This document shows, piece after piece, positions 1 through 64,000 of a stretch of DNA of 64,000 nt. The notes beneath the pieces were generated by a model. It did no database searches and was not told the origin of the DNA. It saw only the letters and a program-made list of their open reading frames with translations. The position numbers were made by a program, and so were the translations under genes. The DNA is from Kiritimatiellia bacterium (lineage in GTDB: Bacteria > Verrucomicrobiota > Kiritimatiellia > RFP12 > DVOR01). The stretch is from NCBI GenBank assembly GCA_017558005.1, contig JAFYWN010000007.1, forward strand, positions 74,364 to 138,363, written 5' to 3'. The first letter of the stretch is position 1. Every line of letters begins with the position of its first letter.

Positions 1-755
1 CCCGCCTTGGCCGATGCCACCGCAGTCTCTGTCATCGCCTCCACGGCTGCGTCAACCGCCGACTCTGTTGCGGCCACAGCCTCTTCTACGGTCGGCAAGG
101 GTGCTGTTTCTGCGGCCAACAAATCTGCCAAAGATTCAGCTGGCAATGGCTCTTGAATTGGAGGCAAAGAGGGCAAACTGCCCATCGCCCCCAAAGACAT
201 CATTTCGCCAATCTCAACCGAAGACGACAAGTCTGGCGCATCTGGAACGCGAGAAATGGCCTCATCAATCACCCATTTGGGGTCCGGATTCGTCATTTTT
301 GTAAAATCAGTTTCCGGAATGGCGGCCACGTCCTGGCGTACCAACGTTTCGGTAAAGGGAACATCAGGGGCATCTGGCGGCACAAACTGTGGGTTATCCA
401 CCGCCAAATCAGCCTTGGGAATCGTGGGCAATGTGGGCAACGGAATTGCCACATCCCGCACTTTTTCGGGGAGCGCCTCTGCCGCCATCTCGGCTTCTAC
501 CGCCATATCTGGCATCTGCATTGCCTCTGCTTGCAACAGCTCCGTCTTTTGCAAAAACGTCTCGATATGCACGGGAGGCAATGTGTCAGGCGTAATATGA
601 GCACGCTTTTCGGGTGTTGCCATCGTACGCATGCCCATATCCTTGCAGAAATAGACCGCCGCAAAATGGAGCGCCACCGAAAAGACAATCGAAAAGATCA
701 ACACAAAGGAGTGTTGCCCAAGAGAAAGCCCGTTATCTGTTTTCGAATTTGTCAT
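1..755 (-). CDS. hypothetical membrane-anchored protein; 3' end lies outside the window (absent from supplied ORF track)
   Basis: Own translation of the minus strand. ATG at 755-753 gives MTNSKTDNGLSLGQHSFVLIFSIVFSVALHFAAVYF..., with one N-terminal hydrophobic helix followed by acidic/Pro-rich sequence. The frame stays open through position 1. It lies directly downstream of secA on the same strand. The + strand ORFs listed here look like antisense shadows. Confidence 0.5.
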   Translation of the reverse strand, partial: MTNSKTDNGLSLGQHSFVLIFSIVFSVALHFAAVYFCKDMGMRTMATPEKRAHITPDTLPPVHIETFLQKTELLQAEAMQMPDMAVEAEMAAEALPEKVRDVAIPLPTLPTIPKADLAVDNPQFVPPDAPDVPFTETLVRQDVAAIPETDFTKMTNPDPKWVIDEAISRVPDAPDLSSSVEIGEMMSLGAMGSLPSLPPIQEPLPAESLADLLAAETAPLPTVEEAVAATESAVDAAVEAMTETAVASAKA

Positions 756-772
756 TGAGTCTCGTCTCGGCT

Positions 773-3700
773 TTAACGACCACAGCAGTTCTTGTACTTC
801 TTTCCAGAACCGCACGGACACGGATCATTGCGACCCGTTTTCGGCAGACCAGAGCGCACTGGCATAGGCTGTGGACGATTATTCATCGCCTCTAAAAGTG
901 ATTCCAAAGAACCATTTCCTTGCGGAGCTTCGGATTCTTCTTCAGCTTCAGGCTCGGGTTCTGCAAGGCCTGGCGCCGTTACGGTAAACGAACCCGCAAA
1001 ACTTCCCGAAACCGTTTCCTGTGCAGGTTCAGGCATTGCACGGCCCGCAGCTGCCGTCAAATCACCTAAATCACGGTGTTGCGTTTGAGCACGGCGAGCC
1101 ATCCGTTCACGCATTGCGATGTACGCTTCCACATTCGTGGTCGTGGTAAATGCCGCACGCACAATGCCAGCCTTAATCGTACCCATCAACTCGGTGAACA
1201 TTTCAAACGCTTCACGCTTGTATTCGACCAAGGGATCACGTTGACCATAACCGCGCAAGCCCACACTACGACGCAAGTCATCCATTGCGGCGAGAAACTT
1301 CTGCCACTCCTCGTCAATCGCCGTCAAGCACACCATGCGTTCCAACATGGGTAATGCTTCAGGAATTTCACCTGCACACTTAGCCATGTAGGCCTCTTCC
1401 ACGCGTGCGAACAAGGCCTTTGCGGCTTCTTCTGGCTTACCAGCCCACTGCTTGCACTCTTCTTCCGTGCAAAGCACAGGGAAATGTGCCATCCATTCCA
1501 CCAAAGCCATCGGATCAGAATCCTTCGGCCCAGGCAAGAGTGCCATACAGCGATCCGTAATCAAATCGTTAAAGACGTCCAAAATACGTTCATGTGCGGC
1601 GCCAGGCTGCATCAAGATTTCCTGACGCAATCCATAGATAATCGCACGCTGCTTATTCATCACGTCATCATACTGAAGCGTACGCTTACGGATGGAGAAG
1701 TTTTGTTCTTCCACCTTACGCTGCGCACGTTCAACCGTACGATTCAACCAGCTATGCTCAATCGCTTCACCTTCCTGCAAGCCAAGGCGCGTCATCATAC
1801 CCGCCAAGCGGTCACTACCGAACAGACGCATCAAATTGTCTTCCAAGGAGAGATAGAAGCGGCTTGCACCCGGGTCGCCCTGACGCGAGCAACGACCACG
1901 CAACTGACGGTCAATACGACGCGACTCGTGACGTTCCGATGCAATCACATACAGGCCGCACGGACGTTCTTCCAACAAATGACGCAGCGTACGACGTTCA
2001 CCCTTCGGCACGGAGTCCAATGTCAGATACTTGTCCTTAATCTGTTCATCATCCATCCACACCACGCCTGGCCCCAACTTAATGTCGGTACCACGGCCTG
2101 CCATATTCGTCGCAATTGTCACGGCACCAGGCTGACCTGCAAGCGCCACAATTTCTGCTTCCTTCGCATGATTCTTCGCGTTCAACACATTGTGCGGAAT
2201 TCCCGCCATGCGCAGCATGCGGCTGAGAATCTCCGAGGTGTCCACCGTGACCGTACCCAACAACACGGGTTGACCACGTTCATGTGCGGCGCGCACCTCT
2301 TCGATAATTGCACGATACTTTTCACGTTGCGTCTTGTAAATCAAGTCATTACCATCGACGCGGCGAATCGGGCGATTTGTCGGGATAGCCACCACGTCCA
2401 AACGATAAATGTCATTGAACTCTGCTGCTTCCGTTTCAGCCGTACCGGTCATACCAGACAACTTTTTGTACAAACGGAAATAGTTCTGAATGGTAATCGT
2501 GGCCAAGGTCTGCGTTTCACGTTCAATATCCACGCCTTCCTTTGCTTCCACTGCTTGGTGTAAGCCCTCGCTCCAACGGCGACCTGGCAGGATACGACCT
2601 GTGAATTCATCCACGATCATCACCTTGTTATCCTGCACCACATACTCTTCGTCGCGATTGTAAAGCGCATAAGCACGCAACAACTGGTCCACGATGTGCA
2701 AACGTTCGCTCTTCGCCGCAAAAGCTTCCTGGATTTCACGACGACGCACCGCGCGCTCTTCGGAGCTCAAGCTTGCATCACCTTCCAAGGCAGACAACTG
2801 CCCTGGCAAATCCGGCACCACATACATTTCAGGATCGTCGGGCGAAATGAAGGCGGCGCCCTTGTCCGTCAAAGCCACTTCACGCGTCTTTTCATCAATC
2901 GTGAAGAGCAAGATTTCCTTCAGTTCACGCGCCTCACGCTTACGCATATCCGTAAGCATCATACCTTCGACCTGTTCATGCAAACGGCGCACCGAGGGCT
3001 CTTCAATCAAGTGCTGGAACTGCTTATTCTTCGGCGTACCATGGTAAACCTGATACAAACGGCGCATCGCCATTTCCGTATCACCATTGGCAATAAAATT
3101 ACGCGCTTCCGTCAGAAGTTGCGTACAGATGCGCGTCTGCTCACGGAAGACGCGCTCCACGCGCGGCTTTTGAGCCACATACTCACCCGAAGCGGTCCGC
3201 TGCGAAGGACCAGAAATAATCAACGGCGTACGCGCCTCGTCAATCAAGATGCTATCCACTTCGTCCACAATGGCAAATGCATGACCACGCTGCACCACCT
3301 GCGAAGGATCCGTTGCCATACCATTGTCACGCAAATAGTCAAAACCGAATTCGCTATTCGTACCGTAGGTAATGTCACAGGCATACTGCGCACGACGTTC
3401 TGCAGGCGACATCGAATTCTGAATGCACCCCACCGTCAAACCCAAATAGGTGAACAAATGCCCCATGAACTGTGCGTCACGACGGGCCAAGTAGTCATTC
3501 ACCGTCACCAAATGAGCCGCTTCGCCAGAAAGGGCATTGAGATAGAGCGGGAACGTTGCGACCAAAGTCTTACCTTCACCCGTCTGCATCTCTGCAATCT
3601 TGCCTTGGTGCAACACAATACCGCCGATTAACTGCACATCAAACGGCAACATGTTCCACGTCAATTCGTGCCCACAAACCATGCACGTCGTGTTCAACAA

Positions 3701-3925
3701 GCGGCGACAAGCGTTCTTTACCGTTGCATAAGCTTCCGGCAAAATATCATCCAACGTTTCACCCTGAGCCAAGCGCGCCTTAAACTCAACCGTCTTCTGC
3801 TTCAATTCTTCGTCAGAGAGTTGCTGATACTGCTCTTCAAGTGCATTAATTTTACGCACCAAAGGCATCAATCGTTTGATATCGCGCTGATTCTTTGTAC
3901 CGAAAAGTAACTTAAGTAAATTCAT
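773..3925 (-). CDS. secA: preprotein translocase ATPase SecA
   Basis: 1050-aa ORF with SecA motor-domain sequence throughout and the typical C-terminal zinc-binding tail [14 protein letters not shown]. Confidence 0.97.
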
Positions 3926-4089
3926 TCTAACAATCCTTTGTTATTTAATTGATACAGTATACCATAAAAATAAAGAAAAAGGCGGATAAAACGTACTCTA
4001 AAAGAAGGGTTTTAGCACGCCTCAATTACACTCGACCACCCCACCTTTCACCCCCGCTTCACTTCCCCACTCACACAAAACCCAATAAA

Positions 4090-4126
4090 CAAAAAAAGAA
4101 CGGTCCCGTTTGCACGGAACCGTTCT
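4090..4126 (-). terminator. rho-independent terminator downstream of rpsU
   Basis: On the minus strand: AGAACGGTTCCG-tgcaaa-CGGGACCGTTCT, a 12-bp stem followed by TTTTTTT, about 20 nt after the rpsU stop. Confidence 0.65.
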
Positions 4127-4147
4127 AAATCCGAGAGTCTCGGCGCA

Positions 4148-4336
4148 TTAGAATGCGCTACGGGACTTGGCGCGGATGCGAGCACGCGCGGACTTACGAC
4201 GACGCTTTTCGCAAGGCTTCTCGTAATAACGAGTAGCACGGAGCTGCTTGATCAGACCTTCCTTATCGAGGATCTTTTTCAAACGCTTGAGACCGCGTTC
4301 CACGGATTCGCCCTTTTTCAGACGTACCTGGATCAT
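4148..4336 (-). CDS. rpsU: 30S ribosomal protein bS21
   Basis: 62-aa basic ORF MIQVRLKKGESVERGLKRLKKILDKEG...RRRKSARARIRA typical of S21. SD AAGGAGGTG sits 7 nt upstream of the ATG. Confidence 0.93.
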   Translation of the reverse strand: MIQVRLKKGESVERGLKRLKKILDKEGLIKQLRATRYYEKPCEKRRRKSARARIRAKSRSAF

Positions 4337-4360
4337 GTTTGCTCACCTCCTTTCCGAAAT

Positions 4361-4436
4361 TGGAGCCAGCGAAGGGACTCGAACCCCCGACCCACTGATT
4401 ACAAATCAGTAGCTCTACCAACTGAGCTACACTGGC
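4361..4436 (-). tRNA. tRNA-Thr (anticodon UGU) with encoded CCA
   Basis: The reverse complement GCCAGTGTAGCTCAGTTGGTAGAGCTACTGATTTGTAATCAGTGGGTCGGGGGTTCGAGTCCCTTCGCTGGCTCCA folds as a cloverleaf. It has a 7-bp acceptor stem, anticodon stem ACTGA/TCAGT with loop TTTGTAA (anticodon TGT), and a GTTCGAGTC T-loop. Confidence 0.9.
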
Positions 4437-4450
4437 AAAAATCAGCGCGT

Positions 4451-4479
4451 ATTATCTCAAAACCGCCCCCTATGGTCAA
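4451..4479 (-). promoter_or_regulatory. sigma70-type promoter candidate for tRNA-Thr/rpsU
   Basis: Minus strand reads TTGACC (4479-4474), a 17-nt spacer, then GATAAT (4456-4451). The -10 element ends about 14 nt before the tRNA 5' end. Confidence 0.45.
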
Positions 4480-4798
4480 GTCCTTTTCTTAGAAATTATA
4501 ATTTTCTTTTTTAAAGCAGGAGGATGATTCGAAAATCGTACACCTTCACCCTTAGGTCAAGTGACGAGAATAGGAATCTTACAAGGGGGCACTCCTCAAC
4601 GAAAACATCAGGAAATCAACGCGCACCAACTTCAATCAACACCCTTACTCCAAGCTCTATTTAACAAATTTAAACACTTTTGGCATCTTCAAATGCATCA
4701 TCGAGCACGTACGCTCCTATCCCCTACTCGCCGCCATCTGAAGTGTATCGCCCCTCTTTTACCTTTAGCGGATAGCAGCAGTAGCAGCTTACATACAC

Positions 4799-5590
4799 TC
4801 AGATCAATGTAATACACTGACCATCGTACGCAGGGGTGATTTGCGGAGGCAGCTGCGCCACCAAGTCCGCATGCAAGAGATCGTGTGAAAGGTGTGTAAA
4901 GAAGGTTTTGGGAGCCGCGATTCGCTCTGCGTAGGCTAATGATTGCGATAGGGTCAGATGCGTCGGATGTACGCGCTCACGCAACATATTGAGAATCAAC
5001 ACATCAACCCCCGCCATCAATGCGAGGGTTGACTCTGGAATTTCATGTACATCTGGCACATAGGCGAGCGAAGCGCCATTAAAATCAATGCGAATGCCAT
5101 TGGTTTCAGCCTTCCCGTGTACCACAGGCAAAGGTATAATCCGCGCACCAAACGCTTCAAATGGTGCTATCACAGGACAGAACTCAATCAATGGGCGATA
5201 GAGCCCCTGCCCATTCGGCTTATTGGAAATGTAGGGAAAGATCCGCCGCATCCCATCAATGGTTTCAGGACCAGAATAACAGTGAATAACTTGGTTATCC
5301 TGAAGGGTGTTAAAGCGACGCACATCATCAAACCCAAAGATATGATCTGCATGCAAATGGGTGATGAAAACCGCATCCACGCGGGGCACTTGCCAACGCA
5401 AACACTGCGCTCTCAAATCAGGCCCCGCATCAATCAGAAGCGCCCGCTCTCCTAACGTAACATAGAGCGAAGAGCGCAGACGATTGTCTCGGGGATCGGA
5501 ACTTTTACACACGGGACACGTGCAACCAATCAGTGGCACCCCAACAGACGTGCCCGTTCCCAAAAATTGCGCCGTAAAGGTGTCTGCCAT
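4799..5590 (-). CDS. MBL-fold metallo-hydrolase (PhnP-like)
   Basis: 263-aa ORF with the metallo-beta-lactamase motif ITHLHADHIFG and an N-terminal CxxC pair (CTCPVC). Confidence 0.8.
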   Translation of the reverse strand: MADTFTAQFLGTGTSVGVPLIGCTCPVCKSSDPRDNRLRSSLYVTLGERALLIDAGPDLRAQCLRWQVPRVDAVFITHLHADHIFGFDDVRRFNTLQDNQVIHCYSGPETIDGMRRIFPYISNKPNGQGLYRPLIEFCPVIAPFEAFGARIIPLPVVHGKAETNGIRIDFNGASLAYVPDVHEIPESTLALMAGVDVLILNMLRERVHPTHLTLSQSLAYAERIAAPKTFFTHLSHDLLHADLVAQLPPQITPAYDGQCITLI

Positions 5591-5605
5591 CTACCCGACC
5601 TTCAA

Positions 5606-6730
5606 TTAAGCTTGCGGAGGAAGTTGCTTCTCCCAATCGGCAAATCCTGCGCGCGTTCCAATCCAGCGCAAGCCAACCACACTGTCTCCGCGCTTCAATA
5701 CCGACTTCCAAACACGCGCATCTGAGCCATCATCAATGCGTTCTTCAATGACATCCGTTGCACGCACGTCGCCCAACGTGTGAAATTCCACATCGTCCAC
5801 CTTCATGAAGAGGGGCAAGCGTGGATCTTTCCACGCCACGCCAGGATTTCCTGCCAATTCAGACAAGAGATTATTCGCCGCCAAGGCACCCATCTTCATG
5901 GCTCGCATGACCGCACAAACGGGGCGTTGTTTGGTCGGACGAGCTAAATCACCCGCCGCATACACGCCGGCAGCCACGGAGAGGTCAGGATTGGTCCGCA
6001 CACCATCTTCCGCCAAAAGGCCTGCATTCGTTGCAAGGGTTGCATTCGGTCGCGCCCCTGCCGAACACAGTACTATCTCTGCAGGCACCGAAGTGCCATC
6101 CGTAAGCTGTACCACCGCTTCGTCAATCTCTGCCACACTCACGCCAATCTTCAGTGCGATTCCCTTGGCCTCAAGCGCAGCGCGCAAAACAGCTTCCGCG
6201 TTGTTGCCCAAAACACCTCCGAGTAACGCAGGAGCGAGTTCAACCACCGTCACCTGTAATCCCGCCGACGCCGCACGTAAGGCCGCTTCCAATCCAAGAA
6301 CGCCACCGCCAATAATCGTTAGCGTTGCGCCAGGCTTTGAGAGCGCTTGCAACTTTGCAGCATCTTCCATGCTCCACAAGGTTTTCACGCGTCCTGCACC
6401 TACGCCATTGAATTTCGGCAGAAACGGACGCGCCCCCTGCGCCAAAATAATGCCGTCATAAGCCTGCCCATTGACCACTTTCGCAGAGACATCCAGTTGG
6501 GTCACCGCCTCGTGCTTCAACGTTATTCCTGCCTGCTCATACGCCGTGGCAGGTTTGATGGCGATTGCCGTAGCGGCGGTCTGCCCAAAAGCAACCGCAA
6601 TTAGACGCGGACGAAAATAGGGTGCGACCGCTTCATCACTGAAAAGGGTTACAGAAACGCCCGCTTTTGCCAACGCAAATGCCGCTTCCACTCCCGCATG
6701 ACCTGCACCAATCACTGCCACATTAGCCAT
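5606..6730 (-). CDS. NAD(P)/FAD-dependent pyridine nucleotide-disulfide oxidoreductase family protein (rubredoxin-reductase-like)
   Basis: 374 aa. It has an N-terminal dinucleotide fold VAVIGAGHAGVEAA, a second GxGxxG (IIGGGVLGLEAA) and a GD motif (YAAGD). Confidence 0.8.
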   Translation of the reverse strand: MANVAVIGAGHAGVEAAFALAKAGVSVTLFSDEAVAPYFRPRLIAVAFGQTAATAIAIKPATAYEQAGITLKHEAVTQLDVSAKVVNGQAYDGIILAQGARPFLPKFNGVGAGRVKTLWSMEDAAKLQALSKPGATLTIIGGGVLGLEAALRAASAGLQVTVVELAPALLGGVLGNNAEAVLRAALEAKGIALKIGVSVAEIDEAVVQLTDGTSVPAEIVLCSAGARPNATLATNAGLLAEDGVRTNPDLSVAAGVYAAGDLARPTKQRPVCAVMRAMKMGALAANNLLSELAGNPGVAWKDPRLPLFMKVDDVEFHTLGDVRATDVIEERIDDGSDARVWKSVLKRGDSVVGLRWIGTRAGFADWEKQLPPQA

Positions 6731-7358
6731 TACGTTCTCTCCTTAACCGCCGTGCGAGGCGACAATCAATCCACTGTTTTTCCGTTACAATGTAATCCAT
6801 CGTTAAATCATGAGCCGCTTGAGGAAGTGGTTCACGTTGCACTTGAAAATCATATGCCAAAGCGACCCGTAACGTTCCGGCGCGCAACTTCGTCAATAAG
6901 CGATCGTACACGCCCCCGCCATAACCGATTCGCCCACCGCAAACGTCAAAGAGCAAACCTGGAATTAGCGCCACATCAATCATTGCAGGATCTGCCTGAC
7001 GTGGATCTGCGGGTTCAGGAATTCGCATATGCCCAGAAATCAACGGATCATTTGGCGTGAATGCCGCCCATGCGTATTCCTTTGCCTCTGGCAGATAATA
7101 CGGCACACAAACGGAAGCACCTGCAGAGAAAAGCGCATGATGAATCCGATCCGTTGGGAATTCAGAGCCAATACTCATGTACGTTGCGAATCCTCTAAAA
7201 CGGCTAAAGAGATTCATCAAACGCGGATTAAACAGCGCATTCGCCCCAACATGGGCAGCTTCGCGCACTTCATCGTGCGTTAACGCATCACGGCGAGCCC
7301 TCATTTCGGCTCGAAGACGTTGCTTCTCGGCGGCAATATCCATGATCAAATGACTCAT
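6723..7358 (-). CDS. 5-formyltetrahydrofolate cyclo-ligase
   Basis: 211 aa. Family hallmarks are an N-terminal EKQRLRAEMRARRDAL and a C-terminal GYGGGVYDRLL. It overlaps neighbouring genes by 4-8 nt, suggesting operon packing. Confidence 0.8.
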   Translation of the reverse strand: MSHLIMDIAAEKQRLRAEMRARRDALTHDEVREAAHVGANALFNPRLMNLFSRFRGFATYMSIGSEFPTDRIHHALFSAGASVCVPYYLPEAKEYAWAAFTPNDPLISGHMRIPEPADPRQADPAMIDVALIPGLLFDVCGGRIGYGGGVYDRLLTKLRAGTLRVALAYDFQVQREPLPQAAHDLTMDYIVTEKQWIDCRLARRLRRERNG

Positions 7359-8560
7359 TTCGCGCGTAAGGCGCCATTACTTCTAATAATCCACTTGGAG
7401 GTTGTTAATGCCGCCAAGCCCATTGGACCACGCGCATGCAGTTTTTGTGTAGAGATTCCCACCTCTGCGCCAAGGCCAAATTCACCGCCATCTGTGAAGG
7501 ACGTGGGCGTATTAACATACACACAAGCAGCATCCACTTCACGGCAAAACCGCTTTGCGGCCACCTCATCACGTGTCAAAATCGCCTCACTGTGCCCAGA
7601 ACCATAGGCATCAATATGATCTAATGCATCGTCCAATGAATCGACAATGCGCAGCGAGAGATTCATCGACAACCATTCCGTGCCCCAATCTTCAGGTGCC
7701 TCATGCACGCCGACACCTTGTTCTCGACAAGGCGCCAACAAGGCATCCACTTGGTTGGCGAGTGCACGATGCACTAACAAGCAGTCTAATGCATTACAGA
7801 CCGAAACGCGGCGTGTCTTCGCATTCGCAATAATCTGCGCCGCTTGCACTACATCCGCATCCGCATGCACATAGATGTGGCAAACCCCTGCGCCTGTTTC
7901 AATCACGGGCACACGCGCCTTTTCGCGTACCGCACGAATCAACCGTGCACTTCCGCGAGGAATGAGCGCATCAATTAATCCTTCGGCCGTCATCAATGCT
8001 TCGGCCGCTTCATGGGTGGGAGGCAACAATGTAACCGCCGCTTCTGGCAGCCCCTGCTCTACCAATACCGCACGCATCAAGGCGACCAACACGCGATTCG
8101 TGCGATCCGCCTCACGGCCACCCTTCAATACAACTGCATTTCCTGTACGCAAACAGAGCGTTGCCACATCCACCGTGACATTTGGACGCGCCTCATAAAT
8201 GCACCCTATCGCCCCTAATGGCACCCGAATTCGGCTCACCTCAATGCCACTCGGCATCACACGATGTTCCAATTCCTCTTCCAACACCTCGGGTAAACGC
8301 GTCACCGCCTCCACGGCATCCGCCAAAGCGTTCACACGACTCGGGGTCAGAAGCAAACGATCTTTCCGCGGATCATCGTCCGACAAAAGCGCCACATCTG
8401 CCGCGTTTTCGGAAAGAATTAAGGCCGCATTAGCGCGAAGTGTTGTAGCGATTTTAAGCAACGTGTTATTGCGTGTAGCTAGATCACACGTCACTAAATG
8501 CCGTGCCGCCTTGCGGGCGGCACGGAGTTGATTGGAAAGCATTTCTAAATCTGTTTGCAT
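7355..8560 (-). CDS. proA: glutamate-5-semialdehyde dehydrogenase (gamma-glutamyl phosphate reductase)
   Basis: 401 aa with ProA-typical C-terminal sequence VNTPTSFTDGGEFGLGAEVGISTQKLHARGPMGL. Confidence 0.93.
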   Translation of the reverse strand: MQTDLEMLSNQLRAARKAARHLVTCDLATRNNTLLKIATTLRANAALILSENAADVALLSDDDPRKDRLLLTPSRVNALADAVEAVTRLPEVLEEELEHRVMPSGIEVSRIRVPLGAIGCIYEARPNVTVDVATLCLRTGNAVVLKGGREADRTNRVLVALMRAVLVEQGLPEAAVTLLPPTHEAAEALMTAEGLIDALIPRGSARLIRAVREKARVPVIETGAGVCHIYVHADADVVQAAQIIANAKTRRVSVCNALDCLLVHRALANQVDALLAPCREQGVGVHEAPEDWGTEWLSMNLSLRIVDSLDDALDHIDAYGSGHSEAILTRDEVAAKRFCREVDAACVYVNTPTSFTDGGEFGLGAEVGISTQKLHARGPMGLAALTTSKWIIRSNGALRAK

Positions 8561-8569
8561 AGAGTTGAC

Positions 8570-9769
8570 TTAGTCTCGATGAAAAACTTCACCCTCAATG
8601 ACCTTCCACGGAAGACCATATTGATTCAAGGCTTCCATGAAGGGATCTGGGTCAAACTGTTCCATGTTAAAGACGCCCTTTCCGCGCCATTTACCAGTCA
8701 GCATCATCTTCGCACCAATCATCGCAGGCACACCCGTGGTGTAACTAATCGCTTGCGACTTGACCTCCTTATAGCATGCTTGGTGGTCACAGATGTTGTA
8801 GATGTAGACCGTCTTCGGCTTGCCCTCAAAGTCCAAACCACGCACTTGGCAACCGATGCAAGTCTTACCCTTAGTCACAGGGCCAAGCGTTGCAGGATCG
8901 GGCAGAAGCGCCTTAAGGAACTGAATCGGCACAATTTCCTGACCATTGTACATCACAGGATCAATGCGTGTCATGCCGACATTCTTCAAAACTTCCAAAT
9001 GCTTGAGGTAGTTGTCAGAGAAACTCATCCAAAAACGTGCCCGTTCCAAGCCGGGAATATGCGTCATCAAGGATTCAAGTTCTTCGTGATACATCAAATA
9101 TGTATTCAATGTACCAAGGCCTTCAGGCATCTCAAAGGGTTGCTTCACAGAGAGCGGATCGGTCTCAACGAAGCCCTTACCCTTCTCCCAATAGCGCCCC
9201 TTTGCAGAGACTTCACGAATATTAATTTCAGGATTAAAGTTCGTCGCAAAGGGATGACCATTATTGCCCGCATTGCAGTCAATGATATCAATCTGACGAA
9301 TCTGCGGGATATAATGCTTCTGGATATAGGTGCAGAAGACAGAGCTAACGCCTGGATCAAAGCCCGAGCCCAACAGAGCCATCAAGCCCGCCTCCTTGAA
9401 ACGGTCATGATAGGCCCACTGCCACTTGTATTCAAACTTTGCCGTATCCAAAGGTTCGTAGTTTGCCGTATCTAAATAGTCGCATCCTGCAGCAAGACAC
9501 GCATCCATAATGTGCAAGTCTTGATACGGCAATGCGATGTTCATGACCAAATCAGGGCGAAAATCCTGAATCAAACGTGTTAACGCGGGCACATCATCTG
9601 CATCCACTTGCGCCGTCTCCACGGGACGAGACAACTCCGCAGCGAGTGCATCCACGCGCGATTTCGTACGAGACGCCAAGAGAATGTCGGTAAACACCTC
9701 AGGTACTTGCGTCAACTTATGAGCCACCACACCACCGACGCCGCCGGCACCAATCATCAGAACGCGCAT
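8570..9769 (-). CDS. carboxynorspermidine dehydrogenase/synthase (saccharopine dehydrogenase family)
   Basis: 399 aa. N-terminal IGAGGVGGVVAHK Rossmann motif. Conserved blocks FATNFNPEIN, QAISYTTGVPA and GVFNMEQFDPDPF match my recollection of Vibrio CANSDH. Confidence 0.85.
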   Translation of the reverse strand: MRVLMIGAGGVGGVVAHKLTQVPEVFTDILLASRTKSRVDALAAELSRPVETAQVDADDVPALTRLIQDFRPDLVMNIALPYQDLHIMDACLAAGCDYLDTANYEPLDTAKFEYKWQWAYHDRFKEAGLMALLGSGFDPGVSSVFCTYIQKHYIPQIRQIDIIDCNAGNNGHPFATNFNPEINIREVSAKGRYWEKGKGFVETDPLSVKQPFEMPEGLGTLNTYLMYHEELESLMTHIPGLERARFWMSFSDNYLKHLEVLKNVGMTRIDPVMYNGQEIVPIQFLKALLPDPATLGPVTKGKTCIGCQVRGLDFEGKPKTVYIYNICDHQACYKEVKSQAISYTTGVPAMIGAKMMLTGKWRGKGVFNMEQFDPDPFMEALNQYGLPWKVIEGEVFHRD

Positions 9770-9918
9770 TTTCCGTATTCCTTTCTTCTGGCAAAACTAC
9801 TGTGATTGATTGACTTGTCGCATTATAGCAAAGCAAGCCTTCAGTCAAAGCGCTTTTTTAGAAGTTTTAATTTATTAAAACAAGGATGCACATTAAAACA
9901 AAGAGGCACAAAGGTGTG

Positions 9919-12792
9919 TTATGGGGTCGCCACAGGAGTTGGACGATCTCCGTACAGCTCACGCCATAGCATTCGCATCAGATCCTCCGCGTCCAGAGTA
10001 CTCACCTCTTGCCAATTGGGCAAGACGCCTTCAGCGCGTAAATGCCACTGAGCATAATCCTCTGCAGATTGAGAATACTTGAAAATTTGCGCGTACTTCG
10101 CTCGCTTTAACGCAGTTTCGATTAATGCTAACCGCGCACTCCTCTCGGGATTCCCTTCTCCTTGCGCAATCTCTTGACGCAACATCATCCCCAACAAAGC
10201 AAAGAAGCGTCTTTCATCCTCCTCAAAGATGCGCTCGTTCAGTTGATATGCCTTCTCAATTTCTGCTCGCAATGTTTCCACCTCTACCTCTGGCGTAAAG
10301 GTTTCATTCAAATCGGTCATCAATTCAAGGACAGAGACCCAATAAGCGTCTGCTATCGGCTCTGTCAATGACGCATTCATCATCCACCCAACACACTGCG
10401 TTGCAGAATCTAACATCGGTGCCCTGGCTGCGTCCAAAGGCATCCCTACGTTCGGCACATGGACCCAATCCACCCCTACTTCGGGTTGCTTGGGCGAAAC
10501 AAGCACAAGGCGATCCTTCGGCAAATCCCACGGGAAACCGATTGGCAAAACGCCATCCTCCGTGAAAATCACCCACTTTGCTTCGGTGAAAGCGGTTTGC
10601 ATCCCCTGCCAAATTGCCATTGCCATCTCCGCTGTAGCTGGCGGCTGGGTTGTAAAGAAGGTTGTCTTCTTCCCAATACGCACGTTTGCATCAGCGTATG
10701 TCTTTTGCAACGCCATGTAGTAGTGTTTCGCGAGCTCATCAAACGAAAGGTCGCATTGGACGCCTACGGGCAATCCTGTAAACGCGGGAAACATCAATTG
10801 ATGGCCCCACTTCCATGAATAATCAATCTTCGCGATGCGTCGGAGACGTTGCTCTGGCGTTACAGGAAGAAAGGCGGCATTCGGCACCTCGGCTCCGTTC
10901 ATCCAACGATCCATCCAGATTGGGTGTGGGATTGTTCTAGGTTCAACAGGCTGTTTTATTTCCTTAAAGAAGGCTTCCCAAACCGTATCGATGCCAAGAT
11001 AAAATGGAATATAACCACCCTCATCGCGATGCGGAAAATTAACGATTACTTTTTTCAATGCGTCATAACTGAAAAGAGACGTCGCTACTGCCATTTGCGG
11101 ACTCATTGCCACCATCATCGCGTGCGCCATTTGCTCTGCTTGCGCTTCAGGTGAAAGTTGTCTCAAGCTCTTCACATACTCATGTGCGGGCTGGTCATTA
11201 ATGAGAAGTTCCTCTGCCAAGGCCTGCCCACGCCACAAGCGTACGACCAAGATTGCCCGGTCGGTCTTACGAATCAAACGTTCGTAAGCCCCCGCATAGC
11301 GTTCATCGCAATAGTAACGCAAATAGTTGCGTCCCACCCCGACAAACTCTTCTAGCAGCGGTTCACGTTCTGAATTTGCATAATCTAAACTCACATACTT
11401 TCCTGCGAAGAGATCGCGCGGGTCATAAATCTTCACCTTCAATTCGTAGCGCTTACCGCAGGTCAAAATTAAGTGGCGCTTTAAGAGGAGCCACCCAGGC
11501 ACCACAACTTGCCCCACACAAATTGCAATCGCAAGCCCCGAAGCCAGGCGTTTAAGCCACGCCTTCGTCGGATCAGAAAACGAAACGTGTGGCAGATAAC
11601 TCGGCTCTGCCAAAGAGGGAAATCGCTGAATCAAACGTTGCGAAAAGCGCGTAAAGCAGAGATTAACCACCAAAAAGAGCACACCACTAATGACAAATAC
11701 CACGCCAATGAGCATCAGTTCTGCATCATATTGAGCCATCAAGCAAAAACAGAATGCCAAGAGGAAAAGCATGGAGAAGTTGGCAACGAACCGTGAGCCT
11801 CGTAAAAGCCCCAATACCAACAATGCCGTACTCACCGCAATGACACCGATATTCCCCAATATCCCAAAAGGACTTAACAACCACACCGTTGGAACGATAA
11901 AGAATAATGCACATTCCGAGCGAATCATCTTCGGGAGGAAAATCACCATCGGCACCAACATCACCCCTGCCATGATCATCTCTTCCGTTGAATTAGGCAT
12001 GAAGGAAGTCATTAAGGCAAATGTACCCAAAGTCAGAGTCGACACTAATGTCAACGGACGATTCCACATGGGACGCCCTTCGTCCAACCAAATCCCAATG
12101 AAAAACTGCGTAGTGAAAAAGAGTCCCATCGTGAGCACTTCACACTCAAGCGGCGTCCATTGAGTCATCACCTCGACAACTAAGAAGCCGACAATGCACA
12201 CATAGGCATTCACCCAAAACGCAATGAGATAACGTAAGACGAGCGCCGTCGCAGTTTGACGATACCACACCTCACGCATCCGCGGCAAAAGCAATGCGCC
12301 ACACAAAAGGAGCGCCATTAAAACCACCCATTCAGACACCCCTCCAGAACTTGCAAGGCGATCCATCGAAATTGCTAAAACAAACCCCATTTGCGTCAGT
12401 AACGCAAAGGTCGAACGAAGTCGAATCGTTACCGCCGCAAGCAAGACCGACATCGTCACACAAAACATAAACCCATCTGAAGGTAATTGCAGTACGCGCG
12501 CTAAAAGCGCCACCGCGCAGAGCACACTCCCCGCCCAAGTCGCCCCTAACACCTCCTCAATCTCAATTGCAGGCATCTGACGTTTACGATACCAATGCCA
12601 CCCCACAAGTGACACCGCCAAAGGTGCTAACGCCAAGATTACCTGAACCACAAATGGCACAGACACCCAATTCGCTGCCAAAATGGAAATAATGCCACCG
12701 AGAATCAATAAGGTCCCTGCCGTGCCCAACCACATAAGCCCTTTTAAGCGCTTTTCATCACTCATTGTTGTGCCCTTTCCTAAATCATTCAA
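9919..12792 (-). CDS. large fusion protein: polytopic membrane domain (DUF2157/DUF4401-like) + GDYXXLXY domain + uncharacterised ~410-aa C-terminal domain
   Basis: 957 aa. About 10 or more hydrophobic helices occupy aa 20-385. The motif YDPRDLFAGKYVSLDY at aa 456-471 matches the GDYXXLXY family signature. I do not recognise the remaining soluble sequence. Confidence 0.7.
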   Translation of the reverse strand: MNDLGKGTTMSDEKRLKGLMWLGTAGTLLILGGIISILAANWVSVPFVVQVILALAPLAVSLVGWHWYRKRQMPAIEIEEVLGATWAGSVLCAVALLARVLQLPSDGFMFCVTMSVLLAAVTIRLRSTFALLTQMGFVLAISMDRLASSGGVSEWVVLMALLLCGALLLPRMREVWYRQTATALVLRYLIAFWVNAYVCIVGFLVVEVMTQWTPLECEVLTMGLFFTTQFFIGIWLDEGRPMWNRPLTLVSTLTLGTFALMTSFMPNSTEEMIMAGVMLVPMVIFLPKMIRSECALFFIVPTVWLLSPFGILGNIGVIAVSTALLVLGLLRGSRFVANFSMLFLLAFCFCLMAQYDAELMLIGVVFVISGVLFLVVNLCFTRFSQRLIQRFPSLAEPSYLPHVSFSDPTKAWLKRLASGLAIAICVGQVVVPGWLLLKRHLILTCGKRYELKVKIYDPRDLFAGKYVSLDYANSEREPLLEEFVGVGRNYLRYYCDERYAGAYERLIRKTDRAILVVRLWRGQALAEELLINDQPAHEYVKSLRQLSPEAQAEQMAHAMMVAMSPQMAVATSLFSYDALKKVIVNFPHRDEGGYIPFYLGIDTVWEAFFKEIKQPVEPRTIPHPIWMDRWMNGAEVPNAAFLPVTPEQRLRRIAKIDYSWKWGHQLMFPAFTGLPVGVQCDLSFDELAKHYYMALQKTYADANVRIGKKTTFFTTQPPATAEMAMAIWQGMQTAFTEAKWVIFTEDGVLPIGFPWDLPKDRLVLVSPKQPEVGVDWVHVPNVGMPLDAARAPMLDSATQCVGWMMNASLTEPIADAYWVSVLELMTDLNETFTPEVEVETLRAEIEKAYQLNERIFEEDERRFFALLGMMLRQEIAQGEGNPERSARLALIETALKRAKYAQIFKYSQSAEDYAQWHLRAEGVLPNWQEVSTLDAEDLMRMLWRELYGDRPTPVATP

Positions 12793-12899
12793 ACAAATGC
12801 ATCAATTCGGCACTAAATGCCTAACATAGACAGTTTAGCAAAAACACCCACAGTCAAACACCCCTTCCCTAAAATAACGCGATCATTCATCAAGATGCA

Positions 12900-12926
12900 A
12901 TAAAAAAGGGCCGTTCTCACGGCCCT
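12900..12926 (-). terminator. rho-independent terminator downstream of the CBM48 gene
   Basis: Minus strand: GGGCCGT-gaga-ACGGCCC followed by TTTTTTATT, about 25 nt after the stop at 12952. Confidence 0.65.
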
Positions 12927-12951
12927 TCTGACAATTCCACACGGGAAAACA

Positions 12952-13410
12952 TTAGTCAACGATCTTGACGCTGTTCATGGAGCCCATGTCGTTCTGCACC
13001 CAATCAGGGCACTCACCGTCTGCACACCACACGCCGTCAATGACGAACTTGTATTCATATTTGCCCTTAGGAAGATTGAGGCAGCAAGTGTATTCACCGG
13101 TACCCTTCTTGTCTTCCATCTGCTTTGCGGTAGGATCCCAGTTGTTGAAGCAACCAGCGAGGAACACCTTGCTACCGATTTCCGCACGGACGCGGAAGGT
13201 AACGCGGGTCTTCTTTTCGGTCTTTTCAGCCTTAGCAGCGCACTTCTTAGCGGGCTTGGCTTCGCAAGCGCATTCAAAGAGATCTGCAGTTTCGGGAACG
13301 GCAGGCTTAGCAGCCTTGGCCACCGTGGTGGACTTCGCCGCAGTGGCCTTCTTCGCGGGAGCGGTCTTCGCCTTCGCGGTGGTTGTCTTGGTGGTCTTCT
13401 TAGTAGCCAT
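12952..13410 (-). CDS. Lys/Ala-rich (histone H1-like) tail fused to a CBM48/AMPK-beta-type glycogen-binding domain
   Basis: 152 aa. The N-terminal 70 aa are K/A/T-rich (KKTTKTTTAKAKTAPAKKATAAK...). The C-terminal part, FLAGCFNNWDP...GKYEYKFVIDGVWCAD, matches the CBM48 pattern. Confidence 0.7.
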   Translation of the reverse strand: MATKKTTKTTTAKAKTAPAKKATAAKSTTVAKAAKPAVPETADLFECACEAKPAKKCAAKAEKTEKKTRVTFRVRAEIGSKVFLAGCFNNWDPTAKQMEDKKGTGEYTCCLNLPKGKYEYKFVIDGVWCADGECPDWVQNDMGSMNSVKIVD

Positions 13411-13465
13411 TTCTTATTACTCCTTAAGTTGTTCTTCTTCCAATTAAGAAAGAAAACACACGCGT

Positions 13466-13493
13466 ATTATAACTATTCCGCATGAAATGTCAA
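13466..13493 (-). promoter_or_regulatory. near-consensus sigma70 promoter for the CBM48 gene
   Basis: Minus strand reads TTGACA (13493-13488), a 16-nt spacer, then TATAAT (13471-13466), about 55 nt upstream of the ATG at 13410. Confidence 0.55.
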
Positions 13494-13716
13494 GCGGTTA
13501 TTTTCATGAATTCATTGAAAAGTCAACGAAAATTGATTCAAATGAAGCCGTCCCTGCCATCGTGTAACGAACTCACTCCTCGCCACGCAAGAAACCGCCT
13601 TTCCCTAACCCATGTTTAGGTTCAAAAAGGAGCCCCTTGTCTCTATTGGTTAAACGCATTGAAGTCCCCGATGGAGATGACGAAAGTGACTTTACGCCTA
13701 GGCCATTCAATAAGGA

Positions 13717-14562
13717 TTAATGCGATACCATCAATGCTTTGATGAGCGCCGTTGCAAAGGGTGTGGGCGCTACGAATAATCCCGTTTGACGCAATTTTCG
13801 TGTAGAGAGATGACAATCGTAAGGGCGCGGCACAGGCGTTGGCCGATGATCAGGAAGACATTGCGAGGCATCACATCCCACAAGCGGTGCCATTGTCATC
13901 CCCATCGTGAACTTGGTCATCGCTTCTTCACCAGAATAGTGATAAATCCCTTGAAAACGCACCCCTACATGAGGGAGCAACCGCAGAATTTGTTGCGCAA
14001 TGTCACACGTAAATGTAGGATAGCGAATGGCAATATCATCCATCATTACCGATCCACCCTTTGCCTTCAAGAGATTGGCCGCAAGTACGGTAACTGCAGA
14101 GTTTGACCAATCTTGAATTGGCCCAAAGAGAATCGGCACGCGCAAAATAAGAACATTGGGAAGCGCTTCAATTAGGGTCTCTGCCTCTGCTTTCTGGCGT
14201 CCGTATGCATTTAATGGACGTCGTGGAGCCTCTTCATTGTAAGGCGCATTCGCACCATTAAAGACGTAGTCTGTAGAGATGTGTACTAAGGGGCGCCCGA
14301 AAGCTGCAAGACGTTTAGGAAGAAGGACATTGAGCGCAATGACCGCCTCGTCCTCAGATTCACAACGATCCGGACGACGCTGGGCGGCACAATTCACAAT
14401 GTGTGTCGGATTGTAGTGCGCCAACATTGCAGAGAGTGCATCTGCATCCGTCAAATCCACCTCGGCATGTGTCGGCGCAACGACCTGAACACCTGCTTGA
14501 CGAAGCGCCTCCACCACTTGCGAGCCCAACGCACCCGAGCCACCAGTCACTAAGACATTCAT
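13717..14562 (-). CDS. RmlD/MAT2B-like SDR (dTDP-4-dehydrorhamnose reductase family)
   Basis: 281 aa with N-terminal VLVTGGSGALG, STDYVFNG and YGRQKAEAE (YxxxK), typical of the RmlD substrate-binding family. Confidence 0.75.
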   Translation of the reverse strand: MNVLVTGGSGALGSQVVEALRQAGVQVVAPTHAEVDLTDADALSAMLAHYNPTHIVNCAAQRRPDRCESEDEAVIALNVLLPKRLAAFGRPLVHISTDYVFNGANAPYNEEAPRRPLNAYGRQKAEAETLIEALPNVLILRVPILFGPIQDWSNSAVTVLAANLLKAKGGSVMMDDIAIRYPTFTCDIAQQILRLLPHVGVRFQGIYHYSGEEAMTKFTMGMTMAPLVGCDASQCLPDHRPTPVPRPYDCHLSTRKLRQTGLFVAPTPFATALIKALMVSH

Positions 14563-14577
14563 CCCCTTAATCCCTTC

Positions 14578-15321
14578 TTAAGGTCCCCACTGCGAGACTG
14601 CTCCAAAAAGTGCCTTTGTATTGGCTCGAGTTTGTTCCGCAAAGGTTTCAAGTGTGACTCCGCGCAATGCCGCAAGGAAGGCCGCCGTTTCGCGAACATA
14701 AGCGGGCCGATTACGACGTCCACGCAGGGGGACTGGCGCCAAATAAGGCGAATCGGTTTCAACTAAAATGCAATCCTCTGGGACAAATTTTGCCGTTTCA
14801 CGCAGCATGTCTGCATTACGGAAGGTGACAATGCCTGAAAATGAGATGTAATATCCCAAATCTAACAAACGCCGCGCAAATGCGACATCTCCCGTAAAAG
14901 AGTGAATCACGCCTGTTTTAGGAAGTGCCGCCTCCTGAAGCGCCGACTCGGTAACGGCATCCGCTTCGCGGGTATGGATAATCACAGGTAACTGTTGTTC
15001 ACGCGCAAATCCAGCCTGTACCGCGAAACGGGTGCGTTGGTCGGATTCAATTTCAGGTGAATAGCCCCGATGAAAATCAAAGCCAAGTTCGCCCACCGCA
15101 ATCATGCCTGGCAATGCTTCTAACGCAGGCGCTACACCAACGCATGACCAATCGTATCCACAGGCAAATGGCGCACCCGAGGTGGCCGCCGTGTGATTAT
15201 TGGTCGCATTCCCGCCAACGGCGAGTACACCTACCTGCACTTCTGCCGCTTCGCGAAGCAACTCTTTTGCGTGATCCTCGGGATCAAAATGACAGTGTGT
15301 ATCAACGAGTAGCGGAAGCAT
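14578..15321 (-). CDS. tatD: TatD-family metal-dependent hydrolase/DNase
   Basis: 247 aa with LVDTHCHFD, IIHTREA, GVIHSFTG and VETDSPYLAP motifs. Confidence 0.9.
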   Translation of the reverse strand: MLPLLVDTHCHFDPEDHAKELLREAAEVQVGVLAVGGNATNNHTAATSGAPFACGYDWSCVGVAPALEALPGMIAVGELGFDFHRGYSPEIESDQRTRFAVQAGFAREQQLPVIIHTREADAVTESALQEAALPKTGVIHSFTGDVAFARRLLDLGYYISFSGIVTFRNADMLRETAKFVPEDCILVETDSPYLAPVPLRGRRNRPAYVRETAAFLAALRGVTLETFAEQTRANTKALFGAVSQWGP

Positions 15322-16636
15322 TCTTTTCTTCCCAAAAACGTGCTGAACGGATTTCCGAAGCGGCGAAGGTACGATAGACTCCTGGACGCAATTCTAACGC
15401 AATTGAGCCATCGGGATCGCGACGCACCAAGACACCTCTATAAACGGAGACGTCGGTGCGAATTTCAAAGTTCGGACTGAAATTCAAGCGCAGTTTAATG
15501 ACTTCATTTCCGTAAGTTTTAACAGTAATCTTACGTTGCACATCCGCATACCCATCTGCACGGAAGAGAAGCGTATGTTCACCCACCGGAAGGGTTAAGG
15601 TCGTAACCGCAGAGGTAAAAGAGTCTTTGGTTTCAGGCGCAGTTGTTGCCATTGGCTTGCCGTCCACAAAGACTTGCACCGTTCCAGGCTGCGTCTGCAC
15701 CTTCACTTCACCGCGTAGGGTCTCTAATGCGCACTCCAACGAAGTCGTTTCACCCGCCTTGAGCGTCACACGACGCACCTGTGCTTCATAGTTCGGCATC
15801 TCAACGCGTACCGCATACGCACCTTCTGCCAAATCATTCACCGTCAAAGGCGTTTGGCCGCGTTGAAGACCATTAATGTAAACCGTAGCGCCTTTTGGAT
15901 TACTCTTAATTGTCAACGCCGAGGGCAGACGACGGAGGGTATGTTCAAGGGTTGTTTGTTCGCCAGCCTTCAAGTCAACCGTTTCTTCGTATGTGTGATA
16001 CCCCGGCAAACGAAGCACCACCGCATGTGCGCCTTCGCGCAAACGCGAAAACGTCCCCGGCGTCACGCCACGCGGAACGCCATTGATCTGAATCGCCGCA
16101 CCTGCAGGGTCCGATTCCACCACCAAGGTAGCAGAGTCTGCCACTAACTCCGCATCCACCACCTGGGGGCGGCCATGTTCTAAATTCAAGCGCAAAACAT
16201 GATCATCAAAGCCATCTGCACGAAAGAGAATGCGATACGCCTTCGGCTCAGTGAAGAAGTGATGGAAGGGAGTTGTACCAAGTTCCTGGCCATCACACAA
16301 GACCTTGGCCGGCACGGTACTCCGAAAGAGCACAGGTGTTGACTCTCGCTTGAGTTCAAACGCCTCATGTTTACGTTCGCCTGGCATCGGCCAAAGTGTA
16401 CGATATTCTGTCTTATAGCCAGGCGCAGAAAGTTGTAACAAGGCCGGCACATTGGGGGGCAGTGTCAACTGAAATGACGTCCCTTCAGAATGGGCCTTGT
16501 GATTCACCGTCAATGCCGCAGCGGGTTCAACCGTCACGCGAATCGACGCATTCACCACCTCCTGTGCAGTGAGCATCGCAGGCATCAATGCACACAGAAG
16601 AATCCAAATTTTAGAAAAAGAGCTCTTCATCTTCAT
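15302..16636 (-). CDS. secreted PEGA-domain repeat protein
   Basis: 444 aa. It has an N-terminal signal peptide (MKMKSSFSKIWILLCALMPAMLTAQE) and several PEGA-like modules (SDPAGAAIQINGVPRGVTP, SNPKGATVYINGLQRGQTPL, VQVFVDGKPM). Confidence 0.8.
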   Translation of the reverse strand: MKMKSSFSKIWILLCALMPAMLTAQEVVNASIRVTVEPAAALTVNHKAHSEGTSFQLTLPPNVPALLQLSAPGYKTEYRTLWPMPGERKHEAFELKRESTPVLFRSTVPAKVLCDGQELGTTPFHHFFTEPKAYRILFRADGFDDHVLRLNLEHGRPQVVDAELVADSATLVVESDPAGAAIQINGVPRGVTPGTFSRLREGAHAVVLRLPGYHTYEETVDLKAGEQTTLEHTLRRLPSALTIKSNPKGATVYINGLQRGQTPLTVNDLAEGAYAVRVEMPNYEAQVRRVTLKAGETTSLECALETLRGEVKVQTQPGTVQVFVDGKPMATTAPETKDSFTSAVTTLTLPVGEHTLLFRADGYADVQRKITVKTYGNEVIKLRLNFSPNFEIRTDVSVYRGVLVRRDPDGSIALELRPGVYRTFAASEIRSARFWEEKNASATR

Positions 16637-16639
16637 GAC

Positions 16640-18046
16640 TTACCGCACGCCTTTCTTGCCTCGACGCTGTTCAACGGTCAACAATTTTTCAGAAGCCTGA
16701 CGATTTCGCGCATCATCACGATCTGGAATCATCCGAAGAATCTTCTGAAGTTGCTGAACGGCCACGTCATACCGTTGCGTATTCATCGCCTGCTCCACTT
16801 GGAAAAGTGCTTCTTCATAACGGGTTGCTAAAAGCGTCTCTGCCTCTCTCAAGCCTGCACTCAATTCTGTCACCGTTGCGGGCTTGGGATTCAACGTTTC
16901 AAGCGCAGAAAGCCCCTGCTTATAGGCGACAATCGCCGACCAGAGTTTTTCATCACCTAAGTCGCGTTGTTCCCAATAACGACGAGCCACTTCCAACTGT
17001 TCTGCGCCCAAAGTTTCCAATTCTGCGACAGAGTACTGAGCGGCCCACACATTTAATTCGTTCTTGGCAAAGAATTCTAGGCGTTCACAAAGGTCATTAA
17101 ATGCCGCATGGGTAACATTTTCAGCCACACGCGTCCAAACCTCTGTCCCACGCACAAGGGTCAACGTACGACGTTCAAACGTCACCCCATCAGCACTCCG
17201 CTCGGGGAAAAGCTCACCAATTTCATCCAATTCTGCTTCAAGGATAATCTTCGTCAGTAGTTTTTTCGCCTCTTCAGGTAATTCCACCCGCTTGGTAAAG
17301 CTCCGGTCTGCATCCCCCAAATCATTCACATCCAGCATCAAAACGTTGGACGTCACATCGTACGTTAATACGTAGCGGAACAAATGGCGCGCATCTACAG
17401 AGAAGCGCTCGTAGGCGAACTCAACTTGTTTTGTATTTGCGGGCAACTGACGCACTTGACGCGGCTTTTGTGCCTCAGTCTCCCCAAGCATTAAAAAGGC
17501 CACCGCGCCTAAGAGCAATACCAACAGTGCGATTAAGGGGAACATCAACTTTTTAAAACGATCTGCCCCCTCCTTTGCCTCTGTGGCCTTATCCGCTTCC
17601 TGTTCAAACAAGATCGGTTGCGCCGGCGTAGCTTCAGGTTCTTGAGCCGAAGTAGAAGACTCGCCAAACAAAGCCACCTTCTCCTCCGTCGTTTCTGCAG
17701 GGGGCGAGGGCGGTTGGGGTGAGGGCGCGATTGGAGCCTGGACTTCGGTCGGGCAAATCACTCGGAAGACCCACGCACCAATGGCTAAGATATCCCCCGT
17801 GACCAATGGTGCGGGCTGATCTTTAACCGCCACACCATTTAAGAGGGTGCCATTGGAGGAGTCTAAATCCTCCACATAGGGTTGTGGCGCGAAATAGATA
17901 CGGCAGTGTTGGCGCGAGAGTGCGTCATCTTCAAGACAAATATCCGCCACACGCGAGCGACCAAGGGTTGCGCCGTGCGCAGGAACCGTAAAGGTCTTAC
18001 CTGCCTCTTTCCCGGCCACAACGAGAAGTTGTAAATTGCTGTTCAT
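16640..18046 (-). CDS. FHA-domain transmembrane protein
   Basis: 468 aa. The order is an N-terminal FHA domain (GATLGRSRVADICLEDDALSRQHCRIYF...SSNGTLLNG), a Pro-rich linker, one TM helix (MFPLIALLVLLLGAVAFLML), then an uncharacterised ~270-aa C-terminal domain. Confidence 0.8.
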   Translation of the reverse strand: MNSNLQLLVVAGKEAGKTFTVPAHGATLGRSRVADICLEDDALSRQHCRIYFAPQPYVEDLDSSNGTLLNGVAVKDQPAPLVTGDILAIGAWVFRVICPTEVQAPIAPSPQPPSPPAETTEEKVALFGESSTSAQEPEATPAQPILFEQEADKATEAKEGADRFKKLMFPLIALLVLLLGAVAFLMLGETEAQKPRQVRQLPANTKQVEFAYERFSVDARHLFRYVLTYDVTSNVLMLDVNDLGDADRSFTKRVELPEEAKKLLTKIILEAELDEIGELFPERSADGVTFERRTLTLVRGTEVWTRVAENVTHAAFNDLCERLEFFAKNELNVWAAQYSVAELETLGAEQLEVARRYWEQRDLGDEKLWSAIVAYKQGLSALETLNPKPATVTELSAGLREAETLLATRYEEALFQVEQAMNTQRYDVAVQQLQKILRMIPDRDDARNRQASEKLLTVEQRRGKKGVR

Positions 18047-18095
18047 GTTCTACGTCACTCTTCTTTATGAAAATTCAATGAGTCTCTCTATCAAA

Positions 18096-19400
18096 TCATC
18101 CATGAGCGATGGGGCACGTTGCACAAACAATCCGATGATTGTGACAAAAGTCAGAATAAATCTGCAGTAATCCTTGTTGCCGTAAACCATCTTTAGGCAA
18201 GCCGCGCTCGCTTCCTGTTAATCGCATCCAAGTCTCACGCATCGGCATGGAAAGATCTTCACCAGGCAAAGCATGCAGCTGTCGCTCTGTGAGTTCGCCC
18301 CGCGCCAATCGATACGGAACAAAGAGATTAATCGTCACCACAATTGCCCGCTTCATCCCCACGAGGGAGGTTCGCGAACCGACGTCTTCCTTCAGAAAAT
18401 CCGCCGCCTCTACAATCGCTTCGGGCAACTCCGCCAACGGCAAATCGAGCAATTTTGGTAAATGATGAAGAATTCCTAATGCCCCCGCCAATCTCCTAAA
18501 CGGATGATTTTGCGGGCGAGTTCCTCTTAAATCCCATACGTATGGCTCCAGAGGCGGCTTTATACCACTCGTCCACCATAAATCCCAAAGTTCACGACGT
18601 TCTTCTTTTAAGAGCCCCGCCGAACGAGAAAGAATCGCAAAGCGACTCTTTGTTGAAAAGGGTTCTAACAAAGAAAGCGGATACTCCTTTGCAAGGCGCC
18701 GAAAGGGTTCTGCATTTCTGCTATACCCCATCGTTGCCATCAATCCCTCATAGAAGACTTGCGTAGCATTCTCTGCGTGAAGGCTTTCAATAAAACGATT
18801 CGTTTTCGCCATCAAACGATAATAACCCGCAGAAACCAAGAGGCGATCTAATTCCAAAGGGGCTTGCTTAAAATGTGCCAAACAGGGATGCTCCACCCCA
18901 AGCGCATCCTTTGGGCGAGCAAAATACGTGGCATCAAAGGTCCTCAACTCAGGGAAGATACGCTCTAATGCCAAACTCGGCACATGACACGAAAGGGTTT
19001 TTGCGGGTGGCGCAGCGGACCACGTTACATGCAGCACCAGATTGCCATATGCAGGGTCTTTTGCATGGCCATGTGCATCCCAATCGGCAGGCCGAATGTG
19101 CAATTCCACATCTCCACGCCGAAGTTCACCGCCAATGACAAGAATCGCATCTTTAAAATCGGGGCCATCCGCATGATTCCAGCGTCCTGGCTCAACGACT
19201 TCAAGCGTGGTACCATCGACCAATTGGAGCGGTCGCCCCTCAAAGGTCTGATGTTGCCACAAATACTGCAGCGCATACTCGTCCCCAAGCAAAGCGCCCT
19301 CGTCTGCCACTTGAAGCGCCTCCGAAACGGGGGCTCTCAAATGTGCATATCCATCCGAGGACTCTTTTAACTGCTCAAGAAGCGTCATACCATGGAGCAC
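18096..19400 (-). CDS. DUF2851 family protein
   Basis: 434 aa. The N-terminal block YLWQHQTF...GRWNHADGPDFKDA...VELHIRPADWDAHGH matches my recollection of DUF2851. Confidence 0.7.
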   Translation of the reverse strand: MLHGMTLLEQLKESSDGYAHLRAPVSEALQVADEGALLGDEYALQYLWQHQTFEGRPLQLVDGTTLEVVEPGRWNHADGPDFKDAILVIGGELRRGDVELHIRPADWDAHGHAKDPAYGNLVLHVTWSAAPPAKTLSCHVPSLALERIFPELRTFDATYFARPKDALGVEHPCLAHFKQAPLELDRLLVSAGYYRLMAKTNRFIESLHAENATQVFYEGLMATMGYSRNAEPFRRLAKEYPLSLLEPFSTKSRFAILSRSAGLLKEERRELWDLWWTSGIKPPLEPYVWDLRGTRPQNHPFRRLAGALGILHHLPKLLDLPLAELPEAIVEAADFLKEDVGSRTSLVGMKRAIVVTINLFVPYRLARGELTERQLHALPGEDLSMPMRETWMRLTGSERGLPKDGLRQQGLLQIYSDFCHNHRIVCATCPIAHG

Positions 19401-19402
19401 AA

Positions 19403-20350
19403 TTAGAAGAATCGGCGTCTAGCGAAGAAGAAGATGGTCACGACAATCAGTACAAATGCGATTCCGAGAATCATGCAGAAGCCGAGTGCGCCCCACTTTT
19501 CCGCATTTGCAAATGGCAACCAGGTATTCATCCCGAAAATCGAAGCGATTAACATCGGCACCGTCAACACGATGGTCATTGACGTAAGGAACTTCATCAC
19601 GTTGTTTAAGTTATTGCTGATGATGGAGGCAAATGCATCCAAAGTTCCCGTCAAAATGTTGCTATGAATACTCGCCATTTCCAATGCTTGCTGATATTCA
19701 ATGCGCACATCTTCAAGCACGTCAAGATCATCTTCATCAATCTCAAGTTGACGCGTTGTGCGAATACGGCTCAACAAAATATCGTCAGCCTTCAACGATG
19801 TCGTGAAATACACCAGCGACTTTTCGATATTCAAGAGGCGCATGAGGCCTTCATTAGAAATTGACTCGTGCAATTCCTGTTCAACCATGTCCGCACGTTG
19901 ACGAATATCGCGCAGATAACGCAAGTACAAGATTGCCGCATGCCACAGCAAGTGGAACGTAAAGCGGAACTTCTGTTCTGGCGGACAAACGCGACGAATT
20001 TGATCCAAGAAGGAGGCCGCAATCGGCGTCGAACGATTACACACCGTAATCACCGCATTTGAGGTGTGAACCACACCCAAAGGCAGCGTATTAAACGGAT
20101 GCAGATTTTCATCTGGCTCATGGTATGGGATATGTACAACGATAAGAACCGTCCCATCATCATCCACATCCATACGAGGACGTTCGTCTCGGTCGAGCGG
20201 ATCTGAGAGGAATTCACGCGAAACACCGGTGAGCGTCTGCACGCGAAGAATTTCTTCCGTAGAAGGGTCCGCCAGATTGATCCAACAAGGACCATCAGGC
20301 GTCACCACTTCACGCAAGCTACCGTTTACCCACTGATAAATGGAAAGCAT
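19403..20350 (-). CDS. corA: CorA-family magnesium/cobalt transporter
   Basis: 315 aa with two C-terminal TM helices and the GMN signature (FGMNTW). Confidence 0.88.
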   Translation of the reverse strand: MLSIYQWVNGSLREVVTPDGPCWINLADPSTEEILRVQTLTGVSREFLSDPLDRDERPRMDVDDDGTVLIVVHIPYHEPDENLHPFNTLPLGVVHTSNAVITVCNRSTPIAASFLDQIRRVCPPEQKFRFTFHLLWHAAILYLRYLRDIRQRADMVEQELHESISNEGLMRLLNIEKSLVYFTTSLKADDILLSRIRTTRQLEIDEDDLDVLEDVRIEYQQALEMASIHSNILTGTLDAFASIISNNLNNVMKFLTSMTIVLTVPMLIASIFGMNTWLPFANAEKWGALGFCMILGIAFVLIVVTIFFFARRRFF

Positions 20351-20351
20351 C

Positions 20352-21176
20352 TTACGATCTCCCTTCTTCCTTCTCCCCGTAACGCTTCATCAAGAAACGT
20401 TCGTAATTCTTCGGCTTCCGCTTGCTAATAAACGTGTATCCCTTTAGCATCCAAAGTCGACGCAACTTCAAATGCGCGAGGAAGAGTTTAGCGCGACTTT
20501 CAGGGAAGGCTCCTGGCACCTCTCGCATTGTGCCATCTAAATCAACGTGATTGTGAAAATAATGCTTATAAACAGACGAGAGGTCCGCAAGCAACAACAA
20601 TTTCCGGAACCACTTTGGATACCATTTTCTCAAATACACACCAGACTGAAAATCAATCAAGGCAGGCTGCTCACCAGGAAGCACCAACACATTTTTAGCA
20701 TTGCGCGTATCCAAATGTGTCACATTGCGACGGTGCATCGCACACACCAACCGCTCTAACTTTCGATAGTAAAAACCCGACAAAGGCGGCTTTCTTTCAG
20801 AAGCAGGTCGGCGACCACGAATAACGTCCATATTCCGTTGGTTGTAATCGCCCAAAGTAATCCCTTCCAAGAAATCCATTCCGAAGGCGTAGGCGTCGGC
20901 ACGAAACACATTTTGGGGTACGCCTGGCAATCCCTCCAAACACTTCATGAGCCGATACTCATGTCCCACCATCCATCTGCCCCATGTCCAACGAATCCAC
21001 CACGGGCTCTTTCGAAAATCCTTAATCACTACTTTTTTCTCAGGCGTTTCAAGCAAATAGACGCGTGCATTCCCTGCACGCCCTTTGCTCAGCATACGTA
21101 CGCCTGGAGCTTCCCAATCGTTTCGCGTTATAGGATTTGCCATCGCAATAAATCCTTTCTTGTGACTGAGGTTCAA
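20352..21176 (-). CDS. protein-kinase-like fold protein (Kdo/WaaP/RIO-like), atypical catalytic loop
   Basis: 274 aa with VVIKDF (beta3 Lys), HEYRLM (helix C Glu), HLDTRNAKNVLV (HxD...N loop) and LIDFQSG (DFG-like). The stop is 1 nt from the corA start. Confidence 0.55.
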   Translation of the reverse strand: MNLSHKKGFIAMANPITRNDWEAPGVRMLSKGRAGNARVYLLETPEKKVVIKDFRKSPWWIRWTWGRWMVGHEYRLMKCLEGLPGVPQNVFRADAYAFGMDFLEGITLGDYNQRNMDVIRGRRPASERKPPLSGFYYRKLERLVCAMHRRNVTHLDTRNAKNVLVLPGEQPALIDFQSGVYLRKWYPKWFRKLLLLADLSSVYKHYFHNHVDLDGTMREVPGAFPESRAKLFLAHLKLRRLWMLKGYTFISKRKPKNYERFLMKRYGEKEEGRS

Positions 21177-21387
21177 ATATCAAAACACCATCGTTGCACA
21201 TTATACCACATTTACCCAGTCCCTATATTTATTAAAGTATAAAAAATGAAGACATAAAATTCACCTCAATCGTGTTAGATGACATCGCAAAAGAGTGCCC
21301 AAATTCAACCCTGTTTCGAAGGCACTTCCCCCCTCAGTTTTTCAAGCCAAACACCCCAACCAACACATACAACATCTCTCACAAAAT

Positions 21388-21908
21388 CTCTTCTCTCCAC
21401 ATACACTAAAAGTGTAGCAAAACGGAGACAAGTAGTCAACTCTACCGACCCAGGTAAGCGAAAATTTCGCGATAAGTAGGCGAAATTTCCGCTTGAAAAT
21501 CGGCGACTTTGCTCACCCAATTTCGCTAACTTTGCCCAGGAATTTCGCTGATATTGCTCGCCAATTTCGCTGATATTGACCCGAAATTTCTTTAGCTTTC
21601 CCCAAAAAAGCTGCTACTTGTTGATAACTTTTCTACCACGTTAGGTCCACTTTTTCGCAAGGAAGCGACTGTAGCGGAGTTGATTTCGCCACTTTTTTGA
21701 CTTATCTCTTTATTTTTCAAGGAGTTATACAGTTTTAGAGAAAGTGAGCAAAAGTGGCGAAAATGGGCCGATCCGCCGACAAATTTTCAAAAAACTGCGT
21801 CGTAAAATGTGAATTGTTGATAACTTGTTGATAACTCAAAAAAGTTTTCAACAGGCGAAAAATCGCTAAAAAAGTGCAAAAAGTGACACACCTGCGCAGG
21901 GGATTTTT
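21388..21908 (+). repeat. copy A of a ~520-bp dispersed non-coding element (iterons + TGTTGATAAC boxes)
   Basis: Colinear, same-orientation alignment with 42061-42579. It includes a shared 5' block CCACATACACTAAAAGTGTAGCAAA and a 53-bp identical core (21813-21865). Confidence 0.85.
21458..21603 (+). repeat. iteron array A (AATTTCGCT-type repeats, 22-bp phase)
   Basis: Direct copies start at 21519, 21541, 21563 and 21585. Inverted copies lie upstream: GCGAAAaTTTCGC at 21458-21470 and GCGAAATTTCC from 21480. Confidence 0.8.
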
Positions 21909-21935
21909 GAAGAAAAAAGAAAATAAAAAGCTGTC

Positions 21936-21984
21936 AAAAAAATAAGGTCACACGATGCTTTGAATAGAGATTCATCATGTGACC
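21936..21984 (-). terminator. rho-independent terminator downstream of the DUF1287 gene
   Basis: Minus strand: GGTCACATGATG-loop-CATCGTGTGACC (11-12 bp stem with one mismatch) followed by TTATTTTTTTT, 10 nt after the stop at 21994. Confidence 0.65.
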
Positions 21985-21993
21985 GATGATGGA

Positions 21994-22572
21994 TTACTGC
22001 TGGATACGATAATGTCCCGTTAATGGATAGGTGAAGAGCTCATCCTCTTCCTGCGTGCCGCACCCAATATTATGGAGCACAAGCGGTGTCCCATTGGCAG
22101 ATTTCCGATCACTCACAATCATGATGTGCGGCAAACGCCCACCAACGGTTACCGTAACAAGGTCGCCAGGGAGGTAATCTTTCGCCACCTTTGTCAGCGC
22201 GAGGCGCCAACCTCTGCGTTTAAAGTAACATTGCAGATTGGGTACACGACGATGGTCAATATTTTTGTCGGGTCGCTTTAACCCCCAATGTTGTGGATAT
22301 TTGGAAAAATTCGCCTTCATATCCTCATGGACTAACCGTTGTAAGTCCATGGAACGCGCATCTCGAAGTGCGCGAATCACGACATCTGTACAGACGCCCG
22401 TCGTACGCGTAAAATCACCGTTGGGATAGTCTAATTTACGATAACTCCCATCGTATTCCACCGTCACACCAATTTGGTTGCGTGCTGCGGTGACAATATC
22501 AACTGCAGACGTTTTTGCAAAGAGAGGAAGAAGGAGAACGATATTGAGAAAAAGAAATGCTTTTTTCATCAT
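21994..22572 (-). CDS. DUF1287 domain protein (NlpC/P60-like fold), secreted
   Basis: 192 aa with a signal peptide MMKKAFLFLNIVLLLPLFA. The blocks YDGSYRKLDYPNGD...GVCTDVVIRA and LPGDLVT...HIMIVS match my recollection of DUF1287. Confidence 0.75.
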   Translation of the reverse strand: MMKKAFLFLNIVLLLPLFAKTSAVDIVTAARNQIGVTVEYDGSYRKLDYPNGDFTRTTGVCTDVVIRALRDARSMDLQRLVHEDMKANFSKYPQHWGLKRPDKNIDHRRVPNLQCYFKRRGWRLALTKVAKDYLPGDLVTVTVGGRLPHIMIVSDRKSANGTPLVLHNIGCGTQEEDELFTYPLTGHYRIQQ

Positions 22573-22649
22573 ACTTGAAACCTCGGCAATCGCCTACTCT
22601 ATGATTGGACCCATCCCTCTATTGTACCACCAAGTGCATCTGATTCCAA

Positions 22650-22729
22650 CACTTTGTCTGCTTTTAAATCTAATCTCCAGCACTTTGTCTGCTTTTAAAT
22701 CTGTTTTCTAACACTTTATCTGTTTTTTT
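22650..22729 (+). repeat. three direct repeats with exact 31-bp period in the DUF1287/rnr divergent intergenic region
   Basis: CACTTTGTCTGCTTTTAAATCT occurs at 22650-22671 and 22681-22702. A degenerate third copy, CACTTTATCTGTTTTTTT, lies at 22712-22729. Confidence 0.7.
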
Positions 22730-23001
22730 GAAAGATGAGAACTTGCCTTCTTTACCCACTCTTTCCAGTCAGTTTCCCCTCCGTTTCGCATTGAGATGAC
22801 TCTCCCCATCAACCCCTCATTGACGAATCACGCTGATAGCGATGGTTTAAAAGACTTCGCCACGCCTCCCCTCCTCCTTTTTACGTTGCTTAAATCTACC
22901 CAAAGCCCCCCCTCCTTCACCCGCATGATGAAGCATACAACACGAAGATTTCGCATAAAGGTGGGCGCATGTGTGCGCGTGCATTATGGTATAATGTAGG
23001 C

Positions 23002-25275
23002 ATGAATATTGAAGAACAAGCTATACGTTACTTATTTCAGAGTGAACCAGAAACCGTTTTCTGCGTTCCTGCGATTATCAAAACCTTGGGGTTACGCGGT
23101 AAAGCCGCCAAGCGCCTGCCATCTTTGTTGCGTGAGATGGTGCGGAGTGGCGAATTAATCGAAAAGCGTCGAGGGTATTATCGTGCTGGTGTGGGTGTTG
23201 GGTCATTAACGGGTACGTTGCGTTTGACGCGCAGTGGTGCTGGCGTGGTGACTGATGACACGACTGGGCAGCAAGTCTTTGTGGAGAGTCACGACGTGGG
23301 CCGCGCAATTCATGGCGACCGTGTCACCGTTTCTTACCGCAAGGGTGGCCGAACGGATCCTGTGGGAATTATTCGTTCGATTGATGAGTCTGCGGTACGT
23401 GATGTGGTGGGTACAATCCGTCAAATTGGCGAAAAGACCTATGTCTCGCCCTTAAATCCTGTGTATCACAATGATTTTCTCCTCGCAGAGCCTGGTAATG
23501 CCAAGCCTGGCGACCGTGTCGTAGTGCGCGTCCAACGTGGCGAACGGCGCGATGACCAATTGGTGGCAACGCTTTTAGAAGTGATTGGGCCAGAAGATAA
23601 GCCCTCTTTGGATACGTTAGCCATCGTCCGCCAGTATGAATTGCCTGAAGCATTCCCTGCAGAGGTGGTTGCCGAGGCGGAACAAGTTGCCGCACGTTTG
23701 AGCGACCCGGGGCCACGTGAAGATTTGCGCGACCGCTTTATCCTGACCATCGACCCCGCTTCTGCGCGCGACTTTGACGATGCGATTAGTTTGGAACAAG
23801 ATGCAGAGGGCAATCGCGTCCTTGGCGTTCATATCGCAGATGTTAGTCACTTTGTGCAGAAGGATAGCCTCCTTGATCGCGAAGCCTATCGTCGCAATCG
23901 CAGTATCTATTTGGTTGACAAAGTGGTGCCAATGCTTCCGGAGCAACTCTCCAATAGCGTCTGCTCATTGATGCCCGGCGAGGATCGCCTCACCTTCTCG
24001 GTTTTCATCACCTATGATGCCAATGCGAAGGTCTTAAATAGCCGTTTCGCCAAAACGATTATTCGTTCTTCCCAACGCTTAGCCTATGAGGAAGCGATTG
24101 CCCTCTTGGAAGATCGCCCCGTGACGCCTGCATGTGGGCCGCTTGATCCACGCACTACGCCGATGTTGAAAGCGACACTTGAGCTCACTCGCCAACTGAA
24201 GAAGTTGCGCGAGCGCAATGCGGCACTTGAGATGGCCTCTCAGGAGGTGGACATCATTTTGGATAGTGAAGGTCGCATGACAGGCATTCATGCAGCCTCC
24301 AATGACGAATCGCATCAGTTGATTGAGTGTTGCATGGTGGCGGCAAATGAGGCTGTAGCCAAGGCATTAATCACAAATCAGATTCCCATCTTAAATCGTT
24401 TCCATGAGTCGCCTGATGAGGAAAAGATTGCCAAGGTGGAACTGGAACTGCGCAAGCTTGGCATTCGCCCACGTAATCTGCGCGAACCCAAGGAATTGGC
24501 CGCGCTCTTGAAGAACACTGCTGATCATCCGCTCAAGTACCACATCCACGCATTGGTGTTGCGTGCGATGCGTCGTGCGCTCTACTCGGCGAAGCAACAT
24601 GGCCACTTCGGTTTGGCGTTAACGTACTACGCACACTTCACCTCGCCAATCCGTCGTTATCCTGACCTTGTATTGCATCGTCAATTGGCGGGGTATCTCT
24701 GCGGAGGCGTTTCGGGTGGACGCGTGGGGCAAGCATGGTTGGACCGCGCCGCAGCCTATGCGACCGAACGTGAAATGGTGGCCGACGAAGCCGAACGCGC
24801 CCTCACGGAAATTAAGAAGTATCGCTTCTTACAACAACAACTCGACGACCGCAAGCCCATCACCTACGACGCCGTCGTTGTCTCGGTTAAGAACTACGGC
24901 TTCTTCGTGGACGTCATTGACTTGCAAGTCTCCGGCATGGTGCACATCTCTGGCATCTCCAAGCAATTTGTCAATTTCAACCCCACCACCGAAACCTTAA
25001 ACGCAGGTAAATTGGAAATCAAGGCTGGCATGCAGCTCCAGGTCTTCATCGCCAAGGTTGACTTCCCCGCGCGTCGTTTGGACTTTGCCTATGTGCAAGG
25101 GTCCGCAAAGGATGTTTGGAATGGTGGCCGCCACGCAGAAGAGACGCGTAAAGCGGCCATCGCAAAGACGCGCGGTCGCAAGAGCGCACGTGGTAAAGGC
25201 CCGGGACGTTTTCGCAACAACGCCACCACCCCCAATACGCCAAAACCCTTCGGTAAGAGAAAGCGCGACAAATGA
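23002..25275 (+). CDS. rnr: ribonuclease R (RNase II/VacB family 3'-5' exoribonuclease)
   Basis: The RNB domain is recognisable (DPASARDFDDAISL, HFGLALTYYAHFTSPIRRYPDL), with a C-terminal S1 domain and a basic tail. The ATG at 23002 (MNIEEQ...) is preferred over the track start at 22969. An extended -10-like TGGTATAAT at 22987-22995 lies just upstream. Confidence 0.92.
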   Translation: MNIEEQAIRYLFQSEPETVFCVPAIIKTLGLRGKAAKRLPSLLREMVRSGELIEKRRGYYRAGVGVGSLTGTLRLTRSGAGVVTDDTTGQQVFVESHDVGRAIHGDRVTVSYRKGGRTDPVGIIRSIDESAVRDVVGTIRQIGEKTYVSPLNPVYHNDFLLAEPGNAKPGDRVVVRVQRGERRDDQLVATLLEVIGPEDKPSLDTLAIVRQYELPEAFPAEVVAEAEQVAARLSDPGPREDLRDRFILTIDPASARDFDDAISLEQDAEGNRVLGVHIADVSHFVQKDSLLDREAYRRNRSIYLVDKVVPMLPEQLSNSVCSLMPGEDRLTFSVFITYDANAKVLNSRFAKTIIRSSQRLAYEEAIALLEDRPVTPACGPLDPRTTPMLKATLELTRQLKKLRERNAALEMASQEVDIILDSEGRMTGIHAASNDESHQLIECCMVAANEAVAKALITNQIPILNRFHESPDEEKIAKVELELRKLGIRPRNLREPKELAALLKNTADHPLKYHIHALVLRAMRRALYSAKQHGHFGLALTYYAHFTSPIRRYPDLVLHRQLAGYLCGGVSGGRVGQAWLDRAAAYATEREMVADEAERALTEIKKYRFLQQQLDDRKPITYDAVVVSVKNYGFFVDVIDLQVSGMVHISGISKQFVNFNPTTETLNAGKLEIKAGMQLQVFIAKVDFPARRLDFAYVQGSAKDVWNGGRHAEETRKAAIAKTRGRKSARGKGPGRFRNNATTPNTPKPFGKRKRDK

Positions 25276-26081
25276 GACGCGCCTCCTACCACAACCACAC
25301 CTGCTTCAGTGACGGAGCGGATGCGCCAGAAGTCTTTTTGACCCATGCCGAAGCGGCAGGATTAAGCGTATTAGGCTTTTCTGACCACTACTACAAAGCC
25401 TCACCAGATGCCACCGAAGCACCCGAGTGGGCGCTCCAACTTGATGCCGTAGATCGTTACTTTGAGACGATTTATGAACTCAAAGCGCGTAGCACTCAGA
25501 TTGAAATCAAGGCTGGCCTTGAATTTGACTGGTTGGATGGCTCTGCGACATGGTTAGCACCCTTAGCGCAAGATGCACGATTGGACTACACAATCGGCTC
25601 CGTTCACTTCGTTGGGCAAGATAGCATTGACCTTACACGTTACTATTGGGAACGTCTAACAGTCGATGAAATCAATGCCGTGGTGCGCCGCTATTGGCAA
25701 ACCCTTCGCGATATGGCAGCAAGCCACCTCTTTGATATCGCAGGTCATCTCGACCTCTACAAGAAGTTCGGCTTCTACCCCACCGCCGACATGAGCGATG
25801 TCATCACCGAGGCATTAGACGCAATTCATGATGCAGATATGGCGATTGAGCTCAACACCGCGGGATGGCGAAAGGATTGTAAAGCCTGCTATCCGACCGA
25901 TGATCTGCTCATTGCTTGCCGCAAACGTAATATCCCAATTGTGGTCTCCTCTGATGCCCACCAAGCGCATCTTGTGGCGGCAGACTTCAATCGTGCCTAT
26001 GACATTCTTTTCCGTGTGGGCTATACCGAACTTGCACACTTTACCCAACGCGAGCGGACGCTTGAGCCCCTCGCCCGTTAA
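25272..26081 (+). CDS. PHP-family histidinol-phosphatase (HisJ/HisK type)
   Basis: 269 aa with YHNHTCFSDG, GFSDH, GSVHF and VSSDAH metal-binding motifs. The start overlaps the rnr stop (ATGA). Confidence 0.8.
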   Translation: MRRASYHNHTCFSDGADAPEVFLTHAEAAGLSVLGFSDHYYKASPDATEAPEWALQLDAVDRYFETIYELKARSTQIEIKAGLEFDWLDGSATWLAPLAQDARLDYTIGSVHFVGQDSIDLTRYYWERLTVDEINAVVRRYWQTLRDMAASHLFDIAGHLDLYKKFGFYPTADMSDVITEALDAIHDADMAIELNTAGWRKDCKACYPTDDLLIACRKRNIPIVVSSDAHQAHLVAADFNRAYDILFRVGYTELAHFTQRERTLEPLAR

Positions 26082-26113
26082 CCTCTTTTTCTTCTCAATC
26101 TCAAGGTCCTCCT

Positions 26114-27490
26114 ATGCTTGACTCCCTTTTTACCTCCCCCTACTTCCTCTGGCCGGTCTCGATTATTCTCGCGATCTTCCTCTTTAGTTTAGCCGTTTTC
26201 ATCCACGAATTCGGCCACTTTATTGCAGCTCGCTTATTAGGACTGAAGGCTGACGTCTTCTCTATTGGCTTTGGACCCGCATTGTGGAAACGCACTGTAG
26301 GCGAGACGGAGCTCCGCATCTCAATGATTCCCTTCGGCGGTTATGTCTCCCTTCCGCAGCTTGACCCTGAAGGCATGAAGCAAATCCAGGGTGACCATGG
26401 TGAAACCCTTCCGCCGGCCGCCCCATGGAAACGCATTATTGTTGCCGTCGCAGGTCCGCTCGGCAATATCGTGCTTGCACTCTTCTGTGCGACGCTGATT
26501 GCGTGGTTTGCCCCAGAAGATGCCACGGGAGGCTCCACTGAAGTGGGCTATGTTGTCAAGGATACTGCGGGGTGGAAGGCAGGTTTGCGTCGCGGTGACA
26601 CCATTTTGGCGGTCAACGAAGAACCCGTCAACTCTTGGAGCGGATTCTTAACCGAATGTTTCCTCTCTGGTGGCACCAATGACGTTGTGCGGATTACCTA
26701 CCAACGTGGTGAGACGGTTACTACCGCTGACGCCGTCCTGGACACCCAGCTCTCCGAAACAGAATCCATCTATGGCGTGGGCGGCTTGCAACCCGGACCT
26801 TTGGCAATGGGCTTTGCAGACGTTATTGAAAACTCCCCCGCCGCACGTGCAGGTCTCAAAATCGGAGACATCGTCAACACCGTAAACGGCTTCAACCTTG
26901 AAACGCTTGAACAGCTCACCGATCCTTGGGATCCTGCCGCACCCATCACTATGGAAATCTTGCGTGGTAATGAAACCTTTACGGTCACGGTGCAACCCGA
27001 AGTGATGCCTGACTTCGACTCCAAGCCACGCATTGGTGTCTCTTTAGCCCTCTTTGGAAAGGGACGTTTCCAGTGGATGACGGAACGTGGCATCTATGCA
27101 CAATTGGAATCTGACATCATGGGTGTAGTGCGCGTATTGCGTGCATTAGCCACCCCAAAAACCGAAGGTGAACGCGGTCGCGCAGCAAAAGGTTTGGGCG
27201 GCCCACTCATGATTTTCGGGCTCTTCATTCGCGTCATTCAAACAGGACTCTGGGCAAGCCTTGGCTTTTTGCGTCTCATCTGCATGAACCTTGCATTGCT
27301 CAACCTCTTGCCGATTCCTGTTTTGGATGGTGGCCACACCCTTTTCGCGCTTTACGCCATCATTCGTCGTAAAGAACCGAGCGAACTGTTTGTAAAATGG
27401 GCAACTGGCGCCTTCGGCATCCTCCTCATCTGCATGATGATTTGGTTCCTCTTCTCTGACGTTCGTCGCTTCGTCCTTCAACTCTTCTAA
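26114..27490 (+). CDS. rseP: RIP metalloprotease RseP (site-2 protease, M50)
   Basis: 458 aa with HEFGHF zinc motif in TM1, two PDZ-like segments and C-terminal LNLLPIPVLDGGH. Confidence 0.9.
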   Translation: MLDSLFTSPYFLWPVSIILAIFLFSLAVFIHEFGHFIAARLLGLKADVFSIGFGPALWKRTVGETELRISMIPFGGYVSLPQLDPEGMKQIQGDHGETLPPAAPWKRIIVAVAGPLGNIVLALFCATLIAWFAPEDATGGSTEVGYVVKDTAGWKAGLRRGDTILAVNEEPVNSWSGFLTECFLSGGTNDVVRITYQRGETVTTADAVLDTQLSETESIYGVGGLQPGPLAMGFADVIENSPAARAGLKIGDIVNTVNGFNLETLEQLTDPWDPAAPITMEILRGNETFTVTVQPEVMPDFDSKPRIGVSLALFGKGRFQWMTERGIYAQLESDIMGVVRVLRALATPKTEGERGRAAKGLGGPLMIFGLFIRVIQTGLWASLGFLRLICMNLALLNLLPIPVLDGGHTLFALYAIIRRKEPSELFVKWATGAFGILLICMMIWFLFSDVRRFVLQLF

Positions 27491-27503
27491 TTGGGAGTGC
27501 TCT

Positions 27504-28580
27504 ATGAAACGCACTGAAACACGTCAGATTCACATTGGGAACGTGGCCATCGGTGGTGGCGCCCCAATCTCGGTTCAGACGATGGCAAATGTGCCCACGA
27601 CTGATATCCCAGCCGTGCTCAACCAGATTTCGCGCGCCGCAGAATTAGGGTGCGACCTCTTTCGCGTGGCAGTACCCGACCAAGCCGCCGCCGAAGCACT
27701 CAAAACGCTCTGCGCCAAAAGCCCCCTTCCCCTCATTGCGGATATCCATTTTGACTATCGTTTAGCCATTGCGGCAGTGGAAGCGGGCATCTCGGCACTG
27801 CGCATTAACCCTGGCAATATCGGCAGTGCCGACCGTGTTAAGGCTGTCGTTGAGGCCGTTCGCCCCCGTCAGATTCCCATTCGCATCGGCGTTAATGGAG
27901 GCTCTTTGGAACGCGAACTGCTCGAAAAATATGGTTCGGCCACCCCAGAGGCTTTGGTGGAAAGCGCACTTAAACACGTGGCGCTCTTGGAGGCATTAGA
28001 CTATCGCGAGATTAAAATCTCCGTAAAAGCCTCCGACATCCCACGCACCGTGGCTGCTTATCGCCTCCTCTCCGAACGTGTCCCCTATCCTTTGCATCTC
28101 GGATTAACCGAAGCGGGCACCGTGCGTCGTGGCACCATCACCAGTGCGATTGCCCTCTCACGCCTTTTAGAGGACGGCATCGGCGACACCCTTCGCGTCT
28201 CTTTGACTGCACCAATTGACGAAGAAGTGCGCGTAGGCGTTGAACTCTTGCGTGCTTGTGGCTTGCGTGCACCTGGCGCATGGGTGACAAGTTGCCCCAC
28301 TTGTGGCCGCACCAAGGTCGATGTTCAGGCCGCCGCAGAGCATATTTCGGACGTATTAGAACAATTTTATCGCCAAAATCCCACTGCGAAACGTTTGCAT
28401 ATCGCCGTAATGGGATGCGTTGTCAATGGTCCTGGCGAAGCACGTGAGGCTGACCTTGCCCTTTGTGGCGGCACAGGCACCTTCGCGCTTTATCGAAAAG
28501 GCGAACACCTCGCCACGCTTCCTGCGACTGAAGCCGTTGAAACCCTCCTGCGTTTGCTCGCTGAAGAAGCGCAAAAGTAA
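27504..28580 (+). CDS. ispG: 4-hydroxy-3-methylbut-2-en-1-yl diphosphate synthase
   Basis: 358 aa with full-length IspG/GcpE similarity (IGNVAIGGGAPISVQTM, RINPGNIG, CPTCGR, MGCVVNGPGEA). Confidence 0.95.
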   Translation: MKRTETRQIHIGNVAIGGGAPISVQTMANVPTTDIPAVLNQISRAAELGCDLFRVAVPDQAAAEALKTLCAKSPLPLIADIHFDYRLAIAAVEAGISALRINPGNIGSADRVKAVVEAVRPRQIPIRIGVNGGSLERELLEKYGSATPEALVESALKHVALLEALDYREIKISVKASDIPRTVAAYRLLSERVPYPLHLGLTEAGTVRRGTITSAIALSRLLEDGIGDTLRVSLTAPIDEEVRVGVELLRACGLRAPGAWVTSCPTCGRTKVDVQAAAEHISDVLEQFYRQNPTAKRLHIAVMGCVVNGPGEAREADLALCGGTGTFALYRKGEHLATLPATEAVETLLRLLAEEAQK

Positions 28581-28589
28581 GCTCTTTTT

Positions 28590-29315
28590 ATGGAAAATCA
28601 ACCCTCTTTGAATCAAAAAGTCCTCGTTGTTGTACCAACCTACAACGAAAAAGAAAATATTGAAGCCTTCGTCGCCGCAGTCAAGACCAACCTTCCTGGC
28701 GCCCATCTTCTAATCGTGGATGATAATTCACCCGACGGCACAGGGGTGATTGCTGATCAACTTGCCGCAACGGATTCCACCATTCATGTCTTGCATCGCA
28801 CCCAAAAAGAGGGGTTGGGCAAGGCCTATGTGGAAGGTTTTCAGTGGGCACTTCGCCACGATTATGATTTTATCATCCAAACTGATGCTGACTTCTCGCA
28901 CGACCCGAAGGATTTACCGCGCCTGCTTGAAGCGGCTCAAACCGATGATTTAATCATTGGCTCGCGCTATAAGGGTGGGTGTCGCGTATTGAATTGGCCG
29001 CTCCCACGTTTGATGTTGAGTTACGGCGCAGGGATTTATGTGCGCTTACTAACGCGACTCCCCGTAATGGATCCCACCGGCGGCTTTAAATGTTTCCGTC
29101 GTAACGTCCTTGCCTCAATTGAACTTGATCGTATCGCTGCCGAAGGGTATGGTTTCCAAATTGAAGTCACTCACTCGGCTTGGCGCAAGGGCTTTTCGAT
29201 TAAAGAAATTCCCATCGTCTTTGCTGATCGTGTAGCTGGCACCTCAAAGATGTCCTTGGCCATTGCCAAGGAGGCAATTTTCTTGGTGCTTCGCCTCGCC
29301 TTTCGCCGAAAGTAA
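28590..29315 (+). CDS. polyprenol/dolichol-phosphate mannosyltransferase (GT2)
   Basis: 241 aa with VVVPTYNEKENI, IVDDNSPDGT, TDADFSHDP and GFKCFRR motifs. Confidence 0.85.
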   Translation: MENQPSLNQKVLVVVPTYNEKENIEAFVAAVKTNLPGAHLLIVDDNSPDGTGVIADQLAATDSTIHVLHRTQKEGLGKAYVEGFQWALRHDYDFIIQTDADFSHDPKDLPRLLEAAQTDDLIIGSRYKGGCRVLNWPLPRLMLSYGAGIYVRLLTRLPVMDPTGGFKCFRRNVLASIELDRIAAEGYGFQIEVTHSAWRKGFSIKEIPIVFADRVAGTSKMSLAIAKEAIFLVLRLAFRRK

Positions 29316-29366
29316 TCGCCGAGGCTGAACCCGTTCGACCCATTTTATTAAAGGAGTGCATCTGTT

Positions 29367-30332
29367 ATGTTTACCATCGCCGTTCAAATCTCCGCCATCT
29401 TTGCAATGATTGGCATCGGCACCTTCGCCGCCAAACGTAAATGGTTCTCGGAAGACTTCTCAACCCAACTCTCCTTACTGTTGATTCGCGTCTTCTATCC
29501 CTCACTCCTCTTCTCAGCCATTCTACGAAAGTATACCCTCTCCGCACTCGCGGATGCATGGATCCTACCTGTGGGCGCCGCTGGGATTATCCTCATTGGG
29601 TGGACAGCAGGGTGGATTGCTAAGCGCACCTTACTTCGTCATGCTAAGGCGCCTACCCGTCGTGCCTTCCACTTCTCCTGCACGATGAACAACTACTCCT
29701 TCCTGCCAATCATGATTATCGCAGGAACGCCTTTGGGCGAGACAGGCGTTGCAATGGTTGCATTGACCACCATTGCCTCCGACACCTTAATGTGGACGCT
29801 TGGCTTCAAGACCTTTACGGGACAAAAGCTCAACTTCAAGACCTTGCCATCCATGCTCCTACGTCCGCCGGTTGCCGCCTTATTGCTCGCAGTACTCTGT
29901 TTAATCATCTTCCACTGCTTCGGGATTACCCCAGATGACCTCTTCGCCTGCCATCCGACCAAGGTCGCCCTCAATACGCTTTATACCTATCTCGGAGGAG
30001 CAACCATTCCAACCTGCGCCCTCGTCTGCGGCATGCGCTTGGCCCAACTCAAACCCGCAGGACTCTTCTGTTACCCACAAGTCCTCACCACCCTCCTTCG
30101 CATGATTGTCATCCCCGCCATTACGCTCACGCTCCTCATGCTCTTGCCTTTGACCGAAGCGCAACGGCTCGTCTTCGGCATCATCGCATTGATGCCAGGT
30201 GTGATGGCGAGCGTCTCGATGGCGGAGGTCTATGGCGGTGACATTCCCTTCGTCTCCGCAATGGTCCTAAACACCCACGCAGTCTGCATTGTCACGGTCC
30301 CGATTGGACTTTGGCTCCTGGGTGTCTGCTAA
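29367..30332 (+). CDS. AEC (auxin efflux carrier) family transporter
   Basis: 321 aa, about 10 TM helices, with a family-typical N-terminus (FAMIGIGTFAAKRKWFSED). Confidence 0.8.
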   Translation: MFTIAVQISAIFAMIGIGTFAAKRKWFSEDFSTQLSLLLIRVFYPSLLFSAILRKYTLSALADAWILPVGAAGIILIGWTAGWIAKRTLLRHAKAPTRRAFHFSCTMNNYSFLPIMIIAGTPLGETGVAMVALTTIASDTLMWTLGFKTFTGQKLNFKTLPSMLLRPPVAALLLAVLCLIIFHCFGITPDDLFACHPTKVALNTLYTYLGGATIPTCALVCGMRLAQLKPAGLFCYPQVLTTLLRMIVIPAITLTLLMLLPLTEAQRLVFGIIALMPGVMASVSMAEVYGGDIPFVSAMVLNTHAVCIVTVPIGLWLLGVC

Positions 30333-30589
30333 ATCCTCCCTGCGAAACCGCACCGCCGCCATTGCAATATCAAGCGCGGCGAACGGACAACACCTCTTCG
30401 CATCCTACCGTACACCTTAACCCTGCCAAGCATGGCGAATGGTCAACTATCCGTCACATCCTACCGCCACCTTAACCCCGTCAAGTGGGGGTGCATAGAC
30501 CTTTCAATTCTTCTCCTTCTCCTTTTTTATTTCCCGCTTCTTCACCATATTTTGTTATCATATACATTATTTATGGAAAGGGTTTTATC

Positions 30590-31312
30590 ATGAATACAAT
30601 GTATGATCCCGATACACTCGCACGCTCTCATGCTTCCGACTTTGCAAAGGGCTTAAATCGCATCTACAACTTCACCTATGGGTGGATGGCCGTGGGGCTT
30701 GCACTCTCTGGTGTGGTGGCCTACTTTGTGGCACAAGCCATTGAAGCAGGTTCCTTTGCGCCCTCGCGTGGCCTCTTCATGGCCTGTGGTATCGTTGAAA
30801 TCCTCCTCGTACTCGGTCTTTCGGCGATGATTCACAAGCTTTCCTTGCCCGTGGCGGCATTGATCTTTGCGGCGTACTCGGCACTGAATGGCGTGACACT
30901 CTCGATTATTTTCCTCGTCTACGAACTCGCCACCATTCAATCTGTCTTCTTTGTAAGTGCAGGAACCTTTGCAGGCGTCGCCCTCATTGGTTCGCTGACT
31001 AAGACGAACTTGAATACGGTCGGGCGCATCTGCATTATGGCTTTGTGGGGGATTATCTTGGCCTCCTTCGTCAATATTTTCATGAAATCCGCAGGTCTTA
31101 ATGCCGTTTTGACCTACATCGGCGTGGCGGTCTTTATTGGGTTAACCGCTTGGGACGCCCAAAAGGTGCGTATCCTTGCAGAAGAGCAACACCGCATGGA
31201 CGGCCAGACGGCGCGCCGTCTTGGGTTGCTCTGTGCCCTTGAACTCTACCTTGACTTTATCAACCTCTTCCTCTATATCTTGCGCCTTTTCGGCGGAAAG
31301 GGGCGCGACTAA
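30590..31312 (+). CDS. Bax inhibitor-1/YccA family membrane protein
   Basis: A 240-aa product from the ATG at 30590 (MNTMYDPD...). It has 7 TM helices and the family-typical C-terminus YLDFINLFLYILRLFG. The track start at 30485 (GTG) adds an implausible 35-aa leader. Confidence 0.85.
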   Translation: MNTMYDPDTLARSHASDFAKGLNRIYNFTYGWMAVGLALSGVVAYFVAQAIEAGSFAPSRGLFMACGIVEILLVLGLSAMIHKLSLPVAALIFAAYSALNGVTLSIIFLVYELATIQSVFFVSAGTFAGVALIGSLTKTNLNTVGRICIMALWGIILASFVNIFMKSAGLNAVLTYIGVAVFIGLTAWDAQKVRILAEEQHRMDGQTARRLGLLCALELYLDFINLFLYILRLFGGKGRD

Positions 31313-32034
31313 TGCTTCGTTCAACACTTACACTCGCTCTTGTCACATTGATTTCCAGTGCCGTTTGCGCCGCTAAGGTGGGCGTGCAACTCTACGATAT
31401 GTATCGCACAGAAGCGGTCTATTTGATGACTTCAGAAGAAGTGCGCACCTTGAAAGCCGACCTCTCTGAGGAGAAGCGCGTCTTCAATAAGGCCTTCGCA
31501 AATGTCAAAAAGCAGTGGACCAAAGACCAAACCGCAGCCCTAAAGGCTGGCAACAAGGACTATCCAAAATTTCCCACCAAGACCTTCATGTGGGTGCGCA
31601 CGGCGAAGTTCAAGACCTTCTCCACCGATGATGCCGCCAATGAGTGGTATGGCAAGCAGAAGGGGCGCTTGAATGGCGAAATGGCGGCAAAAGCAAAGGC
31701 GGCAATGGATGCAATTAAGGCCGCCAAGGCTGGCGCTACGGCTGGTTACAAAGATCGTGACGACAAGAAAAAGCGTCGCCATGCAGAAAAGGCTGAAATG
31801 TCGGATGCCGCCAAGGAAAAGATTGGTGAATTGGTGGAAATCGAGATGGCTGCGCTACTCAAGTACAATCGTCCCGTGCCCAAACACTTCATCTATGACC
31901 CCGTGGCTGGCGCAGATAAGAATGTACAGAAGGATATGGATAAGCAGGATGAAGCCTTGAAGCAATATGAAAAGCGTAAGGCCGACGCAGAAGCCGCAGA
32001 GGCAAATGGCGAAACTGCACCCCCTGCCCAATAA
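31312..32034 (+). CDS. hypothetical secreted Lys/Ala/Glu-rich protein
   Basis: 240 aa with a signal peptide MLRSTLTLALVTLISSAVCAA. The start overlaps the BI-1 stop by 1 nt (TAATG). I recognise no domain. Confidence 0.5.
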   Translation: MLRSTLTLALVTLISSAVCAAKVGVQLYDMYRTEAVYLMTSEEVRTLKADLSEEKRVFNKAFANVKKQWTKDQTAALKAGNKDYPKFPTKTFMWVRTAKFKTFSTDDAANEWYGKQKGRLNGEMAAKAKAAMDAIKAAKAGATAGYKDRDDKKKRRHAEKAEMSDAAKEKIGELVEIEMAALLKYNRPVPKHFIYDPVAGADKNVQKDMDKQDEALKQYEKRKADAEAAEANGETAPPAQ

Positions 32035-32108
32035 CACGTCGCTTCACGCCTCCCACTTTCATCCAATTTATTGATTTACTCATCCCTTAAAACTCCCCAA
32101 CGGACCTT

Positions 32109-33419
32109 ATGAATCCAGAACTTATTCCTATTCTTGACTGGCAGATTTCCAATCCGAATGCAACCGTTGAAACCTTTTTGAGTCGCCCCGCTTTCGATGA
32201 AAAAGCGGAAGCAGCCGCCTCAAAATGCCTTGCAGATATTCGCACCCGTGGCTTAGATGCAGTCCTTGAAGCTTGTAAGACCTTTGACAATGCCGAAGTC
32301 ACCCCAGAAAATATGTTGGTCACCGAGGCTGAACTCGATGCCGCTGAAGCGGCTTGCGACGAAACGGTCAAGCGTGCCATTGCCCAGGCCGCCGAACGCA
32401 TTGACACCTTTGCGCGTGCGGGGTTGCGTCCAGACTGGACGATCCCCACACCGTGTGGCGGCTCTTTAGGCGAACGTTTCCACCCGATGGATCGCGTGGG
32501 TGTCTATATTCCTGGCGGCACTGCTCCGCTCGCCTCCACCTCTTTGATGACCGTTGTCCTCGCAAAGGCAGCAGGCGTTAAGGAGATTGTGGCTTGCACC
32601 CCGTGCCGTAATGGCTTAGAGGTCTCCGCTCCGCTGTTGTACGCATTGCGCGTGGCGGGTGCAACAGAAATTTATCGTATCGGTGGCATCCAGTCCATTG
32701 GCTTGATGGCCTACGGCGCTGGCATCAAACCCGTTGAACTCATCGCAGGTCCTGGCAATGCCTATGTGACCGCAGCGAAGCGCCAGGTCTACGGCACCGT
32801 CGCCATTGACCAAGTGGCAGGCCCCTCGGAAATCTGCGTCCTTGCAGACAAGGCCGCCAAAGCAAAGTGGGTTGCTGCCGACCTTCTCTCTCAAGCTGAA
32901 CACGGCAGTGGCCTCGAAAAGAGCCTGCTCGTCACCGACAGCCGCGACTTCGCAGAAGCCGTTAAGGCTGAAGTAATTGCCCAAACCGCCGTTCGTAATC
33001 GTAAGGCGATTATCGAACGTATGGTTGAAAATGGTGGCATGCTCTTCGCCGTGGTGCCCGATTTGGCGACCGATGGCACCACGTTGTGCAACCGTTTTGC
33101 TGCGGAACACCTTGAACTCCAAGCGGAAAATGCCGATGACCTCCTCCCCTTGATCAACTGCGCGGGCGCAGTCTTCGTTGGTTACTGGACGCCTGAGAGC
33201 GCCGGCGACTTCGTGGCGGGTCCTAGCCACGTTCTGCCCACTGGCGGTGCGGCTCGTATGTTCAGCGGCTTAACGGCCGAAACCTTCCGCCGTCGTAGCT
33301 CCTTTGTTCGTTTTACGAAGGAAGATCTTGCCGAAACGCGAGAAGCAATTGAAACCTTTGGCATGTTGGAAGGCCTTGATGCCCACGCCTATGCCGCTAC
33401 CGCGCGTTTTGAAGACTAA
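32109..33419 (+). CDS. hisD: histidinol dehydrogenase
   Basis: 436 aa with full-length HisD similarity (GVYIPGGTAPLASTSLM, QAEHG, GDFVAGPSHVLPTGGAARF-like). Confidence 0.95.
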   Translation: MNPELIPILDWQISNPNATVETFLSRPAFDEKAEAAASKCLADIRTRGLDAVLEACKTFDNAEVTPENMLVTEAELDAAEAACDETVKRAIAQAAERIDTFARAGLRPDWTIPTPCGGSLGERFHPMDRVGVYIPGGTAPLASTSLMTVVLAKAAGVKEIVACTPCRNGLEVSAPLLYALRVAGATEIYRIGGIQSIGLMAYGAGIKPVELIAGPGNAYVTAAKRQVYGTVAIDQVAGPSEICVLADKAAKAKWVAADLLSQAEHGSGLEKSLLVTDSRDFAEAVKAEVIAQTAVRNRKAIIERMVENGGMLFAVVPDLATDGTTLCNRFAAEHLELQAENADDLLPLINCAGAVFVGYWTPESAGDFVAGPSHVLPTGGAARMFSGLTAETFRRRSSFVRFTKEDLAETREAIETFGMLEGLDAHAYAATARFED

Positions 33420-33469
33420 CCGCTTCACCGCTGTTCAGGTGGCGAGAATCCTCCTTTGCCGCCCTGTTG

Positions 33470-33497
33470 CAGCCTGTCTTTCCGACAGGCTGTTTCC
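33470..33497 (+). terminator. hairpin after hisD (terminator/attenuator candidate)
   Basis: CAGCCTGTC-tttcc-GACAGGCTG followed by TTTCC. The T-run is weak. It lies inside the 5' extension of the hrpB track ORF, which supports the later hrpB start. Confidence 0.45.
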
Positions 33498-33545
33498 ATA
33501 ACCCCCTCACGCTCCTATCCCATAACGGCCCCCACGCTTTCCCTT

Positions 33546-35885
33546 ATGGCCCTTGATCTAACCGCACTTCGTGCAGCTCTCTCGGAGAATCGCCCAGTCG
33601 TCCTCACTGCGCCCCCCGGCACAGGTAAGACCACCACGATTCCACCGGCATTGCTTGCCGAACCATGGTTGGAAGGGAAAAAGATTATTGTCCTTGAACC
33701 GCGCCGTTTGGCGGCACGTCGCGCAGCGCAATACATTGCCGAAACGTTGCACGAATCCCCTGGCGAAACGGTGGGCTGGCAGGTACGTTTAGAACGTTGC
33801 GTGGGACCAAAGACACGCATTGAATTCCTGACTGAAGGTCTACTCGCACGTAAAATCCTTGAAGACCCCGAACTCTCCGATGTCGGTTTAATCATTTTTG
33901 ACGAATTCCACGAACGTGCGCTGCCCTTAGAGGTTGCCTTTGCGCTAACGAAAGAAGTACGCGAAGGCTTGCGACCCGACTTGCGTGTGCTGATTATGTC
34001 AGCTACCCTTCAACCCGACATCCTGCCTGACGCAGTCTTCATTGAAATCCCTGCGAAGGCTTATCCCGTGGAGATTCAATGGGTAGGCCCCCTCTCACCA
34101 TTAACGGCAGTCCGCAAAGCACTCGCAGAAACTGAAGGTTCCATTTTGGTCTTCCTTCCTGGCGAAGGGGAGATTCGCGCGCTCGCAGAGGCGCTTCATG
34201 CGGAGTCGCTACCAAACACAGTCAAAATTGCACCACTTTATGCCGCATTGGACCGCCGAAAACAAGATGCCGCCGTGGCACCGCCGCGTCCTGGCGAACG
34301 CAAAATTGTCTTGGCCACCTCCATTGCAGAGAGCTCACTCACCATTGAAGGGGTGCGCGTGGTCATTGACACAGGCTTAGCACGCATCCCCCAATTCTCC
34401 TCACGCAATGGGCTAACGAAGTTAGTCACGCGCCAAATTCCTTTGGATCGCATTACCCAGCGCACCGGTCGTGCGGGACGTACCTGTCCTGGCGTCTGTT
34501 ATCGCTTGTGGAACCAAGCGGAAGAGTTGACCTTCCCCAAGGTCTCCAAGCCTGAAATCTTAAGTGCAGACCTCTCACAAATCGCGTTACTCTGCGCAGA
34601 ATGGGGCACCGCCGAGCTCCCTTGGTTGACGCCACCACCTCCCTCTGCATGGCAAAAGGCATGGCAATTATTGATTGCTTTAGGCGCAGTTGATGCCGAA
34701 CGGCGCATGACGCCATTAGGCCATCAGATGATTCGATTCCCCGTTCATCCCTCATTGGCTGCGATGATGCTTAAACTGCGCACGATTGATAAGGCTGGAG
34801 GAGCCTTGCTTGCAGCCATCTGCTCGGAGGGTGAACGCATTCCGTCATTGCGCACGCAACAAGATTTTCGCCGCGTTTTGGCCACCGTGTTGCAAGATCG
34901 TCCACGTGATATTTGGCAATTGGCGACCCGTTGGGCCGAGGGTTCTCCTGTGCCGCGCCTCTCCATTGATGAATTAGCCCCCTATCTACTCTGGGCTTTC
35001 CCGGGCCATTTGGCCAAACGGCGCAATACTGCGAGCGGACGTTATCTGCTCGCGGCGGGCTTCGGCGCCGTATTACCGCCAGACTCGCTGATGATTAACG
35101 CCGAGTGGCTCTTTGCGGTGCGAATGAGTGATGGTGATGCAGAGGCCACGATTCGGTGGTGTTTCCCCTTAACCGAGGCCGATCTTTCGCGCCTAACACC
35201 CGAGACGCGTACACGAATTGAATGGGATAAATCAAGCAAACGCCTCATTGCCGCAGAGGAAGTTTGTTACGGCGAAATTGTCGTTAAGTCGCGTCCCTTA
35301 AAGTCGATTCCGCCAGAGTTACACCTTGAAGCAGAGCATTGCCGCCTCCGTCACGAAGGGCTCCCATGGACACCCGCTGCGCACGCGCTCGCCGAACGCA
35401 TCGCCTTCCTTCGTAAACACCTTCCCGAAGCGGGCTATCCCGCCCTTGAAACAGAAGACCTCATCAGTGAACTTGCCGCCGCTCCAGGTCTTTCGGTGCA
35501 GCAAGCCATCCTCAATTTGCTCTCAGCTTCTGGCCATACCCAACAAGAAATTGACCGTGAAGCCCCAACGAAATTCCGCGTCCCGAGTGGTTCAAATATG
35601 ACCATTCACTATGACGCCGACCAACCCTACGTCGCGGTTAAAATCCAAGAGGTCTTCGGTCTTAAAGCCACCCCACGCCTTGCCCACGAAAAGGTACCCA
35701 TTTTGTTGCACTTACTCTCCCCTGCCCAACGTCCCGTCCAGGTCACCTCCGACCTCGCCTCCTTCTGGGCAAATGGCTATGCCATCGTTCGAAAAGATTT
35801 GCGTGGACGCTATCCCAAACACTACTGGCCTGAAGACCCGACCCAAGCGGAAGCCTCACGCAAGACACTAAAGCCTAAGTCCTAA
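33546..35885 (+). CDS. hrpB: ATP-dependent RNA helicase HrpB (DEAH-box)
   Basis: Walker A TAPPGTGKTT, DEFHER box, SATL, TSIAESSLTIEGV, QRTGRAGR and the HrpB C-terminal domain. The ATG at 33546 (MALDLTALR...) is preferred. Confidence 0.9.
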   Translation: MALDLTALRAALSENRPVVLTAPPGTGKTTTIPPALLAEPWLEGKKIIVLEPRRLAARRAAQYIAETLHESPGETVGWQVRLERCVGPKTRIEFLTEGLLARKILEDPELSDVGLIIFDEFHERALPLEVAFALTKEVREGLRPDLRVLIMSATLQPDILPDAVFIEIPAKAYPVEIQWVGPLSPLTAVRKALAETEGSILVFLPGEGEIRALAEALHAESLPNTVKIAPLYAALDRRKQDAAVAPPRPGERKIVLATSIAESSLTIEGVRVVIDTGLARIPQFSSRNGLTKLVTRQIPLDRITQRTGRAGRTCPGVCYRLWNQAEELTFPKVSKPEILSADLSQIALLCAEWGTAELPWLTPPPPSAWQKAWQLLIALGAVDAERRMTPLGHQMIRFPVHPSLAAMMLKLRTIDKAGGALLAAICSEGERIPSLRTQQDFRRVLATVLQDRPRDIWQLATRWAEGSPVPRLSIDELAPYLLWAFPGHLAKRRNTASGRYLLAAGFGAVLPPDSLMINAEWLFAVRMSDGDAEATIRWCFPLTEADLSRLTPETRTRIEWDKSSKRLIAAEEVCYGEIVVKSRPLKSIPPELHLEAEHCRLRHEGLPWTPAAHALAERIAFLRKHLPEAGYPALETEDLISELAAAPGLSVQQAILNLLSASGHTQQEIDREAPTKFRVPSGSNMTIHYDADQPYVAVKIQEVFGLKATPRLAHEKVPILLHLLSPAQRPVQVTSDLASFWANGYAIVRKDLRGRYPKHYWPEDPTQAEASRKTLKPKS

Positions 35886-35944
35886 CCCATCATTTACTGC
35901 TTTACACACGCTTTTATTCCCTGCACCCCAAGAGGTTCATCATC

Positions 35945-36937
35945 ATGTCCCTGCAAATCCCCGAAATCATCTCCCTCGCGAGCGCCTTTTACGGTTCCTC
36001 TGTCCTCTTTTCCGCCTTGGAATTAGATGTCTTCACTGCGATTGCAGAAAGCGAAGACCCCACCGTTGAAGCATTGGCGACCGCCCTTTCGGTGGACACA
36101 CGCGGCTTGCGATTACTCTTAGATGCCGCAGTCGCAACAGGCCTCCTCACGAAATCCGACCTCCGCTATGCGCTTACCCCTGCCACACAAGCCACCCTCG
36201 TACGAGGTGCGCCGCATGACTTGACCAAGGCAATCGCCTATAATCGTGATGTCTATCCTGCATGGGGGCGCCTTACTGAATTGGTCCGCACGGGAAAACC
36301 CGTTGAAGCGCCCAAAATTCACTTAGGAGATGACCCCGAACGCACGCGTCGATTTGCCCTCTCCATGCATGGTCGTGCCATGGGAATCGGAAAAGCCGTT
36401 GTGCCGGCACTCAACCTTCCAAAGGGGGCAAAGGTCCTTGATCTCGCGGGTGGCCCTGGCACCTATGCCCTTTTGATGGCACAGAGTGACCCCGAACTCA
36501 CCTGTGACACCTATGACCTGCCCGCCATTTCCGCAGTTGCAAAAGAAATCACGGCTCCATGCGCCGACCGCATTACCTGTCATGCAGGCGACTATCATAC
36601 TGACCTCTATCCTGAAAACACCTACGATGTCGTCACCCTCTTCGGGTGCTTACACCAGGAATCCCCCGAAGCAATCATTGATATTTTGACCCGTGCCACA
36701 CGTGCATTAAAACCTGGTGGCACCGTCTATGTACTCGACTTAATGACGGGCCCCGACCACACCACGCCGCCCTTCTCTGCACTCTTTGCCGTTAATATGG
36801 CCCTTACCACCGATAATGGGTGGGTCTTCTCCACAGAAGAATTGCAGACATGGATGACTGCCGCAGGCCTCTCCCACTTCACCTGCACCCCCATCCCGCC
36901 GCCGATGCCCCACTTCTTAGCCAAGGCAACGCGCTAA
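35945..36937 (+). CDS. class I SAM-dependent O-methyltransferase (ASMT/COMT-like with N-terminal dimerisation/wHTH domain)
   Basis: 330 aa with SAM motif VLDLAGGPGTYA and O-methyltransferase family 2 architecture. Confidence 0.78.
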   Translation: MSLQIPEIISLASAFYGSSVLFSALELDVFTAIAESEDPTVEALATALSVDTRGLRLLLDAAVATGLLTKSDLRYALTPATQATLVRGAPHDLTKAIAYNRDVYPAWGRLTELVRTGKPVEAPKIHLGDDPERTRRFALSMHGRAMGIGKAVVPALNLPKGAKVLDLAGGPGTYALLMAQSDPELTCDTYDLPAISAVAKEITAPCADRITCHAGDYHTDLYPENTYDVVTLFGCLHQESPEAIIDILTRATRALKPGGTVYVLDLMTGPDHTTPPFSALFAVNMALTTDNGWVFSTEELQTWMTAAGLSHFTCTPIPPPMPHFLAKATR

Positions 36938-37093
36938 TGCGTGCCCTTGCGTTAGCTAAGCCCCCTTGAAGATGGTGCTACTTCTGAAACTCACAAAAAA
37001 ATAATTTTTACAAAATATAGTTTTTTGTAGACTATTCAAGTGCGATTTGTTATTATTACAACATCTTAAACAAACACATTAAGGAGTGAGACC

Positions 37094-37228
37094 ATGACCT
37101 ACGTTTGCCAAGTTTGCGGCTATGTTTACGACCCTGCAGAGAATGATGGGATTCCCTTCGAGCAGTTGCCCGAAGATTGGGTGTGCCCCACCTGTGGCGT
37201 TGGCAAAGGCGATTTCGCCGCTGCTTAA
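37094..37228 (+). CDS. rubredoxin (44 aa; below the ORF-track size cut-off)
   Basis: Own translation gives [44 protein letters not shown], with the two CxxCG knuckles and conserved aromatic residues. SD AAGGAG lies 7 nt upstream. Confidence 0.88.
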
Positions 37229-37250
37229 GTAAAAGCCGCTTAGCACAAAC

Positions 37251-37286
37251 AAAAACAGCCGCGCGACTGCGCGGCTGTTTGCTTTT
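37251..37286. terminator. bidirectional rho-independent terminator between rubredoxin and potD
   Basis: AAAAA-CAGCCGCGC-gact-GCGCGGCTG-TTTGCTTTT: a 9-bp GC stem flanked by an A-run and a T-run, between convergent genes. Confidence 0.7.
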
Positions 37287-37303
37287 AGTGACTTGCGAAG
37301 AGA

Positions 37304-38353
37304 TTACTCAGCGCGAATACGATCCCAAGCCTTAATGTACAAGATGTTGTTGTCACCCAAGTCGGTCATTGTGGAACAACGTGCACGCACCTCTGCAGGG
37401 ATATTGAAAGCAGGGTTATTGCGCAACTGTTCATCCACCAACTTCACAGCTTCCGTGTTCGGCGAGACATACATAATCTCATTCATATTCGCCGCAGAGA
37501 CCTCCGGACGATACATGAAGTCAATGAACGCGTGGGCCAACTTCGGATTTGCACTGTTTTTGTGAATGACGAAGTTATCAAAGGTGACGGTAGCACCTTC
37601 TTCCGGAATCACAAAGCGCACCGAAGGCTTTTCCATCGACACCTGAAGCATATCACCGCTATAGGTGTGAATTAAGAAGAATTCGCCAGAAGCGAGTGCA
37701 CGCTTCGCATCATCCACTTCGAACTTCGCGATGTTACCCTTCCACTTCTTCACGAGCTCAACTGCCGCATCAATCTGCGCAGGATCCACGGAGTTCACAT
37801 CATAACCCAACGTCCGCAGGGCGCAACCCATCACTTCACGTTGGTCATTCAACAAGGAAGAACGGCGATGGATATCCGCACGTTCAAACATGTGCCACGT
37901 CGGCTGAAAATCCTTCACGCGCTCGGTATCGTAACCAATACCCGAGAAACTCACGAAGTACGGCACCGAATAGGTCATTGCCGCATCCAAGGAGAGCGAT
38001 GCATAGGTGTTGTCAAAGTTCTGCTTCACGGTGGGGAGCTGAGCCAAATCAATCTCTTGTAACATACCCTGCGCGTACATCAACTTTGCCATGTAAGACG
38101 ACGGCACGAGGATGTCATATCCACTTGCGCCCGCCTTCAACTTCGCATACATCGCCTCATTCGAGTCAAAGACGTCCATCTGCACTTCGCAATTAAACTC
38201 TTTCTCAAACTGACGAACCACATCTTCAGAGAGATAATCACCCCAGTTATAGATGTAAAGCGTCTCTTTGGGTTCACCACAAGCAGTCAAAAAGACGAGC
38301 GGAGCAAGCAATGCCGCCATCACGGTTGCACGGAAAAAGGTTTTCTGTTTCAC
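37304..38353 (-). CDS. potD: spermidine/putrescine ABC transporter substrate-binding lipoprotein
   Basis: 349 aa with a lipobox (FLTAC) and PotD/PotF family sequence. It is the last gene of a potABCD-ordered operon. Confidence 0.88.
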   Translation of the reverse strand: MKQKTFFRATVMAALLAPLVFLTACGEPKETLYIYNWGDYLSEDVVRQFEKEFNCEVQMDVFDSNEAMYAKLKAGASGYDILVPSSYMAKLMYAQGMLQEIDLAQLPTVKQNFDNTYASLSLDAAMTYSVPYFVSFSGIGYDTERVKDFQPTWHMFERADIHRRSSLLNDQREVMGCALRTLGYDVNSVDPAQIDAAVELVKKWKGNIAKFEVDDAKRALASGEFFLIHTYSGDMLQVSMEKPSVRFVIPEEGATVTFDNFVIHKNSANPKLAHAFIDFMYRPEVSAANMNEIMYVSPNTEAVKLVDEQLRNNPAFNIPAEVRARCSTMTDLGDNNILYIKAWDRIRAE

Positions 38354-39201
38354 TTTTTCAGACCTTTCTTATCAGTTAAGAGGCGCTGGGTAACAAATAC
38401 CAGCACAAATGTCATCAAGAGGAAGATGACCGACAACGCATTGATTACAGCCGGCGTGCCACGGCGCATCGCGCTCTGAATGTAGATGGGCAATGTCGTA
38501 TCGCCTGCCCCCTTCACGAAGAACGTGATGACAAAATCGTCAATAGAAAGTGTAAATGAGAAGAGCGCACCTGCAATAATACCAGGCGAAATAATCGGCA
38601 GCGTCACACGGAAGAAGGTGTACAAACCGCTCGCGCCCAAGTCTTGCGCCGCCTCAATGACCGAACGGTCAAATTCTTGCAAGCGCCCCAATACCACCAT
38701 GGTCACATAACTCAAGCAGAAGGTAATGTGGGCAATGACAATCGTCGTCATCCCCAGCCCCATTTCAATGCCAAAGGTGCGTCGCATCCATTCGCCAAAG
38801 GTCGAGAGCACAATCTCAAAGAGAAGGAGCAACCCAATCCCTTGCAAAATATCTGGCACCACCAAAGGTGTGTAAACCAAAGCAGAATAGATGCCCTTCA
38901 GCTTATGCTTGCTTCGATGCAGCGCCAATGCCGCCAACGTCCCCAATAGGGTCGCAAAGAAGGTCGCAATCAACGCAATGACTAATGTATTTACGAGCGC
39001 ATCCCAAATTGCATTATCCTGAAAGAGGCGTTCATACCACTTCAGCGAGAATCCAGTCCATGCACCACCATACTTACTGGCATTGAAGGAGGCCACCGCC
39101 ACGACAATCAATGGTGTGTAGAGAAACACCAAAGTCAACATCGTCATAACGAACGGGAATCGGCTCCTATGAGTATAATTACGCATCGGCCACCTCCGCA
39201 T
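38350..39201 (-). CDS. potC: spermidine/putrescine ABC transporter permease
   Basis: 283 aa, 6 TM, with the EAA-loop motif IEAAQDLGAS. It overlaps potD by 4 nt. Confidence 0.88.
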   Translation of the reverse strand: MRRWPMRNYTHRSRFPFVMTMLTLVFLYTPLIVVAVASFNASKYGGAWTGFSLKWYERLFQDNAIWDALVNTLVIALIATFFATLLGTLAALALHRSKHKLKGIYSALVYTPLVVPDILQGIGLLLLFEIVLSTFGEWMRRTFGIEMGLGMTTIVIAHITFCLSYVTMVVLGRLQEFDRSVIEAAQDLGASGLYTFFRVTLPIISPGIIAGALFSFTLSIDDFVITFFVKGAGDTTLPIYIQSAMRRGTPAVINALSVIFLLMTFVLVFVTQRLLTDKKGLKK

Positions 39202-40048
39202 TTGCCTTGCGGCTCTTCAATTTGCGAATCCAGACCGTACCAATCAAAGGCAAGAACACCGCCATCATCAACAATGCCGAAAGTGCACTTGCATGGGGCA
39301 GGTTACGGTCATTAAAGACACGTTGTGCAATCTTATCGCCGACCAGTTCACTCGTGGGTCCACCCACCAAATCGGGAATCAAATACGCACCAAATGCAGG
39401 GATTAACACCACCATCACAGCCGTCCACACGCCCTTGGCAATCCCAGGGAAAAAGACCTTACGGAAGCCATAAAAAGAGCTTGCGCCCAAATCCTTTGCC
39501 GCATCCAAAAGCGAAAAATCAAATTTTTCCGCCACTGCATAGATGGGTAAGACTGCAAAGGGAATGTACGTATAAATCATCACCGTCAGCACGGCCCACT
39601 GATTGTAAAGCAATACCGTCGACTCATCGGCCAATCCAATCAGCACGAGCAAGTGCTTAAACACGCCATCCGAGTGCAAAAAGACGCGCCATGCGTAAAT
39701 GCGAATCAGAAAGTTTGTCCAGAACGGCACGATAATCAACATCAAGAAGACGTTGCGTAATTGCGATGACATACGCGAAAGGCAATAACTAATCGGAATC
39801 GCCACCGCAATGCACACCGCCGTTGCGACAATGCCCAACCAAAAGGTTCGCCAAATAATCAGCGGATAGTTTGGATTTCCCAATTCACACAACGTGCTTA
39901 ACGTCCATCCTGCCCCGATACCACCTGCAGAATCCACAGGCTTAAAGGTCAAAAGAAAGACAATCAATACCGGAAGTGCGTAGAAAATCAGCAACCAAAC
40001 GAACGTTGGCAAGCCGACAAAAAAGTTGGATGCTTTTTTAAACCACAT
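39179..40048 (-). CDS. potB: spermidine/putrescine ABC transporter permease
   Basis: 289 aa, 6 TM, with the EAA-loop LLDAAKDLGAS. It overlaps potC. Confidence 0.88.
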   Translation of the reverse strand: MWFKKASNFFVGLPTFVWLLIFYALPVLIVFLLTFKPVDSAGGIGAGWTLSTLCELGNPNYPLIIWRTFWLGIVATAVCIAVAIPISYCLSRMSSQLRNVFLMLIIVPFWTNFLIRIYAWRVFLHSDGVFKHLLVLIGLADESTVLLYNQWAVLTVMIYTYIPFAVLPIYAVAEKFDFSLLDAAKDLGASSFYGFRKVFFPGIAKGVWTAVMVVLIPAFGAYLIPDLVGGPTSELVGDKIAQRVFNDRNLPHASALSALLMMAVFLPLIGTVWIRKLKSRKANAEVADA

Positions 40049-40091
40049 GCGTCAGTACCTTCACTTAACAAGCGGATAAAGCTGAACCCTT

Positions 40092-41321
40092 TTAGGGCGT
40101 TGTTCCAGAAACCGTGGATGCCGTCGCACCTTCAGCGGTAGAGGCTGTTGCTGCCTCACTCGCATCAGGCGGAGTGGGCGCTTCTTCTTCCGTATCGGGC
40201 AACAACAAGAGATTTTCATCTGCTTCTGCATAGCGGTCAAGCATGTAAGCATTGTCTGCTTCAAAGCGCAACCACACATCGTCGCCCCAAGTGATTCGAC
40301 GTTCATCAAGCGCATAACCGTAGTGTTGCTTCACCACCGCCACGCGCCAATCGTTGACGCGCACCCAATAACGCGTATGAGCGCCCAAATAAACCACGTC
40401 CTCCACCTTGCCCTGAAGCAAGTTGGTATTCGGCTTGATATTTCCAGGCTTATCCAAGGAAATCATGAACTTTTCAGGGCGAATGCTGATATGCACACTG
40501 CCGCCCTCACGGATCTTCTTATCGTTGTAAAGACGCAACGTCGGGAAATCCTCGATTTCCAAATCGCAGTAATCCCCTTCCACACGACGCACCGTGCCAG
40601 GGAAGAAGTTTGTATCGCCGATGAAGGCCGCCACAAAACTCGTCTTCGGCGCTTCATACAACTCCGGAGGCGTGCCAATCTGCTCCACATGCCCCCCACG
40701 CAATACCGCGATATGATCGCTGATACTCATTGCTTCCTGTTGGTCATGCGTCACGAAAAGGAAGGTAATTCCCACGTCATCATGCAACGCATCCAACTCA
40801 ATCAACATACGCTGACGCAATTTCAAGTCAAGCGCGGCGAGCGGTTCGTCCAAGAGCAACACCTTAGGACGGTTAATCAACGCACGAGCAATCGCCACAC
40901 GCTGACGTTGACCACCCGAAAGTTGCCCAGGCTTACGATCCTCAAAGCCTGCCAACTGCACCAAATCCAAATAACGCGGCACCGCTTCTGCGATTCGCTT
41001 CGCGTCCATTCCGGCCGTCTTCAAACCAAATGCCACATTTTCCCATACACTCATATGCGGGAACAATGCGTAGTTTTGGAAGACTGTACGCACTTCACGG
41101 CGATTCGGTGGCAAATCCGTAATATCCACGCCATCCAAAATCACACGCCCTGAATCAGGTCGCTCAAAACCACCGCAAATACGCAGCAAAGTCGTCTTGC
41201 CACATCCACTCGGGCCCAGCAAGGAGAAGACCTCTCCCGCTCCAATCGAAAGTGTCACATTATCCAAAACGGTATTATCGCCATACCGCTTAGTGATATT
41301 CTCAAAACGCAGGATTTCCAT
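40092..41321 (-). CDS. potA: spermidine/putrescine ABC transporter ATPase with acidic/Ala-Thr-rich C-terminal tail
   Basis: Walker A GPSGCGKTT, signature LSGGQRQR and Walker B LLLDEPLAALD. The ATG at 41321 (MEILRFENITKRYG) is preferred over the track start at 41396. Confidence 0.9.
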   Translation of the reverse strand: MEILRFENITKRYGDNTVLDNVTLSIGAGEVFSLLGPSGCGKTTLLRICGGFERPDSGRVILDGVDITDLPPNRREVRTVFQNYALFPHMSVWENVAFGLKTAGMDAKRIAEAVPRYLDLVQLAGFEDRKPGQLSGGQRQRVAIARALINRPKVLLLDEPLAALDLKLRQRMLIELDALHDDVGITFLFVTHDQQEAMSISDHIAVLRGGHVEQIGTPPELYEAPKTSFVAAFIGDTNFFPGTVRRVEGDYCDLEIEDFPTLRLYNDKKIREGGSVHISIRPEKFMISLDKPGNIKPNTNLLQGKVEDVVYLGAHTRYWVRVNDWRVAVVKQHYGYALDERRITWGDDVWLRFEADNAYMLDRYAEADENLLLLPDTEEEAPTPPDASEAATASTAEGATASTVSGTTP

Positions 41322-41793
41322 CGTCCGGAACTCGCTCCTGTTAGAAATGAAAACGCACCCGTAATAAAGAGACCATCTCCCTATTACAAAGCACAAATCA
41401 TAACATAATTAGCCCCCTAAAAACGAATAAAATCGCATCTCCATAAATAAAAATATAAATAAAAAATTACCCCGCCCTTTTTTCACCCATTTTTTCAACC
41501 CTAAAACACCCTCAAAACCCCGTTAAATAGGCACTTTTAACAAACTCCATCTTCCGCCCAAGAGTTACCTTTTATTTTTCAAAAAATTACACATGCTCAG
41601 GCCAACCGCAACCGATTCATTTAGAATCCCTCTATTTGAGCCCCTCGCGCTACAAATTTTCTCGTTAAGTAACTCCCCACCATCCCACACATGGACTATG
41701 CCCACGAGCGCACCACGCCCCCCAGAAGGAATTCTCACTCACCCCACACATGGCATATGCCAACAAGAGTAGATCGCTCACAAAAAAGAGACT

Positions 41794-41995
41794 TCCTTAT
41801 CCCATGCGCAGCATGTGTCAGTCGGAGTACCACACATCGCAGAAAGACACGTATTCCACCCACACACTACTTGTGTCAGCAAACACACCACACACCATAC
41901 ACCACAGAAGGAAACCACCCTCCACCCCACGCGCTGCTTGTCACCATGCACCCCTAGCCTCTCCTTATCCCATGCGCAGCATGTGTCAGTCGGAG
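41794..41995 (+). repeat. perfect 34-bp direct repeat pair in a G-depleted tract
   Basis: TCCTTATCCCATGCGCAGCATGTGTCAGTCGGAG occurs at 41794-41827 and 41962-41995. Confidence 0.85.
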
Positions 41996-42060
41996 CGCGT
42001 GCGCTCCGCCCGTTCATCGGCTTTAGCCGTGGAAAAGCTTTTCAAAAAAATAATCACAGC

Positions 42061-42579
42061 CTCTTCTCCCCACATACACTAAAAGTGTAGCAAAGTCTTT
42101 CACGATTGTCAAATCGTCATTTAAGGACCCTCTAAAATATCGCAAAAAAGGCTCAAAATTTACCCTTCAAAACTAGCGAAATTGCAACTCAATTTCGCTA
42201 GTTTTGCTCCCCCAATTTCGCCAGTATTGGGATCCAATTTCGCTAATATTGACCCAAATTTTCTAGAGACCTCCCCCAAAAACGGGCAAATTGTTGATAA
42301 CTTTTCCTCCCCTCATGACCCATTTTTTCGAAAGGAAGCCGCTGTAGCGGAGTTGATTAACCCAATTTTTTGCACTATCTCTTTTTCCCTAAAGAAGTTA
42401 TGCATTTTAAGCCACCGTTTGATTTTCGCCTTAAAAATCGCCACCACACCGAATTTTTTCAGAAAACTGCGTCGAAAAACTTGCATTGTTGATAACTTGT
42501 TGATAACTCAAAAAAGTTTTCAACAGGCGAAAAATCGTTAAAATTTTCGAAAAAATGAACTTTTCGCGCAGGCGATTTT
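42061..42579 (+). repeat. copy B of the ~520-bp dispersed non-coding element
   Basis: Colinear with 21388-21908. The identical 53-bp core lies at 42485-42537. Confidence 0.85.
42168..42277 (+). repeat. iteron array B, including a 17-bp perfect inverted repeat
   Basis: The inverted repeat is CAAAACTAGCGAAATTG-caact-CAATTTCGCTAGTTTTG (42168-42206). Direct AATTTCGC-type copies start at 42191, 42214, 42236 and 42257. Confidence 0.8.
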
Positions 42580-42743
42580 GGCGCAAAAAACAATTTAGCG
42601 ACAAACACTTTACAAGGAAAATTTCCCCACGGATTTTCACAAACCTGCAAGCCGATAGAGGAACAATCCTCACAGAAGAAGGTACCCCACGACATTAAAG
42701 AAACTGTAAGCGCATAGAGAAAAACAAGTCATTTCACACCCTC

Positions 42744-42838
42744 ACGAAGGCACGTAGCGCACGCAAATAACGTCCATCAATAGCCTACGAATTTCCTGCA
42801 GTTGCAGTCTTACGAAGGTATGTAGTGCACGCAAATAA
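42744..42838 (+). repeat. 27-nt direct repeat pair (24/27 identical)
   Basis: ACGAAGGCACGTAGCGCACGCAAATAA (42744-42770) versus ACGAAGGTATGTAGTGCACGCAAATAA (42812-42838). All three differences are C/T. Confidence 0.75.
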
Positions 42839-42968
42839 AGCGTACATTATTAAGTATTGAAGGGAATTAAGAGAGGAATTCTCCTCCGTTTTAGCTCTCC
42901 TGCCCCTGTCTATTCGCATTTTACCCAATAAATTTTCAATTTATCACCGATTTATTTAGTCTGACGTA

Positions 42969-42998
42969 TTGACTTCTACCCCTTGAAAATGGGATAAT
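42969..42998 (+). promoter_or_regulatory. sigma70-type promoter candidate for the carboxyltransferase gene
   Basis: TTGACT (42969-42974), an 18-nt spacer, then TGGGATAAT with GATAAT at 42993-42998, about 57 nt upstream of the ATG at 43055. Confidence 0.4.
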
Positions 42999-43054
42999 AG
43001 TAATGTTTTAGACTTTAATTGTGCCAACACGATTTAGCCGAAAGGAAACTGTAT

Positions 43055-44914
43055 ATGGCCAAGACCGAAAAGAAGACCGTCCGTTTCGTCGATACGACGT
43101 TACGCGATGCCCACCAGTCTTTGTGGGCGACACGTATGCGCACCAAGGATATCCTTGGCATTCTGGAAGCCGTGGATGACGCTGGTTTCTACGCGATTGA
43201 ATGTTGGGGCGGTGCGACGTTCGACGTCTGCATGCGCTTCCTCCGTGAAGATCCGTGGGAACGCCTGCGCCAGATTAAGGCGGTTTGCAAGAAGACTCCG
43301 CTCCAGATGTTGTTGCGTGGTCAGAACTGCTTGGGTTACAAGCACTACCCGGATGACGTGTTGGATCGTTGCGTGGCAAAGATGTGCGAAAACGGCATGG
43401 ACATCTTCCGTTGCTTCGACGCACTCAATGACGTGCGCAACCTCGAAGCTGCTATCAAGGCAGTGAAGAAGTACGGCGGTCACGCTCAGGGTACGATTTG
43501 CTACACCTTCTCTCCCGTGCACACCGTGGCCAACTATGTGAAGTTCGCCAAGGAACAGGTGCAGCTCGGCATTGACTCGCTCGCCATTAAGGATATGGCT
43601 GGCATCTTGACGCCCTCTGCAGCCCGCGAACTCGTGACCGGCCTCAAGAAGGCGCTCCCCGACCTCCCCATCGAAGTGCACTCGCACATGACCTCTGGCA
43701 TGGCCCCTGCAATGTACATGGCCGCAGTGGAAGCAGGCGCTGGCGCAATTGACTGCGCTGTTGCAACGCTCTCTGGCTTCTCCTCCCAGCCTGCACACGG
43801 CACGATGCACGCCATCTTCGAAGGTCTCGGCTATGAAACCGGCATCAAGACCGACCGCATCACCGAAATCGACAACTACTTCAAGGCCCTCAAGCCCGAA
43901 CGTGCGCTCCAGGCAAATGCTGATGCAGAAGCCGTGGACGTGCAGGTGCTTCTCCACCACATCCCTGGTGGCATGATCTCCAACACCCGTAGCCAGTTGG
44001 CTCAGCAGGATGCTTTGGATCGCTTGCCCGAAGTGTTGGAAGAACTTCCTCGCGTGCGTAAGGATATGGGTTATCCTCCCTTGGTCACGCCGACCTCCCA
44101 GATCATGGGTGTGCAGGCTGTGCTCAACGTGCTCGGCGGTGAACGCTATGGCATGGTTTCCAACGAAACCAAGCAGTACGTCAAGGGTTACTACGGTCGT
44201 AGCCCCGCTCCCGTGGACAAGGCTCTCGAAAAGAAGATTCTCGCTGGCGAAAAGAAGATCACCTGCCGTCCGGCAGACTTGCTCGAACCTGGCTTGCCTC
44301 AGGCTGCTAAGGAACTCGATCCCAAGTTGATCCAGACCGAAGAAGACATCCTCTCCTACTGCATGTTCCCCGCTGTGGCGCTCGACTACTTCCAGTGGCG
44401 TGCTAAGCCCGAAGGCGAACGTGACCCGATTCCTGCTGACTCCGAAATGACTATCGCGAAGGCCGCTGCTAAGGCTGAAGAAGCCAAGGCCGCTCCCGCT
44501 CCTGCACCTTTGGGCGCAGATGATGCGAAGTTCGCTGTCATTGGTAAGCAGTTCGTGGCCCTCTTCGGCTCCCTCGGTGGCAACATCAAGGTGGACGCCT
44601 CTGCACTCGCAGCCGTCCCGACGACCGATGCCGCAGCCGCACCCGCCGCAGAAGCAGCTCCTGCCGCAGCCGCCGCACCCAAGAAGACCTTGAATGCTAC
44701 GCTCACCGGCACCTTCTACCGTTCTGACGCCCCCGGCAAGCCGAACATGGTGGAAGAAGGCGCTAGCGTGAAGGCTGGCGACCCGGTCTGCGTGTTGGAA
44801 GCTATGAAGCTCTTCAACCCGGTGAAGGCACCTGAAAACTGCAAGATTATCCGCTTCCTCGTGCAGCCCGGCGAGAACGTCTCCAAGGGCAGCCCGATTG
44901 CAGAAATCGAATAA
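43055..44914 (+). CDS. biotin-dependent carboxyltransferase subunit with C-terminal biotinyl domain (oxaloacetate decarboxylase alpha / pyruvate carboxylase subunit B type)
   Basis: N-terminal HMGL-like domain (VRFVDTTLRDAHQSLWATRM), an Ala/Pro-rich linker, and a biotinyl domain with VLEAMKLFN. The ATG at 43055 has SD AAAGGAAA upstream and is preferred over 43019. Confidence 0.88.
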   Translation: MAKTEKKTVRFVDTTLRDAHQSLWATRMRTKDILGILEAVDDAGFYAIECWGGATFDVCMRFLREDPWERLRQIKAVCKKTPLQMLLRGQNCLGYKHYPDDVLDRCVAKMCENGMDIFRCFDALNDVRNLEAAIKAVKKYGGHAQGTICYTFSPVHTVANYVKFAKEQVQLGIDSLAIKDMAGILTPSAARELVTGLKKALPDLPIEVHSHMTSGMAPAMYMAAVEAGAGAIDCAVATLSGFSSQPAHGTMHAIFEGLGYETGIKTDRITEIDNYFKALKPERALQANADAEAVDVQVLLHHIPGGMISNTRSQLAQQDALDRLPEVLEELPRVRKDMGYPPLVTPTSQIMGVQAVLNVLGGERYGMVSNETKQYVKGYYGRSPAPVDKALEKKILAGEKKITCRPADLLEPGLPQAAKELDPKLIQTEEDILSYCMFPAVALDYFQWRAKPEGERDPIPADSEMTIAKAAAKAEEAKAAPAPAPLGADDAKFAVIGKQFVALFGSLGGNIKVDASALAAVPTTDAAAAPAAEAAPAAAAAPKKTLNATLTGTFYRSDAPGKPNMVEEGASVKAGDPVCVLEAMKLFNPVKAPENCKIIRFLVQPGENVSKGSPIAEIE

Positions 44915-45155
44915 TCATTCCACCTGTCGCTGCGGCATCCGCCGTGGCGACTGGTTTGTCAGACATCCGTTGCGCGCAATTGTGCGGAACGGATGTTATG
45001 GCAAGAATTAACCCTTGCCAATGTGCCATTGACACCCACCTTTTGGCGTCAATGCACCTTAAACAAAAACCTTTTTTATCGCATCCCTTGCGATGGAATT
45101 GGTTTCAAAAACACCTTTTACTTCCTTGCCCCCTACCTCTTCTCCGGAGCCTTCT

Positions 45156-47171
45156 ATGTCAAAGAAGAACAAGCAATTCAACAAAACCTCCCCTTACGGA
45201 CAAGAGTGGTTTGATAAAGAATATACTGCAAAGGAAGTCTACAAAAGACTGTGGGGCTTTGCGCGTCGTTACAAAGGCCTCATTTTTACTGGTGCATTTC
45301 TCGGCATGGTCACTGGTGGTGCATGGGCACCCATCTTTTCTGTTGTGCAGCCGATGATTAACGGGATGCAAACGGCCTCTACTCAGACACAAACTGAAAC
45401 CACGGCCGCCCTCCCTGCCCCCACCGCAACGATTGAGACCCCCGCTCCTACAACTAACGTTGCCACCCCTGCCGCAGAGCCGCAGCAGAAGCTCTCCAAG
45501 TTGGAACGACAGAGCAAAAAAGAATCTGAAAAATATCAAAAATATCTTGATCTCATTGAAGAACAGCTTGCCAAAATCGGCATTACAGGTCCTAGTGCGA
45601 CATTGATGGTCTTTGCTTTGGTGGCGGCACTCGCCATCTCTCTTAAGATGGCTACGCAGTATTTGAACCAGTACTACCTTACCAAGGCGGGCATGAAGGT
45701 GGTGATGGACGTACGTAATGCTATGTTCAAACACCTTCAGGAGCAGTCGCTTGCGTTTCACGGTCGTGCTGACGTGGGCCGTCTGATGAGTCGCGCGACT
45801 GGCGACCCCGAAATCATTCGCACCTTAATTAGCCAGACGATGAGCGACCTCTGCCGTGCACCCTTTGAAATCTTAACGGCCGTTCTCTTCATCTGCTTCT
45901 TCGCAATCAAAAATAACATGATTTCCTTGCTTTTGGTTGCAATCATCGGCTTCCCGGTCTGCATGTTACCCATTGTTTGGATTGGTAAGCAAATCCGCAC
46001 ATGGTCAAAGCGCTTGATGGGGCAAACGGCAGGCATTACCTCGCGGTTCCATGAAAACCTCACCTGCATCAAGGTGGTCAAGGCCTACCATACTGAAAAG
46101 AGTGAAACGGCTAAATACGAAGACTACAACCTCCGTGCATTCAAGATTTGTATGCGCGCAACCCGTTGGAGCATCTTGGTTACGCCGTTAACTGAAACCG
46201 TCGCCTTCTTGTTGGCTACAATTTTCGTGGCCTACTGCCTCTCCACGGGTCATGGTCTCTCCGAAATTATCCCCTTAATTCCGCCCTTCCTGATTCTCTA
46301 CAAGCCGATGAAGCAGTTGGGCCGTCTCCAGGTAGCCCTCGAAAATGGACGCGCAGCCCTTCAGCGTATCTTCTCCCTGCTTGACGTCCATGAAGAACTC
46401 CAGGAAAAGCCTGACGCACAGACATTGGCCGAATTCAAGGAAGCACTCGTTTTTGATGACGTCTCGTTCGGTTATGACTCGAAGAAGGAAGATATCATTA
46501 AGCACGCCTCCTTCACGATTAAGCCTGGACAGATGTATGCCGTCGTGGGTTCCACGGGTAGCGGTAAGAGCACCCTTGCCAACCTCTTGGCGCGTTTCTA
46601 CGACGTCACTGATGGTAAGGTTACGATTGATGGGCACGACTTGCGCGACTATCGCATCGCAGATCTCCGCAACATCATCGGCGCCGTGACCCAAGAAGCC
46701 TTGTTGTTCAATGCCACCATCGCAGAAAACATTGCCTATGGCACACCGAATGCCACCCAGGAAGCAATTGAAGCGGCGGCGAAACTCGCAAATGCGCACG
46801 ATTTCATTGTGGCACATCCAGAAGGTTACCAACGCATCGCGGGTGAAAAGGGCTTTGTTTTAAGTGGTGGCGAACGTCAACGTGTGGCCATCGCTCGCGC
46901 CATTTTGCGCAATCCGCCTATCTTGATTTTGGACGAAGCCACCAGTGCGCTTGATACGGTTACCGAACAACAAGTTCAAGCGGCGATTAACAATTTGATG
47001 AAGAATCGCACCACGTTTGCAATCGCGCATCGTCTTTCGACGATTCGCCAAGCGGACTGCATTCTTGTTTTGGATCACGGCACCATTGTGGAACGTGGCA
47101 CACACGATGAGCTCTATGCTCAAAATGGTGTCTATCGCAAACTCTGCGACATCCAGAACCAACAGGCTTAA
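45156..47171 (+). CDS. MsbA-like ABC exporter (fused TMD-NBD) with enlarged first external loop
   Basis: Walker A GSTGSGKST, LSGGERQR and ILILDEATSALD, with a 6-TM ABC_membrane domain. The ATG at 45156 (MSKKNKQF...) is a likely start. Confidence 0.85.
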   Translation: MSKKNKQFNKTSPYGQEWFDKEYTAKEVYKRLWGFARRYKGLIFTGAFLGMVTGGAWAPIFSVVQPMINGMQTASTQTQTETTAALPAPTATIETPAPTTNVATPAAEPQQKLSKLERQSKKESEKYQKYLDLIEEQLAKIGITGPSATLMVFALVAALAISLKMATQYLNQYYLTKAGMKVVMDVRNAMFKHLQEQSLAFHGRADVGRLMSRATGDPEIIRTLISQTMSDLCRAPFEILTAVLFICFFAIKNNMISLLLVAIIGFPVCMLPIVWIGKQIRTWSKRLMGQTAGITSRFHENLTCIKVVKAYHTEKSETAKYEDYNLRAFKICMRATRWSILVTPLTETVAFLLATIFVAYCLSTGHGLSEIIPLIPPFLILYKPMKQLGRLQVALENGRAALQRIFSLLDVHEELQEKPDAQTLAEFKEALVFDDVSFGYDSKKEDIIKHASFTIKPGQMYAVVGSTGSGKSTLANLLARFYDVTDGKVTIDGHDLRDYRIADLRNIIGAVTQEALLFNATIAENIAYGTPNATQEAIEAAAKLANAHDFIVAHPEGYQRIAGEKGFVLSGGERQRVAIARAILRNPPILILDEATSALDTVTEQQVQAAINNLMKNRTTFAIAHRLSTIRQADCILVLDHGTIVERGTHDELYAQNGVYRKLCDIQNQQA

Positions 47172-47236
47172 TAACGACACTATCGTGCAATTATTCGCCG
47201 ATTACGTGATTGTTTCACCACACACCAAAGGTTGTT

Positions 47237-50200
47237 ATGAACTCTTTTAACACGACGACATGTGCGCTCCTCGCGACCGTTTTCTCGACAAGCGTTTTAT
47301 TGGCAGCAGACCCTGCAACGCCCGCCACCGAACAGGTCGCACAAATTACCTCTGCCGTAACAACGCAGTGGCCTTGCCAACCCGAACCTGTGAAGTTGCC
47401 CCACGGCTTCGACCCCAACCGCATCTACTTGGGTGCCCGCCCCTCGTTGTTGCCCGACGGCTCAAAGTTTTTGTTTGAGTGGTGCGATGCGATTTGGATT
47501 GCCCCCACCCAAGGTGGCACGGCAAAGGTGCTCCAACACACCACGGGCCGTGACACATGGCCTATCGTCTCCAACGACGGCAAGCGCTTCTGCTTCCAGT
47601 CTAATCGCTCTGGCGGTTGGCACGTCTTTGTGGCCGACATTAAAGAAGGTGCAGAGGCACGTCAAGTCGGCTTCAACTCTGAGGCAGAACGCCCCTACGG
47701 TTGGTCCAATGATGACTCCGAACTGCTCTGCTTCGTTGTCCGCGATGACGAAGGTTCAGTCTTTGACGTTGGCCGTTTAGCATGGATTCCCGTCAATGAA
47801 CGCGCCGCCGAACGTCGCATCTTTGACGCCCCGGGGTCTGAGCCCTCCCTCTCGCCTGACGGTCGTTACCTCTTGTTCACCCAAGAAGGTGAAGACCTTT
47901 ATCGTAAGGGTACCACGGGTGAAAACGTCTCTCGCATTTGGTGTTATGACACCCAAACAGGGGGCTTCACACTCGTCGTAAAGCATGACACTGAAAGCCG
48001 CACGCCCATTTGGGCACCCGATGGTCAGGGCTTCTACTATGTCGGTGGCCAAGATGGCACGCTCAACATTTGGTACCACGCCTTCCCTGGCACGGAAGAA
48101 CGTCAAATCACCTTCTTCCGCGGCGATAGTATCATCCACCCCACCCTCTCCAAGGACGGCAAGACCATGGTTTTCCGTCAAGGATTTGATTTCTGGTCCA
48201 TCAATCCCGAAGAAGGTGGCACGCCTCAGCGCATCTTGCTCACGCCTGAAGATACAGGTCTTGCTCGTGCAAAGACACGCCGTCGCCACTATGACACCAT
48301 TTGGAACAATGACCGCGCAGGTGGCCTCACGGCAACCAGTGGTGGTCTTGAATTAGCCTTCACGACAGGCGGCGACCTCTATGTGATGGATACCGTCTTA
48401 CGCGAGCCGCACCTTGTGTATGGTAGCTCGCGCACCCATGAACGTGACTGCGTCTTCTCGAAGGATGGTTCTCGCCTCTACTTCCTCTCGGATCGTGGTG
48501 ATAGCATTGCGCTGTTGATGGCAGAAAAAGTTCGCCCGCAGCACTTCTGGTGGGAAAACTCCGAATTTAAGATTCGTGAACTCGCAGGTGGCTCGGCACG
48601 TCGCTCGTTGCTCTCCCTCTCCCCTGACGGGACGAAACTCGCTTGGGTGGAAGCTGGTAGCTCGCTCGTTATTGCCGACACTGAAGGTAACGTCCTTCGC
48701 CGTCTTCCTCCCCAAAAGAGCATCAACTCTTATGATTGGTCCCCCGATGGTCGCTGGATGGTGACCGCGATGGAAGACGATTATGCCAATAATGACATTT
48801 GGTTGGTCCCCTTGGAAGAATTCCCTGGTGCCAAGCTTTACAACGTCTCCAGAAGCTTCACGTGGGATGGCAGCCCCTCTTGGTCGCCTGACGGTAAGCT
48901 ACTCGTTTGGAATGGCCAACGTGTTGGTTCGGGTTCGGCCCTCTTCTACGTGTGGTTGAATCGTAGCGATGAAGAGTCCTTGAAAACCGAAGCCTATCGT
49001 AAGGCTATTGAACACATGGGCCTCCGTCTGCAGGACCGCCCGGAAGCAACCGCTGTTCTGCTCGGCTCAACCGCCGTGGCCACACCTGACCCGCATAGTC
49101 CGAATGCAGACGCAGACATTCTTGCGAAGAAGCAAGAAGGCAACTATGTCGTCGTTGACCTTGATGGGCTCCATGAGCGCGTCCACGCCACCCCCATCCC
49201 CGCACTTGGCAATCCTTGCTTCGCTCCGAACTCTCGTCGTATCCTCTTCCCCGCCACGATTAATGGTCGTCCGGGCACCTATGAAGTTACGATTCCGAAT
49301 AACATGACGCCCACCTTCTTGCGTGATCGTTGGGGTTACCCATTGGGTTGGTTTGGTCGCGACAAGGACCCGCTTCGTGCAGATAAACTCCTCATGTTGA
49401 CCGCCGATTACAAGATAGGTACACTTGATGAAACCTATCCTTTCATGGTTTATCAAGAAATGAACTTGCAGGACTATCATGAACTCGGCTTCATGATGGC
49501 GTGGGGTCTCTTGCGCGATAACTACTATGACTCCAACTTCCACGGTGCTGACTGGAATGCCATTCGTGACAAGTATCAAGCACCCGCGCGTTTCGCCCCT
49601 TCACGTTCGGTTTATGAACGCATCTTCAATGCGCTCAATGGCGAATTGAACTCCTCCCACCTTGGCTTCTATGGCAATGCCACCTCCAATAAAGAATGGG
49701 GTGCAGACAAGCCCTTCAACTCGTGGGAACCCGTCACCTCGCATTTGGGCATTATCTTCGACCAGGCCTACTCTGGCGAACAGGGGTGGATGGTTAAGAA
49801 GGTCATCCCTGGTGGTCCTGCAGACTCTGAGCAGATTAACATTCGCCCTGGCGACTTGATTGTCAGCATTGATGGCAAGCCGATTCGCAATGGCATTGAC
49901 CCGACGCTCTTGCTCAATGGTCCGAAGCCCGGCAAGTTCATCCTTGAAGTGCGCTCAAATGATCGCGTTCGTAAGGTCTATTTGGAAGCCATCACCTATG
50001 CTGATGCACGTACACTTGTTCAAAAGGCAATGTATGCAAATCGCCGTGACTATGTCCATCGTCGTTCTGGTGGTGCATTTGGTTACATCAACATCGCCCA
50101 GATGAACAACGATGAATACAACCGCTTCGAGCGTGAAATCTTCGCAGAAGGATTTGATAAGGATGGCATGGTAATTGACGTGCGTGATAACGTCGGTGGC

Positions 50201-50695
50201 TTCACGGCAGACAAGGTCTTGAACATCCTCGGCGTGCAGCGTCACTCTTGGTCTGTCGCCCGCTATGGTCGCCCCGCCTACCTTGCTAGCTATTGGGGTC
50301 GCCCGGTCTTTGACAAGCCCATCGTCGTGCTCTGCAACCAGAACACCGTCTCCAATGGTGAAATCTTCTCCCATGCAATCAAGCAGCTCGGCCGCGGTAA
50401 GTTGGTCGGCGTACAGACCAATGGTGGCGTAATCGCCACTCGCGATGGTCCGCTCTTGGACCTCGGCAATCTGCGCCAGGCCCACTACGGGTGGTACACG
50501 CTTGATGGCACTGACATGGAACTCCATGGCGCGCTTCCAGACGTTATTGTTGCCAATACGCCTGCTGACACCGCCGCTGGACGCGACCCGCAACTTGACG
50601 CAGCGATTGACACCTTACAGGAAGAAGTTAGCAAGGCTCAAGAAAACATCAAGCCGTTTGTGCCGAACACCTTCCAGTGGAATCACCGTCTCTAA
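47237..50695 (+). CDS. tricorn-like protease: TolB/WD40-like beta-propellers + PDZ + S41 peptidase domain
   Basis: About 1150 aa. It begins with a signal peptide (MNSFNTTTCALLATVFSTSVLLAADP) and repeated PD40-type motifs (SPDG..L.F/W). A PDZ domain (GDLIVSIDGKPI) is followed by a C-terminal S41 core (VVLCNQNTVSNGEIFSHA). Confidence 0.8.
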   Translation: MNSFNTTTCALLATVFSTSVLLAADPATPATEQVAQITSAVTTQWPCQPEPVKLPHGFDPNRIYLGARPSLLPDGSKFLFEWCDAIWIAPTQGGTAKVLQHTTGRDTWPIVSNDGKRFCFQSNRSGGWHVFVADIKEGAEARQVGFNSEAERPYGWSNDDSELLCFVVRDDEGSVFDVGRLAWIPVNERAAERRIFDAPGSEPSLSPDGRYLLFTQEGEDLYRKGTTGENVSRIWCYDTQTGGFTLVVKHDTESRTPIWAPDGQGFYYVGGQDGTLNIWYHAFPGTEERQITFFRGDSIIHPTLSKDGKTMVFRQGFDFWSINPEEGGTPQRILLTPEDTGLARAKTRRRHYDTIWNNDRAGGLTATSGGLELAFTTGGDLYVMDTVLREPHLVYGSSRTHERDCVFSKDGSRLYFLSDRGDSIALLMAEKVRPQHFWWENSEFKIRELAGGSARRSLLSLSPDGTKLAWVEAGSSLVIADTEGNVLRRLPPQKSINSYDWSPDGRWMVTAMEDDYANNDIWLVPLEEFPGAKLYNVSRSFTWDGSPSWSPDGKLLVWNGQRVGSGSALFYVWLNRSDEESLKTEAYRKAIEHMGLRLQDRPEATAVLLGSTAVATPDPHSPNADADILAKKQEGNYVVVDLDGLHERVHATPIPALGNPCFAPNSRRILFPATINGRPGTYEVTIPNNMTPTFLRDRWGYPLGWFGRDKDPLRADKLLMLTADYKIGTLDETYPFMVYQEMNLQDYHELGFMMAWGLLRDNYYDSNFHGADWNAIRDKYQAPARFAPSRSVYERIFNALNGELNSSHLGFYGNATSNKEWGADKPFNSWEPVTSHLGIIFDQAYSGEQGWMVKKVIPGGPADSEQINIRPGDLIVSIDGKPIRNGIDPTLLLNGPKPGKFILEVRSNDRVRKVYLEAITYADARTLVQKAMYANRRDYVHRRSGGAFGYINIAQMNNDEYNRFEREIFAEGFDKDGMVIDVRDNVGGFTADKVLNILGVQRHSWSVARYGRPAYLASYWGRPVFDKPIVVLCNQNTVSNGEIFSHAIKQLGRGKLVGVQTNGGVIATRDGPLLDLGNLRQAHYGWYTLDGTDMELHGALPDVIVANTPADTAAGRDPQLDAAIDTLQEEVSKAQENIKPFVPNTFQWNHRL

Positions 50696-50715
50696 TGTAA
50701 TCCCCATTCAATACT

Positions 50716-51075
50716 ATGACTCGTACACTTCTACACGCAAAGCTTCATCATCTGCGCATCACACAGGCAGACTTGGAATATCTTGGATCGCTCACGATTG
50801 ACGAAGATCTGATGGATGCCGTTGGCATCGTTACCTACGAGAAAATTCTCGTGGCCAACCTTGAAAATGGCGAACGTCTTGAAACGTATGCCATCCCTGG
50901 CCCACGTGGTTCTCGTATTGCTTGCCTTAATGGTGCTGCAGCCTATATGGGAAAACCCGGCGATCGCCTCATCGTTATGGCCTTCTGCCAAGTCACAGAC
51001 GAAGAAGCCGCCGACCTTTGCCCGAAAGTGGTTCGCCTTGATGCCGACAATCGCATCATTGCTAAGGCATACTAA
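50716..51075 (+). CDS. panD: aspartate 1-decarboxylase proenzyme
   Basis: 119 aa: MTRTLLHAKLHHLRITQADLEYLGSLTIDEDL, with the self-cleavage G-S site. Confidence 0.93.
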   Translation: MTRTLLHAKLHHLRITQADLEYLGSLTIDEDLMDAVGIVTYEKILVANLENGERLETYAIPGPRGSRIACLNGAAAYMGKPGDRLIVMAFCQVTDEEAADLCPKVVRLDADNRIIAKAY

Positions 51076-51100
51076 TCACCACGAATCCCCTTAACAACGT

Positions 51101-51143
51101 CCGCCTCTACTCGGATTCCCCGAATTAGAGGCGGTCATTTTTT
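51101..51143 (+). terminator. rho-independent terminator after panD
   Basis: CCGCCTCTA-loop(16)-TAGAGGCGG followed by TCATTTTTT. Confidence 0.7.
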
Positions 51144-51221
51144 AGTCTAAACAACATGAGCCGCTTTGTTTAGAAGAGAAAGCGGCCCGCAATCTATCCT
51201 ACCCTAAATTGAGAAAGACGA

Positions 51222-51872
51222 TTACCAAAGAATTGGCGTACGTCCATGCGCCGTGAGATAGGCATTCGCCGCAGAGAAGTGGCGGCACCCGAAAAAGCCA
51301 TTCCACGCAGAAAGAGGAGAGGGATGCGCGGCGGTTAAAATCAAATGGCGGCGCGAATCAATTAAAGAGCGCTTTGCCTTTGCCTTGCTTCCCCAAAGCA
51401 TAAAGACCACATGTTCACTCTTTTGGGCCACCGTTTTAATGATTTCATCGGTAAATGCTTCCCACCCTTTGCCAGCGTGTGAGAGCGGAGCACCCGCACG
51501 CACCGTCAAAATGGCATTCAGCAGAAGCACCCCTTGTTTCGCCCAAGGCGTCAAATCACCCCCCTCAATGTGCGCTGGTCCGACATCGGCTTCAATCTCT
51601 TTGAGCATATTTCTCAGAGAGGGCGGAGGCGCAACAGGATGTTGCACAGAGAACGCCAAGCCATGCGCATGACCTGGCGTGGGATAAGGATCTTGTCCAA
51701 GAATGACGACACGTGTTTCGGCGAGCGAGCAGAGTTGCAGTGCGGTGTAGATGGTGTCATAGGGTGGCAACACCTGTTCGCGCGCATAAGCCTCCTTTAC
51801 AAAGGCCCGTAATGCGGTGAACTCCGGCTTGGCAATAAAGTCTGCCAATGCGTCACGCCAGTCTGTCTTCAT
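51222..51872 (-). CDS. ung: uracil-DNA glycosylase (family 1)
   Basis: 216 aa with GQDPYPTPGHAHGLAFSV and HPSPLSA motifs. Confidence 0.93.
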   Translation of the reverse strand: MKTDWRDALADFIAKPEFTALRAFVKEAYAREQVLPPYDTIYTALQLCSLAETRVVILGQDPYPTPGHAHGLAFSVQHPVAPPPSLRNMLKEIEADVGPAHIEGGDLTPWAKQGVLLLNAILTVRAGAPLSHAGKGWEAFTDEIIKTVAQKSEHVVFMLWGSKAKAKRSLIDSRRHLILTAAHPSPLSAWNGFFGCRHFSAANAYLTAHGRTPILW

Positions 51873-51877
51873 GGCTC

Positions 51878-52312
51878 TTACGATGCGTTATAGCTTGGAT
51901 CCTGCACTTCAAAGGGCTCATTAAATGCCACATTGAAGTCATAGACAGCATCAAAATCTTCCAATTTATCCTCGGGTGTTTTACCAAAACACCCCACAGA
52001 AATCAGATTATAGACGAGATTACCAATGTCAATCGTTGCGCGGATATTCAAATCTGCGAGAATCTCATAGGCAAATGGGCCGAACTCTTCCAACATATAG
52101 TCGCGGAAGCCTTCGGAGAGTTGGCGTCCTGTCACGTGGCGAGAGGCGGCACCATTATCAAAAAGATCACCTGCGCGTTGGCGTTCTTGGATTTGACGCA
52201 CGGTGTAATCTAATGTGACTGGCATCAACTCGTACGCTCCACGCGGATAGCGTTGGTCGCGTTTGAGAATCATTGAAACGGCACGCTCAAAATTTTCGTT
52301 GCGCATACTCAC
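51878..52312 (-). CDS. conserved hypothetical protein
   Basis: 144-aa ORF tightly packed between hisF and ung, with a 4-nt overlap and a 5-nt gap. I cannot name a domain with confidence. Confidence 0.5.
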
Positions 52313-53079
52313 CTCATTGGGATTCCTGCATCGCGCAGCGCCTGCTTGATGCCTCCACAGGTGTAACCCATCGTATGAACCATTGAAGCTACAAGCGCCG
52401 CATCCGCACGTCCTTCCGTGAGCACATCCACGAGGTGTTGGGGGGTGCCTGCGCCACCAGAAGCAATCACTGGAACGCTCACCGCCTCACTGACCATTCG
52501 CGTAATGGGCAATTCATATCCCTCTCGAACGCCATCAGTGTCAATCGCATTCAGGCAGATTTCACCTGCGCCACGCGCCACCGCTTCCTTCGCCCATGCC
52601 AATGCATCGCGCCCGGTGGGTTGGCGGCCACCACGAATAACGACCTCATATCCAGAGGGAATTGCGGCGGAAACTGGCACACGTTTCGCATCCATGCCAA
52701 GCACCACGCACTGACGTCCAAAGGCCTTTGCCCCCTCAGTCAAAATCTCTGGCGACTCCACGGCAAGCGAATTGAGCGACACTTTATCGGCGCCCGCGAG
52801 CAATGCAGCACGCATATCTTCCACGCCACGAATACCACCGCCCACTGTAAACGGCACGCTTAAAGCCCGTGCCGCACGTGCAACCATATCAAGGTCGCAA
52901 CAACGATGTTCAGCGCTCGCCGTGATATCGTAAAAGACCAATTCATCCGCGCCGTCTTTGCAGTACTGGGCCGCCATCTCGACGGGATCGCCCACGTCGA
53001 CATTTCCCTTGAACTTCACGCCCTTAGTGACGCGACCATTTCGCACATCAAGGCACACAATCAGACGTTTTAAGAGCAT
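52309..53079 (-). CDS. hisF: imidazole glycerol phosphate synthase cyclase subunit
   Basis: [25 protein letters not shown] and ASGGAG motifs. The Met at 53079 ([12 protein letters not shown]) is preferred. Confidence 0.95.
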
Positions 53080-53693
53080 GCGCCCTCCCAATTGAGAAAA
53101 TTACGCAACAGTAATGCCCCAGCTTCGCCGCTCCGCTCTGGGTGGAACTGCGTTGCAAAAAGCGAACCCGAACCCACCACAGCGGCAAAGGATTCCCCGC
53201 AGTAATCCGTTACGCCCAAAACATGCGCAGGATTTTCTGGTGTAACAAAGTAAGAGTGAACAAAATAGAATGCCGCATCCTGCTTGAGGCCCTCAAACAA
53301 TGGATGAGCGGTATAGCGAAGGGTGTTCCATCCCATGTGCGGAATCTTTGCATCGGGTTGCTTAGTGCGATCAAATTCACGGCAATCGCCCGCAATCAAA
53401 TTGAGACCTTGGGTACCGCCATCTTCTGCGGAAACGCCAAGTAAGAGTTGCATCCCCAAGCAAATCCCCATGACAGGCGTGCCTTGCGCGACTGCATTGC
53501 GCAACAACTGATCAAAGCCACGCGCTTGAACACCTGCCATCCCAGATGCGGCAGACCCCACGCCAGGGAAAAGAATGCGGCCCCCTTTGTATTGTGCGGC
53601 ATCCGTAATAATTTCGGGTTGCTCCCCTAACCGTTCAAAGGCTAAGCGAACACTTGTCAAATTTCCAGCGCCATAGTCTAAAATTGTAATCAT
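53070..53693 (-). CDS. hisH: imidazole glycerol phosphate synthase glutamine amidotransferase subunit
   Basis: 207 aa with [21 protein letters not shown] (catalytic Cys) and QFHPERS. Confidence 0.93.
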
Positions 53694-53757
53694 ATCATCC
53701 TTGAATCAATCAGCAAAAGGGTTTTCTTGTGCGAAGCCTTGCGCATCTCATCTCCAT

Positions 53758-54525
53758 TTAACGGCGACACATTCCATCACAAGAAGCGCATCGTTCAATA
53801 CCGCCAGGCTTTCGTTTCGTTGCGGCACGTTGCACTACACCAAGGCCATTACACCGTTTGCACAGTCGGGCAAGTCCAGTTCGTTCACAGGTTTTACAGG
53901 CTTTTTCCCCCGTGCCATCACAAGCTGTGCAGGACTCCTGCTCCTCAATCTTCTCTCCCGTCTCAGGCAAAACTTTCACCTTACGCGTAAAGCCGAGGCT
54001 ATCACACCGCGAACACGATTGCACACCAAAGCCGTAGCACTTTTTGCATGCTGCAGGATAACGCGCCGCCAACGTAGCAAAGGTCTCAGGATCAAGGGCA
54101 TCTGCCACCGCTTTTTCAAGATAGGCGGCACCGATGGGTTGGTGACGTTCGAGCGTGTGTGCGTTTTCGTAGGTGGCACGTTGCTGACGATACGCCTCCA
54201 CACGCTCTTGCAAAGTGAGCTTTCTCACGCAGGTCTTGCGCCCCTTACAAGCCTTACACGGCACCATAAAATGCTCAGGTTTAGCCAATTGCGTTTGGTG
54301 AGAACGGCGCGTACGATTGATGGAACGATTATCTTTGTTAAACAATTCGCTCTCCACGACGCCTTTTCCATTGCAGACAAGGCAACTCCGTTCAGCCGTT
54401 TGAGGTAATGCCTCTGGCGGTGGGAAAAAGCCCTTTGGCAGGTCCGCACTTTGCGTCTCTGCAAATAAACCAGAGCAGAGCGCCGAACACGTCAATAGCA
54501 GAAGTAACAATCGCAGCAGACCCAT
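53758..54525 (-). CDS. secreted protein with eight CxxC (DnaJ-type CxxCxGxG-like) zinc-knuckle motifs
   Basis: 255 aa with a signal peptide MGLLRLLLLLLTCSALCSGLFA. The motifs are CLVCNGKG, CKACKGRK, CKKCYGFG, CSRCDSLG, CTACDGTG, CKTCERTG, CKRCNGLG and CASCDGMC. The antisense 235-aa ORF was rejected. Confidence 0.65.
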   Translation of the reverse strand: MGLLRLLLLLLTCSALCSGLFAETQSADLPKGFFPPPEALPQTAERSCLVCNGKGVVESELFNKDNRSINRTRRSHQTQLAKPEHFMVPCKACKGRKTCVRKLTLQERVEAYRQQRATYENAHTLERHQPIGAAYLEKAVADALDPETFATLAARYPAACKKCYGFGVQSCSRCDSLGFTRKVKVLPETGEKIEEQESCTACDGTGEKACKTCERTGLARLCKRCNGLGVVQRAATKRKPGGIERCASCDGMCRR

Positions 54526-54539
54526 GAAAAGACTTCCAA

Positions 54540-55871
54540 TTATTGAATCCCGTACTCTTTCAGGCGACGATAGAGCGTGCGCAAGGGAATACCCAATTGT
54601 TTTGCCGCTTCCGTTTTATTTTTGCATACCTGCAAGGTCGCACGAATCCGCATTGCCTCATCTGAAGGGGGCGCCATCTCTGCGATGGGCGCACCGACCT
54701 CCGAAGCCGAAGCAATATTCGCTGGCACATCCGCTAAGGTCAGACGATCCCCCTTCGCGAGCACCATCATGCGTTCGACCGTATTGCGCAGTTCTCGCAC
54801 ATTGCCTGGCCATGCATAGCGCGAAAAGACCTCAAGCACCTCGGGCTCAAATCCTAAAATGGTGCGCCCCAACAAGGGATTAAATTCACGCACAAAGGCA
54901 TCGCACAGCAAGGGAATATCGTCTCCACGGTCGCGCAATGGTGGCAGATTCACATCCACCACATTCAACCGGAAGAAGAGGTCTTCGCGAAACTTCCCCT
55001 GCTTCACCCATTCAGCTAAATTACGATTCGTGGCGGCGACCAAACGAATGTTAATCGGAATCTGCTCGGAAGAGCCGACCGGCTCCACTGTGCGCGTCTC
55101 TAAAACGCGCAAGAGCTTGACCTGCGTCGCGGCATCAATTTCGGAAATCTCGTCTAAGAAGAGCGTCCCGCCATCTGCGAGTTCAAAACGGCCTTTACGC
55201 GTTTCATCAGCCCCCGTGAACGCGCCCTTCACGTGCCCAAAGAGTTCACTCTCCAATAACGAGGGCGCCAATGCCGCACAGTGCACCGCCACAAAGGGTG
55301 CATTTGCACGTGGGCTCAACGCATGAATTGCGCGCGCCACCAATTCCTTACCCGTGCCACTGGGTCCTTGAATGAGGACTGTCGCAGGCGTAGGCGCGGC
55401 TTGACGAATACGTTCACGCACCTGTTGCATCGCTTCCGAGGTGCCCAACATACGATTCAGCGCGGATTGCCCAACGAGTTGCGTGCGCAGATTGGCATTT
55501 TGCCGTTCGAGATGCTTTTGCTTTAAGGCGCGTCGAACGACCAATTCCAAGTGATCTAAGTTAATCGGCTTCGTAAGGAAGTCATAGGCGCCATCCTTCA
55601 TGGCCTCAACCGCACTCTCAACGGAACCATATGCCGACAACAAAATGACCGGAATTCCAGGATACGCCGCAATGATATCTCGCAATAACGAAAGACCGTC
55701 GCGTCCTGGCATACGTAAATCCGTGAGCACCAAGTCTACGGAGTTCACATTTAATGCCGCCATCGCGGCATCTGCATCCGCCGCCGTCAACACCATGTAG
55801 TCGCTTCGCAAGGTGCGCGCCACACCTTCACGTGTGGCTTTATCATCATCAACGACCAAAATTGTACTCAT
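54540..55871 (-). CDS. sigma-54-dependent response regulator (NtrC/AtoC family)
   Basis: A REC domain (VVDDDKATREG...DLRMPG), an AAA+ sigma54-activator domain (GPSGTGKE, GAFTGA, ELFGHVKGAFTGA) and a C-terminal Fis-type HTH. Confidence 0.92.
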   Translation of the reverse strand: MSTILVVDDDKATREGVARTLRSDYMVLTAADADAAMAALNVNSVDLVLTDLRMPGRDGLSLLRDIIAAYPGIPVILLSAYGSVESAVEAMKDGAYDFLTKPINLDHLELVVRRALKQKHLERQNANLRTQLVGQSALNRMLGTSEAMQQVRERIRQAAPTPATVLIQGPSGTGKELVARAIHALSPRANAPFVAVHCAALAPSLLESELFGHVKGAFTGADETRKGRFELADGGTLFLDEISEIDAATQVKLLRVLETRTVEPVGSSEQIPINIRLVAATNRNLAEWVKQGKFREDLFFRLNVVDVNLPPLRDRGDDIPLLCDAFVREFNPLLGRTILGFEPEVLEVFSRYAWPGNVRELRNTVERMMVLAKGDRLTLADVPANIASASEVGAPIAEMAPPSDEAMRIRATLQVCKNKTEAAKQLGIPLRTLYRRLKEYGIQ

Positions 55872-57046
55872 TCACACACCCCTTCCGACGAAGCGCTTTC
55901 AAGCGTTCGGATTTGACGTTCTGCACGGGGCAACCGCACGGTGAAGCACGTTCCCTCGCCCTCATGGCTCGCACACTGAATTGTTCCGCCATGGCGTTGC
56001 ACAATGCGTCGGACCACCATCAAACCTAATCCGCTTCCCTTCGTCTTTGTGGTCACGTAAGGGTCAAAGATTTTACCTAACAAATCCGCGGGAATCCCAG
56101 TGCCATTATCCATCACCGAGACCGAAACAGCGGTATCATCCACCGTCACAGAGAGGCCAATCTTGCCAGCATCTGGGATTGCATCCATCGCATTCTTCAA
56201 CAAATTGAAGAAGACTTGCTCCATCTGTTGGGCATCTAAGAAGATATCTGGGGTGACTTCTGGTAAAAGTTGCTCGAGGGTAATTTTCCGTTGCTCAATA
56301 TCAGGCGTGAGCAATTTCACCGTGGTCTGCAAGACATCACAAATATTTCCACGCACGAGATGCGGTTCAGAGGGACGCAGCGCGGTTAGAAAACGACGAA
56401 TAATGCCATCTAACCGCACGACTTCTTGCGAAGCAATTCCCGTCAACTCCTGCAAACTCTCACGTGTGGCGGCTTCGGGAATCTTCCGCAATTCGCGTTC
56501 CAACAACTGCAAATGAATCGTCAGCGCATTGAGAGGATTGCCGATTTCGTGGGCTACGCCTGCCGCCAATGTCTTAACCGCGGAGAGCCGTTCATCGGCG
56601 AGTGTATCCTCTTCCGTCAGACGTTCCCGCGTAACATCGCGCAACATCAAGAGCAATTCCGTCCGATTCTCAAACTCCACAGGGCGCGCGTAATACGCAA
56701 TTACACGATGCTCGGGGTAAGAGATCTCAATCTCTCGCGCTTCAATACGATTCCAGTCCGCGACCTGATTTAAGAGTAATGTATCAATCTCCCAATCACG
56801 AAGGTAACGCTTCATTGAATTACCGCGTTCACGTTCGGCAGAGAAACCAATCATTACCTCGGCCGCATGGTTGGCATAGAGCAAGCGAATTTCATCGCCA
56901 AGCACCAAAATACCTTCATTGATCGACTGAAACAAGGTTTCCAAAAAGCCACGCTCTCGCGCAAGCGCAGCAATATGCGCCGAGGCAACCGGCGCATCAA
57001 TTCGATCTAAACGGGAGATAAATTTATCGAAAAAGCCTTGACGCAT
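55868..57046 (-). CDS. cytoplasmic PAS-domain sensor histidine kinase (NtrB-like)
   Basis: 392 aa with no TM helices. It has a PAS segment, an H-box AAGVAHEIGNPLN and HATPase N/G boxes (NLLKNAMDA, DNGTGI, GSGLGL). It overlaps the regulator gene by 4 nt. Confidence 0.88.
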   Translation of the reverse strand: MRQGFFDKFISRLDRIDAPVASAHIAALARERGFLETLFQSINEGILVLGDEIRLLYANHAAEVMIGFSAERERGNSMKRYLRDWEIDTLLLNQVADWNRIEAREIEISYPEHRVIAYYARPVEFENRTELLLMLRDVTRERLTEEDTLADERLSAVKTLAAGVAHEIGNPLNALTIHLQLLERELRKIPEAATRESLQELTGIASQEVVRLDGIIRRFLTALRPSEPHLVRGNICDVLQTTVKLLTPDIEQRKITLEQLLPEVTPDIFLDAQQMEQVFFNLLKNAMDAIPDAGKIGLSVTVDDTAVSVSVMDNGTGIPADLLGKIFDPYVTTKTKGSGLGLMVVRRIVQRHGGTIQCASHEGEGTCFTVRLPRAERQIRTLESASSEGVCE

Positions 57047-57064
57047 ATGCTGTCAAACTGACAA

Positions 57065-58141
57065 TTAAAGCCCCATCTCTGCGAGAATATCAGCCAATTG
57101 CTTGCGGATAACATCCATCGAGAGATGCTTTTCAAAGAAGTCACGTGCGGTTTTACGCAAACCTTCCAATTCTTCACGCTTCTCAATCCACGGCACCACT
57201 GCATCAACCAATGCCTTCGCATCACCTGGCGGGATGAAGGTAATTGCTGCGCAGTCCTTTGCCTCTGGCGGATAGCCCGTGCAATATTCGTTAATCACCG
57301 GACGGCAACACGCCATCGCTTCATAGACCTTGTTGCCGATAACGCGCGAAGCCTTTTCCGTAGTGCCGAAAACGCCCAGGACGATATCGGCCGTGCGAAT
57401 AACCTTCGGCACGTCCACATAAGGGACCTTTTCAAGGAAGGTGATGTTGGAAATACCCTTCGCCTTCTCTTCCGTGGCGGCCTTGTAGGCACCCCAACCG
57501 AGGAAATCCCAGTGGATATTCAAATGCTGCGTAGCACGGGCAGCCTCAACGATGTATTCCGTACCATGCAAAGGCAAGTAAGCCCCATGGTAGAGAATGC
57601 GCAGAGGAGCCTTCGGATCATGCGGCGGATCTTCACCTTCAGCGGCGGGCTTAAAGACCTTTTCATCCGTGCCAGTGAAGAGAACTTTCAATTTCTCACG
57701 CGGCACCTGCATATGCTTATGGAAGAAATCGGCATGGCAAGAGGTATCGCAGAGCATCACGTCCACGGCATTGAAGAGCTTCGTTTCCCACTTCAGCAAC
57801 TTCTTTGCGCGGCCCTCTTCTGCCTTCCACTTCAATTGTTCTAGGACCTTCTTATCCCAAGCGGAAATCATCGGGTCAAAGGCCACCGGAATGCCTCGGC
57901 GATACGCCCAACGGCACGCCGCCATGCAGTCGCGTTGACGTGCTACCGGCACCCAAACCAAGTCAGGCTTCAGCCCCTTAGGGCCACGGAAAGCATACTC
58001 AATATCACCCAATGCACAGCAGTACTTCACGTGGAAAAACTGCACATCCCACCCTAATTCTTTAAAGAGGGCGATGTAAACTCGGTTGCGAGAATAATTC
58101 GGATCAAAGCGACCCCACCAAAGAACAGTCTTCTGAGCCAT
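57065..58141 (-). CDS. GT-B fold glycosyltransferase (GT1/GT4-like)
   Basis: About 358 aa from the ATG at 58141 (MAQKTVLWWGRFDP...). The C-terminal half has glycosyltransferase group 1 features (ILYHGAYLPLHGTEYIVEAA...NKVYEAMACCRPVI). Confidence 0.75.
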   Translation of the reverse strand: MAQKTVLWWGRFDPNYSRNRVYIALFKELGWDVQFFHVKYCCALGDIEYAFRGPKGLKPDLVWVPVARQRDCMAACRWAYRRGIPVAFDPMISAWDKKVLEQLKWKAEEGRAKKLLKWETKLFNAVDVMLCDTSCHADFFHKHMQVPREKLKVLFTGTDEKVFKPAAEGEDPPHDPKAPLRILYHGAYLPLHGTEYIVEAARATQHLNIHWDFLGWGAYKAATEEKAKGISNITFLEKVPYVDVPKVIRTADIVLGVFGTTEKASRVIGNKVYEAMACCRPVINEYCTGYPPEAKDCAAITFIPPGDAKALVDAVVPWIEKREELEGLRKTARDFFEKHLSMDVIRKQLADILAEMGL

Positions 58142-58160
58142 ATCAAAAACCTCGCCTTTC

Positions 58161-59189
58161 TTATTCAACCACTTCGAGCAAATCAAGCATGTACAACAAC
58201 GTCATCAAGCGGACGTCCAATGTGTGTCCTGCGCGATAAGACTTCACTGTACCGATGAAACGGCCGCGATCCACCAAGGCGATTGCGGCGACCAAGTCCA
58301 ACATCGTACGATGCCACACCGGTTCACAGCTGCCACCATTTTCCAAATCATAGTCAGGACGCGGTTTCGTGACAAACCCCTTCTTACCATGAATCAGGAT
58401 GTTGTCCTTCGTGTAGCCCATGTTGCGCACATCGGCCAATAGCTTACCGACCGTCTTAGAGAAGATGTACTGCGTCTGCGTCGCATTCGTACGTGCCCCT
58501 GCACCATAGATGAAGGTCTCAGGCGTCAAGTCAACCTGAATGCGCTGCTGGCCAATCACCGTATCCCAAGCGATAGCCACATCCAAATGAAGGCGCTTAT
58601 CCCCCTTCTCTGCGGGCAACAACGTCAAGAAGTCGCCACGTGTACCACCGATGGTCACCGGTTCCTTCACCGTCACATAACGCGCTGGGCGGCCCGTCGG
58701 GATGATTTTTGCACGCTGAATCGCCTCCACCAAATCTAAGCTGGAGCGATCAAAGAGGGGCGGGTCACCGCCAGCGATAGAGAGGCGAACGTTATCAACG
58801 CCCATCCCCAAACGCAATGCAATGATATGCTCCACCATACGCAAATAGTTGTGCGGAGAGCCTGCACGCAACACAATGTTTCGAGCGCTCGTCCAAACAT
58901 TTCGAACAGAGACCTTCACGTCCAGCTGTTCATTCAAATCAGTTCGATGAATCCACCATCCTGGCACCGTCGAGGGACCAATCTGCAGTAACGCATTCCG
59001 ACGACGTTCAAACGTGCCCACGCCTTCCGCACTTTCCGTACCTTCAAGGGTCGTCTCCTGACTCCCAAACGGTTCCAAGTTATCCGTAAGACGGGTGTCG
59101 GTCACGGGCTGTACGGCAAATGCTTCGTACGCTTTCAAAACCTGCGATTCCTCGCCGGCAACTAATCGTCCAATAACAGGATTGCTCAT
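58161..59189 (-). CDS. divergent LpxC-fold protein (UDP-3-O-acyl-GlcNAc deacetylase family paralog)
   Basis: 342 aa. By-eye alignment to E. coli LpxC blocks gives MVEHIIALRLGMGVDNVRL (vs VEHLNAALAGLGIDN), PPLFDRSS (vs PIMDGSA), WHRTMLDLV (vs RHKMLDAI) and YRAGHTLD (vs YKSGHALN). There is a ~60-aa N-terminal extension. Confidence 0.6.
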   Translation of the reverse strand: MSNPVIGRLVAGEESQVLKAYEAFAVQPVTDTRLTDNLEPFGSQETTLEGTESAEGVGTFERRRNALLQIGPSTVPGWWIHRTDLNEQLDVKVSVRNVWTSARNIVLRAGSPHNYLRMVEHIIALRLGMGVDNVRLSIAGGDPPLFDRSSLDLVEAIQRAKIIPTGRPARYVTVKEPVTIGGTRGDFLTLLPAEKGDKRLHLDVAIAWDTVIGQQRIQVDLTPETFIYGAGARTNATQTQYIFSKTVGKLLADVRNMGYTKDNILIHGKKGFVTKPRPDYDLENGGSCEPVWHRTMLDLVAAIALVDRGRFIGTVKSYRAGHTLDVRLMTLLYMLDLLEVVE

Positions 59190-59215
59190 AGGTAGCTCCT
59201 TCTGTTACATTAAAA

Positions 59216-60871
59216 TCAACTGTACCGCAGTCTGCTCTCACCCAGATATTCCCGAAGAATGGAATTGGTTGGAATATCTGTCATGGGCATTGAGGTAAAA
59301 TTCTGTAAGAAACAAGAGAGGCGACGCGCAATAACAAATTCCGGATAGGAGGGCTTAATCTGATTCAACAAAGGTGAGGCCAATGTTTTCAAGACCGGAA
59401 TTTCATAATCAAGCGCAGTATTGAAGACCGCATCTGCATAGTGTTGGAAGGGGAAAATCCACTTTTCTTCCCCTGCTCTGACGCTTGGCCAGAGGCGCAG
59501 CGTTTCCCGCGGGCTCCGCCCACGGAATTGACCATCACGCACCATCCGGCGCAACAACCGATTGTCGATCGTAGAGATACGGTTGTTATTGTCAATTGCC
59601 AACTGCGTCAACGCATTGACATAAATCAAAAACTTCTCTTCACGCGGAATGTCAGGCGTCAAATCTGGGTTCAACGAATGAATCCCCTCAATCACAAGGA
59701 TGCCACGTTTCGCATCCAATGCTAACGTCTCTTCCGAGTCATAGCCTTCGTGTTTGAAGAAATCAAACTTCCGCAGCGGAATCGTTTCGCCTGCTAACAA
59801 CTTAATAATGTCAGCATTCAAGCGCTTGCGATCAACGGCATCCAGATGTTCATAATCCAAATTACCGTTTTCATCACGTGGATTCAGCGCATCACCGACA
59901 AAGTAGTTGTCCGTCGAAATTAGGGTTGGCAAGAGTCCAATCACGCGCAAATGCGTGCAGAGGCGCATCGCGAAGGTCGTCTTACCTGCAGAACTCGGCC
60001 CCGCAATTAAGACCACATGTGGCCGAGGTACCTTTGTGGCGATTCGATCTGCGAAGGAGGCCAAGCGTTTTTCATGCAATGCCTCCACCGTATTAATCAC
60101 ATCAGCCACCGAGCCATCCGCAATTGCCGCATTCAATTCGCCCGCATTGCGGACCCCGATGATTTCCCCCCACCGCAGATGTTCTGCATAGACATCAAAG
60201 AGAAAGTCATAAGGTGGCATCGGGTCCAATTCTGTCGGCGTATTAAACCCAGGGAATTCTAAGACAAAGCCATCGCGCAAAGGGACTAAATCAAAGAGAT
60301 TAATCACACCGCTACGAAGTGCTAACGCCCCCTGAGGCAAATCATAGAAGTCCCCGCACGAAACTAATGCGAGATACGGCGGATTACGATGTGCGAGCAG
60401 ATTGACCTTATCCATCTGCCCACTCTCTTTGAAGAGCGAAACGATCTGTTCATAACCCGCGAGGCGATGGCAAATCGGGACATCCTGTTCAATTAGTTCC
60501 GCGAGATAGGCACGTAAGGCCGCTGTCTTTACTTCGCGCTCTTGTTCTGGGACATCCCATGACCAATACAAGGCATTATGACCAAAACTTTGGCGCACAC
60601 GACAATGCGCTGTCGGGAAATGTTCATGTAGCACCTTTGCCAAAAGGAAGCAAAGCGTCCGACGATAGACTTGCCATCCATTTTCATCGGCGAGCGTCAA
60701 GGGCTCAAGCTTTGCATCCAAAAGCGCAGGCGAGTCCAACGGCACCACGTCATTATTCAGAAGTGCCGCCAAGACCGGTAACCCATTGACCTCATGCGGC
60801 AACACCTTTGCCAACGGAGTTCCTTTCTCCGTCTGCACGAGATTGCCACCTGAAAGTTCAAACGTGATCAT
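59216..60871 (-). CDS. uridine kinase/phosphoribulokinase-family P-loop kinase with N-terminal TGS/ThrRS-like extension
   Basis: P-loop LIAGPSSAGKTT, then STDNYF and VIEGIH blocks typical of Udk. About 280 aa of N-terminal extra domain precede them. The ATG at 60871 has GGAG upstream and is preferred over the TTG at 60886. Confidence 0.72.
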   Translation of the reverse strand: MITFELSGGNLVQTEKGTPLAKVLPHEVNGLPVLAALLNNDVVPLDSPALLDAKLEPLTLADENGWQVYRRTLCFLLAKVLHEHFPTAHCRVRQSFGHNALYWSWDVPEQEREVKTAALRAYLAELIEQDVPICHRLAGYEQIVSLFKESGQMDKVNLLAHRNPPYLALVSCGDFYDLPQGALALRSGVINLFDLVPLRDGFVLEFPGFNTPTELDPMPPYDFLFDVYAEHLRWGEIIGVRNAGELNAAIADGSVADVINTVEALHEKRLASFADRIATKVPRPHVVLIAGPSSAGKTTFAMRLCTHLRVIGLLPTLISTDNYFVGDALNPRDENGNLDYEHLDAVDRKRLNADIIKLLAGETIPLRKFDFFKHEGYDSEETLALDAKRGILVIEGIHSLNPDLTPDIPREEKFLIYVNALTQLAIDNNNRISTIDNRLLRRMVRDGQFRGRSPRETLRLWPSVRAGEEKWIFPFQHYADAVFNTALDYEIPVLKTLASPLLNQIKPSYPEFVIARRLSCFLQNFTSMPMTDIPTNSILREYLGESRLRYS

Positions 60872-60898
60872 TACCCGAGGCTCCAAAGTGGACAGACC

Positions 60899-61288
60899 TT
60901 AGTTGGTCAAGTCATCTTCGGTGTTCATCACACCGTCCATCCCCGCAGAACGAATCGTGTACTTCTTGCCTTCTGCCTTGTATTCAAAAGGAATACCCCA
61001 AGCATCATTCAACACACCCGCCTTCAAGAGCGGCTCTTCATCGTTGATGCCAGTGGTAAGGTCTTCAATATTGCGCGGCAAACGACCCGTCTTCATGCGG
61101 TAGATGTCGCACGCCTGGCTAATCGCATTGATCGAGGTGAGCGTTGTCGCCTTACGCGCATCATCACCTGCTCCAGCGAAGTTCACCACCACAACCGTAC
61201 CCAGAATACCGAGGATGGTAATCACAAGCAGGAGTTCCACGAGGGTAAAGCCCGCACGACGACGTTTACGATTTACTGTCATATTCAT
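60899..61288 (-). CDS. gspG: type II secretion major pseudopilin GspG
   Basis: 129 aa with the prepilin cleavage/methylation motif RAGFTLVELLLVITILGIL and a GspG-type body (DAWGIPFEYKAEGKKYTIRSAGMDG). Confidence 0.85.
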   Translation of the reverse strand: MNMTVNRKRRRAGFTLVELLLVITILGILGTVVVVNFAGAGDDARKATTLTSINAISQACDIYRMKTGRLPRNIEDLTTGINDEEPLLKAGVLNDAWGIPFEYKAEGKKYTIRSAGMDGVMNTEDDLTN

Positions 61289-61306
61289 TCTTCCTCTCTA
61301 ATTAAA

Positions 61307-62554
61307 TTAGTGTCCCATGGCCGATGTCGCGGAGAAGACCGCCGACAAGATGGCGATTGCCACAAAACCAACGACCACCGCGACAAACAAAATCAAAATC
61401 GGTTCCAACATCGTGGTAAAGACCTTGATGTTGCGATCCAGCTCCGCCTCATAACGCTTGCCAATGTGTCCGAGCGCTGTCGGCAAATTACCCGTCTGCT
61501 CACCGAGCGCCATCATATCCGTCATCATACGAGGAAAGATACCACTCTGCGCCAAAGGCCCGGAAATAGTCGTACCATCCGTCACGCGTTCGCGCGCCTT
61601 TTTCAACTCTGCGCCAATCACGGCATTGCCGCTCGTCTCTTCAGAAATACGCAACGCACTCAACACATTGACGCCGTTAGAGAGCAAGGTCTGCATCGTA
61701 TAGGCGAGCGAAGCATAAGCCCCTGCCGCAATCAACCCCTTCACCAAGGGCATCTTTAGCTTAAAGGCATCCCACTTCATGCGGCCCGCACCCTGCGTCC
61801 ACTTGTGAAAGGCTACAATCACAAGCACAATCCCCAGCGCATAGAAGACACCATAACGAATCATGCCTTCACTCATGCTCATGAGAATTTTCGTTGGCAA
61901 AGGCAATTCCTGCCCCATGCTCTTGAAGAGTTCCGAGAACTGCGGCACGATTTTCACCATACAGAAAATCACTGCCAACACACCAATGCCCAAAACAATA
62001 CACGGATAAGTCAAAGCTGAGACAATCTTGCTCTTCATTGACTGCGTACGCTCATAGTGTTCCGTCAGACGATGCAACACCTCCACCATCGCACCCGAGG
62101 CTTCACCGGCGCGAACCATATTGCCATAAATCGCTGGGAAGGTCTTTGGATGAGCATCTACCGCATCAGAAAAGGCTTCACCGCGCACGATGCGATCCTT
62201 CAAATCGGCCGCCACCACACACATGCCCGAATTGGGATCACCTTGATTAGCGAGCGTATTTAAGGCCGCCCCTAAGGTCATCCCCGCCTCAATCAAATCT
62301 GCTAATTCAGACGTGAAGAGAAGGACTTCCGCGGGCTTCATCTTCTTTGCGGGCGCAGCACTCAACGAGAAAAGGCCAGGCTTTGCGCCACCCGCGCGCT
62401 TCTTTGCCGCGCCACCCGCCGCTTCTTTCACAGAAAGCGGTGTCAATCCCATCCCACGCAATGTAGCCAACGCACCCCGACGATCTGCCGCTTCCACGAC
62501 ACCCGCCTTTTGTGTTCGCTTGCTATCCAACGCAAGATATTCAAAATTTGCCAT
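61307..62554 (-). CDS. gspF: type II secretion/type IV pilus platform protein GspF/PilC family
   Basis: 415 aa with two T2SSF repeats (FTSELADLIEAGMTLGAAL, ...) and 3 TM helices. Confidence 0.9.
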   Translation of the reverse strand: MANFEYLALDSKRTQKAGVVEAADRRGALATLRGMGLTPLSVKEAAGGAAKKRAGGAKPGLFSLSAAPAKKMKPAEVLLFTSELADLIEAGMTLGAALNTLANQGDPNSGMCVVAADLKDRIVRGEAFSDAVDAHPKTFPAIYGNMVRAGEASGAMVEVLHRLTEHYERTQSMKSKIVSALTYPCIVLGIGVLAVIFCMVKIVPQFSELFKSMGQELPLPTKILMSMSEGMIRYGVFYALGIVLVIVAFHKWTQGAGRMKWDAFKLKMPLVKGLIAAGAYASLAYTMQTLLSNGVNVLSALRISEETSGNAVIGAELKKARERVTDGTTISGPLAQSGIFPRMMTDMMALGEQTGNLPTALGHIGKRYEAELDRNIKVFTTMLEPILILFVAVVVGFVAIAILSAVFSATSAMGH

Positions 62555-62744
62555 AACAACAATATGTTAACATAAATCTGCATCTAAATCCACGCAAAAT
62601 AGAATAAATGCGCGTGAATACTACACGAATAGTGACGCGGCAAGCACGAAAATAAAGAACACAACCTTCTGTGATATCATAATTTTATCTCCCCCCCTTT
62701 TAACTTACAATTCTGTAGATGATTTGATTCCCCATGCTTAAAAA

Positions 62745-63020
62745 TCAATTCAGCGAAATAGTGTAACTCTTTTCACCATATTCTGTTCTCATTTGATAAT
62801 TTACATTACACGTATCCCCGTCGCTTTTGTATGTAACAAGACATTCTTCATAATCATTTCCGCGCAATGCTAATTGACTCCGCGATCGACTATTCCCACC
62901 CTTCTTATAAACGGAAAGCTCTTCTAATTTTTTAGGATAACGCCCATACTCTTTTTTAAACTCTTTTATTTCACTTCTTCAATACTTTGTACTATATTTG
63001 CCCAGCTGTAAATTATTCAT
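62745..63020 (-). pseudogene. possible decayed pseudopilin-like gene with an in-frame TGA
   Basis: Own translation gives MNNLQLGKYSTKY*RSEIKEFKKEYGRYPKKLEELSVYKKGG...YTISLN*. The stop lies at 62979-62981. The EFKKEYGRYPKKLEEL segment resembles the conserved pseudopilin segment, and no hydrophobic N-terminus is present. Weak call. Confidence 0.25.
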
Positions 63021-63444
63021 TTACAATAACTTATCTTGAATATTTTATGGCGGGCAATTTTAAGCTTAAAATCAGTACAATTTGTACTATCCGTGCAAAA
63101 TTTAAACAGTACAAAATATTTCCGTGCAAATTATTTTAAGGGGAAATTTCCTCTCGGGAAGAAATCTTAAATAGTACAATTTTTGGTCGGGGACTTTTTA
63201 GACCTGTTTAGAAAATTCTAGAAAATAGTACGAAGGGCCGAAGAAGTGAAACCATTGGAATTGAAACTTAAAACCAATGGTATTAATTTTCCGTGTTTTT
63301 GTACTAATTTTCTAGAAATGCAATAGTACAAAATGCATTGCCCCATACTAATTTTTTGGAATGCAATTTAGCCCCAAAATAAGCAATTGGAATGCAACGG
63401 CATACGGGGAAAATGCATCGCGGGTGTCATAGTACATTTACTGA

Positions 63445-63789
63445 AAAATTGATAACTTAAGACGTAAAACAGTGCATCGAGCCTTACGATCAATTGTGAA
63501 AGAAACCTCCGAGGAAGGTATTACAATTACCCATATTTTAACCGATAATGGAACAGAGTTCACGGACACCAAGAAGGTTGAGAAAATTACACGAGCAATG
63601 CTCTTTTATACACATGCATGTGCAGCCTGGGAAAAGGGATACATTGAGAACTCTAATCACCTTATCCGTCGCTTCTATCCAAAAACCACCGACTTTTCTC
63701 GATTAATAGCCAAAGACATCGCGATTCTCCAGTATAAACTCGCACATTACCCACGTTCATCACAACTCAAACAAAAAGGTGCTGCATGA
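63445..63789 (+). pseudogene. IS30-family transposase, C-terminal fragment only
   Basis: The open frame contains ILTDNGTEF (second catalytic Asp region) and WEKGYIENSNHLIRRFYPKTTDF (the IS30 E...N.N.L.R...PK motif). The N-terminal two thirds, including the HTH and first Asp, are absent, and no inverted repeats were identified. Confidence 0.6.
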
Positions 63790-63879
63790 AAATTTTCAAT
63801 GTTTTTCCCTCCCGCCTGCGCAATTTGTCTTGCATTTCACCTTTTAGCCATCGAGCCGAGCGCCTGCGGCGTGGTACGG

Positions 63880-64000
63880 TGTGAAGTGGCCGCCCCTTCG
63901 GGGCTAGGGCGCCTGCGGCTGTAGAGGACCACGCGGGGCGTGGTAGAGGACGGGCTGACGCCCGTTGAAGACCGCTACGCGGTAGAGGGCGCTCTGCGAG
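63880..64000 (+). repeat. array of GC-rich mini-hairpins separated by AGAGG/TGAAG, truncated by the window end
   Basis: Stems lie at 63892-63904, 63928-63944, 63950-63965 and 63971-63983, with weaker ones at 63911-63919 and 63990-63998. Each is followed by AGAGG or TGAAG. Confidence 0.55.

Follow-up and report, generated by a model that had tools for sequence, protein, structure and literature searches.

A dispersed non-coding repeat family with phased iterons and predicted DnaA boxes in a Kiritimatiellia lineage

The window, a stretch of 64,000 nucleotides from an uncultured Kiritimatiellia bacterium of the gut (contig JAFYWN010000007.1, assembly GCA_017558005.1), contains two members of a ~535-bp non-coding repeat, at 21381-21914 (copy A) and 42055-42586 (copy B), which are direct repeats 20.7 kb apart. 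Alignment of 21330-21960 with 42000-42640 was colinear, with a mean column identity of 82% and conservation in blocks. The original prediction had described a paired element with six shared blocks at 21388-21908 and 42061-42579. All six blocks were recovered where and in the order in which they had been described, including a 53-bp block that matches exactly between 21813-21865 and 42485-42537. The position of the element was likewise upheld, while its limits have been replaced by those of the profile match, and its description as a pair was refuted by a family of at least 20 copies per genome. The left edge of the element is sharp, and a 25-nt left-end motif was found only in the two copies.

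In plus-strand order, the element begins with a pyrimidine run and a palindrome TACACTnnnAGTGTA lying over the -10 of a minus-strand promoter (P_out). Inverted iterons and three to five 22-bp-phased iterons come next, and then an A-rich run and one isolated TTATCAACA box. Four islands, a 53-bp core, and a right-end module that occurs in two versions complete it. The features of the two copies are as follows.

21381-21914, plus strand: copy A, entire element with a subtype I left part; matched by the profile over model positions 2-535 (score 574) and included in an alignment with 30 further full copies
21402-21416: copy A, palindrome TACACTAAAAGTGTA overlapping the -10 of P_out; arms invariant in the family, 3-nt centre variable
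21411-21439, minus strand: copy A, predicted P_out (promoter scan), TTGACT, 17-nt spacer ending in TGc, TACACT; points leftward out of the element
21458-21490: copy A, inverted iteron dyads GCGAAAATTTCGC (21458-21470) and GCGAAATTTCC (21480-21490), read from the sequence and the hexamer positions
21497-21606, plus strand: copy A, iteron array of five 22-bp units starting at 21497, 21519, 21541, 21563, and 21585; core AATTTCGC
21616-21633, minus strand: copy A, single DnaA box TTATCAACA (21619-21627) in the invariant island AaTTGTTGATAACTTTtC; the box of copy B is at 42292-42300
21653-21711, plus strand: copy A, three conserved islands, TTTCGCAAGGAAGC (21653-21666), CTGTAGCGGAGTTGATTT (21669-21686), and TATCTCTTT (21703-21711); counterparts in copy B at 42326-42384
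21791-21800, plus strand: copy A, conserved island AAAACTGCGT; copy B, 42463-42472
21813-21865: copy A, 53-bp core; tandem pair of TTATCAACA boxes, minus strand, at 21815-21823 and 21826-21834 (period 11 bp); A6 tract; imperfect box TTTTCAACA in inverted orientation, plus strand, at 21845-21853; GCGAAAAATCG
21879-21914, plus strand: copy A, right-end module with island AAAAGTGA, small palindrome CCTGCGCAGG (21891-21900), then GGATTTTTGAAG
42055-42586, plus strand: copy B, entire element with a subtype II left part; matched by the profile over model positions 3-535 (score 562)
42075-42089: copy B, the same palindrome as at 21402-21416
42084-42112, minus strand: copy B, predicted P_out, TTGACA, 17-nt spacer, TACACT, extended TG
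42168-42277, plus strand: copy B, iteron region; 17-bp perfect palindrome formed by an inverted iteron (42168-42184) and the first direct iteron (42190-42206), then two iterons with cores at 42214 and 42236 and one degenerate unit
42485-42537: copy B, 53-bp core identical to that of copy A; boxes at 42487-42495 (minus), 42498-42506 (minus), and 42517-42525 (plus)

A scan with the tandem-box 22-mer, which covered one genome per species, showed the MAG Candidatus Spyradenecus sp. JAZUPT01 to contain at least 21 loci, and these loci were identified as full-length elements by BLAST and by a profile built from three copies. Proteins flanking the JAZUPT loci were ~99% identical to those of window-matching contigs, indicating that the window is conspecific with the JAZUPT01 MAG. 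The genus of this MAG is placed by NCBI in the Lentisphaerota, and the closest named homologues of a neighbouring protein carry the label Kiritimatiellae. A metagenome scan with 40 nt of the core yielded 19 copies (20 stretches), every one from assembly JAEIGA01, and two of these, L101 and L104, are orthologous to copies A and B, with flanks 97-99% identical to the window. Pairwise identity across 31 full copies had a median of 73% and a maximum of 92%. The family is modular, with a left part in two versions, a right end in two versions, and linked variant blocks; copy B has the right-end version that copy A lacks. A coding function was considered and rejected: stop-free stretches are numerous, but variability is flat by codon position (0.19/0.15/0.19), in agreement with the earlier statement that no reading frame is shared.

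Each copy contains three to five TTTCGC iterons in 22-bp phase together with inverted copies. The core AATTTCGC starts at 21519, 21541, and 21563 in copy A, a spacing of exactly 22 bp, and at 42191, 42214, and 42236 in copy B, a spacing of 22-23 bp. The exact phase of the array thus stands as predicted, while the four units originally listed for copy A are joined by a fifth at 21497; the first and last units of this array are degenerate. Iteron number differs among copies by the gain or loss of whole units. On the opposite strand GCGAAA is found at 21458 and 21480, and family-wide the islands of the iteron region read CcCAATTTCGC, AATTTCGC, CAaTTTCGC, and TATTGACCC. TTTCGC/GCGAAA occurs 10 times in copy A and seven times in copy B, corresponding to 16/kb inside the elements versus 0.87/kb in the rest of the window. 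The enrichment reported for this hexamer is therefore real, with a chance expectation of ~0.5 per element and not the 0.2 initially given.

The palindrome in the iteron region of copy B has arms that are 100% complementary (repeat search), and the corresponding hairpin, as single-stranded DNA, has a predicted energy of about -18.1 kcal/mol (z = -11). Its arms covary among 18 subtype II copies, with 19 two-sided changes versus 6.9 +/- 2.0 in shuffled data and none of 500 shuffles as high. The hairpin is absent from copy A, a subtype I element (z = +0.7), and so cannot provide the core function of the family.

Conservation is concentrated in twelve islands representing 178 of 560 alignment columns. 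Over all copy pairs the islands were ~95% identical and the spacers ~63%, a preferential conservation of iterons and boxes that contradicts uniform neutral decay. Distances between islands are also retained. The single box (box 1) and the core triad are 196 bp apart in 24 of 31 copies; a range of 195-197 bp takes in 30 of the 31, and the remaining copy measures 185 bp. The palindrome lies 206-209 bp from box 1 in 29 of 31 copies (207 bp in 22), and the two outliers, at 186 and 229 bp, are close to one 22-bp iteron unit less and more. From the last iteron to the perfect box, 55 bp were counted in 21 of 31 copies, 77 bp in eight, and 54 bp in two. The rare indels are close to 11 or 22 bp, equal to one or two helical turns, and AAA tracts gave an 11.0-bp periodicity peak with a power of 1.19 versus a shuffle maximum of 0.07. 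Such an arrangement, in which conserved motifs keep their helical positions and the spacers are nearly free to vary, is, at the sequence level, the signature of a protein-binding DNA scaffold. The original prediction of such a scaffold, as opposed to a gene, is consistent with islands held at helical-phase-preserving distances between almost unconstrained spacers.

The predicted promoter at the left end is invariant: TTGAC-N15-TGnTACACT was exact in 32 of 32 loci with the left part and was found nowhere else in 123 loci. Promoters of related species have a similar extended -10, TGCTATACT. The nearest DnaA box is 207 bp from P_out, which is long for direct action and counts against control of this promoter by DnaA. 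Inspection of the right end by eye revealed no convincing right-facing promoter or sigma-54 site.

Each copy carries three perfect TTATCAACA boxes and one imperfect inverted box, arranged as a tandem pair at an 11-bp period, the inverted imperfect box, and one box alone 196 bp away. The two tandem boxes and the one opposed box are invariant across all copies, an invariance that is partly due to ascertainment for the 22 to 40 bases serving as search patterns; the island AaTTGTTGATAACTTTtC, though outside all search patterns, is 98% conserved in 31 copies. The tandem boxes also spell an IHF consensus, WATCAANNNNTTR, which overlaps the boxes. Even when one mismatch is tolerated, every TTGTTGATAAC match in the 64 kb lies in the elements, three in each copy, compared to 0.97 occurrences in shuffles, none of 100 of which reached six. 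All six perfect boxes of the window fall within the elements (0.38 expected), as do 125 of 126 perfect boxes in ~356 kb of lineage DNA, oriC excluded; DNA outside the elements holds one perfect box in ~336 kb, which is chance level. By these counts, the family carries essentially all of the strong predicted DnaA sites outside the origin.

In the same species, dnaA and dnaN were located by Pfam on contig JAZUPT010000043.1 of the JAZUPT01 MAG. They are flanked by 20 TTATCAACA boxes in three clusters, many in the form of the tandem 22-mer, and no canonical TTATCCACA box was found around dnaA/dnaN of JAZUPT01. This site, beside dnaA and dnaN, is the candidate true origin. Since TTATCAACA is the sole box type clustered at dnaA/dnaN of the same species, it is the predicted DnaA box type of this species, which substantiates the earlier guess that the boxes are DnaA sites. 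The tandem pair of the element is identical to pairs in oriC, and in Bdellovibrio-like bacteria, Bacteroidales, Lachnospiraceae, and others the tandem 22-mer directly adjoins TTATCCACA arrays. No other block of the element was detected in the species' oriC, the boxes being the only common part.

All copies are intergenic and mostly lie between divergent genes; according to crude ORF calls, the neighbouring gene reads away from the element on the left in ~15 of 22 loci and on the right in ~20 of 27. The genes on the left are mutually unrelated (aspartate-semialdehyde dehydrogenase, fumarase, an ArsC-like protein, an acyltransferase, and potA). No flanking gene is shared among more than 30 copies, neighbours with Pfam matches being housekeeping genes, and no rep, par, transposase, integrase, or recombinase gene was found beside any of them. 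The gene to the right of copy A has its own terminator before the element, which points to little read-through into the element, and inspection of the sequence showed that the gene next to copy A retains its own promoter-like site, TGGTATAAT. GC skew is uniformly negative in the window, and its cumulative curve declines monotonically through copies A and B with no inflection, which speaks against the active iteron-type origin that had been among the original proposals. Of 40 loci, not all of them independent, 29 have the plus strand of the element on the C-rich strand.

Comparison of conspecific strains suggested that copies exchange sequence. Copy A is 92% identical to its orthologue between flanks of 97-98%, and copy B 82% between flanks of 93-97%. 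The differences sit in sharply bounded internal segments, the islands being 96-99% identical, and the pattern looks like segment replacement between copies, for which no donor closer than 82-89% was present in the incomplete set of copies. In strain ERZ28019155, one contig follows copy A from its left flank through its left part as far as the core and then continues into a different right end and flank, and a second contig joins a different left part and flank to the right part and flank of copy A from the core onward. These two contigs, which as metagenome assemblies could be chimeric, indicate crossovers inside the invariant 53-bp core. The copies act as portable homology, both for spacer exchange between copies and for strain crossovers in the invariant core. 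Several contigs end within the element; the family breaks metagenome assemblies and marks points of strain rearrangement. In relatives with a CorA 77-97% identical, no element was found upstream of the same 26x-aa neighbour gene, where gene order also differs, so that the locus does not offer a clean empty site. The absence of the element at locus A in close relatives suggests that it is not an ancient chromosomal fixture.

The family is a dispersed non-coding DNA scaffold under geometry-preserving constraint, and it carries the DnaA boxes of its species. The best explanation, which we put forward tentatively and at slightly under even confidence, is a lineage-specific interspersed scaffold that would act in the form of double-stranded DNA, providing a platform on which proteins assemble; it would bind DnaA together with an iteron factor and would serve, in distributed form, in DnaA titration or regulation. 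DnaA would bind the boxes cooperatively, a second putative factor would occupy the iterons as monomers and the dyads as dimers, and bending of the DNA at the phased A-tracts could bring both protein groups together. Given that almost all perfect boxes outside oriC lie in these elements, with three in each of at least 20 copies, the most likely net effect would be to sequester DnaA, or to alter its state, during chromosome copying. The elements would then play, in dispersed form, the part of datA or DARS, or that of initiator titration, and P_out may link the neighbouring gene to the DnaA state. A stronger form of this proposal, which we regard as unlikely though worth stating, is that the family encodes the initiator-buffering system of the chromosome, with 20-40 or more evenly scattered modules whose duplication by the replication fork would time the next initiation. 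Each module would be fixed in three dimensions relative to a second protein that binds the iterons; the modules would titrate DnaA, or change the nucleotide state it is in, and would be spread and reshuffled by recombination.

The main rival is that the element is a selfish, non-autonomous relic of an iteron-replicon origin that lost its rep gene and was multiplied in trans or by recombination, its islands being kept because its own propagation needs them. Island conservation could indeed serve the spread of the element itself, a possibility that counts against a host role. Read from right to left, the order of parts matches a pSC101-type oriV, and homology stops ~25 bp past the promoter, where a rep gene would start; the multiple copies, sharp left edge, absence at locus A in close relatives, and whole-unit variation in iteron number point the same way. 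However, rep, transposase, and integrase genes are absent beside more than 30 copies with housekeeping neighbours, and no homologue was found among plasmids (72,556 searched), phages, or viral contigs. Neither an empty site nor near-identical recent copies were seen (closest paralogues at most 92% identical), the GC skew gives no sign of origin firing, and the ends lack transposon features. Comparison of the left end with the reverse-complemented right end gave a score of 12.0 against a shuffle mean of 11.7, with 53% of shuffles as high, and no direct repeats of the target-site type flanked the 25 copies inspected. Taken together, we consider a selfish origin improbable, if the most serious of the alternatives. 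The same end comparisons bear on the possibility, raised as a refuting outcome in the original prediction, that the family is a high-copy MITE. It is multi-copy as that reading expects, but terminal inverted repeats, target-site duplications, a parent transposon, and near-identical recent copies were all lacking, and this candidate was rejected.

Another candidate is a portable promoter or regulatory cassette, in which P_out would drive the left gene and the boxes and iterons would form an operator or enhancer array. The promoter is invariant and resembles those native to the lineage, and the left neighbour reads away from it in most loci, within intergenic regions that are mostly divergent; still, about a third of the left neighbours are wrongly oriented, the left genes are unrelated to each other, the neighbour of copy A keeps its own promoter-like site, and a promoter has no need of 450 bp of phased upstream sites, making this account doubtful. 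It is quite unlikely that the 53-bp core is a site-specific recombination site by which the family mediates programmed inversions or excisions. The geometry TGTTGATAACT-CAAAAA-AGTTTTCAACA can be read in the sequence as 11-bp inverted arms around a 6-bp spacer with a third direct arm, a layout reminiscent of FRT or dif; in addition, the two strain-specific junctions have their crossovers within the core, and copies A and B lie in direct orientation at a distance of 20.7 kb. Against this, the core is the longest stretch identical in all copies, where homologous recombination would cross in any case, origin arrays at dnaA/dnaN are built of the same boxes, no copy has a linked recombinase gene, and the junctions, derived from metagenome assemblies, could be chimeric. 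A family of structured non-coding RNA genes, also among the original proposals, has slightly less probability still. Length is conserved and one hairpin shows compensatory changes in subtype II copies, but that hairpin is missing in copy A, the sole conserved promoter points outward, and the spacers are nearly unconstrained. Searches of Rfam at the gathering threshold and at E <= 10 returned only tRNA-Thr and noise, so that a match to a known Rfam family, another refuting outcome named at the outset, did not materialise. RNAalifold on both strands and APC-corrected mutual information detected local linked blocks only, and no long-range covariation or second covarying stem in 31 sequences of 73% median identity. 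The least probable reading of all, and a very improbable one, is that the copies serve as additional chromosomal replication origins, whether active or conditional. They do combine DnaA boxes with iterons and phased A-tracts, yet the monotonic skew has no inflection at A or B, an obvious AT-rich unwinding element is absent, at least 20 copies are present, and no initiator gene is linked to any of them. Going by the skew, the copies are probably not replication origins, except perhaps rarely used or conditional ones.

What is understood of how non-coding chromosomal loci control DnaA comes almost entirely from E. coli and B. subtilis, which have small numbers of unique loci, and a DnaA-binding scaffold in this lineage may represent a new way of buffering or regulating the initiator. 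If this preferred reading were true, a repeat family monopolising the strong DnaA boxes would provide a natural test of initiator titration in a distant uncultured phylum, and would show platforms for host-factor binding spreading in the manner of repeats. The strict spacing of motifs, changed only in steps of 11 or 22 bp over near-random spacers, offers a clean case in which to study selection on DNA geometry as opposed to sequence.

A literature search on TTATCAACA and on DnaA boxes in repeat families found no description of such an element and no repeat family with such content, in accordance with the earlier remark that no element of this architecture had been described. The element resembles three known groups, and departs from DARS, iteron origins, and mosaic repeats in one defining feature each: uniqueness, a rep gene, and terminal palindromes or inverted repeats, respectively. 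The single-copy loci datA, DARS1, and DARS2 control DnaA in E. coli; a locus of this type is unique, lies at a set distance from oriC, and promotes DnaA-ATP hydrolysis or ADP release in an IHF/Fis-dependent manner. DARS2 is a few hundred bp long and contains binding sites of DNA-bending proteins, to which the IHF consensus in the tandem boxes and the phased A-tracts may be compared. Like these loci and the DnaA-box clusters of B. subtilis, the element is a non-coding chromosomal cluster of boxes in defined orientation outside oriC, with boxes of the oriC type. The DARS core contains three boxes, two in the same direction and one opposed, with the opposed boxes 5 bp apart (PMC6868365). The 53-bp core likewise has two same-direction boxes and one opposed, at a separation of 10 bp. 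The datA, DARS, and B. subtilis clusters are single-copy and not repeats of one another, whereas the element has at least 20 homologous dispersed copies in place of a unique locus at a set distance from oriC, and only the element has an iteron array and an outward promoter attached. The single-copy state of datA, DARS1, and DARS2 and the different separation of the opposed boxes in the DARS core count against the preferred reading.

In pSC101-type origins (oriV) the order of parts is DnaA boxes, A-rich tract, iterons, inverted half-iterons, and rep promoter. The iteron plasmid origins (pSC101, pPS10, F, R6K, and P1) share with the element direct repeats in 22-bp phase, inverted half-repeats by a promoter, DnaA box(es), A/T-rich bent DNA, and the linear order of parts. 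They differ in that a rep gene follows the promoter in no copy of the element, which is chromosomal and dispersed, has no match in the plasmid collection, and gives no skew sign of firing. A chromosomal oriC is likewise a poor fit, as the element is not beside dnaA/dnaN and the window contains no skew switch. MITEs are, like the element, short, non-coding, multi-copy, and restricted to one lineage, but have the terminal inverted repeats and target duplications that it lacks. With its many intergenic copies and alternative modules, the element belongs with the interspersed intergenic mosaic repeats, such as BIME/REP (IHF-binding RIB/RIP), ERIC, pneumococcal BOX, and Neisseria Correia, which similarly occur in tens of intergenic, modular, mosaic copies, contain host-factor sites and sometimes outward promoters, and serve as recombination substrates. 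Within this class the element is much longer (~535 bp), is without terminal palindromes or terminal inverted repeats, is enriched upstream and not downstream of genes, and differs in content, with a triad of DnaA boxes, one further box on its own, and phased iterons, all at fixed spacing.

Short repeats and repeat-like sequences lie around copy B of the element (window 42055-42586). The right end of the element is a module that occurs in two versions within the family, with one version in copy A and the other in copy B. The features around copy B are as follows, in window coordinates:

41794-41827 and 41962-41995: 34-nt exact repeat TCCTTATCCCATGCGCAGCATGTGTCAGTCGGAG, in the interval between potA and copy B
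42669-42838: 30-nt unit present in four copies around copy B, reference CTCACGAAGGCACGTAGCGCACGCAAATAA at 42741-42770
42618-42652: AAAATTTCCCCACGGATTTTCACAAACCTGCAAG, similar to the family's other version of the right-end module (AAATTTCCCCAAAAGTGACAAACCTGCGTAAG)

The 660-bp interval between potA and copy B was itself found to be repetitive (window 41690-42000). The 34-nt repeat includes a small hairpin (CATGC-GCA-GCATG), a second repeat in the same interval has a period of ~180 bp, and the orthologous strain carries one additional unit. On the right-hand side of copy B, three of the four copies of the 30-nt unit follow one another at a spacing of 68-72 bp, upstream of an oxaloacetate-decarboxylase-like gene. 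AAAATTTCCCCACGGATTTTCACAAACCTGCAAG may represent the remnant of a second right end next to copy B.

Two extra repeat modules were observed beyond the right end in most copies from the conspecific MAG (Candidatus Spyradenecus sp. JAZUPT01) and the metagenome JAEIGA01, including scan loci L029, L033, L022, L017, L094, and L102, among others. The first, (GGGATARA)n, is a variable purine microsatellite with an 8-nt unit; the second is conserved and GC-rich (GGGGGCGACGCCGCCCCC...GCATCCTGACGGATGCTTTTA), consisting of hairpins with a terminator-like end. Neither module adjoins copies A and B of the window. To the left of the element (loci L107, L098, L033, L089, L091, and L105), runs of GAACYC-type short repeats (e.g. 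CTGAACTCAGAACCCAGAACTCAGAAC) adjoin the left end in several copies. In a different subset, copy B of the window included, their place is taken by a hairpin block that is conserved (CCGnCCGTTCATCGGC...GCCGTGG).

The copy at L103 (7719-8259) yielded two overlapping profile matches, covering model positions 14-199 and 161-532, a pattern that points to an internal duplication of ~40 bp in the iteron region. Two metagenome copies, L091 and L107, have identical right flanks after the element but differ in their left parts and left flanks, which may be another case of co-existing strains having crossed over at the element.

GC skew was below zero in all 2-kb bins of window 1-64000 (mean about -0.11), regardless of gene orientation. 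Since it is negative in every bin, the entire window lies on a single replichore, and its plus strand is the C-rich one. Searches of the window with Rfam and ARAGORN returned no match other than one tRNA gene:

4361-4436, minus strand: tRNA-Thr (TGT)

The chromosomal origin of the species is probably represented by three clusters of TTATCAACA boxes, the DnaA box type of this species, which surround dnaN and dnaA (L043 6970-7280; L031 2130-2630 and 6810-7080). A HIRAN-domain gene is located between dnaN and dnaA, and the two genes adjoin an XRE-type regulator that carries a zinc ribbon. These clusters contain zero canonical TTATCCACA boxes.

The exact tandem-box 22-mer TTGTTGATAACTTGTTGATAAC was found within dense box arrays of many unrelated phyla. 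It alternates with TGTGCATAAC boxes in Poribacteria (L003, L018, L030, L034, L039, L042, and others), and in Bdellovibrio-like genomes (L007, L013, L019, L020, L055, and L081) TGTTGATAAC and TGTTAATAAC boxes form a run that is followed by three or four TTATCCACA boxes.

Follow-up and report, generated by a model that had tools for sequence, protein, structure and literature searches.

The window, i.e. the whole 64,000-nt stretch of DNA that was analysed, contains two long intergenic gaps, one of 817 bp (positions 21177–21993) and one of 1658 bp (positions 41397–43054). Each harbors one copy of the same element; these are termed here copy A and copy B, respectively. A first-pass annotation had already drawn attention to the unusual length of both gaps, which is confirmed. 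It described copy B as having a perfect palindrome, phased iterons and several short boxes, and considered a 119-aa open reading frame that spans the element to be non-coding. The question is what this type of sequence represents: a gene, an RNA locus, an origin of replication, a mobile repeat, or a control region for the operons beside it. The positions of the element copies and of their parts are shown in Table 1.

Table 1. Element copies A and B, their predicted sites and neighboring signals (positions refer to the window)
Feature	Position	Strand	Remarks
Element copy B, whole 524-bp family unit	42061–42584	+	nhmmer match 42062–42583, E = 2e-150; near-gapless alignment with 32 other full copies
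Small inverted repeat TACACT-aaa-AGTGTA	42075–42089		arms conserved, 3 central bases vary freely; DNA fold z = -3.7
Predicted outward sigma-70 promoter, copy B	42084–42112	-	-35 TTGACA 42112–42107; 17-nt spacer; extended -10 TGcTACACT 42092–42084
Exchangeable central segment (probable conversion tract)	42125–42455		~75% identity to a strain with 98.8% identical flanks
Perfect 17-bp palindrome (inverted iteron and iteron 1), 5-nt loop	42168–42184 / 42190–42206		arms CAAAACTAGCGAAATTG / CAATTTCGCTAGTTTTG
119-aa open reading frame, not a gene	42182–42541	+	no Pfam match, no codon periodicity
Three direct 17-bp iterons CAATTTCGCnnnTwTTG	42190, 42213, 42235 (span 42190–42251)	+	core CAATTTCGC; phase 23 and 22 bp
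Degenerate fourth repeat AAATTTTCTAGAG	42256–42270	+	family consensus GAATTTCTTTAG
Predicted single DnaA box GTTATCAACAA	42291–42301	-	invariant in all copies
Conserved block TTTTTCGaAAGGAAGCCGCTGTAGCGGAGTTGATT	42324–42358		lowest variability outside the boxes, 0.05–0.06 non-consensus
Predicted tandem DnaA boxes GTTATCAACAA-GTTATCAACAA	42486–42507	-	starts 42486 and 42497; 11-bp period
Predicted convergent DnaA box TTTTCAACA	42517–42525	+	overlaps the -35 of a weak rightward promoter-like site, 42517–42544
Box core TTATCAACA			one base off the E. coli DnaA-box consensus
Terminator-like hairpin, 3′ of copy B	42873–42892	+	would stop any rightward transcript leaving the element
Sigma-70-like promoter before oadA, after the hairpin	42969–42998		
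Element copy A	21388–21912	+	profile match; 'type 2' module, palindrome decayed
Copy A predicted promoter	21439–21411	-	consensus scan
Copy A iterons	21518, 21540, 21562		core match
Copy A predicted DnaA boxes	21619, 21815, 21826 (-) and 21845 (+)		

A dispersed family of intergenic repeats

Copy A and copy B had been regarded as two paralogous modules. They are instead members of a dispersed intergenic repeat family with a unit of ~524 bp and dozens of copies. A profile search (nhmmer, using the family profile on fetched DNA) yielded at least 45 full or partial copies with E < 1e-40; a 46th row in the output corresponds to the latter half of a single copy that was split. The copies were found in two closely related uncultured PVC-group bacteria, with at least 20 per genome. 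A scan with the 22-mer of the tandem boxes (one genome per species) gave at least 20 loci in the single MAG JAZUPT01, and these loci have the whole 520-bp unit with 72%–83% identity. With a more specific 35-mer, 23 loci were detected in the metagenome assembly JAEIGA01. Two JAEIGA01 stretches match the window at 97%–99% identity, thus the window's own species has at least 23 copies. All these copy numbers are lower bounds, and the pattern of the first scan, the 22-mer, was too general. The MAG JAZUPT01 carries the label Candidatus Spyradenecus sp., Lentisphaerota, and among named OadA homologues in the protein collection the closest are labelled Kiritimatiellia.

The 33 full copies can be aligned nearly without gaps, with a median pairwise identity of 74% (range 65%–92%). 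Copy A and copy B display ~80% identity across ~520 bp at an offset of 20672–20673, and this rises locally to 97% over 34 nt at the promoter end and to 88% over 103 nt in the 3′ block. The 3′ boundary of the element is fuzzy and the tails are variable among copies. No relatives were found with blastn in distant mode among 72,556 plasmids and 50,697 phages, and two pattern scans showed the element to be absent from viral contigs. Literature searches yielded no report of a repeat family with this combination of parts.

The copies are strongly biased toward gaps between divergent genes. Of the elements with both neighbors visible, 12 of 17 lie between divergent genes, as compared with 12 of 157 other intergenic regions from the same loci. 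The promoter described below faces a gene start in about 14 of these 17 elements (orientations were read off the same ORF output), and in three it points toward the 3′ end of a gene or is otherwise badly placed; all of these orientation figures rest on crude, conservative ORF calls. The neighbors are unrelated housekeeping genes: those for TyrRS, PFK, fumarase, isocitrate/isopropylmalate dehydrogenase, GrpE, guanylate kinase, PotA, GAPDH, citrate synthase, a release factor and OadA. No transposase, integrase or Rep was found next to copy A or copy B or among ~50 neighbors.

The 119-aa open reading frame was analyzed as a possible gene and rejected. It has no Pfam family, and its frame crosses both the iterons and the DnaA boxes. 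Among 5.8 billion proteins its counterparts amount to seven sporadic ORF calls of 88–208 aa. The one point in favor of a protein is that a single frame stays open over 74 codons in ~20 of the 33 copies; stops or frameshifts are present in ~13. There is no conserved start codon, and the variability by codon position is flat (0.168, 0.163 and 0.190 in the 33 copies). The frame thus almost certainly does not encode a protein, and the original view of it as non-coding is borne out by the Pfam result, the homologue search, and the behavior of frame and codon positions.

A structured RNA extending over the whole unit was rejected as well: the consensus fold, at -23 kcal/mol over 560 columns, is weak, and covariation is confined to the palindrome. 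At the gathering score there is no Rfam match in the window or in six family loci, and positions 41300–43100 gave nothing meaningful at E ≤ 1. Compensatory pairing was not found in the conserved block at positions 42324–42358. The cis-acting, non-coding character that had been proposed for the element is supported.

Predicted promoter, DnaA boxes and iterons

The CCACATACAC end of the element is a predicted near-consensus extended -10 sigma-70 promoter; in copy B a consensus scan gives 10 of 12 matches plus the TG. It points outward from the element's 5′ end toward the neighboring operon, which is potABCD in the case of copy B. The predicted start is at ~42077 on the minus strand, toward potA, whose start codon is at 41396. 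The implied 5′ leader of potA, ~680 nt, is unusually long. In both gaps the element's promoter is the single consensus-like minus-strand promoter upstream of the minus-strand operon. The earlier observation that this end faces the start of such an operon therefore holds, and the end itself coincides with the predicted promoter.

All 33 of the 33 full copies carry the motif TTGAC[A/G/T]-N17-TACACT, with a spacer that is invariably 17 nt long; in copy A and copy B its -35 reads TTGAC(A/T) and a TG stands ahead of the -10 hexamer. The hexamers are conserved among copies and the sequence of the spacer is variable, which is the signature of a promoter. The small inverted repeat at positions 42075–42089 has the -10 hexamer as its right arm; it may be an operator, or it may simply represent the promoter and the start region.

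The TTGTTGATAAC boxes, whose reverse complement is GTTATCAACAA, are DnaA boxes as called by consensus. Their core, TTATCAACA, is one base off the E. coli consensus TT(A/T)TNCACA and is listed as a variant DnaA box in the T5 literature. The single, tandem and convergent boxes of the first-pass annotation were found again at positions 42291, 42486–42507 and 42517, so that copy B has four boxes within 235 bp.

The tandem 22-mer is present in many phyla, as seen in the scan of one genome per species. Among the matches listed, ~28 of 68 loci outside the family have, within ~1 kb of the boxes, the DnaA-typical Walker A motif GxxGxGKTHL. Pfam confirms a DnaA beside the boxes in two loci, one in Poribacteria (with the tandem 22-mer) and one in the sister MAG. 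In the sister MAG, clusters of GTTATCAACAA boxes are situated directly upstream of dnaA (Pfam 8e-55), and there are two more clusters nearby, one of which adjoins a 90% AT stretch. This placement next to dnaA validates the box type. The tandem pair of the element with its convergent box 18 bp away resembles a sub-module of the origin-like cluster in that MAG, where a comparable convergent pair is found.

The boxes are concentrated in the repeat family. Of the 210 boxes counted in 378 kb of family loci, 178 fall within elements and 26 in the dnaA region, which leaves 6 at other sites. The window has 9 boxes, 8 of them in copies A and B as against 0.76 expected.

The iteron unit is ~17 bp long, with CAAT...ATTG ends and an asymmetric center, and 3–4 of its central bases differ between copies. 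The three iteron cores of copy B that had been annotated before are present, each 1 bp ahead of the number given to it. The fourth, at ~42256, is only a degenerate repeat, a conserved half-site that has AATTTC alone in common with the iterons. When the inverted arm of the palindrome is included, there are four 17-bp sites, one inverted and three direct, with centers 22–23 bp apart. This spacing places the iterons on one helix face and thus suits cooperative binding of dimers. The previously suggested binding of a dimer together with an array is compatible with such palindromic and direct sites. The suggestion that one and the same factor binds the copies is too simple, as at least three site classes are present (sigma-70 promoter, DnaA boxes and iterons).

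Of the iteron cores in the 378 kb of family loci, 111 of 116 are inside elements. The other five were looked at as a pointer to the gene for an iteron-binding protein, but are isolated, all within genes, and none is arrayed. No gene families that recur beside the copies, and could thus be candidates for an iteron binder, were found.

The perfect 17-bp inverted repeat at positions 42168–42206 was confirmed. The number of such palindromes expected by chance in 64 kb is estimated at ~7e-5, and as single-stranded DNA the palindrome folds with -18.1 kcal/mol (z = -11.4). It is not universal in the family: at least 10 paired positions are kept in 19 of 33 copies, and in copy A the palindrome is lost (fold z = -0.7). 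The arms covary. Among the 19 type-1 copies there are 20 doubly changed cells as against 7.8 in shuffled alignments, with 0 of 500 shuffles as high, and the covariation score is 0.170 as against 0.02–0.08 for slid partners. This is compatible with selection for a hairpin or cruciform. The direct iterons within a copy are also homogenised, thus concerted evolution may explain the covariation of the arms.

Exchange between copies and interpretation of the element

Comparison of copy B with the same locus of a closely similar strain shows both ends of the element to be nearly identical and the central 330 bp to be divergent (Table 1). This pattern indicates a conversion tract derived from another copy, and the presumed conversion altered both arms of the palindrome together. 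At orthologous loci of the two species, the element displays 74%–94% identity and the flanks 87%–97%. One strain has a chimera in which the 3′ part of copy A is joined near position 21494 to the 5′ part of the copy in front of the ExbB operon, and the left neighbor of the chimera differs accordingly. Judged from its sequence, the chimera is a rearrangement through the repeat.

It had been considered at the outset that the element might be absent from orthologous loci and be simply the remnant of a recent segmental duplication. The former is found at one locus: upstream of oadA, in relatives whose OadA is 70%–90% identical, the element is absent and the upstream genes are different. The element is thus dispensable there. 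The idea of a segmental duplication remnant proved wrong and was rejected. The empty site at oadA offers no junction for comparison, in that the upstream DNA of the element-less relatives is unalignable and the left neighbors differ.

The interpretation favored here, with a chance of being correct that is put at about even, is that the copy B family constitutes a reusable promoter and regulatory cassette that is dispersed and non-coding. The outward promoter in the 5′ terminal 50 bp would drive the adjacent operon, here potABCD. Behind it there are four 17-bp sites on one helix face, followed by four predicted high-affinity DnaA boxes. A putative dimeric DNA-binding protein may fill the iteron array cooperatively, and DnaA may fill the boxes and, together with the iteron binder, modulate transcription from the cassette. 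The dozens of copies would add up to a large pool of DnaA sites on the chromosome, similar in this respect to datA or the Bacillus clusters. Recombination and gene conversion between copies would maintain and shuffle the family, and with such recombination the copies would represent breakpoints of genome rearrangement. Against control of this kind, the DnaA boxes are 200–450 bp behind the outward promoter, a distance too great for direct control of a simple kind; the boxes may act instead on the weak rightward promoter, which is found in only 10 of 33 copies. The long leader of potA, the three badly placed copies and the absence of the element at oadA in relatives also count against the cassette.

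The properties of a dispersed repeat can also be read in another way. The element may be a selfish non-autonomous mobile element, a large MITE-like repeat, whose promoter, boxes and repeats are leftovers or tools of propagation without benefit to the host, its position upstream of genes being a tolerated insertion. The dozens of dispersed copies with 65%–92% identity are as expected of MITEs. Several copies are at contig ends, as is typical of repeats, and the absence from relatives at orthologous loci and the patchy replacement at orthologous sites fit as well. However, terminal inverted repeats are lacking (the end-to-end local alignment score is 6 as against a mean of 6.8 for shuffled sequences), and neither the ~50 neighbors nor the plasmid, phage and viral collections provide a transposase, integrase, Rep or related sequence. 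Repeats usually find a safe haven between convergent genes, and the bias toward divergent gaps is the reverse of this. Moreover, the promoter is intact in 33 of 33 copies despite a median divergence of 26%, and several blocks as well as the boxes are near-invariant (for the tandem boxes this conservation is inflated by ascertainment, as copies were sought by means of their 22-mer), which argues for selection on function. A MITE-like repeat without host function is thus considered rather unlikely. A more ambitious proposal places DnaA at the center: dozens of origin-like modules, each combining DnaA boxes with an iteron array and a consensus promoter, before central-metabolism and housekeeping operons would couple the expression of these operons to the state of replication initiation genome-wide, and the repeat family, instead of a few unique loci, would buffer free DnaA. 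A sharper version of it has some copies that can fire as conditional secondary origins. This DnaA-centered control is regarded as speculative and improbable.

Another reading is that of origins proper, where the copies would be iteron-type modules, either derived from plasmids or secondary chromosomal origins, with a Rep acting in trans on the iterons, DnaA on the boxes, and outward transcription aiding the opening of the DNA. The layout resembles that of the iteron-plasmid origins pSC101, P1, F and RK2, with at least three direct repeats of 17–22 bp at a ~22 bp phase in copy B, and the copies are situated where gene orientation diverges. But the GC skew shows no change of sign; it is negative on either side of both copies and in every 2-kb bin of positions 1–64000, and a long-term origin is thus not indicated at either copy. 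A strongly AT-rich stretch for unwinding is lacking (the maximum AT fraction in 50 nt is 0.76–0.78, vs 0.90 beside the origin-like box cluster of this lineage), no rep gene adjoins any copy, and plasmid, phage or viral relatives are missing from the collections searched. An oriC is a single locus, but this element is present in dozens of copies per chromosome beside unrelated genes, and the dnaA region of the sister genome is elsewhere. By its skew, AT content and lack of a rep gene, the element does not look like an active origin, and origin modules of this type are very improbable. A control region for a non-coding RNA gene is a further reading, which is given a small chance. In this case a transcript would start rightward from the weak promoter, the -35 of which is formed by the convergent DnaA box, and would pass along a purine-rich repeat tail to a hairpin terminator. 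In copy B such a transcript would run from ~42551 to 42892, between the promoter-like site at 42517–42544 and the hairpin at 42873–42892. In most other copies the tail is built of arrayed 9-mers of the GGGAT type, with REP-like hairpins after them. Of 23 triple-hairpin modules, 16 are situated on the same strand as an element and no more than 400 nt 3′ of it, and none has such a position on the opposite strand. In 28 of 37 copies the 3′ flank is rich in G on the strand of the element, and the tails are rich in GGA and AAGG motifs. Yet the rightward promoter passes the scan in just 10 of 33 copies and its -10 region is not conserved, the tails are non-homologous between subfamilies, copy A has no tail and abuts a gene end, and the core has neither an Rfam match nor more than a weak consensus fold.

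If the cassette interpretation is correct, the family has several implications. Promoters are believed to be reused frequently and independently of genes, yet for anything longer than short stretches there is little documentation of this. The family would be a plain example on a large scale: a composite cassette of 524 bp precedes dozens of unrelated housekeeping operons and looks functional despite ~26% divergence. Most of the strong predicted DnaA boxes of the genome lie in the repeat family; binding of DnaA to them would amount to a novel mode of organising initiator titration or of coupling transcription to replication. In these uncultured PVC-group genomes the family also accounts for breaks in assembly and in synteny. 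For work on the lineage it offers a predicted strong promoter that is experimentally usable and a defined variant of the DnaA box.

Comparison with known systems

The element shares features with mobile promoters, DnaA-box clusters and iteron origins. It lacks the rep gene, the unwinding element and the skew change that define origins, and the terminal inverted repeats that define transposon-like repeats. The origins of the iteron plasmids pSC101, P1, F and RK2 have phased iterons of 17–22 bp, an inverted iteron, DnaA boxes that include a tandem pair, and a promoter firing away from them. The element is similar in its 3–4 direct repeats of ~17 bp at a ~22 bp phase, an inverted copy and tandem DnaA boxes. 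Unlike these origins it is chromosomal and multi-copy, and it is without a rep gene in cis, an AT-rich element, a GC-skew signature or a plasmid or phage relative.

The operators OR and OL of phage lambda consist of tandem pseudo-symmetric sites of 17 bp whose centers are spaced 22–24 bp apart, and they are situated between divergent transcription units. In the element the size of the sites, their spacing and the divergent setting likewise suit cooperative binding of dimers. The sites of the element are 90–180 bp behind the promoter, however, and not over it, and there is no adjacent repressor gene.

Clusters of DnaA boxes outside of the origin are known from E. coli, i.e. datA and DARS (PMC4585315), and from Bacillus subtilis, where eight intergenic regions stably bind DnaA (PMC2533591). 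Some of these control the promoters beside them, and as a group they act to titrate or modulate DnaA (PMC4585315, PMC2533591). Copy B, a dense cluster of predicted DnaA boxes, is like these regions in having several putative boxes of the high-affinity type in an intergenic position away from the origin. The datA, DARS and Bacillus regions are few, unique and mutually non-homologous, whereas the element is a repeated 524-bp unit with a promoter and a second set of sites.

Putative mobile promoters, Correia elements and ERICs are cases in which, within one genome, highly similar non-coding sequence is found before unrelated genes (Nijveen et al. 2012; PMC3575422). Correia elements differ from the family in that the element has no terminal inverted repeats. 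With respect to mobile promoters, one genome shows copies of the element with at least 80% identity over at least 50 nt before non-homologous genes. As in mobile promoters (PMC3575422), no mobility gene or mechanism of spread is evident, and the element would likewise carry a promoter, which is predicted by consensus. Mobile promoters were defined on 50–100 nt and occur mostly in pairs (PMC3575422), whereas the element is composite, 524 bp long and present in at least 20 copies per genome. To the promoter it adds a cluster of predicted DnaA boxes and a phased iteron array.

Surroundings of copy B and other repeats in the window

Copy B of the element is flanked by the potABCD operon on one side and oadA on the other, and repeats are found in both directions. 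Between the predicted outward promoter of copy B and the start of potA, the region at positions 41600–42000 is filled with repeats, including three CCCACACATGG-type motifs, and its minus (transcribed) strand is G-rich. From the sequence, this region would form a portion of an approximately 680-nt potA leader. Features on both sides of copy B are listed in the table, together with those found elsewhere in the window and in loci from other assemblies (L-numbers).

A second multi-copy repeat, unrelated to the element family, is found at positions 62950–63460; it is present several times in L020 and once in L036, and a putative transposase fragment appears to adjoin it.

Repeats, signals and genes near element copies and in the sister MAG (JAZUPT01)
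Feature	Position	Remark
Perfect 34-bp direct repeats (two)	41794–41827 and 41962–41995	potA side of copy B
30-nt repeat CTCACGAAGGCACGTAGCGCACGCAAATAA (three or four copies)	42669–42838	oadA side of copy B; spacing 68–72 bp
Terminator-like hairpin	42873–42892	3′ of the 30-nt repeats
Predicted sigma-70-like promoter	42969–42998	upstream of oadA, after the hairpin
Tandem 31-bp repeat (87% identity)	22645–22706	DUF1287–RNase R intergenic region
Array plus triple-hairpin tail	100–300 nt 3′ of element core	L031, L015, L066, L095, L106 and others
GTTATCAACAA box clusters	L041:6971–7261, L029:2134–2623, L029:6817–7072	JAZUPT010000043
dnaA of sister MAG	L029:5372–6829	minus strand

Tails, flanks and rearrangement of element copies

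In the sister MAG, a variable array of 9-nt units (GGGATAAAA / GCGATAGAA) lies 3′ of most element copies and leads into a REP-like triple hairpin that terminates in GCATCCTGACGGATGCTTTT. For 16 of the 23 triple-hairpin modules, a same-strand element is located no more than 400 nt to the 5′ side. Copies A and B in the window do not display this array and hairpin tail.

GC skew was computed on the 300-nt flanks of all element copies. The 5′ flanks have a mean of −0.157 (negative in 30 of 33) and the 3′ flanks a mean of +0.131 (positive in 28 of 37), a skew greater than the usual coding-strand effect within the window. Both flanks are G-rich when read outward from the element.

In one strain, L112:4664–5183 is a chimeric element, with its 3′ part from copy A and its 5′ part from the copy that precedes the ExbB operon; its left neighbour is also a different one. 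To judge from the sequence, this rearrangement is a product of recombination between two element copies.

Box clusters near dnaA

Positions 142.9–151.1 kb of contig JAZUPT010000043 display three GTTATCAACAA box clusters, one immediately upstream of dnaA and one adjoining a 90% AT stretch. The sister genome probably has its origin of replication in this segment.

Among the matches listed, an exact tandem GTTATCAACAAGTTATCAACAA adjoins dnaA in many Poribacteria (e.g. L040:2037–2058), and among the non-family matches listed the tandem is also found in Bdellovibrionota, TM6/Babeliales, Planctomycetota and others. Its presence beside dnaA and across phyla suggests that origins widely carry an 11-bp-phased pair of putative TTATCAACA-type DnaA boxes.
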